From Amphiscolops sp. MND2022 (lineage: Eukaryota): a DNA stretch of 64,000 nt. Positions 1-64,000 of the stretch are shown here, piece by piece; position 1 is the first letter of the stretch; each line of letters starts with the position of its first letter. The translations under genes and the position numbers were made by a program. The notes below the pieces were generated by a model, which saw nothing but the letters and a program-made list of their open reading frames with translations, did no database searches and was not told the origin of the DNA. The stretch is taken from contig CAXLNC010001871.1 of assembly GCA_964187785.1 (NCBI GenBank), forward strand, positions 372,001 to 436,000, read 5' to 3'.

Positions 1-2159
1 ACTTCGGTACGGAAATTTTGAGCGACTTTTTGCGGATTCATTTTGGGCGGCTTTTCAGTACGGTCAATTTCAGTGATAGTTTCTCGAACGCTATTTCAGC
101 TAGAAGTTTGGTACAGACATTGTGAACAACTGTTCTTGCGGATATATTTTTGGGCAGCATTTCAGTACGATCATTTCCATTGATAGTTTTTCGAACGCTT
201 CCTCACAGAATTTTGGCACGGACATTTTGAAAAACTGTTTTTGCGGGTAACTTTTTGAGCAGCCTTTCAGAACTGTCATTTTTGAAGGTAGCTTTCCAGG
301 ACGCTTTTCCAGCTAGCAGTTCGGTAAGGACATTTTGAACGACTCTTTTTGCGGATACATTTTGGGCAGCATTCCAGTGCGGTCATTTTTAATGATAGTT
401 TTTGAAAGCTATTTCAGCTAGCATTTCAGTACGGTCATTTCCAGTGATAGTTTTTGGAACGCTTCTTCACATAGAATTTTGGTACGGACATTTTGAACAA
501 CTGTTTTTGCGGGTAACTTTTTGGGCAGTCTTTCAGAACTGTCATTTTTGATGGTAGCTTTCTCGGACGCTAATTCAGCTAGAACTTCGGTACGGATATT
601 TTGAGCGACTTTTTGCGGATTCATTTTGGGCAGCTTTTCAGTACGGTCATTTTCAGTGATAGTTTTTCGAACGCCATTTCAGCTAGAAGTTTGGTACAGA
701 CATAGTGAACAACTGTTCTTGCGGATATATTTTTGGGCAGCATTTCAGTACGGTCATTTCCAGTGATGGTTTTTCGAACGCTTTTTCACATAATTTTGGC
801 ACGGATATTTTGAAAAACTGTTTTTGCGGGTAACTTTTTGAGCAGCTTTTCAGAACTGTCATTTTTGAAGGTAGCTTTCCAGGACGCTTTTCCAGCTAGC
901 AGTTCGGTACAGATATTTTGAACAACTGTTCTTGCGGATCAATTTTTGGGCAGCATTTTAGTACGGTAAATTCCGATGATAGTTTTTCGAACGCTTTTTC
1001 ACATAGAATTTTGGTACGGACATTTTGAACAACTGTTTTTTGGGTATCTTTTTGAACAGCATTTCAGTGCGGTCATTTTCAGTGATAGTTTTTTTTCGGA
1101 CACTTTTTCAGCTAGCATTTCGATACGGAGCTTTTCAACAACTGTTTTTGCGGATACAGTTTTTGGCAGCATCATTTCTGCACGGTCATTTTCAGTGATA
1201 GTTTTTTGAACGGTAATTCTGCTAGAATTTCTGTACGGTCATTTTGAACGACTTTTTTGCGGATACATTTTGTGCAGCATTTCAGTACAGTCATTTTCAT
1301 TGATAGTTTCTTCAGTCAGCTATCATTTCGGTACGGACAATTTGAACAACGGGTTTTGTGGATACAGTTTTGGTCAGCATTTCAGTACATCATTTTAGTT
1401 TTTTCGGACGCTTTTTCAGCTAGCATTTCGGGACGGACAATTTGAACCACAGTTTTGGAGGATAATGTTTTGGGCAGACTTTCAGTACTGTCGTTTTTAA
1501 TGGTAGTTTTCGCGGAGCTATTTCAGCTAGCATTTCAAAACGGAAACTTTGAACAATTGTTTTTGCGGATACAATTTTGGGAGCACTTCAGCGCGTTCAT
1601 TTTCAGTGATAGTTGTTTTCGGACGGCAGCATTTCGGGACGGACATTTTGAACCACTGTTTTTCCTGATCATATTTTGGGAAGCATTTCGGGACGGTCAT
1701 TTTAATGGTAGTTTTTTTGGGACGCTTTTTCAGCTAGAATTCCGGTACGGACATTTTGAGCCACTGTTTTTGTGGATAAAGTTTTGGGAAGTCTTTCAGA
1801 ACTGTCATTTTTGAAGGTAGCATTCCCGGACGCTTTTTCAGCTAGCAGTTCGGTAAGGACTTTTCGAACGACTGCTTTTGCGGATACATACCTTTTTGGT
1901 CAGCTTCTCAGTACGGTCATTTTTAATGGTAGTTTTCTCGGACGCTTTTTTTCCCTGGCATTTCAGAACGGACACTTTGAACCACTGGTTTTATGGATAC
2001 AGTTTTGCGCAGCATTTCAGTACGTTTTTTTCAGTGATAGTTTTTTGAACGCTCTTTCAGCTAGAAATTCGGCACGGACATTTTGATCGGCTATTTTTGT
2101 GGAAGATTTTTCGGCAGCACTTCAGTACGGTATTTTCAAGTAATAGTTTTTTTGAACTC

Positions 2160-3350
2160 TTTTTCAGCTAGCATTTTGGGACCAACATTTTGAACCACTG
2201 TTTTTGCGGATGAATTGTTGGGCAGCATTTCAGTGCGGTTATTTTTAATGGTAGTTTTCTCGAACGGCTCTTAAGCTAGCATTTCGCTACAGACAATTCG
2301 AACCACAGTTTTTGAGGATAATGTTTTGGGCAGACTTTCATTACTGTCATTTTAATGGTAGTTTTCGGGGACGCTATTTCAGCTAGCATTTCGCTAAGGA
2401 CAATTTGAACAACTGTTTTTGAGGGAACAATTTTGGGAGCATCTCAGCGCGGTAATTTTCAGTGGTTGTTTTTGCGGACGCTTTTCCAGCTAGCAGTTCG
2501 ATGAGGACTTTTTGAACGACTGTTTTTGCGGAGACATTTGGGCAGCGTTTCTGTACGGTCATTTTATTGGTAGTTTTCTTGGGCGTTTCTTCAGTCTGCT
2601 AGCATTTCGGTACGGACATTTTGAACAACTGGTTTTGTGGATACAGTTTTGGGCAGACAGAATTTCAGTACGTTATTTTCCGTGATAGTTTTTCGAACGC
2701 TCTTTCAGCTAGAATTTCGGTACGGACATTTCGATCGACTGTTTTCGCGGAAGATTTTTAGGCAGCATTTCAGTACGGTAATTTTAGGTGATAGTTTTTC
2801 GGACGCTTTTTCAGCTAGCATTTTGGGACGGACATTTTGAACAATTGGTTTTGCGGATAAATTGTTGGACAACATTTCAGTGCGGTCATTTTTAATGGTA
2901 GTTTTCTCGAACGGCTCTCAAGCTAGCATTTCGCTACAGACAATTCGAACCACAGTTTTTGAGGATAATGTTTTGGGCAGACTTTCATTACTGTCATTTT
3001 AATGGTAGTTTTCGGGGACGCTATTTCAACTAGCATTTCGCTAAGGACAATTTGAACAACTGTTTTTGAGGGAACAATTTTGGGAGCATCTCAGCGCGGT
3101 AATTTTCAGTGGTTGTTTTTGCGGACGCTTTTCCAGCTAGCAGTTCGATGAGGACTTTTTGAACGACTGTTTTTGCGAACACATTTGGGCAGCGTTTCAG
3201 TACGGTCATTTTTTTGGTAGTTTTGTTGGACGTTTCTTCAGTCTGCTAGCATTTCGGTACGGACATTTTGAACAACTGGTTTTGTGGATACAGTTTTGGG
3301 CAGACAGAATTTCAGTACGTTATTTTCCGTGATAGTTTTTCGAACGCTCT
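2160..3350 (+). repeat. 6-monomer HOR, ~647 bp, about 2 copies
   Basis: The diagnostic variant TCGCTACAGACAATTCGAACCACAG occurs at 2,284 and 2,931. Boundaries are approximate. Confidence 0.8.
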
Positions 3351-4199
3351 TTCAGCTAGAATTTCGGTACGGACATTTCGATCGACTGTTTTTCCGGGTA
3401 ACTTTTTGGGCAGTCTTTCAGAACTGTCATTTTTGATGGTAGCTTTCTCGGACGCTAATTCGGCTAGAACTTCGGTACGGAAATTTTGAGCGACTTTTTG
3501 CGGATTCATTTTGGGCGGCTTTTCAGTACGGTCAATTTCAGTGATAGTTTCTCGAACGCTATTTCAGCTAGAAGTTTGGTACAGACATTGTGAACAACTG
3601 TTCTTGCGGATATATTTTTGGACAACATTCCAGTGCGGTCATTTTTATTGGTAGTTTTCTCGAACGTCTCTCAAGCTAGCATTTCGTTACAGACAATTTG
3701 AACCACAGTTTTTGAGGACAATGTTTTGGGGCAGACTTTCAGTACTGTCATTTTAATGGTAGTTTTCACGGACGCTATTTCAGCTGGCAGTTCGATAGGG
3801 ACATTTTGAATGACAGTTTTTGCGGAGACACTTTGGGCAGCATTTCAGTACGGTCATTTCCAGTGATATTTTTTCGAACGCTTTTTCACATAAAAGTTTG
3901 GTACGGACATTTTGAACATTTTTTTCCGCGGGTAACATTTTGGGCAGCATTTCACTGCGTCATATAGGTGATAGTTTTACGATTAGAAATTACGCTAGAA
4001 TTTCGGTACAAATATTTTGACCAACTTTTTTGCGGATACTTTTTGGTCAGCTTCTCAGTTAGGTAATTTTCGATGATAGTTTTTCGAACGCTATTTCAGC
4101 TAGAATTTTGGCACAGACACTTTGAACGACTGTTTTTGCGGTAGATTTTTGAGCAGCATTTCAGTACGGTCATTTCCAGTGATGTTTTTTGAACGCTTT

Positions 4200-5700
4200 T
4201 CCACAGAATTTTAGTACGGACATTTTGAACAACTGTTTTTGCGGGTAACTTTTAAGCAGCATTTTCAGTGATAGTTTTTGGGACAATTTTTTATCTAGTA
4301 ATTCGATACAGTCATTTTGAACCACTGTTTTTGCGGATAAAGTTTTGGGCAGCCTTTCAGAACTGTCATTTTTGAAGGTAGCATTCCCGGACGCTTTTTC
4401 AGCTAGCAGTTCGGTAAGGACATTTTGAACGACTGTTTTTGCGGATACATTTTGGGCAGCATTTCAGTACGGTCATTTTCAGTCATAGTTTTTCGAACGC
4501 TAATTCAGCTAGAAATTCGGTACGGACATTTGGAAAGACTGTTTCTGCAGATAAATTTTGGGCAGCATTTAAGTACGGTAATTTTCAATGAAAATTTTGT
4601 TGGGACGCTTTTTCAGGTAGCATTTCGTTACAGACAATTTGAACCACAGTTTTTGAGGACAATGTTTTGGGGCAGACCATCAAAACTGACATTTTAATGG
4701 TAGTTTTCACGGACGCTATTTCAGCTGGCAGTTCGATAGTCACATATTGAACGACAGTTTTTGCGGAGACACTTTGGGCAGCATTTCAGTACTGTCATTT
4801 CCAGTGATAGTTTTTCGAACGCTTTTTCACATAAAAGTTTGGTACGGACATTTTGAACAACAGTTTTTGCGGGTAACTTTTAAGCAGCATTTTCAGTGAT
4901 AGTTTTTCGGGACAATTTTTTATCTAGTACTTCGATACAGTCATTTTGAACCACTGTTTTTGCGGATAAAGTTTTGGGCAGCCTTTCAGAACTGTCATTT
5001 TTGAAGGTAGCATTCTCGGACGCTTTTTCAGCTAGCATTTCGGTAAGGACATTTTGAACGACTGTTTTTGCGGATACATTTTGGGCAGCATTTCAGTACG
5101 GTCATTTTCAGTCATAGTTTTTCGAACGCTAATTCAGCTAGAAATTCGGTACGGACATTTTGAAAGACTGTTTCTGCAGATAAATTTTGGGCAGCATTTA
5201 AGTACGGTAATTTTCAATGAAAATTTTGTTGGGACGCTTTTTCAGGTAGCATTTTGTTACAGACAATTTGAACCACAGTTTTTGAGGACAATGTTTTGGG
5301 GCAGACCATCAGTACTGTCATTTTAATGGTAGTTTTCACGGACGCTATTTCAGCTGGCAGTTCGATAGGGACATATTGAACGACAGTTTTTGCGGAGACA
5401 CTTTGGGCAGCATTTCAATACGGTCATTTCTAGTGATAGTTTTTCGAACGCTTTTTCACATAAAAGTTTGGTACGGACATTTTGAACAACTTTTTCTGCG
5501 GGTAACTTTTTGGGCAGCATTTCAGTGCGTCATATAGGTGATAGTTTTACGAACGCTAGAATTTCGGTACGGATATTTTGACCAACTTTTTTGCGGATAC
5601 TTTTTGGTCAGCTTCTCAGTTAGGTGATTTTCAGTGATAGTTTTTCGAACGCTATTTCAGCTAGAATTTTGGCACAGACAATTTGAACGACTGTTTTTGC
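4200..5700 (+). repeat. 6-monomer HOR, ~629 bp, including a deleted monomer
   Basis: Near-identical ORF-track translations at 4,425 and 5,054 (offset 629). One monomer lacks ~14 bp (TTTAAGCAGCATTTTCAGTGATAG). Boundaries are approximate. Confidence 0.8.
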
Positions 5701-6729
5701 GGTAGATTTTTGAGCAGCATTTCAGTACGGTCATTTCCAGTGATGTTTTTTGAACGCCCTTCCACAGAATTTTGGTACGTACATTTTGAACAACTGTTTT
5801 TGCGGGTAACTTTAAAGCATCATTTTCAGTGATAGTTTTTCGGGACAATTTTTTATCTAGTACTTCGATACAGTCATTCTGAACCACTGTTTTTGCGGAT
5901 TAAGTTTTGGGCAGCATTCCAGAACTGTCATTTTTGATGGTAGTTTTCTAGGACGCTTTTATAGCTAGCAGTCCGGTAAGGAAATTTTGAACGACTGTTT
6001 TTGCGGATACATTTTGGGCAGCATTCCAGTACGGTCCTTTCCAGTGATAGTTTTTCGAACGCTAGTTCAGCTAAAATTTCGGTATGGACATTTTGAATGA
6101 CTGTTTTCGCGGAAGATTTTTAGGCAGCATTTCAGTACGGTCATTTTAGGTGATAGTTTTTCGGACGCTTTTTCAGCTAGCATTTTGGGACGGACATTTT
6201 GAACAATTGGTTTTGCGGATAAATTGTTGGACAACATTTCAGTACGGTCATTTTTATTGGTAGTTTTCTCGAACGGCTCTCAAGCTAGCATTTCGTTACA
6301 GACAATTTGAACCACAGTTTTTGAGGACAATGTTTCGGGGCAGACTTTCAGTACTGTCATTTTAATGGTGGTTTTCACGGACGCTATTTCAGCTGGCAGT
6401 TCGATAGGGACATTTCGAACGACAGTTTTTGCGGAGAGACTTTGGGCAGCAGTTCAGTACGGGCATTTTCAGTCATGGTTTTTCGAACGCTTTCTCACAT
6501 AAAAGTTTGGTACGGACATTTTGAACAACTTTTTTTGCGGGTAACTTTTGGGCAGCATTTCAGTGCGTCATTTAGGTGATAGTTTTACGAACGCTAGAAT
6601 TTCGGTACGGATATTTTGACCGACTTTTTTGCGGATACTTTTTGGCCAGCTTCTCAGTTAGATGATTTTTAGTGATAGTTTTTCGAACGCTATTTCAGCT
6701 AGAATTTCGGCACAGACAATTTGAACGAC

Positions 6730-9190
6730 TGTTTGTGCGGTAGATTTTTGAGCAGCAATTCAGTACGGTCATTTCCAGTGATGTTTTTTGAACGCTTTTC
6801 CACAGAATTTTGGTACGGACATTTTGAACAACTGTTTTTGCGGGTAACTTTTAAGCAGCATTTTCAGTGATAGTTTTTTTGGGACAACTTTTTATCTAGT
6901 ACTTCGATACAGTCATTTTGAACCACTGTTTTTGCGGATAAAGTTTTCGGCAGCCTTTCAGAACTTTCATTTTTGAAGGTAACATTCCCGGACGCTTTTT
7001 CAGCTAGCAGTTCGGTAAGGACATTTTGAACAACTGTTTTTGCGGATACATTTTGGGCAGCATTTCAGTGCAGTCATTTTCAGTGATAGTTTTTCGAACG
7101 CTAATCCAGCTAGAAGTTCGGTACGGACATTTTGAAAGACTGTTTCTGCAGATAAATTTTGGGCAGCATTTAAGTACGGTAAATTTCAATGATAGTTTTG
7201 TTGGGACGCTTTTTCAGGTAGCATTTCGGTACAGACACTTTGAACGACTGTTTTTGCGGTAGATTTTTGAGCAGCATTTCAGTACGGTCTTTTCCAGTGA
7301 TGTTTTTCGAACGCTTTTCCACAGAATTTTGATACGCACATTTTGAACAACGGTTTTTGCTGGTAACTTTTAAGCAGCAATTTCAGTGATACTTTTTTGG
7401 GACAATTTTTTATCTAGTACTTCGATGCAGTCATTTTGAACATGTTTTTGCGGATAAAGTTTTGGGTAGCATTTCAGAACTGTCATGTTTGATGGTAGTT
7501 TTCTAGGACGCTTTTTCAGCTAGCAGTCCGGTAAGGAAATTTTGAAGGACTGTTTTTGCGGATACATTTTGGGCAGCATTTCAGTACGGTCTTTTCCAGT
7601 GATGTTTTTCGAACGCTTTTCCACGGAATTTTGATACGCACATTTTGAACAACGGTTTTTGCTGGTAACTTTTGAGCAGCAATTTCAGTGATCGTTTTTT
7701 GCGACAATTTTTTATCTAGTACTTCGATGCAGTCATTTTGAACATGTTTTTGCGGATAAAGTTTTGGGTAGCATTTCAGAACTGTCATTTTTGATGGTAG
7801 TTTTCTAGGACGCTTTTTCAGCTAGCAGTCCGGTAAGGAAATTTTGAAGGACTGTTTTTGCGGATACATTTTGGGCAGCATTCCAGTACGGTCCTTTTCA
7901 GTGAGAGTTTTTCGAACGCTAATTCAACTAAAATTTTGGTACGGACATTTTGAACAACTGTTTGTGCGGTAGATTTTTGAGCAGCAATTCAGTACGGTCA
8001 TTTCCAGTGATGTTTTTTGAACGCTTTTCCACAGAATTTTGGTACGGACATTTTGAACAACTGTTTTTGCGGGTAACTTTTAAGCAGCATTTTCAGTGAT
8101 AGTTTTTTTGGGACAACTTTTTATCTAGTACTTCGATACAGTCATTTTGAACCACTGTTTTTGCGGATAAAGTTTTCGGCAGCCTTTCAGAACTTTCATT
8201 TTTGAAGGTAACATTCCCGGACGCTTTTTCAGCTAGCAGTTCGGTAAGGACATTTTGAACAACTGTTTTTGCGGATACATTTTGGGCAGCATTTCAGTGC
8301 AGTCATTTTCAGTGATAGTTTTTCGAACGCTAATCCAGCTAGAAGTTCGGTACGGACATTTTGAAAGACTGTTTCTGCAGATAAATTTTGGGCAGCATTT
8401 AAGTACGGTAAATTTCAATGATAGTTTTGTTGGGACGCTTTTTCAGGTAGCATTTCGGTACAGACACTTTGAACGACTGTTTTTGCGGTAGATTTTTGAG
8501 CAGCATTTCAGTACGGTCTTTTCCAGTGATGTTTTTCGAACGCTTTTCCACAGAATTTTGATACGCACATTTTGAACAACGGTTTTTGCTGGTAACTTTT
8601 AAGCAGCAATTTCAGTGATACTTTTTTGGGACAATTTTTTATCTAGTACTTCGATGCAGTCATTTTGAACATGTTTTTGCGGATAAAGTTTTGGGTAGCA
8701 TTTCAGAACTGTCATGTTTGATGGTAGTTTTCTAGGACGCTTTTTCAGCTAGCAGTCCGGTAAGGAAATTTTGAAGGACTGTTTTTGCGGATACATTTTG
8801 GGCAGCATTTCAGTACGGTCTTTTCCAGTGATGTTTTTCGAACGCTTTTCCACGGAATTTTGATACGCACATTTTGAACAACGGTTTTTGCTGGTAACTT
8901 TTGAGCAGCAATTTCAGTGATCGTTTTTTGCGACAATTTTTTATCTAGTACTTCGATGCAGTCATTTTGAACATGTTTTTGCGGATAAAGTTTTGGGTAG
9001 CATTTCAGAACTGTCATTTTTGATGGTAGTTTTCTAGGACGCTTTTTCAGCTAGCAGTCCGGTAAGGAAATTTTGAAGGACTGTTTTTGCGGATACATTT
9101 TGGGCAGCATTCCAGTACGGTCCTTTTCAGTGATAGTTTTTCGAACGCTAATTCAACTAAAATTTTGGTACGGACATTTTGAACAACTGT
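6730..9190 (+). repeat. Near-perfect 1,229-bp tandem duplication containing an inner ~302-bp 3-mer duplication
   Basis: Identical translations at 7,004/8,233, 7,026/8,255 and 7,516/8,745 (all offset 1,229). The inner marker GATACGCACATTTTGAAC lies at ~7,331 and ~7,633. Confidence 0.9.
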
Positions 9191-10310
9191 TTTTGCGGGT
9201 AGTTTTTTGGGCAGTTTTTCAGCGCGGTCATTTTCAGTGATAGATTTTTTCGAACACTGTTTCAGCTAGCACTTCGATACGGACATTTTGAGCAATTCTT
9301 TTTGCAGATAAAGTTTTGAGCAGCATTTCTGTTCGGTCATTTTCAGTGATAGTTTTCGAACGCTAATTCAGCTAGAATTTCGGTACGGACATTTTGATTG
9401 ACTGTATTTGCGGTAGATTTTCAGGCAGCATTTCAGTACTGTCATTTTAGGTGATAGTTTTGTTCGGACGCTTTTTCAGCTAGCATTTCGGGACGGACAA
9501 TTTGAACAACAATTCTTGCGGGAACATTTTTGAACAGCATTTCAGTACGATCATTTCCAGTGATAGTTTTTCGAACGCTTTTTCACATAGAATTTTGGTA
9601 CTGACATTTCGAACAACTGTTTTTGCGGCAGCTTTTCGGTGCGGTCTTTTTCAGCGATAGTTTTTTTCGGACACTGTTTCAGCTAGCATTTCGATACGGA
9701 CATTTTGAACAACTCTTTGTGCATATAAATTGTTGGGTAGCACTTCTGGGTCATTTTCAGTGATAGTTTTTCGAACGCTAATTCAGCTAGAACTTCGGTA
9801 CGGACTTTTTGAACGACTGTTTTTGCGGATAAGTTTTGGGCATCATTTCAGTACGGACATTTTCAGTGATAGTTTTTTGAACGCTATTTCAGCTAGATTT
9901 TTGGTGCAAACATTTTGAAGGACTGTTTTTGCGGAAGATTGTTAGGCAGCATTTCAGTGCGGGCATTTTCAGTGATAATTTTTTCGGACAATTTTTTAGC
10001 CGGCATTTCGTTACGGACATTTTGAACAACTGTTTTTTGGGAGCATTTTAGTGCGGTCATTTTCAGTGATAGTTTTTTCGAACAATTTTTCAGCTAGCAG
10101 TTCAGTACGGACATTTTGACCAACTGTTTTGCGGATACTTTTTTGAGCAGCATTTCAGTACGGTCATTTTAATGGTAGTTTTCTCGGACGCTTTTCTTAG
10201 CTAGCATTTTGGTACGGACATGTTGAACAACTGTCTCGGCGGAGAAAGTATTGGGCAGCATTTCGGTACGGGCATTCTGAACCACTATTTTTGCGGATAA
10301 AATATTGGAC

Positions 10311-11090
10311 GCTTCTGTTTTGTTCATTTAATTGGAAGAGAGCAGCGCCTAATGCAATAAGTGAAGCATCGACTGTGATAAAAAATGGATGTTTCGTATT
10401 TGGTATTGTAAGTTCTGTTTCAGAAGTGAGGGACATTTTCAGTTTTTGGGAGAGACGTTCATGTTCATCTGTCCATTTCCATGGAGTGTTCTCATGTAAA
10501 AGATCGTAAAACGGTTTAAGGTTAATATGTAGTTTTTCAATAAATTTTGTGTAAAAGTTGAGTGCGCCGATGAAACTCAATAATGCAACTTTGCCAGTAG
10601 GAGAAAGAATTTTATGAATAGCTGCAATTTTTGAATGAATTGGTTTATTTGTATTATAATCAATTTCATGTCCAAGAAATTTGACTTTAAGGAGCATGAA
10701 AAAGGATTTTTCAGGAGCCTGTTTAAGATTGTTTTTTGTACTTATGATGTGTAATTGTTCTTTAAGTTGGAACATGTGTTCTTTAGAGTCAGATAAAAGT
10801 AAGATATCGTCAATGTAAACAAGGACAAAACCTTGTTCTTTTTAGAGTTTTAAAGAAGGTAGACATTTGTTTTGTAAAGAAGTTTGGGAGTCCTTTGAGA
10901 CCATAGAAGCCTCTCATAAAAGCAAAGAGTTTATCACCTGATGAAAAACTGGTAAGTTTAATAGTGTCTTCATCGAGAGGTGCATGTGCAAATGCGTACA
11001 TGAGGTCAATTGTAGATTTGTTTTGTTTGCTCGTGCTAATTGGGGAGCAAGAGGTTCAATAGGCCAAGATTCATCAGATTGTTCTGAATT
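10311..11090 (-). mobile_element. pol: Internal Ty3/gypsy-type pol fragment (RT core to start of RNase H), frameshifted, no LTRs
   Basis: Minus-strand reading across two frameshifts: SEQSDESWPIEPLAPQLARANK / STIDLMYAFAHAPLDEDTIKLTSFSSGDKLFAFMRGFYGLKGLPNFFTKQM / QGFVLVYIDDILLLSDSKEHM...KVKFLGHEI...LLSFIGALNFYTKFI...KPFYDLLHENTPWKWTDEH...PFFITVDASLIALGAALFQ. The YIDD motif is at 10,806-10,817. Confidence 0.95.
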
Positions 11091-14000
11091 TGTCATTTTC
11101 ACTGGTAGTTTTCACGGACGCTTTCTCAGCTAGCATTTTGGTACAGACATTTTGAACAACTGTTTTTGCGGGTAAAGTTTTGGGCAGCAATCAGTATAGT
11201 CATTTTTAATGGTAGTTTTTTCGAACGGTTTTTTTGGTAGCATTTCGATACGGGCATTTTAAAGGGCTGTTTTTGTGAATACATATTTGGGCAGCACTCC
11301 AGTACGGTCATTCTAACGGTAGTTTTCTCGGACGCGTTTTCAGCTAGCTTTTCGGTGCGAATATTTTGACCAACCGTTTTTGCGGATACATTTTTGGGCA
11401 GCATTTTAGTACGGTCATTTTTATTAATAGTTTTTTCGAATGGTTTTTCAGCTAGCATTCTGATACGGACATTTTGAACGACTGTTTTTGTAGATGAAAC
11501 TTTGGACAGCATTTCAGTACGGTCATTTTAATTGGTAGTTTTCTCGGCCGATTTTTCAGCTAGATTATTGGTACGGAGATTTTGAACAACCTTTTTTTGT
11601 GGATAAAATTTTGGGCAGCATTTCAGTACGGTCAGTTTATTGGTAGTTTTATCGGACACATTTTCTCCTAGAATTTCAGTACGGACATTTTGAACGAGTG
11701 TTTTTGCGGATAAATTTTTGGGCAGCATTTCAGTACTGTCATTTTAATGGTAGTTTTCGCGGACTCTTTCTCAGCTAGCATATCGGTACAGACATTTTGA
11801 ACAACTGTTTTTGCGGGTAAAGTTTTGGGCAGCAATTCAGTATGGTCGTTTTTAATGGTAGTTTTCGCGGACGCTTCTTCATGTATCATTTTGGTACGGA
11901 CATTTTGAACCACTGTTTTTGTGGATACATTTCTGGGCACCAATTCAGTACGGCCTATTTAAAGGTAGTCTTCTCGTTTTGCGGATACATTTTCAGTACT
12001 GTCATTTTTACTGGTAGGTTGTTCGGGATGCTTTTTCCCCTAGCATTTCAGTACGGACATTTTGAACGACTATTTTTGCGAATACATTTTTTGGGCAGCA
12101 TTTCAGTACTGTCATTTTTACTGGTAGTTTTCGCGGACGCTTTCTCACCCAGCATTTTGGTACAGACAATTTGATCAACTGTTTTTGCGGGTAAAGTTTT
12201 GGGCAGCAATTCAGTATGGTCATTTTTATTGGTAGTTTTTTCGAACGGTTTTTCAGCCAGCATTTTGATACGGGTAATTTGAACGGCTGTTTTTGTGGAT
12301 ACATTTTTGGGCAGCATTTCAGTACCGTCATTTTTGGTGTCAGTTTTTTCGGACGAATTTTTCCCTAGCATTTCAGTACGGACATTTTGAACGACTGTTT
12401 TTGCGAATACATTTTTTGGGCAGCATTTCAGTACGGTCATTTTAATTGCTAGTTTTCTCGGACAATGTTTCAGCTACAATACAAGTACGGACATTTTGAA
12501 CAACTGTTCTTGCGGGTAAAGTTTTGGGCAGCATTTCAGTGTGGTCATTTTAATGGTAGTTTTCTCGGACGCTTTTTTTCCTAGCAATTCAGTACGGACA
12601 TTTTGAACGACTGTTTTTGCGGATAAATTTTTGGGCAGCATTTCAGTACTGTCATTTTTACTGGTAGTTTTCGCGGACGCTTTCTCACCTAACATTTTGA
12701 TACGGACTTTTTGAACGACTGTTTTTGTGGATACATTTTTGGAAAGCATTTTAGTACCGTGATTTTTGGTGTCAGTTTTTTCGGACGGGTTTTTCAGCTA
12801 GAATTTCGTTACGGATTTTTTGAACAAGTGTTTTTGCGGGTAAAGCTCTGGGCAGCAATTCAGTATGGTCATTTTAATGGTAGTTTTCGCGATCTCTTCT
12901 TCAACTAGCATTTTGGTACGGACATTTTGGACGATTGTTTTTGCGGTATAATTTTGGGCACCAATTCAGTACAGTCAATTTAAAGGTAGTTTTCTCGGAC
13001 GCTTTTTCAGCTAGCTTTATGGTACCAATTTTCTGACCAACCGTTTTTGCGAATACATTTTTGGGCAGCATTTCAGTATGGTCATTTTTAATAGTAGTTT
13101 TCTCGGACGGTTTTTCCCCTAGCATTTCAGTACGGACATTTTGAACGACTGTTTTTGCGAATACATTTTTTGGACAGCATTTCAGTACTGTCATTTTTAT
13201 TGGTAGTTTTCGCGGACGCTTTTTCACCTAGCATTTTGGTACAGACAATTTGAACAACTGTTTTTGCGGCTGAAGTTTTGGGCAGCAATTCAGTATGGTC
13301 ATTTTTAATGGTAGTTTTTTCGAACGGTTTTCCAGCTAGCTTTTTGATACGGGCAATTTGAACGGCTGTTTTTGTGGATACATTTTTGGGCAGCATTTCA
13401 GTACCGTCAGTTTTGGTGTCAGTTTTTTCGGACGGTTTTTTCCCTAGCATTTCAGTACGGACATTTTGAATGACTGTTTTTGCGAATACATTTTTGGGCA
13501 GCATTTCAGTACGGTCATTTTAATTGGTAGTTTTCTCGGACAATTTTTCAGCTAGAATACAAGTACGGACATTTTGAACAACTGTTCTTGCGGGTAAAGT
13601 TTTGGGCAGCATTTCAGTACTGTCATTTTTACTGGTAGTTTTCGCGGACGCTTTCTCACCTAGCATTTCGATACGGACATTTTGAACGATTGTTTTTGTG
13701 GATACATTTTTGGACAGCATTTCAGTACCGTCGTTTCTGGTTTCAGTTTTTTTTGGACGGTTTTTTCAGCTAGAATTTCGTTACGGATGTTTTGAACAAG
13801 TGTTTTTGCGGGTAAAGCTCTGGGCAGCAATTCAGTATGGTCATTTTAATGGTAGTTTTCGCGATCTCTTCTTCAACTAGCATTTTGGTACGGCCATTTT
13901 GGACGACTGTTTTTGCGGTTTATTTTTGGGCACCAATTCAGTACAGTCAATTTAAAGGTAGTTTTCTCGGACGCTTTTTCAGCAAGCTTTTTGGTACGGA

Positions 14001-14549
14001 TTTTTTTGACCGACCGTTTTTGCGGATATAAATTTGGGCAGCATTTCAGTATGGTCAATTTAAAGGTGGTTTTCTCTGACGCTTTTTCGGCTAGCTTTAT
14101 GGTACCAATTTTCTGACCGTTTTTGTGAATACAATTTTGGGCAGCTTTTCAGTATGGTCATTTTTAATGGTAGTTTTCTCGGACGGTTTTTCCCCTAGCA
14201 TTTCAGTACGGACATTTTGAACGACTGTTTTCGCGAATACATTTTTGGGCAGCATTTCAGTACCGTCATTTCAATGGTAGTTTTCTCAAACGCTTTTTCG
14301 GCTAGCTTTTCGGTACGGATACTTTGACTGACCTTTTTTGCGGATACATTTTTGGGCAGCATTTCAGTACGGTCATTCCTAATGGTAGTTTTCTCGAACA
14401 GTTTTTCAGCTAGCATTTCGATACGGACATTTTGAACGACTGTTTTTGAGGTAGATTTTTGGGCAGCATTTCAGTACGGTCATTTTAATTGGTAGTTTTC
14501 TCGGACAATTTTTCAGCTAGAATACAAGTACGGACATTTTGAACAACTG

Positions 14550-17500
14550 TTTTCGCGGATAAACTTTTGGGCAGCATTTCAGTGCGGTCATTTTAAATTG
14601 TAGTTTAATCGGACGCTTTTCCCCTAGCATTTCAGTTGGACATTGTGAACAACTGTTCTTGCGGGTAAAGTTTTGGGCAGCAATCAGTATAGTCATTTTT
14701 AATGGTAGTTTTTTCGAACGGTTTTTTGGTAGCATTTCGATACGGGCATTTTAATTGGCTGTTTTTGTGAATACATATTTGGGCAGCACTCCAGTACGGT
14801 CGTTCTAACGGTAGTTTTCTCGGACGCGTTTTCAGCTAGCTTTTCGGTGCGAATGTTTTGACCAACCGTTTTTGCGGATACATTTTTGAGCAGCATTTTA
14901 GTACGGTCATTTTTATTAATAGTTTTATCGAATGGTTTTTCAGCTAGCATTCTGATACGGACATTTTGAACGACTGTTTTTGTAGATGAAATTTTGGACA
15001 GCATTTCAGTACGGTCAATTTAATTGGTAGTTTTCTCGGACACTTTTTCTCCTAGAACTTCAGTACGGACATTTTGAACGACTGTTTTTGCGGATAAATT
15101 TTTGGGCAGCATTTCAGTACTGTCATTTTAATGGTAGTTTTCGCGGACTCTTTCTCAGCTAGCATATCGGTACAGACATTTTGAACAACTGTTTTGCGGG
15201 TAAAGTTTTGGGCAGCAATTCAGTATGGTCGTTTTTAATGGTAGTTTTCGCGGACGCTTCTTCATCTATCATTTTGGTACGGACATTTTGAACCACTGTT
15301 TTTGTGGATACATTTCTGGGCACCAATTCAGTACGGCCTATTTAAAGGTAGTCTTCTCGTTTTGCGGATACATTTTCAGTACTGTCATTTTTACTGGTAG
15401 GTTGTTCGGGATGCTTTTTCCCCTAGCATTTCAGTACGGACATTTTGAACGACTATTTTTGCGAATACATTTTTTGGGCAGCATTTCAGTACTGTCATTT
15501 TTACTGGTAGTCTTCGCGGACGCTTTCTCACCTAGCATTTTGGTACAGACAATTTGATCAACTGTTTTCGCGGATAAACTTTTGGGCAGCATTTTAGTGC
15601 GGTCATTTTAAATTGTAATTTAATCGGACGCTTTTCCCCTAGCATTTCAGTTGGACATTGTGAACAACTGTTCTTGCGGGTAAAGTTTTGGGCAGCATTC
15701 AGTATAGTCATTTTAATGGTAGTTTTTTCGAACGGTTTTTTGGTAGCATTTCGATACGGGCATTTTAATTGGCTGTTTTTGTGAATACATTTTTGGGCAG
15801 CACTCCAGTACGGTCATTCTAACGGTAGTTTTCTCGGACGCGTTTTCAGCTAGCTTTTCGGTGCGAATATTTTGACCAACCGTTTTTGCGGATACATTTT
15901 TGAGCAGCATTTTAGTACGGTCATTTTTATTAATAGTTTTATCGAATGGTTTTTCAGCTAGCATTCTGATACGGACATTTTGAACGACTGTTTTTGTAGA
16001 TGAAATTTTTGACAGCATTTCAGTACGGTCAATTTAATTGGTAGTTTTCTCGGACACTTTTTCTCCTAGAATTTCAGTACGGACATTTTGAACGACTGTT
16101 TTTGCGGATAAATTTTTGGGCAGCATTTCAGTACTGTCATTTTAATGGTAGTTTTCGCGGACTCTTTCTCAGCTAGCATATCGGTACAGACATTTTGAAC
16201 AACTGTTTTTGCGGGTAAAGTTTTGGGCAGCATTTCAGTACGGTCATTCCTAATGGTAGTTTTCTCGAACAGTTTTTCAGCTAGCATTTCGATACGGACA
16301 TTTTGAACGACTGTTTTTGAGGTAGATTTTTGGGCAGCATTTCAGTACGGTCATTTTAATTGGTAGTTTTCTCGGACAATTTTTCAGCTAGAATACAAGT
16401 ACGGACATTTTGAACAACTGTTTTCGCGGATAAACTTTTGGGCAGCATTTCAGTGCGGTCATTTTAAATTGTAGTTTAATCGGACGCTTTTCCCCTAGCA
16501 TTTCAGTTGGACATTGTGAACAACTGTTCTTGCGGGTAAAGTTTTGGGCAGCAATCAGTATAGTCATTTTTAATGGTAGTTTTTTCGAACGGTTTTTTGG
16601 TAGCATTTCGATACGGGCATTTTAATTGGCTGTTTTTGTGAATACATATTTGGGCAGCACTCCAGTACGGTCGTTCTAACGGTAGTTTTCTCGGACGCGT
16701 TTTCAGCTAGCTTTTCGGTGCGAATGTTTTGACCAACCGTTTTTGCGGATACATTTTTGAGCAGCATTTTAGTACGGTCATTTTTATTAATAGTTTTATC
16801 GAATGGTTTTTCAGCTAGCATTCTGATACGGACATTTTGAACGACTGTTTTTGTAGATGAAATTTTGGACAGCATTTCAGTACGGTCAATTTAATTGGTA
16901 GTTTTCTCGGACACTTTTTCTCCTAGAACTTCAGTACGGACATTTTGAACGACTGTTTTTGCGGATAAATTTTTGGGCAGCATTTCAGTACTGTCATTTT
17001 AATGGTAGTTTTCGCGGACTCTTTCTCAGCTAGCATATCGGTACAGACATTTTGAACAACTGTTTTTGCGGGTAAAGTTTTGGGCAGCAATTCAGTATGG
17101 TCGTTTTTAATGGTAGTTTTCGCGGACGCTTCTTCATCTATCATTTTGGTACGGACATTTTGAACCACTGTTTTTGTGGATACATTTCTGGGCACCAATT
17201 CAGTACGGCCTATTTAAAGGTAGTCTTCTCGTTTTGCGGATACATTTTCAGTACTGTCATTTTTACTGGTAGGTTGTTCGGGATGCTTTTTCCCCTAGCA
17301 TTTCAGTACGGACATTTTGAACGACTATTTTTGCGAATACATTTTTTGGGCAGCATTTCAGTACTGTCATTTTTACTGGTAGTCTTCGCGGACGCTTTCT
17401 CACCTAGCATTTTGGTACAGACAATTTGATCAACTGTTTTCGCGGATAAACTTTTGGGCAGCATTTTAGTGCGGTCATTTTAAATTGTAATTTAATCGGA

Positions 17501-19000
17501 CGCTTTTCCCCTAGCATTTCAGTTGGACATTGTGAACAACTGTTCTTGCGGGTAAAGTTTTGGGCAGCATTCAGTATAGTCATTTTAATGGTAGTTTTTT
17601 CGAACGGTTTTTTGGTAGCATTTCGATACGGGCATTTTAATTGGCTGTTTTTGTGAATACATTTTTGGGCAGCACTCCAGTACGGTCATTCTAACGGTAG
17701 TTTTCTCGGACGCGTTTTCAGCTAGCTTTTCGGTGCGAATATTTTGACCAACCGTTTTTGCGGATACATTTTTGAGCAGCATTTTAGTACGGTCATTTTT
17801 ATTAATAGTTTTATCGAATGGTTTTTCAGCTAGCATTCTGATACGGACATTTTGAACGACTGTTTTTGTAGATGAAATTTTTGACAGCATTTCAGTACGG
17901 TCAATTTAATTGGTAGTTTTCTCGGACACTTTTTCTCCTAGAATTTCAGTACGGACATTTTGAACGACTGTTTTTGCGGATAAATTTTTGGGCAGCATTT
18001 CAGTACTGTCATTTTAATGGTAGTTTTCGCGGACTCTTTCTCAGCTAGCATATCGGTACAGACATTTTGAACAACTGTTTTTGCGGGTAAAGTTTTGGGC
18101 AGCAATTCAGTATGGTCGTTTTTAATGGTAGTTTTCGGGGACACTTCTTCATCTAGCATTTTGGTACGGACATTTTGAACCACTGTTTTTGTGGATACAT
18201 TTCTGGGCACCAATTCAGTACGGCCTATTTAAAGGTAGTCTTCTCGTTTTGCGGATACATTTTCAGTACTGTCATTTTTACTGGTAGGTTGTTCGGGATG
18301 CTTTTTCCCCTAGCATTTCAGTACGGACATTTTGAACGACTATTTTTGCGAATACATTTTTTGGGCAGCATTTCAGTACTGTCATTTTTACTGGTAGTCT
18401 TCGCGGACGCTTTCTCACCTAGCATTTTGGTACAGACAATTTGATCAACTGTTTTCGCGGATAAACTTTTGGGCAGCATTTCAGTGCGGTCATTTTAAAT
18501 TGTAGTTTAATCGGACGCTTTTCCCCTAGCATTTCAGTTGGACATTGTGAACATTTGTTCTTGCGGGTAAAGTTTTGGGCAGCAATCAGTATAGTCATTT
18601 TTAATGGTAGTTTTTTCGAACGGTTTTTTGGTAGCATTTCGATACGGGCATTTTAATTGGCTGTTTTTGTGAATACATATTTGGGCAGCACTCCAGTACG
18701 GTCATTCTAACGGTAGTTTTCTCGGACGCGTTTTCAGCTAGCTTTTCGGTGCGAATATTTTGACCAACCGTTTTTGCGGATACATTTTTGAGCAGCATTT
18801 TAGTACGGTCATTTTTATTAATAGTTTTATCGAATGGTTTTTCAGCTAGCATTCTGATACGGACATTTTGAACGACTGTTTTTGTAGATGAAATTTTGGA
18901 CAGCATTTCAGTACGGTCAATTTAATTGGTAGTTTTCTCGGACACTTTTTCTCCTAGAATTTCAGTACGGACATTTTGAACGACTGTTTTTGGGATATTT
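14550..19000 (+). repeat. HOR block of ~1,015-bp and ~857-bp units (1,872-bp super-unit)
   Basis: Near-identical translations at 14,699, 15,713, 16,570, 17,585 and 18,601. The deleted-monomer marker AAAGGTAGTCTTCTCGTTTTGCGG recurs at ~11,961, 15,345, 17,217 and 18,232. Confidence 0.88.
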
Positions 19001-22000
19001 TTTGGGCAGCATTTCAGTACTGTCATTTTTACTGGTAGTTTTCGCGGACGCTTTCTCACCTAGCATTTCGATACGGACATTTTGAACGACTGTTTTTGTG
19101 GATACATTTTTGGACCGCATTTCAGTACCGTCGTTTTTGGTGTCAGTTTTTTTGGACGGTTTTTTCAGCTAGAATTTCGTTACGGAGTTTTTGAACAAGT
19201 GTTTTTGCGGGTAAAGCTCTGGGCAGCAATTCAGTATGGTCATTTTAATGGTAGTTTTCGCGATCTCTTCTTCAACTAGCATTTTGGTACGGACATTTTG
19301 GACGACTGTTTTTGCGGTATATTTTTGGGCACCAATTCAGTACGGTCAATTTAAAGGTAGTTTTCTCGGACGCTTTTTCAGCAAGCTTTTTGGTACGGAT
19401 TTTTTTGACCGACCGTTTTTGCGGATATAAATTTGGGCAGCATTTCAGTATGGTCAATTTAAAGGTAGTTTTCTCTGACGCTTTTTCGGCTAGCTTTATG
19501 GTACCAATTTTCTGACCGACCGGTTTTGCGAATACAATTTTGGGCAGCTTTTCAGTATGGTCATTTTTAATGGTAGTTTTCTCGGACCGTTTTTCCCCTA
19601 GCATTTCAGTACGGACATTTTGAACGACTGTTTTTGCGAATACATTTTTTGGGCAGCATTTCAGTCCCGGCATTTTAATGGTAGTTTTCTCAAACGCTTT
19701 TTCGGCTAGCTTTTCGGTACGGATATTTTGACTGACCGTTTTTGCGGATACATTTTTGGGCAGCATTTCAGTACGGTCATTCCTAATGGTAGTTTTCTCG
19801 AACAGTTTTTCAGCTAGCATTTCGATACGGACATTTTGAATGACTATTTTTGAGGTAGTTTTTTGGGCAGCATTTCAGTACGGTCATTTTAATTGGTAGT
19901 TTAATCGGACGCTTTTCCCCTAGCATTTCAGTTGGACATTGTGAACAACTGTTCTTGCGGGTAAAGTTTTGGGCAGCATTTCAGTGTGGTCATTTTAATG
20001 GTAGTTTTCTCGGACGCTTTTTCTCCTAGCAATTCAGTACGGACATTTTGAACGACTGTTTTTGCGGATACATTTTGGGGCAGCATTTCAGTACTGTTAT
20101 TTTACTGGTAGTTTTCGTGGACGCTTTCTCAGCTAGCATATCTGTACAGACATTTTGAACAACTGTTTGTGCGGGTAAAGTTTTGGGCAGCAATTCACTA
20201 TGGTTATTTTTAATGGTAGTTTTCGCGGACGCTTCTTCAGCTAGCATTTTGGTACGGACATTTTGAACCACTGTTTTTGTGGATACATTTTTGGGCAGCA
20301 TTTCAGTAGGGTCATTTTTCATGGTAGTTTTCTCGGACGCTTTTTTTCCTAGCAATTCAGTACGGACCTTTTGAACGACTGTTTTTGCGGATACATTTTT
20401 GGGCAGCATTTAAGTACCGTCTCTTTTATTGGTAGTTTTCTCGAACGGTTTTTCAGCTACCATTTCGATACGAATATTTTGAACGACTGTTTTTGTGGAT
20501 ACATATTTGGGCAGCACTCCAGTACGATCATTTCAATGGTTGTTTTCTCGGACGCGTCTCCAGCTATCTTTTCGGTGCGAATATTTTGACCAACCGTTTT
20601 TACGGATACTTTTTTGGGCATCATTTCAGTACGGTCATTCTTAATGGTAGTTTTATTGAACGGTTTTTCAGCTAGCATTTTGATACGGACATTTTGAACG
20701 ATTGTTTTTGTGGATACATTTTTGGACAGCTTTTCAGTACCGTCATTTTTGTTGTCAGTTTTTTTTCGGACGGTTTTTCAACTAGCAATTTGGTACGGAC
20801 TTTTTGGACGACAGTTTTTGCGGTATATTTTTGGGCACCAAATCAGTACGGTCAATATAAAGGTAGTTTTTTCGGACGCTTTTTCACCTAGCTTTTCGGT
20901 ACGGATTTTTTGACCGACCGTTTTTGAGGATATAAATTTGGGCAGCATTTCAGTACCGTCATTTTAATGGTAGTTTTCTCGGACGTTTTTTTTCGGCTAG
21001 CTTTTCGGTACGATTATTTTGACCGACCGTTCTTGCGGATACATTTTTGGGCATCATTTCAGTACGGTCATTCTTAATGGTAGTTTTATTGAACGGTTTT
21101 TCAGCTAGCATTTTGATACGGACATTTTGAACGATTGTTTTTGTGGACACATTTTTGGACAGCATTTCAGTACCGTCATTTTTGTTGTCAGTTTTTTTCG
21201 GACGGTTTTTCAACTAGCATTTTGGTACGGACTTTTTGGACGACAAATTTTGCGGTATTTTTTTGGGCACCAATTCAGTACGGTCAATTTAAAGGTAGTT
21301 TTTTCGGACGCTTTTTCAACCAGCTTTTTTGGTACGGATTTTTTGACCGACCGTTTTTGAGGATATAAATTTGGGCAGCATTTCAGTACCGTCATTTTAA
21401 TGGTAGTTTTCTCGGACGTTTTTTTTCGGCTAGCTTTTCGGTACGATTATTTTGACCGACCGTTCTTGCGGATACATTTTTGGGCAGCATTTCAGAACGG
21501 TCATTTTTACTGGTAGTTTTCGCGGACGCTTTCTCAGATAGCATTTCGGTACAGACATTTTGAACAACTGTTTGTGCGGGTAAAGTTTTGGGCAGCAATT
21601 CACTATGGTTATTTTTCATGGTCGTTTTTGCGGACGCTTCTTCAGCTAGCAATTTGGTACGGACATTTTGAACCACTGTTTTTGTGGATACTTTTTTGGG
21701 CAGCATTTCAGTACGGTCATTTTTCATGGTAGTTTTCTCGGACGCTTTTTTTCCTAGCAATTCAGTACGGACCTTTTGAACGACTGTTTTTGCGGATACA
21801 TTTTTGGGCGGCATTTAAGTACTGTCATTTTTATTGGTAGGTTGTTCGGGATACTTTTTCAGCTAGCATTTTGGTATGGGCATTTTGAACGACTGTTTTT
21901 GCGGATACATTTTTTCGGCAGCATTTCATTACCGTCTTTTTTATTGGTAGTTTTCTCGAACGGTTTTTCAGCTACCATTTTGATACGGATATTTTGAACG

Positions 22001-24639
22001 ACTGTTTCTGTGGATACATATTTGGGCAGCACTCCAGTACGATCATTTTAATGGTAGTTTTCTCGGACGCGTTTTCAGCTAGCTTTTCGGTGCGAATATT
22101 TTGACCAACCGTTTTTACGGATACCTTTTTGGGCATCATTTCAGTACGGTCATTCTTAATAGTAGTTTTATTGAACGGTTTTTCAGCTAGCATTTTGATA
22201 CGGACATTTTGAACGACTGTTTTTGTGGATATATTTTTGGACAGCATTTCAGTACCGTCATTTTTGGTGTAAGTTTTTTTTTCGGACGGTTTTTCAACTA
22301 GCATTTTGGTACGGACTTTTTGGACGACTGTTTTTGCGGTATATTTTTGGGCACCAATTCAGTACTGTCAATTTAAAGGTAGTTCTCTCGGACGCTTTTT
22401 CAGCTAGCTTTTTGGTACGGATTTTTTGACCGACCGTTTTTGAGTAAATAAAATTGGGCAGCATTTCAGTACCGTCATTTTAATGGTAGTTTTCTCGGAC
22501 GTTTTTTTCGGCTAGCTTTTCGGTACGATTATTTTGACCGACCGTTCTTGCGGATACATTTTTGGGCAGCATGTCAGTACGGTCATTTTTACTGGTAGTT
22601 TTCGCGGACGCTTTCTCAGATAGCATTTTGGTACAGACATTTTGAACAACTGTTTGTGCGGGTTAAGTTTTGGGCAGCAATTCACTATGGTTATGTTTAA
22701 TGGTAGTTTTTGCGGACGCTTCTTCAGCTAGCATTTTGGTACGGACATTTTGAACCACTGTTTTTGTGGATACATTTTTGGGCAGCATTTCAGTAGGGAC
22801 AATTTTCATGGTAGTTTTCTCGGACGCATTTTTTCCTAGCAATTCAGTACGGACCTTTTGAACGACTGTTTTTGTGGATACATTTTTGGGCAGCACTCCA
22901 GTACGATCATTTTAATGGTAGTTTTCTCGGACGCGTTTCCAGCTAGCTTTTCGGTGCGAATATTTTGACCAACCGTTTTTACGGATACCTTTTTGGGCAT
23001 CATTTCAGTACGGTCATTCTTAATGGTAGTTTTATTGAACAGTTTTTCAGCTAGCATTTTGATACGGACATTTTGAACAACTGTTTTTGTGGATACATTT
23101 TTGGGCAGCATTTCAGTACCGTCATTTTTGGTGTCAGTTTTTTTCGGACGGTTTTTCAACTAGCATTTTGGTACGGACTTTTTGGACGACTGTTTTTGCG
23201 GTATAATTTTGGGCACCAATTCAGTACGGTCAATTTAAAGGTAGTTCTCTCGGACGCTTTTTCAGCTAGCTTTTATTTTCAACGACCGTTCTTGCGGATA
23301 AACTTTTGGGCAGCATTTCAGTACGGTCATTTTTACTGGTAGTTTTCGCGGACGCTTTCTCAGATAGCATTTCGGTACAGACATTTTGAACAACTGTTTG
23401 TGCGGGTAAAGTTTTGGGCAGCAATTCACTATGGTTATTTTTAATGGTAGTTTTTGCGGACGCTTCTTCAGCTAGCATTTTGGTACAGACATTTTGAACC
23501 ACTGTTTTTGTGGATACATTTTTGGGCAGCATTTCAGTAGGGTCATTTTTCATGGTAGTTTTCTCGGACGCTTTTTTTCCTAGCAATTCAGTACGGACCT
23601 TTTGAACGACTGTTTTTGCGGATACATTTTTGGGCAGCATTTAAGTACCGTCTTTTTTATTGGTAGTTTTCTCGAACGGTTTTTCAGCTACCATTTCGAT
23701 ACGGATATTTTGAACGACTGTTTTTGTGGATACATATTTGGGCAGCACTCCAGTACGATCATTTCAATGGTAGTTTTCTCGGACGCGTCTTCAGCTATCT
23801 TTTCGGTGCGAATATTTTGACAAACCGTTTTAACGGATACCTTTTTGGGCATAATTTCAGTACGGTCATTCTTAATGGTAGTTTTATTGAACGGTTTTTC
23901 AGCTAGCATTTTGATACGGACATTTTGAACGATTGTTTTTGTGGATACATTTTTGGACAGCATTTCAGTACCGTCATTTTTGTTGTCAGTTTTTTTTCGG
24001 ACGGTTTTTCAACTAGCATTTTGGGACGGACTTTTTGGACGACAGTTTTTGCGGTATATTTTTGGGCACCAATTCAGTACGGTCGTTTTAAAGGTAGTTC
24101 TTTCGGACGCTTTTTCAGCTAGCTTTTTGGTACGGATTTTTTGACCGACCGTTTTTGAGGATATAAATTTGGGCAGCATTCCAGTACCGTCATTTTAATG
24201 GTAGTTTTCTTGGACGTTTTTTTTCGGCTAGCTTTTCGGTACGATTATTTTGACCGACCGTTCTTGCGGATACATTTTTGGGCAGCATTTCAGAACGGTC
24301 ATTTTTACTGGTAGTTTTCGCGGACGCTTTCTCAGATAGCATTTCGGTACAGACATTTTGAACAACTGTTTGTGCGGGTAAAGTTTTGGGCAGCAATTCA
24401 CTATGGTTATTTTTCATGGTCGTTTTTGCGGACGCTTCTTCAGCTAGCATTTTGGTACGGACATTTTGAACCACTGTTTTTGTGGATACATTTTTGGGCA
24501 GCATTTCAGTACGGTCATTTTTCATGGTAGTTTTTTCGGACGCTTTTTTTCCTAGCAAATCAGTACGGACCTTTTGAACGACTGTTTTTGCGGATACATT
24601 TTTTCGGCAGCATTTCATTATTGTCTTTTTTATTGGTAG

Positions 24640-26640
24640 TTTTCTCGAACGGTTTTTCAGCTACCATTTTGATACGGATATTTTGAACGACTGTTTTTGT
24701 GGATACATATTTGGGCAGCACTCCAGTACGATCATTTTAATGGTAGTTTTCTCGGACGCGTTTTCAGCTAGCTTTTCGGTGCGAATATTTTGACCAACCG
24801 TTTTTACGGATACCTTTTTGGGCATCATTTCAGTACGGTCATTCTTAATAGTAGTTTTATTGAACGGTTTTTCAGCTAGCATTTTGATACGGACATTTTG
24901 AACGACTGTTTTTGTGGATATATTTTTGGACAGCATTTCAGTACCGTCATTTTTGGTGTAAGTTTTTTTCGGACGGTTTTTCAACTAGCATTTTGGTACG
25001 GACTTTTTGGACGACTGTTTTTGCGGTATATTTTTGGGCACCAATTCAGTACTGTCATTTTAGAGGTAGTTCTCTCGGACGCTTTTTCAGCTAGCTTTTT
25101 GGTACAGATTTTTTGACCGACCGTTTTTGAGGATATAAATTTGGGCAGCATTTCAGTGCCGTCATTTTAATGGTAGTTTTCTCGGACGTTTTTTTTTCGG
25201 CTAGCTTTTCGGTACGATTATTTTGACCGACCGTTCTTGCGGATACATTTTTGGGCAGCATGTCAGCACGGTCATTTTTACTGGTAGTTTTCGCGGACGC
25301 TTTCTCAGATAGCATTTTGGTACAGACATTTTGAACAACTGTTTGTGCGGGTTAAGTTTTGGGCAGCAATTCACTATGGTTATGTTTAATGGTAGTTTTT
25401 GCGGACGATTCTTCAGCTAGCATTTTGGTACGGACATTTTGAACCACTGTTTTTGTGGATACATTTTTGGGCAGCATTTCAGTAGGGTCAATTTTCATGG
25501 TAGTTTTCTCGGACGCATTTTTTCCTAGCAATTCAGTACGGACCTTTTGAACGACTGTTTTTGCGGATACATTTTTGGGCAGCATTTAAGTACCGTCTGT
25601 TTTATTGGTAGTTTTTTCGAACGGTTTTTCAGCTACTATTTTGATACGGATATTTTGAACGACTGTTTTTGTGGATACATATTTGGGCAGCACTCCAGTA
25701 CGATCATTTTAATGGTAGTTTTCTCGGACGCGTTTTCAGCTAGCTTTTCGGTGCGAATATTTTGACCAACCGTTTTTACGGATACCTTTTTGGGCATCAT
25801 TTCAGTACGGTCATTCTTAATAGTAGTTTTATTGAACGGTTTTTCAGCTAGCATTTTGATACGGACATTTTGAACGACTGTTTTTGTGGATATATTTTTG
25901 GACAGCATTTCAGTACCGTCATTTTTGGTGTAAGTTTTTTTCGGACGGTTTTTCAACTAGCATTTTGGTACGGACTTTTTGGACGACTGTTTTTGCGGTA
26001 TATTTTTGGGCACCAATTCAGTACTGTCATTTTAGAGGTAGTTCTCTCGGACGCTTTTTCAGCTAGCTTTTTGGTACAGATTTTTTGACCGACCGTTTTT
26101 GAGGATATAAATTTGGGCAGCATTTCAGTGCCGTCATTTTAATGGTAGTTTTCTCGGACGTTTTTTTTTCGGCTAGCTTTTCGGTACGATTATTTTGACC
26201 GACCGTTCTTGCGGATACATTTTTGGGCAGCATGTCAGCACGGTCATTTTTACTGGTAGTTTTCGCGGACGCTTTCTCAGATAGCATTTTGGTACAGACA
26301 TTTTGAACAACTGTTTGTGCGGGTTAAGTTTTGTTCAGCAATTCACTATGGTTATGTTTAATGGTAGTTTTTGCGGACGATTCTTCAGCTAGCATTTTGG
26401 TACGGACATTTTGAACCACTGTTTTTGTGGATACATTTTTGGGCAGCATTTCAGTAGGGTCAATTTTCATGGTAGTTTTCTCGGACGCATTTTTTCCTAG
26501 CAATTCAGTACGGACCTTTTGAACGACTGTTTTTGCGGATACATTTTTGGGCAGCATTTAAGTACCGTCTGTTTTATTGGTAGTTTTTTCGAACGGTTTT
26601 TCAGCTACTATTTTGATACGGATATTTTGAACGACTGTTT
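24640..26640 (+). repeat. 9-monomer HOR, 972 bp, about 2 near-identical copies within a wider related block (~20-28 kb)
   Basis: Identical or near-identical translations offset by 972: 24,898/25,870, 25,091/26,063, 25,352/26,324 and 25,547/26,519. Confidence 0.88.
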
Positions 26641-28729
26641 TTGTGGATACATTTTTGGGCAGCACTCCAGTACGATCATTTTAATGGTAGTTTTCTCGGA
26701 CGCGTTTCCAGCTAGCTTTTCGGTGCGAATATTTTGACCAACCGTTTTTACGGATACCTTTTTGGGCATCATTTCAGTACGGTCATTCTTAATGGTAGTT
26801 TTATTGAACAGTTTTTGAGCTAGCATTTTGATACGGACATTTTGAACAACTGTTTTTGTGGATACATTTTTGGGCAGCATTTCAGTACCGTCATTTTTGG
26901 TGTCAGTTTTTTCGGACGGTGTTTCAACTAGCATTTTGGTACGGACTTTTTGGACGACTGTTTTTGCGGTATATTTTTGGGCACCAATTCAGTACGGTCA
27001 ATTTAAAGGTAGTTCTCTCGGACGCTTTTTCAGCTAGCTTTTCGGTACGATTATTTTGACCGACCGTTCTTGCGGATACACTTTTGGGCAGCATTTCAGT
27101 ACGGTCATTTTTACTGGTAGTTTTCGCGGACGCTTTCTCAGATAGCATTTCCGTACAGACCTTTTGAACAACTGTTTGTGCGGGTAAAGTTTTGGGCAGC
27201 AATTCACTATGTTTATTTTTCATGGTAGTTTTTGCGGACGCTTCTTCAGCTAGCATTTTGGTACGGATATTTTGAACCACTGTTTTTGTGGATACATTTT
27301 TGGGCAGCATTTCAGTACGGTCATTTTTCATGGTAGTTTTCTCGGACGCTTTTTTTCCAAGCAATTCAGTACGGACCTTTTGAACGACTGTTTTTGCGGA
27401 TACTTTTTTGGGCAGCATTTAAGTACTGTCATTTTTATTGGTAGATTGTTCGGGATGCTTTTTCAGCTAGCATTTTGGTACGGGCATTTTGAACGACTGT
27501 TTTTGCGGATACATTTTTTCGGCAGCATTTCAGTACCGTATTTTTTATTGGTAGTTTTCTCGAACGGTTTTTCAGCTACCATTTTGATACGGATATTTTG
27601 AACGACTGTTTTTGTGGATACATATTTGGGCAGCACTCCAAAACGATCATTTTAATGGTAGTTTTCTCGGACGCGTTTTCAGCTAGCTTTTCGGTGCTAA
27701 TATTTTGACCAACCGTTTTTACGGATACCTTTTTGGTCATCATTTCAGTACGGTCATTCTTAATGGTAGTTTTATTGAACGGTTTTTCAGCTAGCATTTT
27801 GATACGGACATTTTGAACGACTGTTTTTGTGGATACATTTTTGGACAGAATTTCAGTACCGTCATTTTTGGTGTCAGTTTTTTTTCGGAGGGTTTTCCAG
27901 CTAGCATTTTGATACGGACATTTTGAACGACTGTTTTTGTGGATACATTTTTGGACAGCATTTCAGTACCGTCATTTTTGGTGTCAGTTTTTTTCGGACG
28001 GTTTTTCAACTAGCATTTTGGTACGGACTTTTTGGACGACTGTTTTTGCGGTATATTTGTGGGCACCACTTCAGTACGGTCAATTTAAAGGTAGTTCTCT
28101 CGGACGCTTTTTCAGCTAATAAAAATTTAGGCAGCATTTCAGTACCGTCATTTTAATGGTAGTTTTCTCGAACGTTTTTTTTTCGGCTTGCTTTTCGGTA
28201 CGATTATTTTGACCAACCGTTCTTGCGGATACAATTTTGGGCAGCATTTCAGTACGGTCATTTTTAATGGTAGTTTTCTCCAACAGTTTTTCAGCTAGCA
28301 TTTCGATACGGACAATTTGAACAATTCTTCTTGCGGGTAACTTTTTGGGCAGCATTTCAGTGCGGTCATTTTCAGTGATAGTTTTTTGGGACAATTTTCA
28401 GCTAATATTTCGATACAAACATTTTGAACAACTGTTTTCGCGGATAAATTTTTAGGCAGCATTTCAGTGCGGTCATTTTTAATTGTAGTTTTATCGGACT
28501 CTTTTCCCCCTAGCATTTCAGTTGGACATTGTGAACAACTGTTCTGGTGGGTAAAGTTTTGGGCAGCATTTCAGTATGGTCGTTTCAATGGTAGTTTTCT
28601 CGGACGCTTTCCCCCCTAGCATTTCAGTACGGACATTTTGAACGTCTGTTTTTGCGAATACATTTTTTGGCCAGCATATCAGTACCGTCATTTTAACGGT
28701 AGTTTTGTCGGACGCTTTTCGGCTAGGTT

Positions 28730-31620
28730 TTCGGTACGGACATTTTGAACCACTGTTTTTGCGGGTAAACTTTTGGGCAGCATTTCAGTACGGTCACTTT
28801 CAGTGATAATTTTTTTCGGACGCTATTTAACTACCCTTTCAGAACGGACATTTTGAACGACTGTTTTTGCGGGTACAGTTTTTGGAGAGGATTTTAGTAC
28901 CGTCCTTTTTGATGTTAGTGTTTTTCGGACGGTTTTTCAGCAAGAATTTCGTTAAGGACATTTGGACATTTTGAACAACTGTTTTTGCTGGTAAAGTTTT
29001 GGGCAGCATGTCAGTACAGTTCTTTTTAATGGTAATTTTCGCGGACGCTTTATCAGCTAGCAATTCGGTACGGACAGTTTGAACAACTGTTTTTGTGGAT
29101 ACATTTTTTTGGGCACCAATTCAGTACGGTCTATTTAAAGGAATTTTTATCGGATGCTTTTTCAGCTAGCTTTTTGGTACGGATTTTTGGACCGACAGTT
29201 TTTGCGGATAACTTTTTGGGCAGCTTTTCAGTACGGTCTTTTTTAATGGTAGTTTTCTCGGACGCTTTTTTCCCTGGCATTTCAGAACGGACACTTTGAA
29301 CGACTGTTTTAGCGGATAGACTTTTGGGCAGTTTTCCAGTACGGTCATTTTTAATGGTTGTTTTCTCGGACGCTTTTTCCCCTAGCCTTTCAGAACGGAC
29401 ATTTTGAACTACTGTTTTTGCGGATTCACTTTTTAGACCGCATTTTAGTACCGTCATCTTTGTTGTTAGTTTTTTCGGACGGTTTTTCAGCTAGAATACA
29501 AGTACTTACATTTTGAACAACTGTTTTCGCGGATAAATTTTCGGGCAACATTTCAGTGCGGTCACTTTTAATTGTAGTTTTATCGGACGCTCTTCCCCCT
29601 AGGATTTCAGTTGGACATTGTGAACAACTGTTCTGGCGGGTTAAATTTTGGGCAGCATTTCAGTATGGTCATTTTAAGGGTAGTTTTCTCGGACGCTTTT
29701 TCCCCTAGCATTTCAGTACGGACATTTTGAACGGCTGTTTTTGCGAATACATGTTTGGGCAGCATGTCAGTACCGTCATTTTAATGGTAGTTTTCTCGGA
29801 GGCTTTTTCGGCTAGCTTTTCGGTACGGATATTTTGACCGACCGTTTTAGCGGATACAATTTTAGGCAGCATTTCAGTATGGTCAATATAAAGGTAGTTT
29901 TCTCGAACAGTTTTTCATCTAGCATTTCGATACGGACATTTTGAACGACTGTTTTTGCGGTAGAGTTTTGGGCAGCATTTCAGTACGGTCATTTTAATTT
30001 GTAATTTTCTCAGACGCTCTTTCAGCTAGCTTTTTGGTACGGACATTTTGAACCACTGTTTTTGCGGGTAAACGTTTGGGCAGCATTTCAGTACGGTCAC
30101 TTTCAGTGATAATGTTTTCGGACGCTATTTCAACTAGCCTTTCAGAACGGACATTTTGAACGACTGTTTTTGCGGGTACAATTTTTGGAGAGGATTTTAG
30201 TACCGTCCTTTTTGATGTTAGTGTTTTTCGGACGGTTTTTCAGCAAGAATTTCGTTAAGGACATTTGGACATTTTGAACAACTGTTTTTGCTGGTAAAGT
30301 TTTGGGCAGCATGTCAGTACAGTTCTTTTTAATGGTAATTTTCGCGGACGCTTTATCAGCTAGCAATTCGGTACGGACAGTTTGAACAACTGTTTTTGTG
30401 GATACATTTTTTTGGGCACCAATTCAGTACGGTCTATTTAAAGGAATTTTTATCGGATGCTTTTTCAGCTAGCTTTTTGGTACGGATTTTTTGACCGACA
30501 GTTTTTGCGGATAACTTTTTGGGCAGCTTTTCAGTACGGTCTTTTTTAATGGTAGTTTTCTCGGACGCTTTTTTCCCTGGCATTTCAGAACGGACACTTT
30601 GAACGACTGTTTTAGCGGATAGACTTTTGGGCAGTTTTCCAGTACGGTCATTTTTAATGGTTGTTTTCTCGGACGCTTTTTCCCCTAGCCTTTCAGAACG
30701 GACATTTTGAACTACTGTTTTTGCCGATTCACTTTTTAGACCGCATTTTAGTACCGTCATCTTTGTTGTTAGTTTTTTCGGACGGTTTTTCAGCTAGAAT
30801 ACAAGTACTTACATTTTGAACAACTGTTTTCGCGGATAAATTTTTGGGCAACATTTCAGTGCGGTCACTTTTAATTGTAGTTTTATCGGACGCTCTTCCC
30901 CCTAGGATTTCAGTTGGACATTGTGAACAACTGTTCTGGCGGGTGAAATTTTGGGCAGCATTTCAGTATGGTCATTTTAAGGGTAGTTTTCTCGGACGCT
31001 TTTTCCCCTAGCATTTCAGTACGGACATTTTGAACGGCTGTTTTTGCGAATACATGTTTGGGCAGCATGTCAGTACCGTCATTTTAATGGTAGTTTTCTC
31101 GGAGGCTTTTTCGGCTAGCTTTTCGGTACGGATATTTTGACCGACCGTTTTAGCGGATACAATTTTAGGCAGCATTTCAGTATGGTCAATATAAAGGTAG
31201 TTTTCTCGAACAGTTTTTCGGCTAGCATTTCGATACGGACATTTTGAACGACTGTTTTTGCGGTAGAGTTTTGGGCAGCATTTCAGTACGGTCATTTTAA
31301 TTTGTAATTTTCTCAGACGCTCTTTCAGCTAGCTTTTTGGTACGGACATTTTGAACCACTGTTTTTGCGGGTAAACGTTTGGGCAGCATTTCAGTACGGT
31401 CACTTTCAGTGATAATGTTTTCGGACGCTATTTCAACTAGCCTTTCAGAACGGACATTTTGAACGACTGTTTTTGCGGGTACAATTTTTGGAGAGGATTT
31501 TAGTACCGTCATTTTTGATGTTAGTGTTTTTCGGACGGTTTTTCAGCAAGAATTTCGTTAAGGACCTTTGGATATTTTGAAACAACTGTTTTTGCTGGTA
31601 AAGTTTTGGGCAGCATGTCA
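28730..31620 (+). repeat. 12-monomer HOR, 1,303 bp, 2 copies plus a partial third
   Basis: Translations at 28,839/30,142 and 29,131/30,434 are offset by 1,303. GCTCTTTCAGCTAGC occurs at 30,016 and 31,319. Confidence 0.88.
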
Positions 31621-34559
31621 GTACAGTTCTTTTTAAAGGTAGTTTTCGCGGACGCTTTTTCCCCTAGCCTTTCAGAACGAACATTTTGAACTACTGTTTT
31701 TGCGGATACACTTTTTAGACCGCATTTTAGTACCGTCATCTTTGATGTTAGTTTTTTCGGACGGTTTTTCAGCTAGAATTTCGTTGAGGACTTTTGAACA
31801 TTTTGAACAACTGTTTTTGCGGGTAAATTTTTGGGCAGCATGTCAGTACAGTTCTTTTTAAAGGTAGTTTTCGCGGACGCTTTTTCCCCTAGCCTTTCAG
31901 AACGAACATTTTGAACTACTGTTTTTGCGGATACACTTTTTAGACCGCATTTTAGTACCGTCATCTTTGATGTTACTTTTTTCGGACGCTTTTTCAGCTA
32001 GAAGTTCGGTACGGACATTTTGAACCACTGTTTTTGCGGGTAAACTTTTGAGCAGCATTTCAGTGTGGTCATTTTAATGGGAGTTTTCTCGGACGCTATT
32101 TCAATTAGCCTTTCACAACGGACATTTTGAACGACTGTTTTTGCGGGTAATTTTTTGGGCAGCATTTCAGTACAGTCTTTTTCAATGGTAGTTTTTGCGG
32201 ACGCATTCTCAGCTAGCATTTCGGCACGGACAGTTTGAACAACTGTTTTTGTGGATACATTTTTGGGCACCAAATCAGTACGGTCATTTTCAATGGTAGT
32301 TTTCCCGGACGCATTTTCCCCTAGCATTTCGGTACGGATATTTTGACCGACTGTTTTTGCCGATACATTTTTTGAGCAGCATTTCAAAACCGTGATTTTC
32401 TGTAATAGTTTTTTCGGACGGTTGTTCAGCTGGAAGTTCATTACGGACATTTTGAACCACTGTTTTTGCGGGTAAACGTTTGGGCAGCATTTCAAAACGG
32501 TCACTTTCAGTGATAACTTTTTCGGACGCTATTTCAACTAGCCTTTCAGAACGGACATTTTGAACGACTGTTTTTGTGGGTACAATTTTTGGAGAGGATT
32601 TTAGTACCGTCATTTTTGATGTTAGTGTTTTTCGGACGGTTTTTCAGCAAGAATTTCGTTAAGGACATTTGGACATTTTGAAACAACTGTTTTTGCTGGT
32701 AAAGTTTTGGGCAGCATGTCAGTACAGTTCTTTTTAATGGTAGTTTTCGCGGACGCTTTTTCCCCTAGCCTTTCAGAACGAACATTTTGAACTACTGTAT
32801 TTGCGGATACACTTTTTAGACCGCATTTTAGTACCGTCATCTTTGATGTTAGTTTTTTTCCGACAGTTTTTTCAGCTAGAAGTTCGGTACGAACATTTTG
32901 AACCACTGTTTTTGCGGGTAAACTTTTGAGCAGCATTTCAGTGTGGTCATTTTAATGGGAGTTTTCTCGGACGCTATTTCAACTAGCCTTTCAGAACGGA
33001 CATTTTGAACGACTGTTTTTGCGGGTACTTTTTTGGGCAATTTTTCAGTACGGTCGTTTTTAATGGTAGTTTTCTCGGACGCATATTACCTTGGCGTTTC
33101 AGAACGGACATTTCGAACGACTGCAGCATTACAGTACAGTCCTTTTCAATGGTAGTTTTTGCGGACGCATTCTCAGCTAGCATTTCGGCACGGACATTTT
33201 GAACAACTGTTTTTGCGGATACATTTTTGGGCTTTCAGTACGATCATTTTCAATGGTAGTTTTCCCGGACGCATCTTCCCCTAGCATTTCGAACGGACAT
33301 TTTGAACAACTGTTTTTGCGGGTAGTTTTTTGGGCAGCATTTCAGTACAGTCCTTTTTATTGGTAGTTTTCTCGGACGCTTTCTCAGCTAGCATTCCGGT
33401 ACGGACTTTTTGAACAACTGTTTTTGCGGTTAAAGTTTTGGGCAGCATTTCAGTATGGTCATTTCTATTGGTAGTTTTCGCGGACGCTTCTTCAGCTAGC
33501 ATTTTGGTCCGGACATTCTGAAAGACTGTTGTGCGGTAGATTTTTGGGCGGCATTCCAGTACTGCCATTATTTGTGATAGTTGTTCGGGACGCTTATTCA
33601 GCTAGCATTTCGGTACGGACATTTTGACCTACTGCTTTTGTGGATACATTTTTGGGCACCAATTCAGTACTGTCAATTCAATGGTAGTTTTATCGGACGT
33701 TTTTCATCTAGCAATTCGGTACGGACATTTTGAACAACTGTTTTTGTTGATACATTTTTGGGCACCAATTCAGTACGGTCTATTAAAAGGATATTTTCCC
33801 GGATGCTCTTTCAGCTAGCTTTTTGGTACGGATTTTTTGACCGACAGTTTTTGCGGATACTTTTTTGAGCCGCTTTTCAGTACGGTCATTTTTAATGGTA
33901 GTTTTCTCGGACGCTTTTTCCCCTAGCATTTCAGTACGGACATTTCGAACGACGGTTTCTGCGGATAAATTTTTAGGACAGCATTTCAGTACAGTCCTTT
34001 TTATTGGTAGTTTTCTCGGACGCTTTCTCAGCTAGCATTCCGGTACGGACTTTTTGAACAACTGTTTTTGCGGGTAAAGTTTTGGGCAGCATTTCAGTAT
34101 GGTCATTTTTATTGGTAGTTTTCGCGGACGCTTCTTCAGCTAGCATTTTGGTCCGGACTTTTTGAACGACTGTTATGCGGTAGATTTTTGGGCGGCATTT
34201 CAGTACTCTCATTATTTGTGATAGTTGTTCGGGACGCTTATTCAGCTAGCATTTCGGTACGGACATTTTGACCCACTGCTTTTGTGGATACATTTTTGGG
34301 CACCACTTCAGTAGGGTCTACTTAAAGGATATTTTCCCGAATGCTTTTTCAGCTAGCTTTTTGGTACGGATTTTTTGACCGACAGTTTTTGCGGATACCT
34401 TTTTGGGCCGCTTTTGCAGTACGGTCATTTTGAAAGGGGGTAGTTTTCTCGGACGCTTTTTCCTCTAGCATTTCAGTACGGACATTTCGAACGACGGCTT
34501 CTTCGGATAGATTTTTTGGACAGCATTTTAGTACCGTCATCTTTGATGTTAGTTTTTTT

Positions 34560-37500
34560 CGGACGGTTTTTCAGCTGGAATTTCGTTAAGGACTTTTGGA
34601 CATTTTTAACAACTGTTTTTGCGGGTAAAGTTTTGGGCTGCATTTCAGTACAGTCCTTTTCAATGTTAGTTTTCTCGGACGCATTCTCAGCTAGCATTTC
34701 GACACGGACAGTTTGAACAACTGTTTTTGTGGATACATTTTTGGGCACCAATTCAGTACGGTCTATTTAAAGGATATTTTCTCGGATGCTTTTTCAGCTA
34801 GCTTTTTAGTACGAATTTTTCGACCGACAGTTTTTTGCGGATACCTTTTTGGGCAGCTTTTCAGTAAGGTCATTTTTAATGGTAGTTTTCTCGGACGCTT
34901 TTTCCCCTAGCATTTCAGTACGGACATTTTGAACGACTGTTTTTGCGGATACCTTTTTGGGCAATTTTTTCAGTACGGTCATTTTTAATGGTAGTTTTCT
35001 CGGACCCATTTTACCTTGGCATTTCAGAACGGACATTTCGGACGACGGTTTTTTGCGGATACATTTTTTGGACAGCATTTTAGTACCGTCATTTTTGTTG
35101 CTAGTTTTTCGGACGGTTTTTCAGCTAGAATTTCCTTACGGACGTTTTGAACAACTGTTTTTGCGAGTACACTTTTGGGCAGCATTTCAGTGCACTCCTT
35201 TGTATTGGTAGTTTTCGAGGACGCTTTTTCAGGTAGCATTTCGGTACGGACATTTTGAACAACTGTTTTTGCGGGTAAAGTTTTGGGCAGCAATTCAGTA
35301 TGGTCATTTTTATTGGTAGTTTTCTGGAACAGTTTTTCAGCTAGCATTTCGATACGGACATTTTGAATGACTGTTTTTGCGGATACATTTTTGGACAGCA
35401 TTTTAGTACCGCCATTATGATGTTAGTTTTTTCGAATGGTTATTCAGCTAGCATTTCGATACGGACATTTTGAACGACTGTTTTGCGGATACATTTTTGG
35501 GCAGCTTTTCAGTACGATCATTTTTAATGGTAGTTTTCCCGGACGTTTTTTCGCCTAGGATTTCGAACGGACATTTTGAACGACTGTTTTTGCTGATCCA
35601 ATTTTTGGACAGCTTTTCAGTGCCGTCATTTATGGTGTTAGTTTTTTCGGACGGTTTTTTTAGCTAGATTTTCGTTACAGACATTTTGAACAACTGTTTT
35701 TGCGGGTAGTTTTTTGGGCAGCATTTCAGTACAGCCCTTTTTATTGGTAGTTTTCTCGGACGCTTTCTCAGCTAGCATTCCGGTACGGACATTTTGAACA
35801 ACTGTTTTTGCGGTTAAAGTTTTGGGCAGCATTTCAGTATGGTCATTTTTATTTGTAGTTTTCGCGGACGCTTCTTCAGCTAGCATTTTGGTCCAGACAT
35901 TTTGAACGACTGTTGTGCGGTAGATTTTTGGGCGGCATTTCAGTACTGTCATTATTTGTGATAGTTGTTCGGGACGATTATTCAGCTAGCATTTTGGTAC
36001 GGACAATTTGACTCAGTGTTTTTGTGGATACATTTTTGGGCACCAATTCAGTACGGTCAATTCACTGGTAGTTTTATCCGGCGTTTTTTCATCTAGCAAT
36101 TCGGTACGGACATTTTGAACAACTGTTTTTGTTGATGCATTTTTGGGCACCAATTCAGTACGGTCTATTTAAAGGATATTTTCCCGGATGCTCTTTCAGC
36201 TAGCTTTTTGGTACGGATTTTTTGACCGAAAGTTTTTGCGAATACCTTTTTGGGCCGATTTTCAGTACGGTCATTTTAATGGTAGTTTTCTCGGACGCTT
36301 TTTCCCCTAGTACGGACAGTTTAGGGCCGCTTTTCAGTACGGTCATTTTAATGGTAGTTTTCTCGGACGCTTTTTCCCCTAGTACGGACATTTCGAACGA
36401 CGGTTTCTGCGGATACATTTTTTGGACAGCATTTTAGTACCGTCATTTTTGTTGTTAGTTTTTTCGGACGGTTTTTCAGCTAGAATTTCGTTACGGACAT
36501 TTTGAATAACCGTTTTTGTGGGTAAGCTTTTGGGCAGCATTTCAGTACACTCCTTTGTATTGGTAGTTTTCGCGGACGGTTTTTCAGCTAGCATTTCGGT
36601 ACGGACATTTTGAACAACTGTTTTTGCGAGTAAAGTTTTGGGCAGCAATTCAGAATGGTCATTTTTATTGGTAGTTTTCTCTAACAGTTTTTCAGCTAGC
36701 ATTTCGATACGGACAATTTGAATGACTGTTTTTGCGGATACATTTTTTGGACAGCATTTTAGTACCGTCATTTTTGATGTTAGTTCTTTCGAATGATTTT
36801 TCAGCTAGCATTTCGATACGGACATTTTGAACGACTGTTTTTGCGGATACATTTTTGGGCAGCTTTTCAGTACGGTCATTTTTAATTGTAGCTCTCTCGG
36901 ACGCTTTTTCCCCTAGCACTTCAGAACGGACATTTCGAACAAGTGTTTTTGCGGATACATTTTTTGGACAGCATTTTAGTACCGTCATTTTTGATGTTAG
37001 TTTTTGCGAATAGTTTTTCAGCTAACATTTCGATACGGACATTTTGAACGATTGTTTTTGCGGATACATTTTTGTGCAGCTTTTCAGTACGGTCATTTTT
37101 AATGGTAGTTTTCTCGGACCCATATTACCTTGGCATTTCAGAACGGACATTTCGAACGACGGTTTTTTGCGGATACATTTTTTGGACAGCATTTTAGTAC
37201 CGTCATTTTTGTTGTTAGTTTTTTCGGACGGTTTTTCAGCTAGAATTTCGTTACGGACATTTTGAATAACCGTTTTTGTGGGTAAGCTTTTGGGCAGCAT
37301 TTCAGGACACTCCTTTGTATTGGTAGTTTTCGCGGACGTTTTTTCAGCTAGCATTTCGGTACGGACATTTTGAACAACTGTTTTTGCGAGTAAAGTTTTG
37401 GGCAGCAATTCAGAATGGTCATTTTTATTGGTAGTTTTCTCTAACAGTTTTTCAGCTAGCATTTCGATACGGACATTTTGAATGACTGTTTTTGCGGATA

Positions 37501-40500
37501 CATTTTTTGGACAGCATTTTAGTACCGTCATTTTTGATGTTAGTTCTTTCGAATGATTTTTCAGCTAGCATTTCGATACGGAAATTTTGAACGACTGTTT
37601 TTGCGGATACATTTTTGGGCAGCTTTTCAGTACGGTCATTTTTAATTGTAGCTCTCTCGGACGCTTTTTTCCCTAGCACTTCAGAACGGACATTTCGAAC
37701 AAGTGTTTTTGCGGATACATTTTTTGGACAACATTTTAGTACCGTCATTTTTGATGTTAGTTTTTGCGAAGTTTTTCAGCTAACATTTCGATACGGACAT
37801 TTTGAACGATTGTTTTTGCGGATACATTTTTGTGCAGCTTTTCAGTACGGTCATTTTTAATGGTAGTTTTCTCGGACCCATATTACCTTGGCATTTCCGA
37901 ACGGTCATTTCGAACGACGGTTTTTTGCGGATACATTTTTTGGACAGCATTTTAGTACCGTCATTTTTGTTGCTAGTTTTTTGGACGGTTTTTTAGCTAG
38001 AATTTCGTTACTGACGTTTTGAACAACTGTTTTTGCGGGTACACTTTTGGGCAGCATTTCAGTACACTCCCTTGTATTGGTAGTTTTCGCGGACGCTTTT
38101 TCAGGTAGCATTTCGGTAGGGACATTTTGAACAACTGTTTTTGCGGGTAAAGTTTTGGGCAGCAATTCAGTATGGTCATTTTTATTGGTAGTTTTCTGGA
38201 ACAGTTTTTCAGCTAGCATTTTGATACGGACTTTTTGAATGACTGTTTTTGCGGATACATTTTTTGGAAAGCATTTTAGTACCGCCATTTTTAATGGTAG
38301 TTTTCCCGGACGCTTTTTCCCCTAGCATTTCGAACGGACATTTTGAACGACTGTTTTTGCTGATCCAATTTTTGGACAGCTTTTCAGTGCCGTCATTTAT
38401 GGTGTTAGTTTTTTCGGACGGTTTTTTAGCTAGATTTTCGTTAAGGACTTTTGGACATTTTTAACAACTGTTTTTGCGGGTAAATTTTTGGGCTGCATTT
38501 CAGTACAGTCCTTTTCAATGTAAGTTTTCTCGGACGCATTCTCAGCTAGTATTTCGACACGGACAGTTTGAACAACTGTTTTTGTGGATACATTTTTGGG
38601 CACCAATTCAGTATGGTCTATTTAAAGGATATTTTCTCGGATGCTTTTTCAGCTAGCTTTTTGGTACGAATTTTTTGACCGACAGTTTTTTGCGGATACC
38701 TTTTTGGGCAGCTTTTCAGTAAGGTCATTTTTCATGGTAGTTTTCTCGGACGCTTTTTCCCCTAGCATTTCAGTACGGACATTTTGAACGACTGTTTTTG
38801 CGGATACCTTTTTGGGCAATTTTTCAGTACGGTCATTTTTAATGGTAGTTTTCTCGGACCCATTTTACCTTGGCATTTCAGAACGGACATTTCGGACGAC
38901 GGTTTTTTGCGGATACATTTTTTGGACAGCATTTTAGTACCGTCATTTTTGTTGCTAGTTTTTCGGACGGTTTTTCAGCTAGAATTTCCTTACGGACGTT
39001 TTGAACAACTGTTTTTGCGAGTACACTTTTGGGCAGCATTTCAGTACACTCCTTTGTATTGGTAGTTTTCGCGGACGCTTTTTCAGGTAGCATTTCGGTA
39101 CGGACATTTTGAACAACTGTTTTTGCGGGTAAAGTTTTGGGCAGCAATTCAGTATGGTCATTTTTATTGGTAGTTTTCTGGAACAGTTTTTCAGCTAGCA
39201 TTTCGATACGGACATTTTGAATGACTGTTTTTGCGGATACATTTTTGGACAGCATTTTAGTACCGCCATTTTTGATGTTAGTTTTTTCGAATGGTTATTC
39301 AGCTAGCAATTCGATACGGACATTTTGAACGACTGTTTTTGCGGATACATTTTTGGGCAGCTTTTCAGTACGATCATTTTTAATGGTAGTTTTCCCGGAC
39401 GTTTTTTCCCCTAGCATTTCGAACGGACATTTTGAACGACTGTTTTTGCTGATCCAATTTTTGGACAGCTTTTCAGTGCCGTCATTTATGGTGTTAGTTT
39501 TTTCGGACGGTTTTTTTAGCTAGATTTTCGTTACGGACATTTTGGACAACTGTTTTTTCGGGTAGTTTTTTGGGCAGCATTTCAGTACAGCCCTTTTTAT
39601 TGGTAGTTTTCTCGGACGCTTTCTCAGCTAGCATTCCGGTACGGACATTTTGAACAACTGTTTTTGCGGTTAAAGTTTTGGGCAGCATTTCAGTATGGTC
39701 ATTTCTATTTGTAGTTTTCGCGGACGCTTCTTCAGCTAGCATTTTGGTCCGGACATTTTGAACGGCTGTTGTGCGGTAGATTTTTGGGCGGCATTTCAGT
39801 ACTGTCATTATTTGTGATAGTTGTTCGGGACGATTATTCAGCTAGCATTTCGGTACGGACATTTTGACTCAGTGTTTTTGTGGATACATTTTTGGGCACC
39901 ATTTCAGTACGGTCAATTCACTGGTAGTTTTATCGGGCGTTTTTTCATCTAGCAATTCGGTACGGACATTCTGAACAACTGTTTTTGTTGATGCATTTTT
40001 GGGCACCAATTCAGTACGGTCTATTTAAAGGATATTTTCCCGGATGCTCTTTCAGCTAGCTTTTTGGTACGGATTTTTTGACCGAAAGTTTTTGCGAATA
40101 CCTTTTTGGGCCGCTTTTCAGTACGGTCATTTTAATGGTAGTTTTCTTGGACGCTTTTTCCCCTAGCATTTCAGTACGGACATTTCGAACGACGGTTTCT
40201 GCGGATACATTTTTGGACAGCATTTTAGTACCGTCATTTTTGTTGTTAGTTTTTTCGGACGGTTTTTCAGCTAGAATTTCGTTACGGACATTTTGAATAA
40301 CCGTTTTTGTGGGTAAGCTTTGGGCAGCATTTCAGTACACTCCTTTGTATTGGTAGTTTTCGCGGACGTTTTTTCAGCTAGCATTTCGATGCGGACATTT
40401 TGAATGACTGTTTTTGCGGATACATTTTTTGGACAGCATTTTAGTACTGTCATTTTTGATGTTAGTTCTTTCGAATGATTTTTCAGCTAGCATTTCGATA

Positions 40501-42500
40501 CGGACATTTTGAACGACTGTTTTTGCGGATACATTTTTGGGCAGCTTTTCAGTACGGTCATTTTTAATGGTAGTTTTCTCGGACCCATATTACCTTGGCA
40601 TTTCAGAACGGACATTTCGAACGACGGTTTTTTGCGGATACCTTTTTTGGACAGCATTTTAGTACCGTCTTTTTTATTGCTAGTTTTTTGGACGGTTTTT
40701 CAGCTAGAATTTCGTTACTGACGTTTTGAACAACTGTTTTGCGGGTACACTTTTGGGCAGCATTTCAGTGCACTCCTTTGTATTGGTAGTTTTCGCGGAT
40801 GCTTTTTCAGGTAGCATTTCGGTAGGGACATTTTGAACAACTGTTTTTGCGGGTAAAGTTTTGGGCAGCAATTCAGTATGGTCATTTTTATTGGTAGTTT
40901 TCTGGAACAGTTTTTCAGCTAGCATTTTGATACGGACATTTTGAATGACTGTTTTTGCGGATACGTTTTTTGGAAAGCATTTTAGTACCGCCATTTTTAA
41001 TGGTAGTTTTCCCGGACGCTTTTTCCCCTAGCATTTCGAACGGACATTTTGAACGACTATTTTTGCTGATCCAATTTTCGGACAGCTTTTCAGTGCCGTC
41101 ATTTATGGTGTTAGTTTTTTCGGACGGTTTTTTAGCTAGATTTTCGTTACGGACATTTTGAACAACTGTTTTTGCGGGTAGTTTTTTGGGCAGCATTTCA
41201 GTACAGCCCTTTTTATTGGTAGTTTTCTCGGACGCTTTCTCAGCTAGCATTCCGGTACGGACATTTTGAACAACTGTTTTTGCGGGTAAAGTTTTGGGCA
41301 GCATTTCAGTATGGTCATTTTTATTTGTAGTTTTCGCGGACGCTTCTTCAGCTAGCATTTTGGTCCGGACATTTTGAACGACTGTTGTGCGGTAGATTTT
41401 TGGGCGGCATTTCAGTACTGTCATTATTTGTGATAGTTGTTCGGGACGATCATTCAGCTAGCATTTCGGTACGGACAATTTGACCCAGTGTTTTTGTGGA
41501 TACATTTTTGGGCACCAATTCAGTACGGTCAATTCACTGGTAGTTTTATTGGACGTTTTTTCATCTAGCAATTCGGTACGGCCATTTTGAACAACTGTTT
41601 TTGTTGATGCATTTTTGGGCACCAATTCAGTACGGTCTATGTAAAGGATATTTTCCCGGATGCTCTTTCAGCTAGCTTTTTGGTACGGATATTTTGACCA
41701 ACAGTTTTTGCGGATACCTTTTTGGGCCGCTTTTCAGTACGGTCATTTTATTGGTAGTTTTCTCGGACGCTTTTCCCCTAGCATTTCAGTACGGACATTT
41801 CGAACGACGGTTTCTGCGGATACATTTTTTGGACAGCCTTTTAGTACCGTCATTTTTGTTGTTAGTTTTTTGGGACGGTTTTTCAGCTAGAATTTCGTTA
41901 CGGACATTTTGAATAACCGTTTTTGTGGGTAAGCTTTTGGGCAGCATTTCAGTACACTCCTTTGTATTGGTAGCTTTCGCGGACGTTTTTTCAGCTAGCA
42001 TTTCGGTACGGACATTTTGAACAACTGTTTTTGCGAGTAAAGTTTTGGGCAGCAATTCAGAATGGTCATTTTTATTGGTAGTTTTCTCTAACAGTTTTTC
42101 AGCTAGCATTTCGATACGGACATTTTGAATGACTGTTTTTGCGGGTACATTTTTTGGACAGCATTTTAGTACCGTCATTTTTGATGTTAGTTCTTTCGAA
42201 TGATTTTTCAGCTAGCATTTCGATACGGACATTTTGAACGACTGTTTTTGCGGATACATTTTTGGGCAGCTTTTCAGTACGGTCATTTTTAATTGTAGCC
42301 CTCTCGGACGCTTTTTCCCCTAGCACTTCAGAACGGAAATTTCGAACAAGTGTTTTTGCGGATACATTTTTTGGACAGCATTTCAGTACCGTCATTTTTG
42401 ATGTTAGTTTTTTCGAATAATTTTTCAGCTAACATTTCGATACGGACATTTTGAACGATTGTTTTTGCGGATACATTTTTGTGCAGCTTTTCAGTACGAT
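34560..42500 (+). repeat. Complex HOR domain with a 760-bp (7-mer) unit and long-range 3,855-bp and 5,407-bp duplications
   Basis: Offsets: 36,692/37,452 (760); 35,024/38,878 and ACCGAAAGTTTTTGCGAATACC at 36,226/40,081 (~3,855); 36,379/41,786 and 36,692/42,099 (5,407). Confidence 0.82.
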
Positions 42501-43680
42501 CATTTTTAATGGTAGTTTTCCCGGACGCTTTTTCCCCTAGCATTTCGAACGGACATTTTGAACAACTGTTTTTTGCGGGTAAAGTTTTGGGCTGCAATTC
42601 AGTATGGTCATTTTTATTGATAGGTTTTGCGGACGCTTCTTCAGCTAGCATTTTGATACGAACATTGTGAATGACTGTTTTTGGGGTAGATTTTGGGCAG
42701 CATTTTGGTACTGTCATTTTAGGTAATAGTTGTTTGAGACGCTTTATCAGCTAGCATTTCGGTACGGACATTTTGAACAACTGTTTTTGTGGATACATTC
42801 TTGGGCAGCATTTTAGTACCGTCATTTTTGATGTTAGTTTTTTTGAATAGTTTTTCAGCTAACATTTCGATACGGACATTTTGAAGGATTGTTTTTGCGG
42901 ATACATTTTTGTGCAGCTTTTCAGTACGATCATTTTCAATGGTAGTTTTCCCGGACGCTTTTTTTCCCTAGCATTTCGAACGGACGTTTTGAACAACTGT
43001 TTTTTGCGGGTAAAGTTTTGGGCTGCAATTCAGTATGGTCATTTTTATTGATAGGTTTTGCGGACGCTTCTTCAGCTAGAATTTTGATACGAACATTGTG
43101 AATGACTGTTTTTGGGGTAGATTTTGGGCAGCATTTTGGTACTGTCATTTTAGGTGATAGTTGTTTGAGACGCTTTATCAGCTAGCATTTCGGTACGGAC
43201 GTTTTGAACAACTGTTTTTGTGGATACATTCTTGGGCAGCATTTCAGTACCGTCATTTTTGATGTTAGTTTTTTCGAAAAGTTTTTCAGCTAACATTTCG
43301 ATACGGACATTTTGAACGATTGTTTTTGCGGATACATTTTTGTGCAGCTTTTCAAAACGATCATTTTTAATGGTAGTTTTCCCGGACGCTTTTTCCCCTA
43401 GCATTTCGAACGGACATTTTGAACAACTGTTTTTTGCGGGTAAAGTTTTGGGCTGCAATTCAGTATGGTCATTTTTATTGATAGGATTTGCGGACGCTTC
43501 TTCAGCTAGCATTTTGATACGAACATTGTGAATGACTGTTTTGGGGTATGACTGAATTTGGGGTAGATTTTGGGCAGCATTTTGGTACTGTCATTTTAGG
43601 TGATAGTTGCTTGAGACGCTTTATCAGCTAGCATTACGGTACGGACATTTTGAACAACTGTTTTTGTGGATACATTTCTG
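42420..43680 (+). repeat. 4-monomer HOR, ~430 bp, 3 copies
   Basis: GAACATTGTGAATGACTG occurs at 42,661, 43,091 and 43,521. Confidence 0.85.
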
Positions 43681-45559
43681 GGCACCAATTCAGTACGGTC
43701 TATTTAAAGTATATTTTCCCGGATGCTCTTTCAGCTAGCTTTTTGTGTACGGAGTTTTTGACCGACAGTTTTTACGGATACCTTTGTGGGCCGCTTTTCA
43801 GTACGGTCATTTTTAATGGTAGTTTTCTCTGACGCTTTTTCCCCTAGCATTTCAGTACGGACATTTCGAACGACGGTTTCTGCGGATACATTTTTTGGAC
43901 AGCATTTTAGTACCGTCATAATTGTTGTTAGTTTTTTCGGACGGTTTTTCAGCTAAAATTTCGTTACGGACATTTTGAATAACCGTTTTTTGTGGGTGGG
44001 CTTTTGGGCAGCATTTCAGTACACTCCTTTGTATTGGTAGTTTTCGCGGACGTTTTTTCAGCTAGCATTTCGGTACGGACATTTTGAACAACTGTTTTTG
44101 CGAGTAAAGTTTTGGGCAGCAATTCAGTATGGTCATTTTTATTGGTAGTTTTCTCTAACAGTTTTTCAGCTAGCATTTCGATACGGACATTTTGAATGAC
44201 TGTTTTTGCGGATACATTTTTTGGACAGCATTTTAGTACCGTCATTTTTGATGTTCTTTCGAATGATTTTTCAGCTAGCATTTCGATACGGACATTTTGA
44301 ACGACTGTTTTTGCGGATACATTTTTGGGCAGTTTTTCAGTACGGTCATTTTTAATTGTATCTTTCTCGGACGCTTTTTCCCCTAGCACTTCAGAACGGA
44401 CATTTCGAACAACTGTTTTTGCGGATACATTTTTTGGACAGCATTTTAGTACCGTCATTTTTGATGTTAGTTTTTTCGAATAATTTTTCAGCTAACATTA
44501 CGATACGGACATTTTTAACGATTGTTTTTGCGGATACATTTTTGGGCAGCTTTTCAGTACGATCATTTTTAATGGTAGTTTTCCCGGACGCTTTTTCCCC
44601 TAGCATTTCGAACGGACATTTTGAACAACTGTTTTTTCGGGTAACGTTTTGGGCTGCAATTCATTTTTATTGATTGGTTTTGCGGACGCTTCTTCAGCTA
44701 GCATTTTGATACGAACATTGTGAATGACTGTTTTTGGGGTAGATTTTGGGCAGCATTTTGGTACTGTCATTTTAGGTGATAGTTGTTTGAGACGCTTTTT
44801 CAGCTAGCATTTCGGTACGGACATTTTGAACAACTGTTTTTGTGGATACATTTTTGGGCAGCAAACCAGTACGGACAATTGAATGGTAGTTTTCTCAGAC
44901 GCTTTTTCATCTAGTTTTTTGGTGCGGATATTTTGACTGACCGTTTTTGCGGATACATTTTTGGGCAGCATTTCAGTACTGTCATTTTAATGGTAGTTTT
45001 CTCTCTGGACGTTTTCCCCCTAGCATTTCTGAATGGACATTTTGAACGACTGTTTTTGCGGATACATTTTTTGGACAGCATTTCAGTTACGTAATTTTTG
45101 GTGTTAGTTTTTTTTGGACGCTGTTTCAGCTAGAATTTTGTTGCAGACACTTTGAACAACAGTTCCTGCGGGTAAATTTTCTGGCAGCATTTCAGTACAG
45201 ACTTTTTTAATGGTAGTTTTTGTGGACGCTTTTTCAGCTAGCATTTCGGTACGAACATTTTGAACAACTGTTTTTGCGGGTACAGTTTTGGCCTGCAATT
45301 CAGTATGGTCATTTTTATTGATAGTTTTTGCGGACGCTTCTTCAGCTAGCATTTTGATACAAACATTGTGAATGACTGTTTTTGGGTTAGATTTTGGGCA
45401 GCATTTTGGTACTGTCATTCTATGTGATGGTTGTTTGAGACGCTTTTTCAGCTAGCTTTTCGCTACGGACATTTTAAACAACTGTTTCAGTGGATACATT
45501 TTGGGCAGCAGATCAGTACGGTCAATTGAATGGTAAACTTCTCGGACGCGTTTTCAGCT

Positions 45560-47770
45560 AGCTTTTTGGTACGGATATTTTGACCCACCGTTTTTGCGGA
45601 TACAATTTTGGGCAGCATTTCAGTACTGTCAATTTTAATGATAGTTTTCTCTCTGGACGCTTTTCCCCTAGCATATCAGAACGGACAATTTGGACGACTG
45701 TTTTTTCGGATACATTTTTTGGACAGAAGTTCAGTACCGTAATTTTTGGTGTTAGTTTTTCGGACGCTGTTTCAGCTAGAATTTCGTTTCAGACATTTTG
45801 AACTGTTTTTGAGGGTAACTTTTTGCGAAGCATTTCATTACAGTCCTTTTAATGGTAGTTTCCGCGGACGCTTTTTCAGCTAGCATTTCGGTACGGAAAT
45901 TTTGAGCAACGGTTTTTGCGGGTAAAGTTTTGGGCAGCAATTCAGTATGGTCACTTTTAATGGTAGTTTTTGTGCACGCTTCTTCAGCTAACATTTTGGT
46001 TAGGACATTTTGCACGACTGTTTTCGCGGGTAATTTTTGGGGCAGCATTTCAGTACTGTCAGTTTGGTGATAGTTGTTCGGGACGCTTTTCAGCTAGCAG
46101 TTCGGTACGGACATTTTGACCAACCGATTTTGCGGATACAATTTTGGGCAGCATTTCAGTACTGTCATTTTCAATGATAGTGTTGTCTCTGGACGCTTTT
46201 CCCCTAGCATATCAGAACGGACAATTTGGACGACTGTTTTTGCGGATACATTTTTTGGACAGAAATTCAGTACCGTATTTTTCGGTGTTAGTTTTTTGGA
46301 AGCTGTTTCAGCTAGAATTTCGTTTCAGACATTTTGAACAACTGTTTTTGAGGGTAAATTTTTCGGAAGCATTTCATTACAGTCCTTCTTAATGGTAGTT
46401 TTTCGCGGACGCTTTTTCAGCTAGCATTTCGGTACGGAAACTTTGAGCAACGGTTTTTGCAAGTAAAGTTTTGGGCAGCAATTCAGTATGGTCTTTTTTA
46501 ATGGTAGCTTCTGTGCACGCTTCTTCAGCTAGCATTTTGGTTAGGACATTTTACACGACTGTTTTTGCGGGTAATTTTTTGGGCAGCATTTCAGTACTGT
46601 CAGTTTGGTGATAGTTGTTCGGGACGCTTTTCAGCTAGCATTTCGGTACAGACATTTTGACCAACCGATTTTGCGGGTACATTTTTGGGCAGCATTTCAG
46701 TACTGTCATTCTTAATGATAGTGTTCTCTCTGGACGCTTTTCCCCTAGCATATCAGAACGGACAATTTGGACAACTTTTTTTGTGGATACGTTTTTAGGA
46801 CAGAAGTTCAGTACCGTAATTTTTGGTGTTAGTTTTTTGGACACTGTTTCAGCTAGAATTTTGTTTCAGACAATTTGAACAACTGTTTTTGAGGGTAATT
46901 TTTGGGAAGCATTTCATAACAGTCCTTTTTATTGGTAGTTTTCGCGGACGCTTTTTCAGCTAGCATTTCGGTACGGAAACTTTGAGCAACGGTTTTTGCA
47001 AGTAAAGTTTTGGGCAGCAATTCAGTATGGTCATTTTTAATGGTAGCTTTTGTGCACGCTTCTTCAGCTAGCATTTTGGTTAGGACATTTTACACGACTG
47101 TTTTTGCGGGTTATTTTTTGGGCAGCATTTCAGTACTGTCAGTTTGGTGATAGTTGTTCGGGACGCTTTTCAGCTAGCATTCCGGTACAGACATTTTGAC
47201 CAACCGTTTTTGCGGGTACATTTTTGGGCAGCATTTCAGTACTGTCATTTTTAATGATAGTGTTCTCTCTGGACGCTTTTCCCCTAGCATATCAGAACGG
47301 ACAATTCGGACGACTCTTTTTGCGTATACGTTTTTTGGACAGAAGTTCAGTACCGTAATTTTTGGTGTTAGTTTTTTGGACACTGTTTCAGCTAGAATTT
47401 TGTTTCAGACAATTTGAACAACTGTTTTTGAGGGTAAATTTTGGGAAGCATTTCATAACAGTCTTTTTTAATGGTAGTTTTCGCGGACGCTTTTTCAGCT
47501 AGCATTTCGGTACGGAAATTTTGAGCAACGGTTTTTGCGGGTAAAGTTTTGGGCAGCAATTCAGTATGGTCATTTTTAATGGTAGCTTTTGTGCACGCTT
47601 CTTCAGCTAGCATTTTAGTCAGGACATTTTACACGACTGTTTTTGCGTGTATATTTTTGGGTAGCATTTCAGTACTGTCAGTTTGGTGATAGTTGTTCGG
47701 GACGCTTTTCAGCTAGCAGTTCGGTACGGACATTTTGACCAACCGATTTTGCGGATACATTTTTGGGCAG
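45560..47770 (+). repeat. 5-monomer HOR, ~536-541 bp, about 4 copies
   Basis: Related translations at 45,580, 46,116, 46,657 and 47,196, and at 46,853/47,392. Confidence 0.87.
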
Positions 47771-50733
47771 CATTTCAGTACGGTCATTTTTAATGGTAGT
47801 TTTCGCGGACGCTTTTTCAGCTAGCATTTCGGTACGGAAATTTTGAGCAACGGTTTTTGCGGGTAAAGTTTTGGGCAGCAATTCAGTATGGTCATTTTTA
47901 ATGGTAGCTTTTGTGCACGCTTCTTCAGCTAGCATTTTGGTCAGGACATTTTACACGACTGTTTTTGCGTGTATATTTGTGGGCAGCATTTCAGTACTGT
48001 CAGTTTGGTGAGAGTTGTTCGGAACGCTTTTCCCCTAGCCTTTCAGTACGGATACTTTGAACGACTGTTTTTGCGAATACATTGTTTGGGGATCATTCCA
48101 TTACCGTAAATTTTAATGGTAGTTTTCTCGAACAATTTTTTTCAGCTAGCTTTTCGGTACGGACATTTTGAACCACTATTTTTGAGGATACAGTTTTGGG
48201 CAGCAATTCAGTACGGTCAATTGAATGGTAGTTTTCTTGCTAGCTTTTGATGCGGATTTTTTGAACGATCGTTTTCGCGGATGCAATATCGGGCAGCATT
48301 TTAGTACGGTCATTTTTAATGGTAGTTTTCTCGGACGCTTTATCTCCTAGCATTTCAGTACGGACATTTTGAACGACTGTTTTTACAAATACACTTTTTT
48401 GGGCAGCATTTCAGTACCGTCAATTTTGGTGTTAGTGTTTTGGGAGGCTTTTTAAGCTAAAAGTTCGGTACAAAATTTTGAACAACTGTTTTTGCGGCTA
48501 CATTTTTGCAGTTATTCAAAAAACACTTGATCAAAAATTGGATCAAATAAGTTTTGGAGCTTTGTAATATCAAGTTTCAATACCTTGTACGTACTTTTAA
48601 ATTTTGGTCTAGGAGCAGTTGTTTGCAAGTTTTGCAAGTTTGTAGTATTGACAAAGACTAATCCGTTCACTAATGACGATATGTTTTGTTAACAGAAAAC
48701 GTGAAGAAACTATAAGAATTTGAAGGTTCTCTAAAAAGTAATTCTATGCCCTATTTATTACATTGCATTCGAGTTTTTTCCTGTAAATTTTCATGTTCGA
48801 GAAGGCTTTTTCCAAAGTCCTTCAATAAAAATTGTTACAATGGATAGGTCTGTTGCAAAATCGTCTGATCGATTAAACACTCACGGTTTTTCAAACGTGA
48901 ACTAAAAGCGAGTAGAAATGCTAAAAAATAAATTGAAGAAACGAGCAATACCGGTGCTTACAACACTGTCATTAAACAAATTGAATGAGAGAGCAACACC
49001 CTGTGCTGGAAAAGTTGCTCTGAACACAAAAAAGAAATAGCATTGCCATGTGCGGATCAGGAGTTTAAAGAATCAGATGTTTTGAGTTTAATCCAGTTGG
49101 GGGAAGGAGGTCAGGGGTGACTCGTTGTTTGAATTGAACCATAAATGCGCGAGAATTTTATAAACTTTCTAAACGTGTTATCAGTTTGATTAGTAGTTTT
49201 CCAGAAAATAAGACGGAAAATATCTAAAACTGGAGTTGATTCGGTGATCTCTAAAACATTTTTTTCGCAACCTGGAAAGCAAAATTACCAATATTGGTCA
49301 AATGAAAAAATGCACGAACTAGTTTTGCAGAAAGCTGGAATATATAATGTCCTAAAACGAACACTTAAAACACCTCAAATAATGTATTTTCGAAGAGGCT
49401 CTCAGCTAGGGGATGACATCATGTCGCCCATAACAAGACCCAAGACGAGAACGCGGCCTCTAAAGGGTCACAAAATTTAAGGGTTACAAATTACAAAAGT
49501 AAATCTAACTAACAATAAATATAAAATCTGCACCTTTACAAAATTTTATATGTACAGAATTCTATTTACAGGTATCTACAGTAAGGGCTTGTAACCTTTT
49601 CTGTACTTGCTGAAGTGCCGAAAAAATGTTTTATAAAATCTCTACAAAAAAGGTAAACTATGTTCGATATGAAAACATTGTAAGTCTGTCATTCTAAAAT
49701 ATTGGTATCAGATCATGCAGTCTTCTTTCACAGTTTGTGGCTGGTTCTTGGCCAACATCGTTGACCACACCTTCATTCGATGAGGCACATGGTAGTTTTC
49801 AAAAAGACCCTTTGTTCACTGCCAAGACGAGATTCCTATACAATCGTTTTTTGGTTGACCATCACGGCTGCGGGAAAGTTCCCATATATATCACACGTTT
49901 TAATAGATCTTGATACTCTTGATCACCGGGTTACTCAGAATCTTTCGCTCGACTATGTCCTGTAAAAAAACCAAACAAATACCTTCAAACTAATGAATTT
50001 GTTTGTGTCTGGGGGGGATACTGATTTTCTACTTGTGATACGAATCTCGGCTGAGTCTCATTGTCCCAATTAGGTGATAAACACCCATATATCACCTTAA
50101 AAACCAAGTCAACCCCATTGGAAGCTATAATGGCTGTGCGGTTTGCAAATCACGGGGTTAGTAATTTGCCTTCAGTTGTTTCAAAAAACGTAAATTGCGT
50201 CCATTACTTTGATGAATGCGTTGTGTACTTAAACCTTCAGAATCCTCAGTGAAACGTTCATAAAAATGTATCAGAATCTCTTGAAGAAATTGTCTATTGT
50301 GAAGAATAGTTACCTGATTGCGTTGCATACTTAGACCATCAGAATCATCGGAGAGGGATTGATGAAATTTCATCAGATTTTTCGAAGTAATTGTTAATTG
50401 CAATAACTTATTAGATGGTTGCTTTGGTCACTTAAACACACCCATCATAAACTACCAGAAACATCGGAGATAAAGTCATGAAATATTTTTGCCTTCCCGA
50501 AGCTAGTTACTCTCTCAAAACTCAAACCTTCAGGAAAAAGGTTCATTTATCATCCTAACCTTAAGTTTCTTTCATCAACTCCAACTTGAATTTTCCCTAT
50601 TAACTTAAACTTCGTTCATCATTCATCTTTAACTTGTATCGTCATCTTTAATCTCACTTTCGTTCATCATCTTCAACCTAATTTTTATTTTTCATCTCTA
50701 ATTCTTCTCCAACTAACTTGGAATAAAAAAACA

Positions 50734-51460
50734 ATGTCTTTTCATTACAGCCTACAACTATTCTGTAACGTATCTTATGAAACTCCAAGAAACATATTTG
50801 AGTATCAATCTCTGAAGAACGTAGAAGACTCATTTTACTGCGAAAAGTACCGTTTCTTCATGAATCATTCAATAGGTAAAATCATGAACGAGATACAAAT
50901 TCCGAATCATATCTAGAGGCGATCTCACATGCAATCAATGAGTCAACTGACAGATATTTTCCAATTAAAAAGTTAAAAAAACGTGAACAAAAAAATCATG
51001 GATAGCGAATCGTATCAAGTGACACATTGCAAACAGAGATAAACTTTATCAGTTATGGATCAAAACTAAAACAAAGGAAGATTACGAAATATACAAGAAG
51101 AAACGAAATGAAGTCAACATGAAAATCAAAAGAGTAAAGCGAAATGAAGTTCCAACTTTAACTTGACCAAAATAGTTTGAAAGAACTTTTCAGAGAAGTA
51201 AAGAAAGTGAAATTCGCTAGCACTCAAGTGGCAAAATGTGGTGACTTATTTGTTGAGGCTTTCAATATTTACTTCATACCTGCTGTTGATACCTCCAGCA
51301 TTATCTTAACTCACCATTGGAACAGTCAGCAAGCCGAACAGCCACAATCATTATTCCTCCGTCCAGTTAGTGATGCTGAAATTTCGCAACACACTTCCAC
51401 ATTGTAAAACAAAAAGTCTACTGGTATGGATTTCATTGAGGTGAAAGTTTTGAAAAAAAA
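50734..51460 (+). mobile_element. Degenerate fragment of an APE-type non-LTR retrotransposon ORF2 (endonuclease-RT linker), CR1/L2-like
   Basis: Frameshifted reading: YLEAISHAINESTDRYFPIKKLK...WIANRIK*HIANRDKLYQLWIKTKTKEDYEIYKKKRNEVNMKIKRVK...FLRPVSDAEISQHTSTL*NKKSTGMDFIEVKVLK. This matches the typical W-I...RDKLY...YK..RN.VN and F.PV...EI...L.NKKS.G.D linker pattern. The RT is absent. Confidence 0.8.
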
Positions 51461-51749
51461 AATGCTTGATTGATACCAATTTCGTCTCCCACAAGTTTTT
51501 TGTGGCTTTGGATTTCCACGTAGTTTAGCAGCAGGAGGGTGCCGTTAAGCTGTATAAAATTACATACATCAGTTACAGCATGTGTATGCATTATGCATCG
51601 GGTCGCAATCAGGGTAGCCAGGGAAAAATTCCCAGGTTCCCATTGGTCAAACTAAATTGATTGTAAATTGAATTTCGTTGAGGAAAAAATCAAAACTTCC
51701 AAGATTGCAGAAAGTCTAACGTGCATTTTTCGTTGTGAAATTCAGAAAT

Positions 51750-52081
51750 AATTAGAGACTTCGATTCAAATGCAAGGTATTACAATTAGGACTCGATGGA
51801 TATCTGTAAAACCTCATTCGACAAAAACTGTCGCCTTCACAAGTATTTAGTTTTCAAAGACAATAACGGTGACCAGGAACAAATTTGGCCCTGCAAGTTG
51901 TTTCAATCGCTTGTCGGAACCCAATGTTGTATTCGAATGTGGAGGTGCAACGAAGCTGATCGTTTGAGTGTATCCTTTAAGGGAAACCTACGCCGGCGAC
52001 GAATTCCTTGTGGAATACTCTCTAAGTTATTTTGGTCCGAACCACGAGGATTGCCATTGTGCTTCCTGCAATTTGAAGAGA
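51750..52081 (+). pseudogene. Suv4-20/Set9 (KMT5B/C)-like SET domain with post-SET CxCxxC, disrupted
   Basis: Reconstruction: ...HKYLVFKDNNGDQEQIW[LG]PASCFNRLSEPNVVFECGGATKLIV*VYPLRETYAGDEFLVEYSLSYFGPNHEDCHCASCNLKR. W is at 51,886; the frame from 51,890 to 52,081 has one stop, at 51,965. It aligns by eye with the KMT5B signature [20 protein letters not shown]...[32 protein letters not shown] (recalled from memory). The N-terminal half is more eroded. Confidence 0.85.
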
Positions 52082-52199
52082 TCTGTTCCCCATGAAGTGG
52101 CTGGGCAACCGACTGAATTAGTTGACCCCTGAAGTGGATGCTAACGAAGTCGTCTCCCCTATGCAGAACCCATCATTCTTCAATTTCCAGTCCAACATA

Positions 52200-52290
52200 G
52201 TGTTGCACGAGTTCCAGTCCGTTGCGCCTTTGCATAACCCAGTGTTTCACGAGTTTCTTTCCGTTGCGCATTTGCCAGTGTTCCAAGAGG
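52200..52290 (+). repeat. Short in-frame tandem repeat (~36-42 bp, 3 copies) in the linker after the SET domain
   Basis: VLHEFQSVAPLHNP / VFHEFLSVAHLP / VFQEVQSAAD within ORF 52,122-52,505. Confidence 0.7.
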
Positions 52291-52480
52291 TCCAGTCCGC
52301 CGCTGACTGTAACACAGTCACTCTGGAACACCCGCTGACAACTCTATCTGAGATAGGTGAGACGGCGTCTTTGAATTCAACGCGACCAGAGTGTTCTAGT
52401 TGCTCAGACAGAAAATCCTGCTCCACCAGTTGCACCTGCAGCACAAGTAGAAGAAAGCGAAATACTCGGAAAATTGTGTT

Positions 52481-52680
52481 TGTTTTATCTGCCATCATTT
52501 CGTGAAGAGGATTGATCCGCGTCTTCTCATTGTCCATGTTCACTTCCTCACAGACCTTGATAGGCAACTGCTCAAAAGTTCTTACCGTTTCCGGTAATGC
52601 AGTGAAAGAGCGTTGATTCGTGACATATGCAACCGTCGATTCGTATCAAAGTGTACTCATGAAAAACACAGGCATGTAAC
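52481..52680 (+). pseudogene. Two degenerate C2H2-like zinc fingers
   Basis: Single frame starting at 52,481: CFICHHFVKRIDPRLLIVHVH...R*CSERALIRDICNRRFVSKCTHEKHRHV. Finger 1 needs R to be H and finger 2 needs R (CGT) to be C (TGT); each is a single-base change. Confidence 0.62.
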
Positions 52681-52898
52681 GTAAGTGACAACTTTATTCG
52701 TATTTATTTTCAATAGCAAACAACAAATTTAGGACAAAATTTTAGGAGAAACTAACCAATTTTAGGTTTTTAGCATTACTCCATGAAAACCTTTCAGAAA
52801 AGTTCTCACTCATAGTAAACGAGATAAAAAATTATCACAAACTTTCATGCAAACACCACAAGGAAATTACGACCAGTTTATTATTTTTTCGCTTCCAG
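52681..52898 (+). other. Candidate GT-AG intron (218 bp, phase 2)
   Basis: Donor AC|GTAAGT at 52,681, an AT-rich interior, and acceptor TTATTATTTTTTCGCTTCCAG| ending at 52,898. Splicing joins the zinc-finger frame to the frame that carries the recombinase N-terminal motifs. Confidence 0.7.
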
Positions 52899-53700
52899 GC
52901 TGCTTCCAGCCAGTCTGACTAAGAAAATGAAGGGAAGCCGAGTAGTTCGGAAAAAAATGTCATCAAAGCCGAAGCAAGCGTACGTGATTTTCCAGCGGCA
53001 AGCGCAGACATTGGCCCTTGGAGGAAGTCACTGAAAATGATATTCCGTGGTTGAAAAGGTTGTCAGCAATATTTTGCGGTGAAACCGATAACTTCAGAGA
53101 ACCCAGAGCTTTCTAGACGTAGCACACAAAATCCAATTACGTCAAAAATTAGTCCCCCAGACAATGATAACCTGTTTGGCGTGCCTCAAGACTTTCATCA
53201 ATTTCCTTGTGTTGCGGGGTGGTCTTATTTGCTCGGGAATCATAGCCGCAGTGCGTAATGCTAAAGCGTTTTATAGTAGCGGCTGCGGCAATGTAGGTTA
53301 AACTACAGAACCCAACCAAACTTACTTCTAACTTGGAAAGTGCCAGTTGAAATTAGCAAAAAGGGATTACTTAGACAAATCGACACAAAACTGGTCAACA
53401 TCACGTTGGCAGCGCTCTCCGTGTTCCAGACGATCATTTCAAACTACTAGATCATTTCATGCAGAATTACGAGCAGGAGTTAGGACATGTCCCCGATCTG
53501 ATTTTTGTAACGAAAAAAGGCTCGCAAGACAGAATTTGTCGCGTGAGATCACCGCAACATTCGTAGCGAAGTTCGGTGATAACGCAAACAATGTCCAATT
53601 TATGGCTAATTCGCTACAAACGTACAAACAGGTGAGGGTACAGGAGTTAACTCAGAAACAGATCATCAGCCCTGCTTGGAAATTCCTAAACTGAATTGTT
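52899..53700 (+). pseudogene. Tyrosine recombinase (Crypton-like / phage-integrase fold), disrupted
   Basis: Core-binding-like region: FQRQAQTLALGGSH*K*YSVVEKVVSNIL...FLDVAHKIQLRQKLVPQTMITCLACLKTFINFL. Catalytic-like region across frameshifts: RLNYRTQPNLLLTWKVPVEISKKGLL (R at 53,307) / NRHKTGQHHVGSALRVPDDHFKLLDHFMQNYEQELGHVPDLIFVTKKGSQ (HKTG 53,384-53,395) / QNLSREITATFVAKFG...FMANSLQ (Q at 53,617 where the second Arg is expected). The catalytic Tyr could not be identified. Confidence 0.72.
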
Positions 53701-54722
53701 GGTAGTTCTTCGATTAAAAAACCAATAACAATGGAAAAGTATCGGAACTTCTTGAAAAAAACTGAATATGTTTTGTTCAATCTGGAAGACGAGGCAGATT
53801 CCGCGACCAAGGATGACAATGTAAGACGAGTATGACAGGGTTTGTGCTAAGACAAGGATTCGAGCAGCAACGTCTCACAATGTGGGTGTTTCTTGAGAAG
53901 CACCGGTTGCAGCAGCTGTAGAAGGATCGTGTGTCTTCTGTAGAAAAATCGTCACTTTTGAGGCGCGGGTGTTAATTCCTCGAAGAATATTTTGGACGTT
54001 GGTAATTAACTGGTAGAACAATGTTTCGTACCTAACTTTCAAACATCTGATTATTGTTCAATATTGACATTCAATTTTACAATCGATGGTGTGTGCAACA
54101 AAAATATTATAACTTCTCGTTTGTATGTATTTCTGAAATTTCCAATTGTGTGCACGTAAAATGGTTCTCAATAGTTTTGTCCATCAATTTTTGGAACTTT
54201 CGTAGTTTATTCATTTACTTGAATATTTGTGCTGAAATGTCTAATGGAATTTCGTCTTTGTACATTTCGTGCAGCCTTTCATTCATATACTTGATTATAT
54301 GTGATGAAATTCATTTTTGAATTTCTTGTTCATTGAAACAACAACAACTGCAGGGTAATTCCACCTTTTTAGTTATAAAAACGTACATTTTTGTGCGAAG
54401 TGGCAGGAAAGATCCATGGAGAAAATGTTTTTAGAAATATTTTTTTTTCATGCAAAACGGCAGGACTGTTGCAAAGAAATCAGCATACCAATTGAAATTG
54501 TGTTTGTTTTCCCAATGAGAAATAGAATAGAGTCAGAATTAGATAGTTGAAAAAATCGCTGGTTCAGTGTGGAATAGGTAGATGGAGAGATGGTTATCTC
54601 GACCCGTCTTTTTTCAAATACCTATCCTGGTACCTATTAATAAGGAGCGCACGATGGGAAGCTCCCTATAGAAAGTAAAATAACTTGGCGTGCACTTTGT
54701 AAAATGCGGATTAATTGTCATT

Positions 54723-54915
54723 GATATATAGATAGATAAAACGATAGATATATAGATAGAAAGATAGATAGATATATAGATAGATAGTTACATAGATAGA
54801 TAGACAGGAAGATAGATAGACAGAAAGATAGATAGATATATAGATAGATAGATAGATAGACAGATAGATAGATAGATAGATTTATATACAGATAGATAGA
54901 AAGATATATAGATAG
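54723..54915 (+). repeat. Imperfect (GATA)n microsatellite
   Basis: About 190 bp of GATA with GACA, TATA and GAAA interruptions. Confidence 0.97.
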
Positions 54916-55711
54916 AAATAATCAGTTATAAACACACGATTCATGTTCCTTACTTGCAAGTCCAAATGTAAAACTGACTATTCAACTGAATTGCCTGTTG
55001 TGTTTAAAAACTATCACCGTTGACTGATATTTGTAGTACTTTTTATTGCAGTACGTAAATTCCAAAACTGGTCACAGGATTTTTGTTTTAGTTCTGCTTC
55101 TGCTTCTTGCGGTGTCTCTTTATGCCCCAATTAAAGGAAACACTGACAGTTTTGTCAACACTGACAAGGGAGGTGTCGGAGAAACAGGTTAGCTGTTTAA
55201 AAAAAGATAACAAATTGATACTAAACAACCGTTGCCCAAACCAACGATTACCACACAGGAGATGAAACTAGATTGAAAGTAATTACAAAAGTATATTTAT
55301 ATTTATAAACAAACTATAAATAAAAACTATAAACAAACTCCAAATTTCGCTCAAACTTTCTAATTCTCGCAAATCACAATACTACTCACCCTTTTTATTA
55401 CCATTGAGGCCTCTGTTTTTAATCTCCGTGCAATTTTATTCCAACTAAAACTACATAATAAACACAAATCATTTCATATAACTCTCGCATTCCAATCACT
55501 CAAGAACTAAAACTTTCAACTTATGATCAAGAACTCTGTGCCATAACTTTCGCCCTTTCTCAATATGATTTCATTATCATTGGCTCTAAATTCGCAATTA
55601 CTAGTTTCACTGATCACAACACAGAAAATTTCCACCACATATTGAATATAACAATATAACAATATAACAATTCTTGGGCTAACACGTGGTATCCCAAACC
55701 AACTTACAATT

Positions 55712-58700
55712 ATGCAGATGGTTTCAATCGATGATTCTGAATTTTGGACCTAACTGTTTATTGGTTCAATCAAGCAATTGACCCCTACTACGTTCATCTT
55801 GTTGCTTTCGATTTTAGGTGCTACCTCGCCTCGCAACAAAGATGATGAAAAACTATGCTGTGCCCCTATCGCTAACTGCTCCTATTTTATGTCAATCAAA
55901 AATCATTCGAAACTTCAAATAAAACAAAAAATTATGGGTTGCAACCAGGGCGACTTTTGAAAGTATTAAAAAGGTCCCCAATAATTTTTTTCCTTATTTC
56001 TATTACTTGCAGAAGATGTCGAACTTAACCCCGGCCCCACTTACGTGTATAAGAAAACTACTGCAGTGTTCTCCCGTAGCAGCAAAAAAATGAAGTTTTT
56101 CCATATGAATTGTCAAAGCATTGTCCTAAAGAAAAAGCAAATCGAAAACCTTGTCAGGGATCTTGGCAGCAACACTGTTAACGGTGTCTCTGAAACATGG
56201 TTAAAAGAAGAGTATAGTCAGAGTTTTAAGGAATTGAAAAAAGATCTTTTCAAAACATTTCGATCGGATCGAGAAACATTGCTGAAAGAAAGAGGCGGTG
56301 GAGTAATGCTTATTGATCCAAAATCACTTAATCCCAAAATAAGAAAGGACCTCAATCATCTGAACAAAAACTTATATGAAAGCCTTTGGATAGAATACAA
56401 CCTTAGCAATAACGCCCATATTTAAAAAAGCAACTCATTAACATCAGCTACAACCCAACAAAAATTTCAAAAGATTTTTTCTCGAAGAATTATCAACCAG
56501 CATTGATTTTGCCGTTACCGAAAACAAGCCAAATACATTGGTGGGGGTTTCTAATATCGACTATCTCAATTGGAAAGATAAGCAATGCTTAGATTCTGTC
56601 ATTGTTCCCTATGGACTCAGCGTTATCAATAAAAACCCACCAACCAGGATTCAAAGAAATTCCAGCTCCTTGACCGATTACATTATAACTGATCTTCCCC
56701 ATGCTGAAAACCTTGAGTCCGTTGTGCCTGATACAACATTGAGGACACTGAATAATACAGACATTGATCACCTAGGTACCTCAATCATTACAACGCTAGA
56801 AATGAAAACAAAATCAAAAGTTATAACAAAAGAAATCTTCGATAAATCAAATTATTCGAAAGAGGTATTCCGCAACGTCATCAATAATGCTAACTGGAGT
56901 AGTTTCTATAATCAAAACTGAACTGAGGGGAGGTACACAAAATTTTGCGACATCATTGAGAAAGCGCTTGATAAATGTACCTAAAGAAAGACAGTTTCCG
57001 TCAAAAATGATAACAATATTCTTACTATGCATAATAAATGGATCAAAACACAGACCCGGAACAATTATCGAAAAATCAACCTCAACTCAAACCCAAATGA
57101 GGTTGCCTATAAAACACTTAAACATGATTTCATCGATAATTTAAGCGCTAATGAGATGGAACATAGAATTAAATGCTTCAATGGCTTGACATCAGAAAAA
57201 GAGAAATGGCACTTTTTAAACGAAGCCAGAAACGCCAATAGAACTGCAACGACAATATTTATGTTTCAACCCATAAGTCTATTTGAATTTAAAAAACAGA
57301 TCAAGAACTTGAATATCAATAAACCTATAGGACCAACGAAAAGTCCTGCGTGGGCTTTAAAAGATGCCATGAATGTAAGTGCCGAGCCACTCACCTTTCT
57401 GATTACCGCTTTTCTGGAGGAAGGAATATTCCCAAACATTTTAACCAAGCTTATGTAATACCAATATTCAAAAAAGGAGATTGCGAAGAACCTAACAACT
57501 ATCGACCGAGCTCTATTACTCCTACACTGTCTAAAATTTTTGAAAAAGTCCTAAGAGACTAAATCACTCAATTTTTGAAAGAAACGAACTACTCACTTCA
57601 TCTCAATTCAGTTTCCGTGAAAATTTTTCTTCTGTTGATGCGTTGTTGTATGCTACTGAGAACATCCGGAAAAAGTAAACGACAACGAAAACGTTCCTGC
57701 TGCATTTTTGGATATTTCGAAAGCGTTTGATTCTATTTCTCATTCTATTTTGCTGGACAAACTGCGAGAACTTAATTTTGGTAATCATGCAGTCTAATTG
57801 ATAGAAATATATCTGAAAAATCGAAGTCAAAAAGTGATGCTCACCACTTGTAAATCGGATTGGATACAATTATTTAGAGGTGTTCCACAAGGCACTGTAT
57901 TGGGTCCTCTTCTCTTCAATATTTGCGTCAATAGTATGAGAAAATCGGTTTCTAACTATTGTCAACTTGTACAATATGCTGATGATACAATGATATATTC
58001 AGCCCATTCAGATTAAAACCAATCAATTCAAAATCTCGAAGAAAATTTCAGAAAACTGGTTCACTTTTTTAAATGCCATAGACTGACTATCAACGCAAAT
58101 AAGACTGAAATCATAGTTTTCTGTAAACCATCCATAAACAATCAAAAGAAAAATCAAGAATTGGTGGTGAAAAAGAAGTAATCAAAAATTGGGACTGTGT
58201 AAAATTTCTTGGAGTCTTTCTTGATCAGAACCTAAATTTTCAAAAAAAAGTGAAGAATCTTTTGAAAAAAATGGCATGCGGAATCAACACATTATACGTA
58301 ATACGTGAATCATTTCCCGAAAAAACTCCGATTCTGATATTGAATGCATATCAGTCATGTTCATTTTTCTGCTATCTTGCTTAATGGAGTTTCAGAAAAT
58401 CTGTTGACCACTTTAGAAAAACAACTGAGCTGGGCGGTTAAAGTGTGTTTCAATAGGAGAAAATGTGATCACTCAACGGATCCGAAACTTTTACATGGTA
58501 TTTTACCTATACAATATTTCTTGGAATTAAAATCGTTTTTTTTGGAAATTCTGTCACAATATTGTTCCTTCTTTAACGAATGATAATAGACCAACTACTG
58601 CGGTTTTCAGAGAACATAAACGAACGGATCAAATCTGACTCAATATCAAAAGAAACAGTATCTTCATTGAAATTAGCTTTTTCAACAAAGTGGTCCCAAT

Positions 58701-58850
58701 ATGGAACAACCTACCGAAAAAATTGAGAACCGAACGACATTCGTATCAAACAATAAAAGCGAAAATGAAAAGGTTATTTCTAGAAAAATTCAGAAACCAA
58801 CTAAACCTTCCCGAATATTAAAAAAAGTGGAAAGATTTTTAATTTCATTA
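55712..58850 (+). mobile_element. Near-full-length degenerate ORF2 of an APE-type LINE (CR1/L2-like): 2A-like peptide, endonuclease, RT
   Basis: Endonuclease: KFFHMNCQSI...GVSETWL...FRSDR...RGGGV...ESLWIE. RT: IPIFKKGDCEEPNNYRPSSITPTLSKIFEK, FLDISKAFDSI, GVPQGTVLGPLLF, and YADD at 57,975-57,986. C-terminus: FNKVVPIWNNLP. Many stops and frameshifts. Confidence 0.93.
55991..56038 (+). other. 2A-like ribosomal StopGo peptide (SLFLLLAEDVELNPGP)
   Basis: GAT GTC GAA CTT AAC CCC GGC CCC at 56,015-56,038 encodes DVELNPGP. It is preceded by a Leu-rich stretch and is in frame with the endonuclease ORF at 56,045. Confidence 0.9.
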
Positions 58851-58914
58851 AACCCCTGCCATTTCAATAATACACAAAATTTTTTTTAAAAAAACAAAGG
58901 TATAATTCAGTGTT

Positions 58915-60820
58915 TGTTTTGAACTTATTAAACTCGAACACAATAACGCTTTGAAAAACGTCCACTATTTATTTGAACACGATGATGTGTAACTCGCACA
59001 AAAAAGTGATTCACATCAATTCCTGGTGGATTATGGTGGTATCATATTTACACTTCGTGTTCAAGACAATTGTAATACTGTTACATACACCCCTCCTAAT
59101 TCTTTTTTTCATTTCAATTCGTCTCCTCCTCTTTGAACAATTGTAAAAATCCTGTTAAATTCACAGTCGAAACATTACTTCAACAAAACCCCCTAGATGA
59201 AACTGACATATATGACGAGGATGATCTTTTTACCAAAATTCTCAACACATTCAAACTTCACATACCTCACACCTCTTCCTGAAATTCACTATTACCATTT
59301 TAATGAATATCATCTTTTTCAAGATCCGCAACTATAGATGTTGACCAATCCCTTCATACCAATGCATCAACACAAACTCCTATTAAACCTACCTCTACTC
59401 CTACCTTTGCCACTTTTTGACCCACCCTTCTTTGCTCATTGAAAAGCTTTCGAAAACTTTTTCCTTCCACCCAATACTTTCTTAACACTAAGCTCGAAAA
59501 GATGATGTGTTCTATTCACAGTTTATACATGGTAAAAACAAAAACAAAAACCTCATTCTTTAACTCCAGTTATGAAAGCTGACTCTTTCTTAGTCACGTA
59601 CTACAAACATTTCCGACAATCATACATAGACCCAAAGTCACATCTTATTCAGTAATAAATACCTAACTCTCGTATATTTGAAGAAGTTTTCAATAAAACC
59701 TAACCGCCTGTTTATCAAACTCACATTTCTTTACCATTCAAGCTCCGTGGTCAAAACGTGAAAAACTCTCCATCAAAACCTTCAACCAATTTTACTATAC
59801 TCCGCTCTTGCCTTTATGGCTTCCTATTTTCATTGATAAGGGAATCCTATTTTCATTCAGCACTGAGTGCCGAACAAATAATCACTTCGCTTTTGAGCCT
59901 AATAATAATCCCCTCCTCCACCATTTGTGAAAACGCCACTCATTTAAACTATCGAATTTCAAGGGAAATGAAAGGACCTATTTTCCCTTCTTCACAAAAC
60001 AACTTCTATATTTTGTAATTTTCGACGCTTTCAGTAATTTGATAATTTTCACTCATTCATGCCTCTTTTCATAAAACCTCCTGAAATTAGTCAATTCAAA
60101 CTCAAATGTAATCTCACAATATTAAAACCTATTTATCAAATTAAACTTTCTCCACATCAAATTGTTTTTTATACGCACCCTCTTATTCCATTAACCTTTG
60201 CTCTTAGTTTAACGCGTAACTCTTGCAAAGATTGTACCGCTACACACTGTGATTCACTTCTACTCGATACACACTACAATGAACAACATCTAAGTCACTT
60301 TTTCAACTCACTCATTGATCAACCCATTTCCAAACGGCTTTTATTAGCTGAACATTCAATGTTGGATGTCTACTCCACTGTTCAGAGACATATAACCAAC
60401 ATTTTTATTTCCCAAAACTCCACATTTGAAAAAAAATTCCACCTAACACTTTTGTTTATAATACTAATTTCAAATGTAATAGATAAATAAAGTTAAATCT
60501 TTTTTGTACACTTATTGCACATATGCCTAACATATACTTCCATATAACCCTAAGTTCAACACAAAATATCTTATTATTCAAAACATATAACCATTATGGC
60601 AATCTTTTTACTCTGAATGAATCTCATAAAACAGATCACAATGAAGTAAAACATTGCTTCCTACACCGTTTTTCTTATCATCTGACCAACGTTAAAAACG
60701 TTCTCTTACTCAAGATGTATTACGATCAATACGAGACCTATCCCGGTAACGAACTAGCTAGTCCTGCTAGTTCGATTTTTGGCAAATCAGAGCGCGAATA
60801 TTTTTTGGAAGTTTTACACT
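58915..60820 (+). mobile_element. pol: Degenerate Ty3/gypsy pol 3' half (post-RNase H linker, integrase zinc finger, partial core, C-terminal domain)
   Basis: NVHYF...DSHQFLVDYGGIIFTLRV; FYYTPLLPLWLPIFI...TECRTN; ENATHLNYRISREMKGPIFPSSQNNFYI/VIFDAFS; LSPHQIVFYTHPLIPLTF...KRLLLAEHSMLDVYSTV. Most of the integrase D..E core appears deleted. Confidence 0.78.
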
Positions 60821-61123
60821 TGTCACACATTACACGCATTGAGAAGTCATTACACTAGTTGACACAGATTCGTAAATTGACCAGTTTACCCCATCGGAAA
60901 ATGCAGTAATTGACTAGTTTACACCAATCATCATTTCTACGCAATTTGACTACCTAAACTGTGCATCTCATAGTTACACATAGTTCTGGTAAATATGGGT
61001 TGTTTTTGTGAGTTATACAGGCCAACTCGAAACTACACGGCTTGATTCGCATACACAGTATCAATCAGTCAATCTTATTACATTAGGACTATAATTAGTA
61101 GTACTGGTAAATAGACACTGACA
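60821..61123 (+). mobile_element. Candidate LTR (303 bp)
   Basis: Begins TGTCA and ends TGACA (5-bp inverted termini). It lies after the pol remnant and is followed immediately by a PBS-like motif. No second copy is in the window and there is no clear polypurine tract. Confidence 0.5.
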
Positions 61124-61141
61124 GTGCTCACGACAGGGACC
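61124..61141 (+). promoter_or_regulatory. PBS-like motif GTGCTCACGACAGGGACC
   Basis: Abuts the candidate LTR end. It would be a TGG-starting PBS if two bases (TG) were lost. A 15-bp core recurs exactly at 61,550-61,564. Confidence 0.4.
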
Positions 61142-62584
61142 AAAAATACCAAGTTCAATGAATTGATGACCGATCGAGGGGCCATTCAGAATATACGTAC
61201 ATGCGTATTTTTCACTGTGACTGCAATCCGTTCATTGTTTCATGATTAATTATTGAAATGAGTTTTATCAGTAATAACTCATTTTTGTTTTCAGGTTGAT
61301 AAAGTTTCAAGTTTGTTAGGTTATTTTGTTGATGATGCTCGCCTCGGAACTGTGACCTTTTGTTTGGGGGGACTTTATTGGGGGTTGTTGTTGGATAAGA
61401 AACAGTGTTTATGTGATGGGGGATAAAGCACACGGTCCAAGCTTCGTTTTTAGTTCCATAATTCATGATTGGTATATCATACACTATTGTTTTCGGTTTG
61501 ATAAATTTTCAACTTCGTATAGACTATTTGTAACAACTTTTCCTGATGTTGCTCACGACAGGGATAAAACTTCTGTAAATACCATCGATCAAAATACCCT
61601 GACCATTGAATGATCCTTTAGCAACTATTGATGAGACCTACCCACGGACTTATTGACTGCGCCACCAACCTCAACTTTCCGTTGCTTTGTACACGTTCAA
61701 AAACTTTGTAAACACACAAATGTACGTTATTCAACTTTTTAGAGGATTATTTAAATGACTAACATTTGATGCTAGTTGATGATGATTTTCATTATGTTGG
61801 ATATGATTTGTTTTAAGTTAGTAAGTTTGTTCATTCATTTTTCTGAATAACCATTAATCATGATTAGAAAGTTTTTTAATTTTTGAAATTTTGGAAACAT
61901 TTGTACACCTGTTTGTACACACATTGAATGTACGTTGTTCAATTCTTTAAAGCATTAATTAAAATTACTAACTTTCATTTTTTTGAAGATTCAAACTTTT
62001 CATCCAAACAATTCACCTTATTTCTTGGAAAACTATTCATTTACTTGAATAACACTTGTAAGTGGTACTACAGTTTGAAACATTCTTGTATTTAAATAAA
62101 TCATTCAAGTTCGAAAAAAAGCAAGATGATGTAAGGGACCATACGAAAACCACGTTGTTTGGTTTACTCTCACCATGTCTCTTCCATCTAACACCAACGT
62201 CAAGCCGTCTCGGGGAAAGGTGTTGGGTTTGGCTTTCGCACAAAATACAAACACATTCATATCGTCATAATGGGGGGTTGGAGGAAATAGAAACATTGAA
62301 GAAATCACATGGAATACTTCTTTTATTTCAAAAAAAGATGAGAATCAAGGTGACTCTTTCATATCACTACCGCAGTACCGCGTTGGTTTACTAAACCGAT
62401 TATTAAGTGGCAAGTACAGAGTTTCTGATTTCGCTAGGTGGTTACTTGAGTGAAAGGATTAAAAGGACTTGCAAGTTGTCAAGTCATGAATTGAAGCAAG
62501 TTGTTCAAACCTAGAAATAAAAGTTACTGGCAGAATAAGTTCAATTCTTTCCTCTTAAAATGAAATCTGTCCGGGCCGGTTGTT

Positions 62585-63115
62585 TTGACTATTCGATCTC
62601 CAAACAATCATGTGACAAGTATGCTGTATTTAAAAAAACACATTAACCACCTGAAACCTAATAACCACTTGAAACATATTAATCACCTGGAAATGCTCTG
62701 CGCCATCTGTGGAGACAATATCTTTTCCTGCGTTTGGATTCTCCATGATGAACACGCGATATGCAATCAGTGCCGTCAAGCCTGGATCAAAGTGGTTGAG
62801 AGGTAAGTTCCGCATAACCTTGCTTTTAAAAACTGTTACCGAAGCTGTTTTCACTTTTCCCCGTCACTGATATGTTTTTTGAGACGTATTTTTCACATTT
62901 TTGTACTCCTGGAGTCTTTGATACTTACTTGGTTTCAGATTTAATAAAAGGGAACTCATTCAAGATGTCGTTCGAAAATAAAGAATACTGTGACTTACAG
63001 GGAAACAGTTGATAGTACCTTTTGGGTCAAGTGCCCTCTCTGCAGGAAACACGGATGCCTGCTCAGGCTGAAATTATGTTTGAGCCCGAGGGACCCAAAG
63101 TTTCGTTTCAAATGA
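62585..63115 (+). CDS. Candidate two-exon RING-finger protein (exons 62,585-62,802 and 63,001-63,115)
   Basis: Exon 1 reads ...MLCAICGDNIFSCVWILHDEHAICNQCRQAWIKVVE and ends at donor AG|GTAAGT (62,803). Acceptor GACTTACAG| at 63,000 continues in frame with RETVDSTFWVKCPLCRKHG..., which supplies the last CxxC. It may be a pseudogene. Confidence 0.6.
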
Positions 63116-63242
63116 GGAACTTTCTCTTCTAAAACATTTAGAGTTTCAAAACTCATTGTTTATTTGCTCTTCAAGTGATACATTGTTATTTTTTGTGATT
63201 TTATTCACCCAACAGTTCAGATTCCATTATAAAACAAACTTA

Positions 63243-63352
63243 AGCTAGTGCTATTTTAGTTTTCAATTTAGGCTGGTGCCATTTTTGTCTTCAATTTAGG
63301 CTGGTGCTCTTTTTGTATTCAAGTTGAGCTGGTGCTATTTTTGTATTCAATA
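63243..63352 (+). repeat. 28-bp minisatellite, 4 copies
   Basis: GCTGGTGCYMTTTTTGTMTTCAAKTTRR-like units start at about 63,244, 63,272, 63,300 and 63,328. Confidence 0.9.
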
Positions 63353-64000
63353 TACAATATTCAATGAAACTTGTTTTTTTTTGAAAACACATCGTAAGGA
63401 AAGAAGGATACTGTAGTTGACAAAAGGGACATTTTCTCAGAGCTGGTTCGTTACTTAAAAGATGGTTTAGGGACTCGGTTTCATATTTGCTCACGGCGGG
63501 GATCAAAAAGTACCGGTACTTATGTTGCTTCTCAAGAATAATTAAAACAACTTGAGTCTAGATTCGATAGCAAACATAACGAACAACAACTTGTGTCAAG
63601 TGATTGGATCAATTTTTGAAAAACAACAGAGCAGCCGGAACGAACAAACAAATATCATTGGCTAATTGAGGCCCACGCGTTCATTTCATTGGTTGAGAGC
63701 TACAGTATTGTGATTAAGAAAACATCTCCCAAACATTTTCAGGATCGATGTTTTCCTGAATTGATTGAAAATTTGGAAAAGTGTCGGAAAGAAACGTATG
63801 TTAAATTGGTTCAATTTCCGTCTGAAAAAATTCAAAATTGGAGTTACAGACAGTTGATTCTGTGACTTTTGGTTGTTTTTCTATGCTTTCAATGTATTAT
63901 CCACAGTTTTTAAACAAGTCTTTGCTTCAACTAACTCCCACAAAGCTATTGAATCTAAAGACATAATTTGATTTCAAAAATTATTAGCCGTTTTCGAAAT

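Follow-up and report, generated by a model that had tools for sequence, protein, structure and literature searches.

What was the broken coding sequence that occupies about 4.6 kb of the window, the 64,000-nucleotide stretch of Amphiscolops sp. MND2022 DNA analyzed here, when it was whole, and how did it come to lie there? An earlier note, written from the letters of the window, had proposed a Crypton-like tyrosine-recombinase (YR) element whose active ancestor made one protein, coupling a SET histone methyltransferase domain to a recombinase. The reading that we favor, and to which we would give a probability of roughly 0.6, is that of a Crypton-like DNA element carrying a new chromatin-enzyme domain.

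The 1,060-residue protein predicted from L015, an apparently intact relative, matches the window by tblastn in collinear segments with E values from 1e-9 to 2e-48: residues 38-229 (SET and post-SET) fall at 51460-52114, residues 467-595 (core-binding part) at 52903-53292, residues 646-776 (catalytic part) at 53283-53676, and residues 872-917 (start of exon 4) at 53786-53923. Read along the + strand, a SET domain comes first, in two halves; a post-SET motif, a linker and two finger-like motifs follow, and then, beyond an intron, a YR-like domain represented by its core-binding part and its catalytic part. All features listed in the earlier note are present, in sequence and far above chance. The intron that had been placed between the fingers and the recombinase is real, its splice signals matching those of L015, whereas the SET domain, which had been taken to begin at 51750, has its true start upstream, in a separate exon at 51460. 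The features are collected in Table 1.

Table 1. Features of the element copy in the window (extent by homology about 50317-54916; aa, residues of the L015 protein; L numbers, related loci)
Feature	Position	Strand	Basis and state
5′ non-coding region with remnants of 176-bp tandem repeats (5′ boundary approximate)	50317..50704	+	blastn to L005 8682-9283, L003 8137-8745, L001 6840-7167
Sequence absent from other copies	50705..51459	+	No homology to L001, L003 or L005
Exon 1 remnant, N-terminal part of SET, aa 38 to ~120	51460..51718	+	tblastn with exon 1 of L003 and L015, good alignment only at 51460-51652; blastn to L001 7888-8073; stop at 51526, frameshift near 51575
Putative intron 1 remnant, short	51719..51788	.	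L015 gene model; blastn gap 51654-51768
C-terminal half of SET and post-SET Cys motif, aa 121-229	51789..52129	+	tblastn, 64.6% identity over 82 aa, E 4e-28; stops at 51807 and 51965, frameshift near 51855; NHSC changed to NRLS
Low-complexity linker, FHE(F/L)QSV-type repeats	52122..52455	+	tblastn
Two zinc-finger-like motifs, end of exon 2	52436..52680	+	tblastn (aligned 52436-52666), 63.6% over 77 aa; stops at 52448 and 52595
Intron 2, donor GTAAGT to acceptor CAG	52681..52888	.	Signals and phase as in L015; AC/GTAAGT at 52680/52681, CAG/G at 52888/52889
YR-like N-terminal helical part (core-binding, SAM-like), aa 466-595	52889..53292	+	tblastn; two frameshifts, ~53010 and ~53100
YR-like catalytic part, aa 646-776, with NYR, HKTG and ANSLQ	53283..53676	+	tblastn; stop at 53372, frameshifts near 53290, 53365 and 53515; ~50 aa deleted upstream, His/Tyr motif deleted downstream
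One 153-bp repeat unit, remnant of intron 3	53676..53772	+	blastn to L001 10944-11044 and 11096 onward
Start of exon 4, aa 872-917	53774..53923	+	tblastn; stops at 53822 and 53894
3′ non-coding region common to other copies	54165..54722	+	blastn to L005 15478-15700 and L002 12116-12217; aligned with L004, L005 and L002
(GATA)n tract at shared 3′ end	54723..54916	+	TRF

This copy can no longer make the protein. The frameshifts that had been held to hide it from a search for open reading frames number about ten, and they are accompanied by at least eight stops and three deletions. Two of the deletions correspond in L001 to 10125-10365 and 10623-11096; they remove aa 596-645, 50 residues that belong to the catalytic domain, and a stretch (aa 777-871) that includes the His/Tyr motif. 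The third took most of exon 4, with the conserved C-terminal domain and ~2 kb of the 3′ region, and blastn finds no counterpart in the window of L005 13252-15478. In other copies 176-bp tandem repeats precede exon 1, a structure analyzed in L015, and arrays of a 153-bp repeat sit in introns 1 and 3 (7945-8400 and 11096-11600 in L015); the window's intron 1, which we place from the gene model, has no such array. Where L001, L003 and L005 have only ~320 bp between the 5′ region and exon 1, the window has a segment that is probably a later insertion, outside the element proper, and about 51000-51470 of it would, in our reading of the translation, be a fragment of a non-LTR retrotransposon ORF2, having the pattern of an endonuclease-to-reverse-transcriptase (RT) linker. 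Ten stop-free pieces of the window gave nothing useful against Pfam, the SET piece matches KMT5B/C in the PDB weakly (E 0.07), and Rfam found nothing in the window and four other loci. A phmmer search with 53375-53563 against 1.84 billion representative sequences returned as true matches only the family members P0002 and P0004; two further matches were rejected as low-complexity artefacts. Taken together, the locus is a dead copy, with internal deletions, of what is probably a eukaryotic element present in many copies.

The relatives are numerous. At least 25 ORF clusters, 37-99% identical and falling into four subfamilies, are present in one ENA assembly; counted by exon, there are 15 SET clusters and 25 YR clusters on many contigs, and most are broken. 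L015 is apparently whole, with four open exons and three GT..AG introns in matching phase, and its spliced model of 3,183 nt encodes the 1,060-residue protein; every exon of L003 is likewise open. In each of the four subfamilies the domains follow one sequence: SET first, then the fingers, the YR-like domain and the C-terminal domain. SET (weakly matched) and YR-like genes adjoin in L001, and the two are linked in subfamily B as well. Subfamilies C and D have no intron 2, coding running straight through; the fingers and the YR share one ORF in C, while in D one ORF contains both SET halves and the fingers and another the YR and C-terminal domains, so that the junction held inside a single ORF differs from one subfamily to the next. 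Because related copies carry the SET, fingers and YR linked, the fusion is real: the three belong to one gene and one protein, as the earlier note had supposed of the active form. From N to C terminus the predicted intact protein comprises a KMT5/Suv4-20-type SET with post-SET, a disordered linker, two fingers, a two-domain YR and a small C-terminal domain, whose profile found nothing meaningful in the PDB. The family also occurs in two further sequencing data sets; a profile search of 5.8 billion proteins recovered family members only and no named protein, and degenerate-pattern scans of JGI metagenomes and IMG/VR gave no relatives.

The SET domain is readily recognized in family members. It matches Pfam PF00856 at 37.2 bits, and also at 24.1 bits (cut-off 22.4), and its ten best matches in the PDB are all KMT5B/C (E 2.4e-16 to 2.5e-14), the next family following at E 0.0027. 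With KMT5B/KMT5C (Suv4-20h1/h2) the C-terminal half and post-SET are about 45% identical over ~80 residues (E 2.4e-16), sharing NH(S/D)C, YxG..FG and the CxC..C of the post-SET; the N-terminal helical region is not alignable to them, and in the family, unlike KMT5B/C, the domain forms the N-terminal part of a fusion with a recombinase, carried by a repeated element. By sequence, then, the SET is of the KMT5/Suv4-20 type, as had been suggested. Intact copies keep its NHSC/NHDC and Y..YFG motifs, which are destroyed in the window copy. As for the two C2H2-like fingers claimed in the earlier note, the patterns (CxxC..H....H, then a CxxC..H...C type) are conserved in all four subfamilies when aligned by eye, but they match no Pfam finger family at E values up to 1.

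The third domain is supported as tyrosine-recombinase-like by its predicted two-domain fold and a near-complete catalytic set. An AF2 model built on a shallow alignment (pLDDT 71, pTM 0.60) has Cre, YopR, SroF, MrpR, XerD/XerA and TelA at the top ranks of a Foldseek search of the PDB; in BFVD it matches a nudivirus integrase (E 7.9e-3, probability 0.97), a hytrosavirus tyrosine recombinase (0.99) and VLF-1 (0.98), viral matches overall having probabilities of 0.95-0.99. No E value is better than 7.9e-3, which is weak, and the TM scores range from 0.27 to 0.41. Across six intact cores drawn from the four subfamilies R, HKTG, N-S-x-R, H and Y are invariant (R204, K231, R307, H337 and Y346 in the L003 ORF), with spacings of 27/73/3/30/9. 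Those of lambda Int and XerD are close to this, lambda Int having the same 73 residues from K to NxxR and 9 from H to Y. The motifs read from the window can be placed accordingly: NYR is Arg I of the family's invariant NCR, HKTG the invariant motif with the hairpin Lys, IFVTKKG the family's LIFGTKKG, and ANSLQ its NANSMRKY, at the HxxR position. The R..K..HxxR..Y set is not complete in the window copy: Arg I and the Lys are there, but Arg II is Gln and the Tyr motif is deleted; the first His of the HxxR box is Asn in every member of the family (N-S-[MIV]-R).

Sequence profiles, which served well for the SET, did not find the recombinase. Pfam's Phage_integrase (PF00589), NCBIfam, PHROGs and PDB profiles gave no match to the YR part at E values up to 10, DUF3504 (PF12012) matched none of 12 members, and searches of the PDB with the YR exon, by single sequence and by profile, were negative; Phage_int_SAM_1 was weakly matched by 4 of the 12, at best with E 0.032. 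An hhalign comparison with a small alignment of FimB, FimE, XerC, XerD, lambda Int and Cre gave a probability below 1%, a result that is uninformative rather than contrary since the profiles were thin (Neff ~2).

Are these copies a transposon's? The SET, finger and YR parts are under purifying selection, with dN/dS of 0.13-0.47 in most pairwise comparisons, and the linkers evolve near neutrality: in five of six comparisons the linker itself ranged from 0.25 to 2.95, for the most part at 0.6 or higher, and linker, tail and the N-terminal part of exon 4 together mostly ~0.6-1.9, with some values of 0.16-0.30 among the closest copies. Between L015 and L003 the catalytic part has a dN of 0 and a dS of 0.037. 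Ratios below 1 between copies fit a selected host gene family as well as they fit an active element lineage. The main rival to our reading, a rival that we consider unlikely though by no means negligible, is a multi-copy host gene family: a SET-finger-YR gene, possibly a domesticated recombinase, would have been amplified in heterochromatin by satellite-associated segmental and tandem duplication, and the window would contain one of its pseudogenes. It would account for constraint that holds dN/dS well below 1 even between close copies, for a conserved exon/intron structure with canonical splice sites, for the embedding of L003, L004, L005 and L015 in satellite arrays, and for a 3.4-kb 5′ part that is tandemly duplicated in L016 at 99% identity; amplification without transposition could likewise yield the several copies that lie in satellites or local tandem duplications. 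It is harder put to explain why a single assembly should contain four subfamilies that have diverged deeply and are each represented on different contigs by many copies that are broken, truncated or internally deleted, or the presence of the family in those two other data sets. The full catalytic set is kept, moreover, whereas most of that set is gone from the known domesticated Crypton domains (DUF3504; PMC3212892).

The ends of the element bear on the same question. Copies are dispersed over many contigs in flanks unrelated to each other, which again argues against a host gene family, but neither termini nor target duplications can be defined, which speaks for one. In three copies (that of the window, L004 and L002) the alignment continues to the far side of a (GATA)n tract and breaks off there; the 5′ end is fuzzy. 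Comparison of filled with empty sites, by which the earlier note would have fixed the termini, left the ends undefined in the copies compared: these gave no target-site duplication, terminal direct repeat, empty site or circular junction, and the flanks of the window copy matched no empty site among all the loci compared. Inverted repeats are absent from L015 6050-14200, where the 153-bp arrays of introns 1 and 3 are the sole internal direct repeats. Two further candidates were rejected: the sequence before (GATA)n, considered as a cis-acting end conserved in subfamilies A and C, is not alignable between them, and derivation of the window's 48.5-kb satellite from the element's 3′ 54-bp minisatellite was discarded because the similarity is no better than that of shuffles.

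Within the ~7.7-kb block common to the copies there is no RT and no other long ORF, in agreement with the earlier note; L005 7968-15746 and L015 6077-14159 contain no other ORF of at least 75 residues with coding character, and the RT fragments that neighbor the window copy come from non-LTR elements and are unlinked in other copies. We infer that the family is mobile and that the recombinase is the mobilizing enzyme. A second alternative would have an unspliced transcript reverse-transcribed by borrowed non-LTR machinery, with (GATA)n tail and 5′ truncation as its traces and the recombinase not the mobilizing enzyme. Three subfamily A copies do finish in (GATA)n before diverging, in one subfamily C copy, too, (GATA)n lies beyond exon 4, L004 and L001 are 5′-truncated, and non-LTR elements abound around the window copy; yet introns are kept in all copies, L015 and L005 stop short of (GATA)n so that 3′ ends vary, the sequence ahead of the tract is not conserved between subfamilies, and GATA microsatellites may simply be common in the genome. 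We regard this route as improbable. The remaining proposal, that the recombinase part is an endogenized piece of a large DNA virus (a nudivirus or hytrosavirus integrase, or VLF-1) lying by chance beside an unrelated SET pseudogene, draws on the best structural matches in the viral library, which say nothing on origin because that library holds viral proteins only, and it is already contradicted by the linkage data, the SET-finger-YR order recurring in four subfamilies and inside single ORFs, and further opposed by the spliceosomal introns and by an IMG/VR scan with the family's most conserved peptides that found no relative.

For a Crypton-like DNA element, we would picture, as the most likely mechanism, a recombinase that cuts the element out and inserts it as double-stranded DNA, no reverse transcription being involved, which is the route suggested for Cryptons. 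The module made up of SET and fingers would act on nucleosomes, binding them or methylating them (histone H4 Lys20), an activity that may tie the element to heterochromatin, where all copies examined are located; that the SET writes chromatin at insertion sites, as the earlier note had it, is something we infer. More specific still, and to be held only tentatively, is the view that this is a recently active DNA transposon of an uncatalogued YR lineage, whose single protein has a working H4K20 methyltransferase and chooses heterochromatic or satellite targets or marks its own insertion. A histone methyltransferase that a transposon carries in one protein with its recombinase would, if true, be a new means by which a mobile element controls its landing site or packaging, and would connect site-specific recombination with H4K20 methylation in a form open to experiment; L015, apparently intact, is a natural sequence open to direct expression and assay. 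If instead these are host genes, they would represent a domesticated recombinase with its catalytic residues preserved, joined to a chromatin enzyme inside satellite DNA, and that too would be unusual. The family widens the known diversity of eukaryotic tyrosine recombinases, and its recombinase part is invisible to current sequence profiles.

No SET-bearing Crypton or YR element turned up in a search of the literature, and the closest known systems resemble this one in part. Among them are Cryptons (CryptonA and CryptonI of animals): a YR is the only enzyme for breaking and joining DNA, RT is absent, and, as in the element, terminal repeats are not evident and introns occur (Kojima and Jurka 2011, PMC3212892). 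Cryptons may also carry accessory domains in the same protein, namely GCR1_C, a C48 peptidase or an HTH (PMC3212892). The assignment as Crypton-like agrees with a YR and no RT, but similarity to DUF3504 or Phage_integrase profiles is not detectable, Asn replaces the first catalytic His, the protein, at 1,060 residues, is far longer, and it adds a KMT5-type SET, two finger motifs and a conserved C-terminal domain, animal Cryptons having been described without one (PMC3212892). DIRS, Ngaro and PAT retroelements likewise use a YR in place of a DDE integrase, and DIRS elements bear a methyltransferase-like domain too; these retroelements possess genes for Gag and RT/RNase H, however, together with either ITR/ICR or split direct repeats, none of which is found in the ~7.7-kb block. 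Nudivirus, hytrosavirus and baculovirus integrases and VLF-1 are the best structural match to the predicted YR domain (probability 0.97-0.99), but show no relation at the level of sequence and have no introns, SET or fingers. SETMAR, in which a SET is joined to a mariner transposase, similarly pairs a chromatin module with a transposition enzyme; it is a single-copy primate host gene that arose by transposon capture, not a transposon-borne SET, and has no tyrosine recombinase. It is known that transposons can read chromatin and that chromatin can silence them, and chromoviruses, whose Ty3/gypsy integrase bears a chromodomain that reads heterochromatin marks for target choice, also couple a transposition enzyme to a chromatin module. 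They are without a tyrosine recombinase, and a chromodomain reads a mark rather than writes it; the element described here, if the more specific and tentative view given above is true, would go beyond reading chromatin and write it.

The SET, linker, finger and recombinase-like pieces that the earlier note described in the window are visible in a three-frame translation of 51400-54000, and its proposal that they once formed a single protein is borne out by L015, an intact subfamily A relative in which all four exons are open. The spliced model (donors GTTAGT, GTAAGT and GTAAGT; acceptors TTTAG, TTCCAG and CAATAG; phases matching) has a coding sequence of 3,183 nt and translates without a stop into 1,060 residues, indicating that the fusion is the product of a natural, apparently intact gene. 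The same order of SET domain, linker, two finger motifs, tyrosine recombinase (YR)-like domain, acidic/proline-rich tail and C-terminal domain of about 60 residues recurs in all four subfamilies (A, the window copy, L001-L005 and L015; B, L013 and L016; C, L007; D, L006). Since the subfamilies have lost different introns, each junction can be found within one ORF somewhere.

These relatives come from public assemblies. With the YR-like piece at 53375-53563 as query, phmmer returned two true relatives from 1.84 billion representative proteins, P0002 and P0004, both from an ENA assembly; the gene upstream on the P0002 contig gives a weak SET match. The SET-finger exon of L001 retrieved 15 protein clusters, the YR-like exon of L003 retrieved 13, and a profile search 25, from ENA assemblies and one Logan run, with no named protein among them. 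An identical 390-aa subfamily B recombinase ORF is present in L013 (ENA ERZ1742291) and L014 (Logan SRR4030075), so the family is not limited to one assembly. Over the YR part, members are 37% to 99% identical to one another. The subfamily C copy, which lacks the C-terminal half of the SET domain, lies on a 47-kb contig (ctg178054_164x_c) flagged as circular by the assembler.

Coordinates of the SET-finger-YR copies, their repeats and their surroundings
Feature	Location	Remarks
Satellite array	window 1-48508	single, continuous; period 54 bp, higher-order 108/216 bp; ~71-76% matches
Window copy, homology start	window near 50317	+ strand
Foreign sequence in window copy	window 50705-51459	contains non-LTR fragment
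Short non-LTR retrotransposon fragment	window ~51000-51470	+ strand; inside 5' part of copy
In-frame stops	window 51526, 51807, 51965, 52448, 52595, 53372, 53822, 53894
Kept, on L015 protein	aa 38-229, linker, fingers, aa 467-595, 646-776, 872-917	window copy
Lost, on L015 protein	aa 596-645; aa 777-871; all beyond aa 917	window copy; 777-871 holds His and Tyr motifs
(GATA)n tracts	window 54723-54916; L004 15956-16067; L002 12375-12490; L007 13699-13822	homology end in window, L004 and L002, which diverge beyond
Non-LTR retrotransposon remains	window 56045-58583	+ strand; endonuclease-like N-terminal ORF; Pfam RVT_1 at 57798-58013, E 3e-13
L015 exons	7551-7911, 8583-9615, 9892-11108, 11565-12136
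Fingers and YR in one ORF	P0026; L007 9647-11479	subfamily C
Both SET halves and fingers in one ORF	L006 8674-9894	subfamily D
YR and C-terminal domain in one ORF	L006 9965-11503	subfamily D
C-terminal domain	L015 11894-12133; L007 12673-12912; P0031 425-500	conserved across subfamilies
153-bp tandem repeat (~3 units in L015, one in window)	L015 7945-8400 (intron 1), 11096-11600 (intron 3); window 53676-53772
85-bp-based satellite	flanks of L003, L004, L005, L015; e.g., L004 818-7949, L015 14451-15436	periods 85/170/255/320
Three subfamily B copies	L016 993-7830 and 12496-17173	within 17 kb

The family SET domain scores 37.2 bits against Pfam (cut-off 22.4). For subfamily D, KMT5B or KMT5C (Suv4-20h1/h2) fills each of the ten top places against PDB (E 2.4e-16 to 2.5e-14), the next family reaching only E 0.0027, in agreement with the Suv4-20-type assignment made from the window alone. 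Good copies retain undamaged NH(S/D)C and post-SET motifs. The fingers are conserved as CxxC-9-H-4-H followed by CxxC-9-H-3-C, and no Pfam finger profile matched them. Likewise, the C-terminal domain (..RP.W.E....LF........DV..KL......L.......Y.K.K.A) had no match in Pfam or PDB; it is possibly a small helical domain that binds DNA.

Sequence methods (Pfam, PDB, NCBIfam, PHROGs, hhalign) never recognized the third domain as a recombinase, a weak match to Phage_int_SAM_1 in 4 of 12 members being the sole hint at that level; the recombinase identity stands instead on predicted fold and catalytic residues. When the model of exon-3 ORF residues 60-372 (pLDDT 71, pTM 0.60) was compared with PDB structures, ranks 1-9 were all of YR fold (Cre, YopR, SroF), with MrpR, TelA, XerD and XerA lower, and an earlier, poorer model gave an equivalent outcome. 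Among predicted viral structures the best match was a nudivirus integrase (E 7.9e-3, probability 0.97), other top matches included a giant-virus integrase (0.95), a hytrosavirus Tyr recombinase (0.99) and VLF-1 (0.98), and about 20 of the first 31 carried the name integrase, recombinase or VLF-1. The six intact catalytic cores compared, which represent four subfamilies, share an invariant NCR Arg, HKTG, N-S-x-R, T(G/A)H His and final Tyr, with spacings of 27, 73, 3, 30 and 9 that are similar to the lambda Int and XerD values; the sole departure from the catalytic set is the replacement of the first His by Asn. We put at roughly 85% the probability that this domain represents a tyrosine recombinase lineage beyond the reach of current profiles.

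The window copy is decayed. In addition to its stops it carries about 10 frameshifts, Arg II has become Q and the SET motif NHSC reads NRLS; the full R..K..HxxR..Y set, first His excepted, survives in its intact relatives. Pfam found no match to the isolated window pieces, whose short length and damage put them beyond profile recognition when taken alone; against PDB the post-SET piece gave a weak KMT5B/C match (E 0.07) at the correct position in the protein. Nucleotide identity to L001 is 68-86%, and we therefore consider the copy old. It lies in repeat-rich eukaryotic DNA, the final 15 kb of the window being transposon debris, and no further SET-YR copy was found in the window beyond ~50317-54916. 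The satellite upstream has a strongly asymmetric strand composition (AT skew about -0.3, GC skew about +0.12) and is unrelated to the satellites beside other copies.

Codon changes were counted per domain between L015 and six other subfamily A copies. Values of dN/dS were mostly 0.13-0.47 over the SET domain, fingers and both YR parts (0.21, 0.45, 0.34, 0.29 and 0.22 against L001) and mostly about 0.6-1.9 over the linker and tail and the beginning of exon 4. The low values indicate that SET and recombinase were both retained by selection while the family diversified.

By its likely mode of working, we place the finding with Crypton-type YR DNA elements. Several observations favour a transposon: its numerous copies are spread over many contigs and form four deep subfamilies, and most are broken in differing ways; flanking sequence is unrelated from copy to copy, the catalytic residues are retained, and the shared block of ~7.7 kb holds one gene and no reverse transcriptase, as the earlier note had observed of the window. 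Alternatively, this could be a host gene family amplified within heterochromatin, which we think less likely. Several copies are embedded in the 85-bp-based satellite, and in L016 the first two copies form a tandem duplication, 99% identical, of the 5' 3.4 kb (exon 1 and the SET-finger exon). This rival stays serious because of that duplication and setting, because 102-bp and 176-bp tandem repeats blur the element's 5' end, because L015 and L005 end before reaching the (GATA)n tract, and because neither a target duplication nor an empty site was found among the copies examined. The four satellite-associated subfamily A copies, inside or adjoining the arrays, have flanks that are 72-86% identical, less than the 94-97% of the element itself. 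Likeness among three subfamily A copies ends at the (GATA)n tract, and the subfamily C copy has such a tract ~800 bp past the last exon; the tract may belong to the element as a terminal feature, may be its target, or may simply be a common microsatellite. In intact copies the 153-bp arrays of introns 1 and 3 are in direct orientation ~3.2 kb apart, bracketing the SET-C, finger and recombinase exons, and L001 has the repeat in intron 2 too; it could be a small mobile sequence, a minisatellite or a recombination substrate.

Cryptons are the closest known kind to the SET-finger-YR element. Kojima and Jurka (PMC3212892) give GCR1_C, DDE, C48 peptidase and HTH as Crypton accessory domains, leave SET unmentioned, and describe animal Cryptons as having neither terminal repeats nor a C-terminal domain; full-text literature searches that paired SET with Crypton or tyrosine recombinase turned up no account of such a protein. 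The Crypton-like character claimed earlier holds for the YR and the missing reverse transcriptase; a profile search of 12 members found no sequence similarity to Cryptons, and membership is for that reason unproven. We suggest that the recombinase would excise the element and reinsert it as DNA, and that the KMT5-type SET and finger module may bind or methylate H4K20 nucleosomes. In doing so the module would either tether the element to heterochromatin or act as a writer, packaging new insertions. Every examined copy sits in satellite-rich or repeat-rich DNA, a location compatible with either role and proof of neither. For the tether, an analogue exists in the chromodomain integrases.
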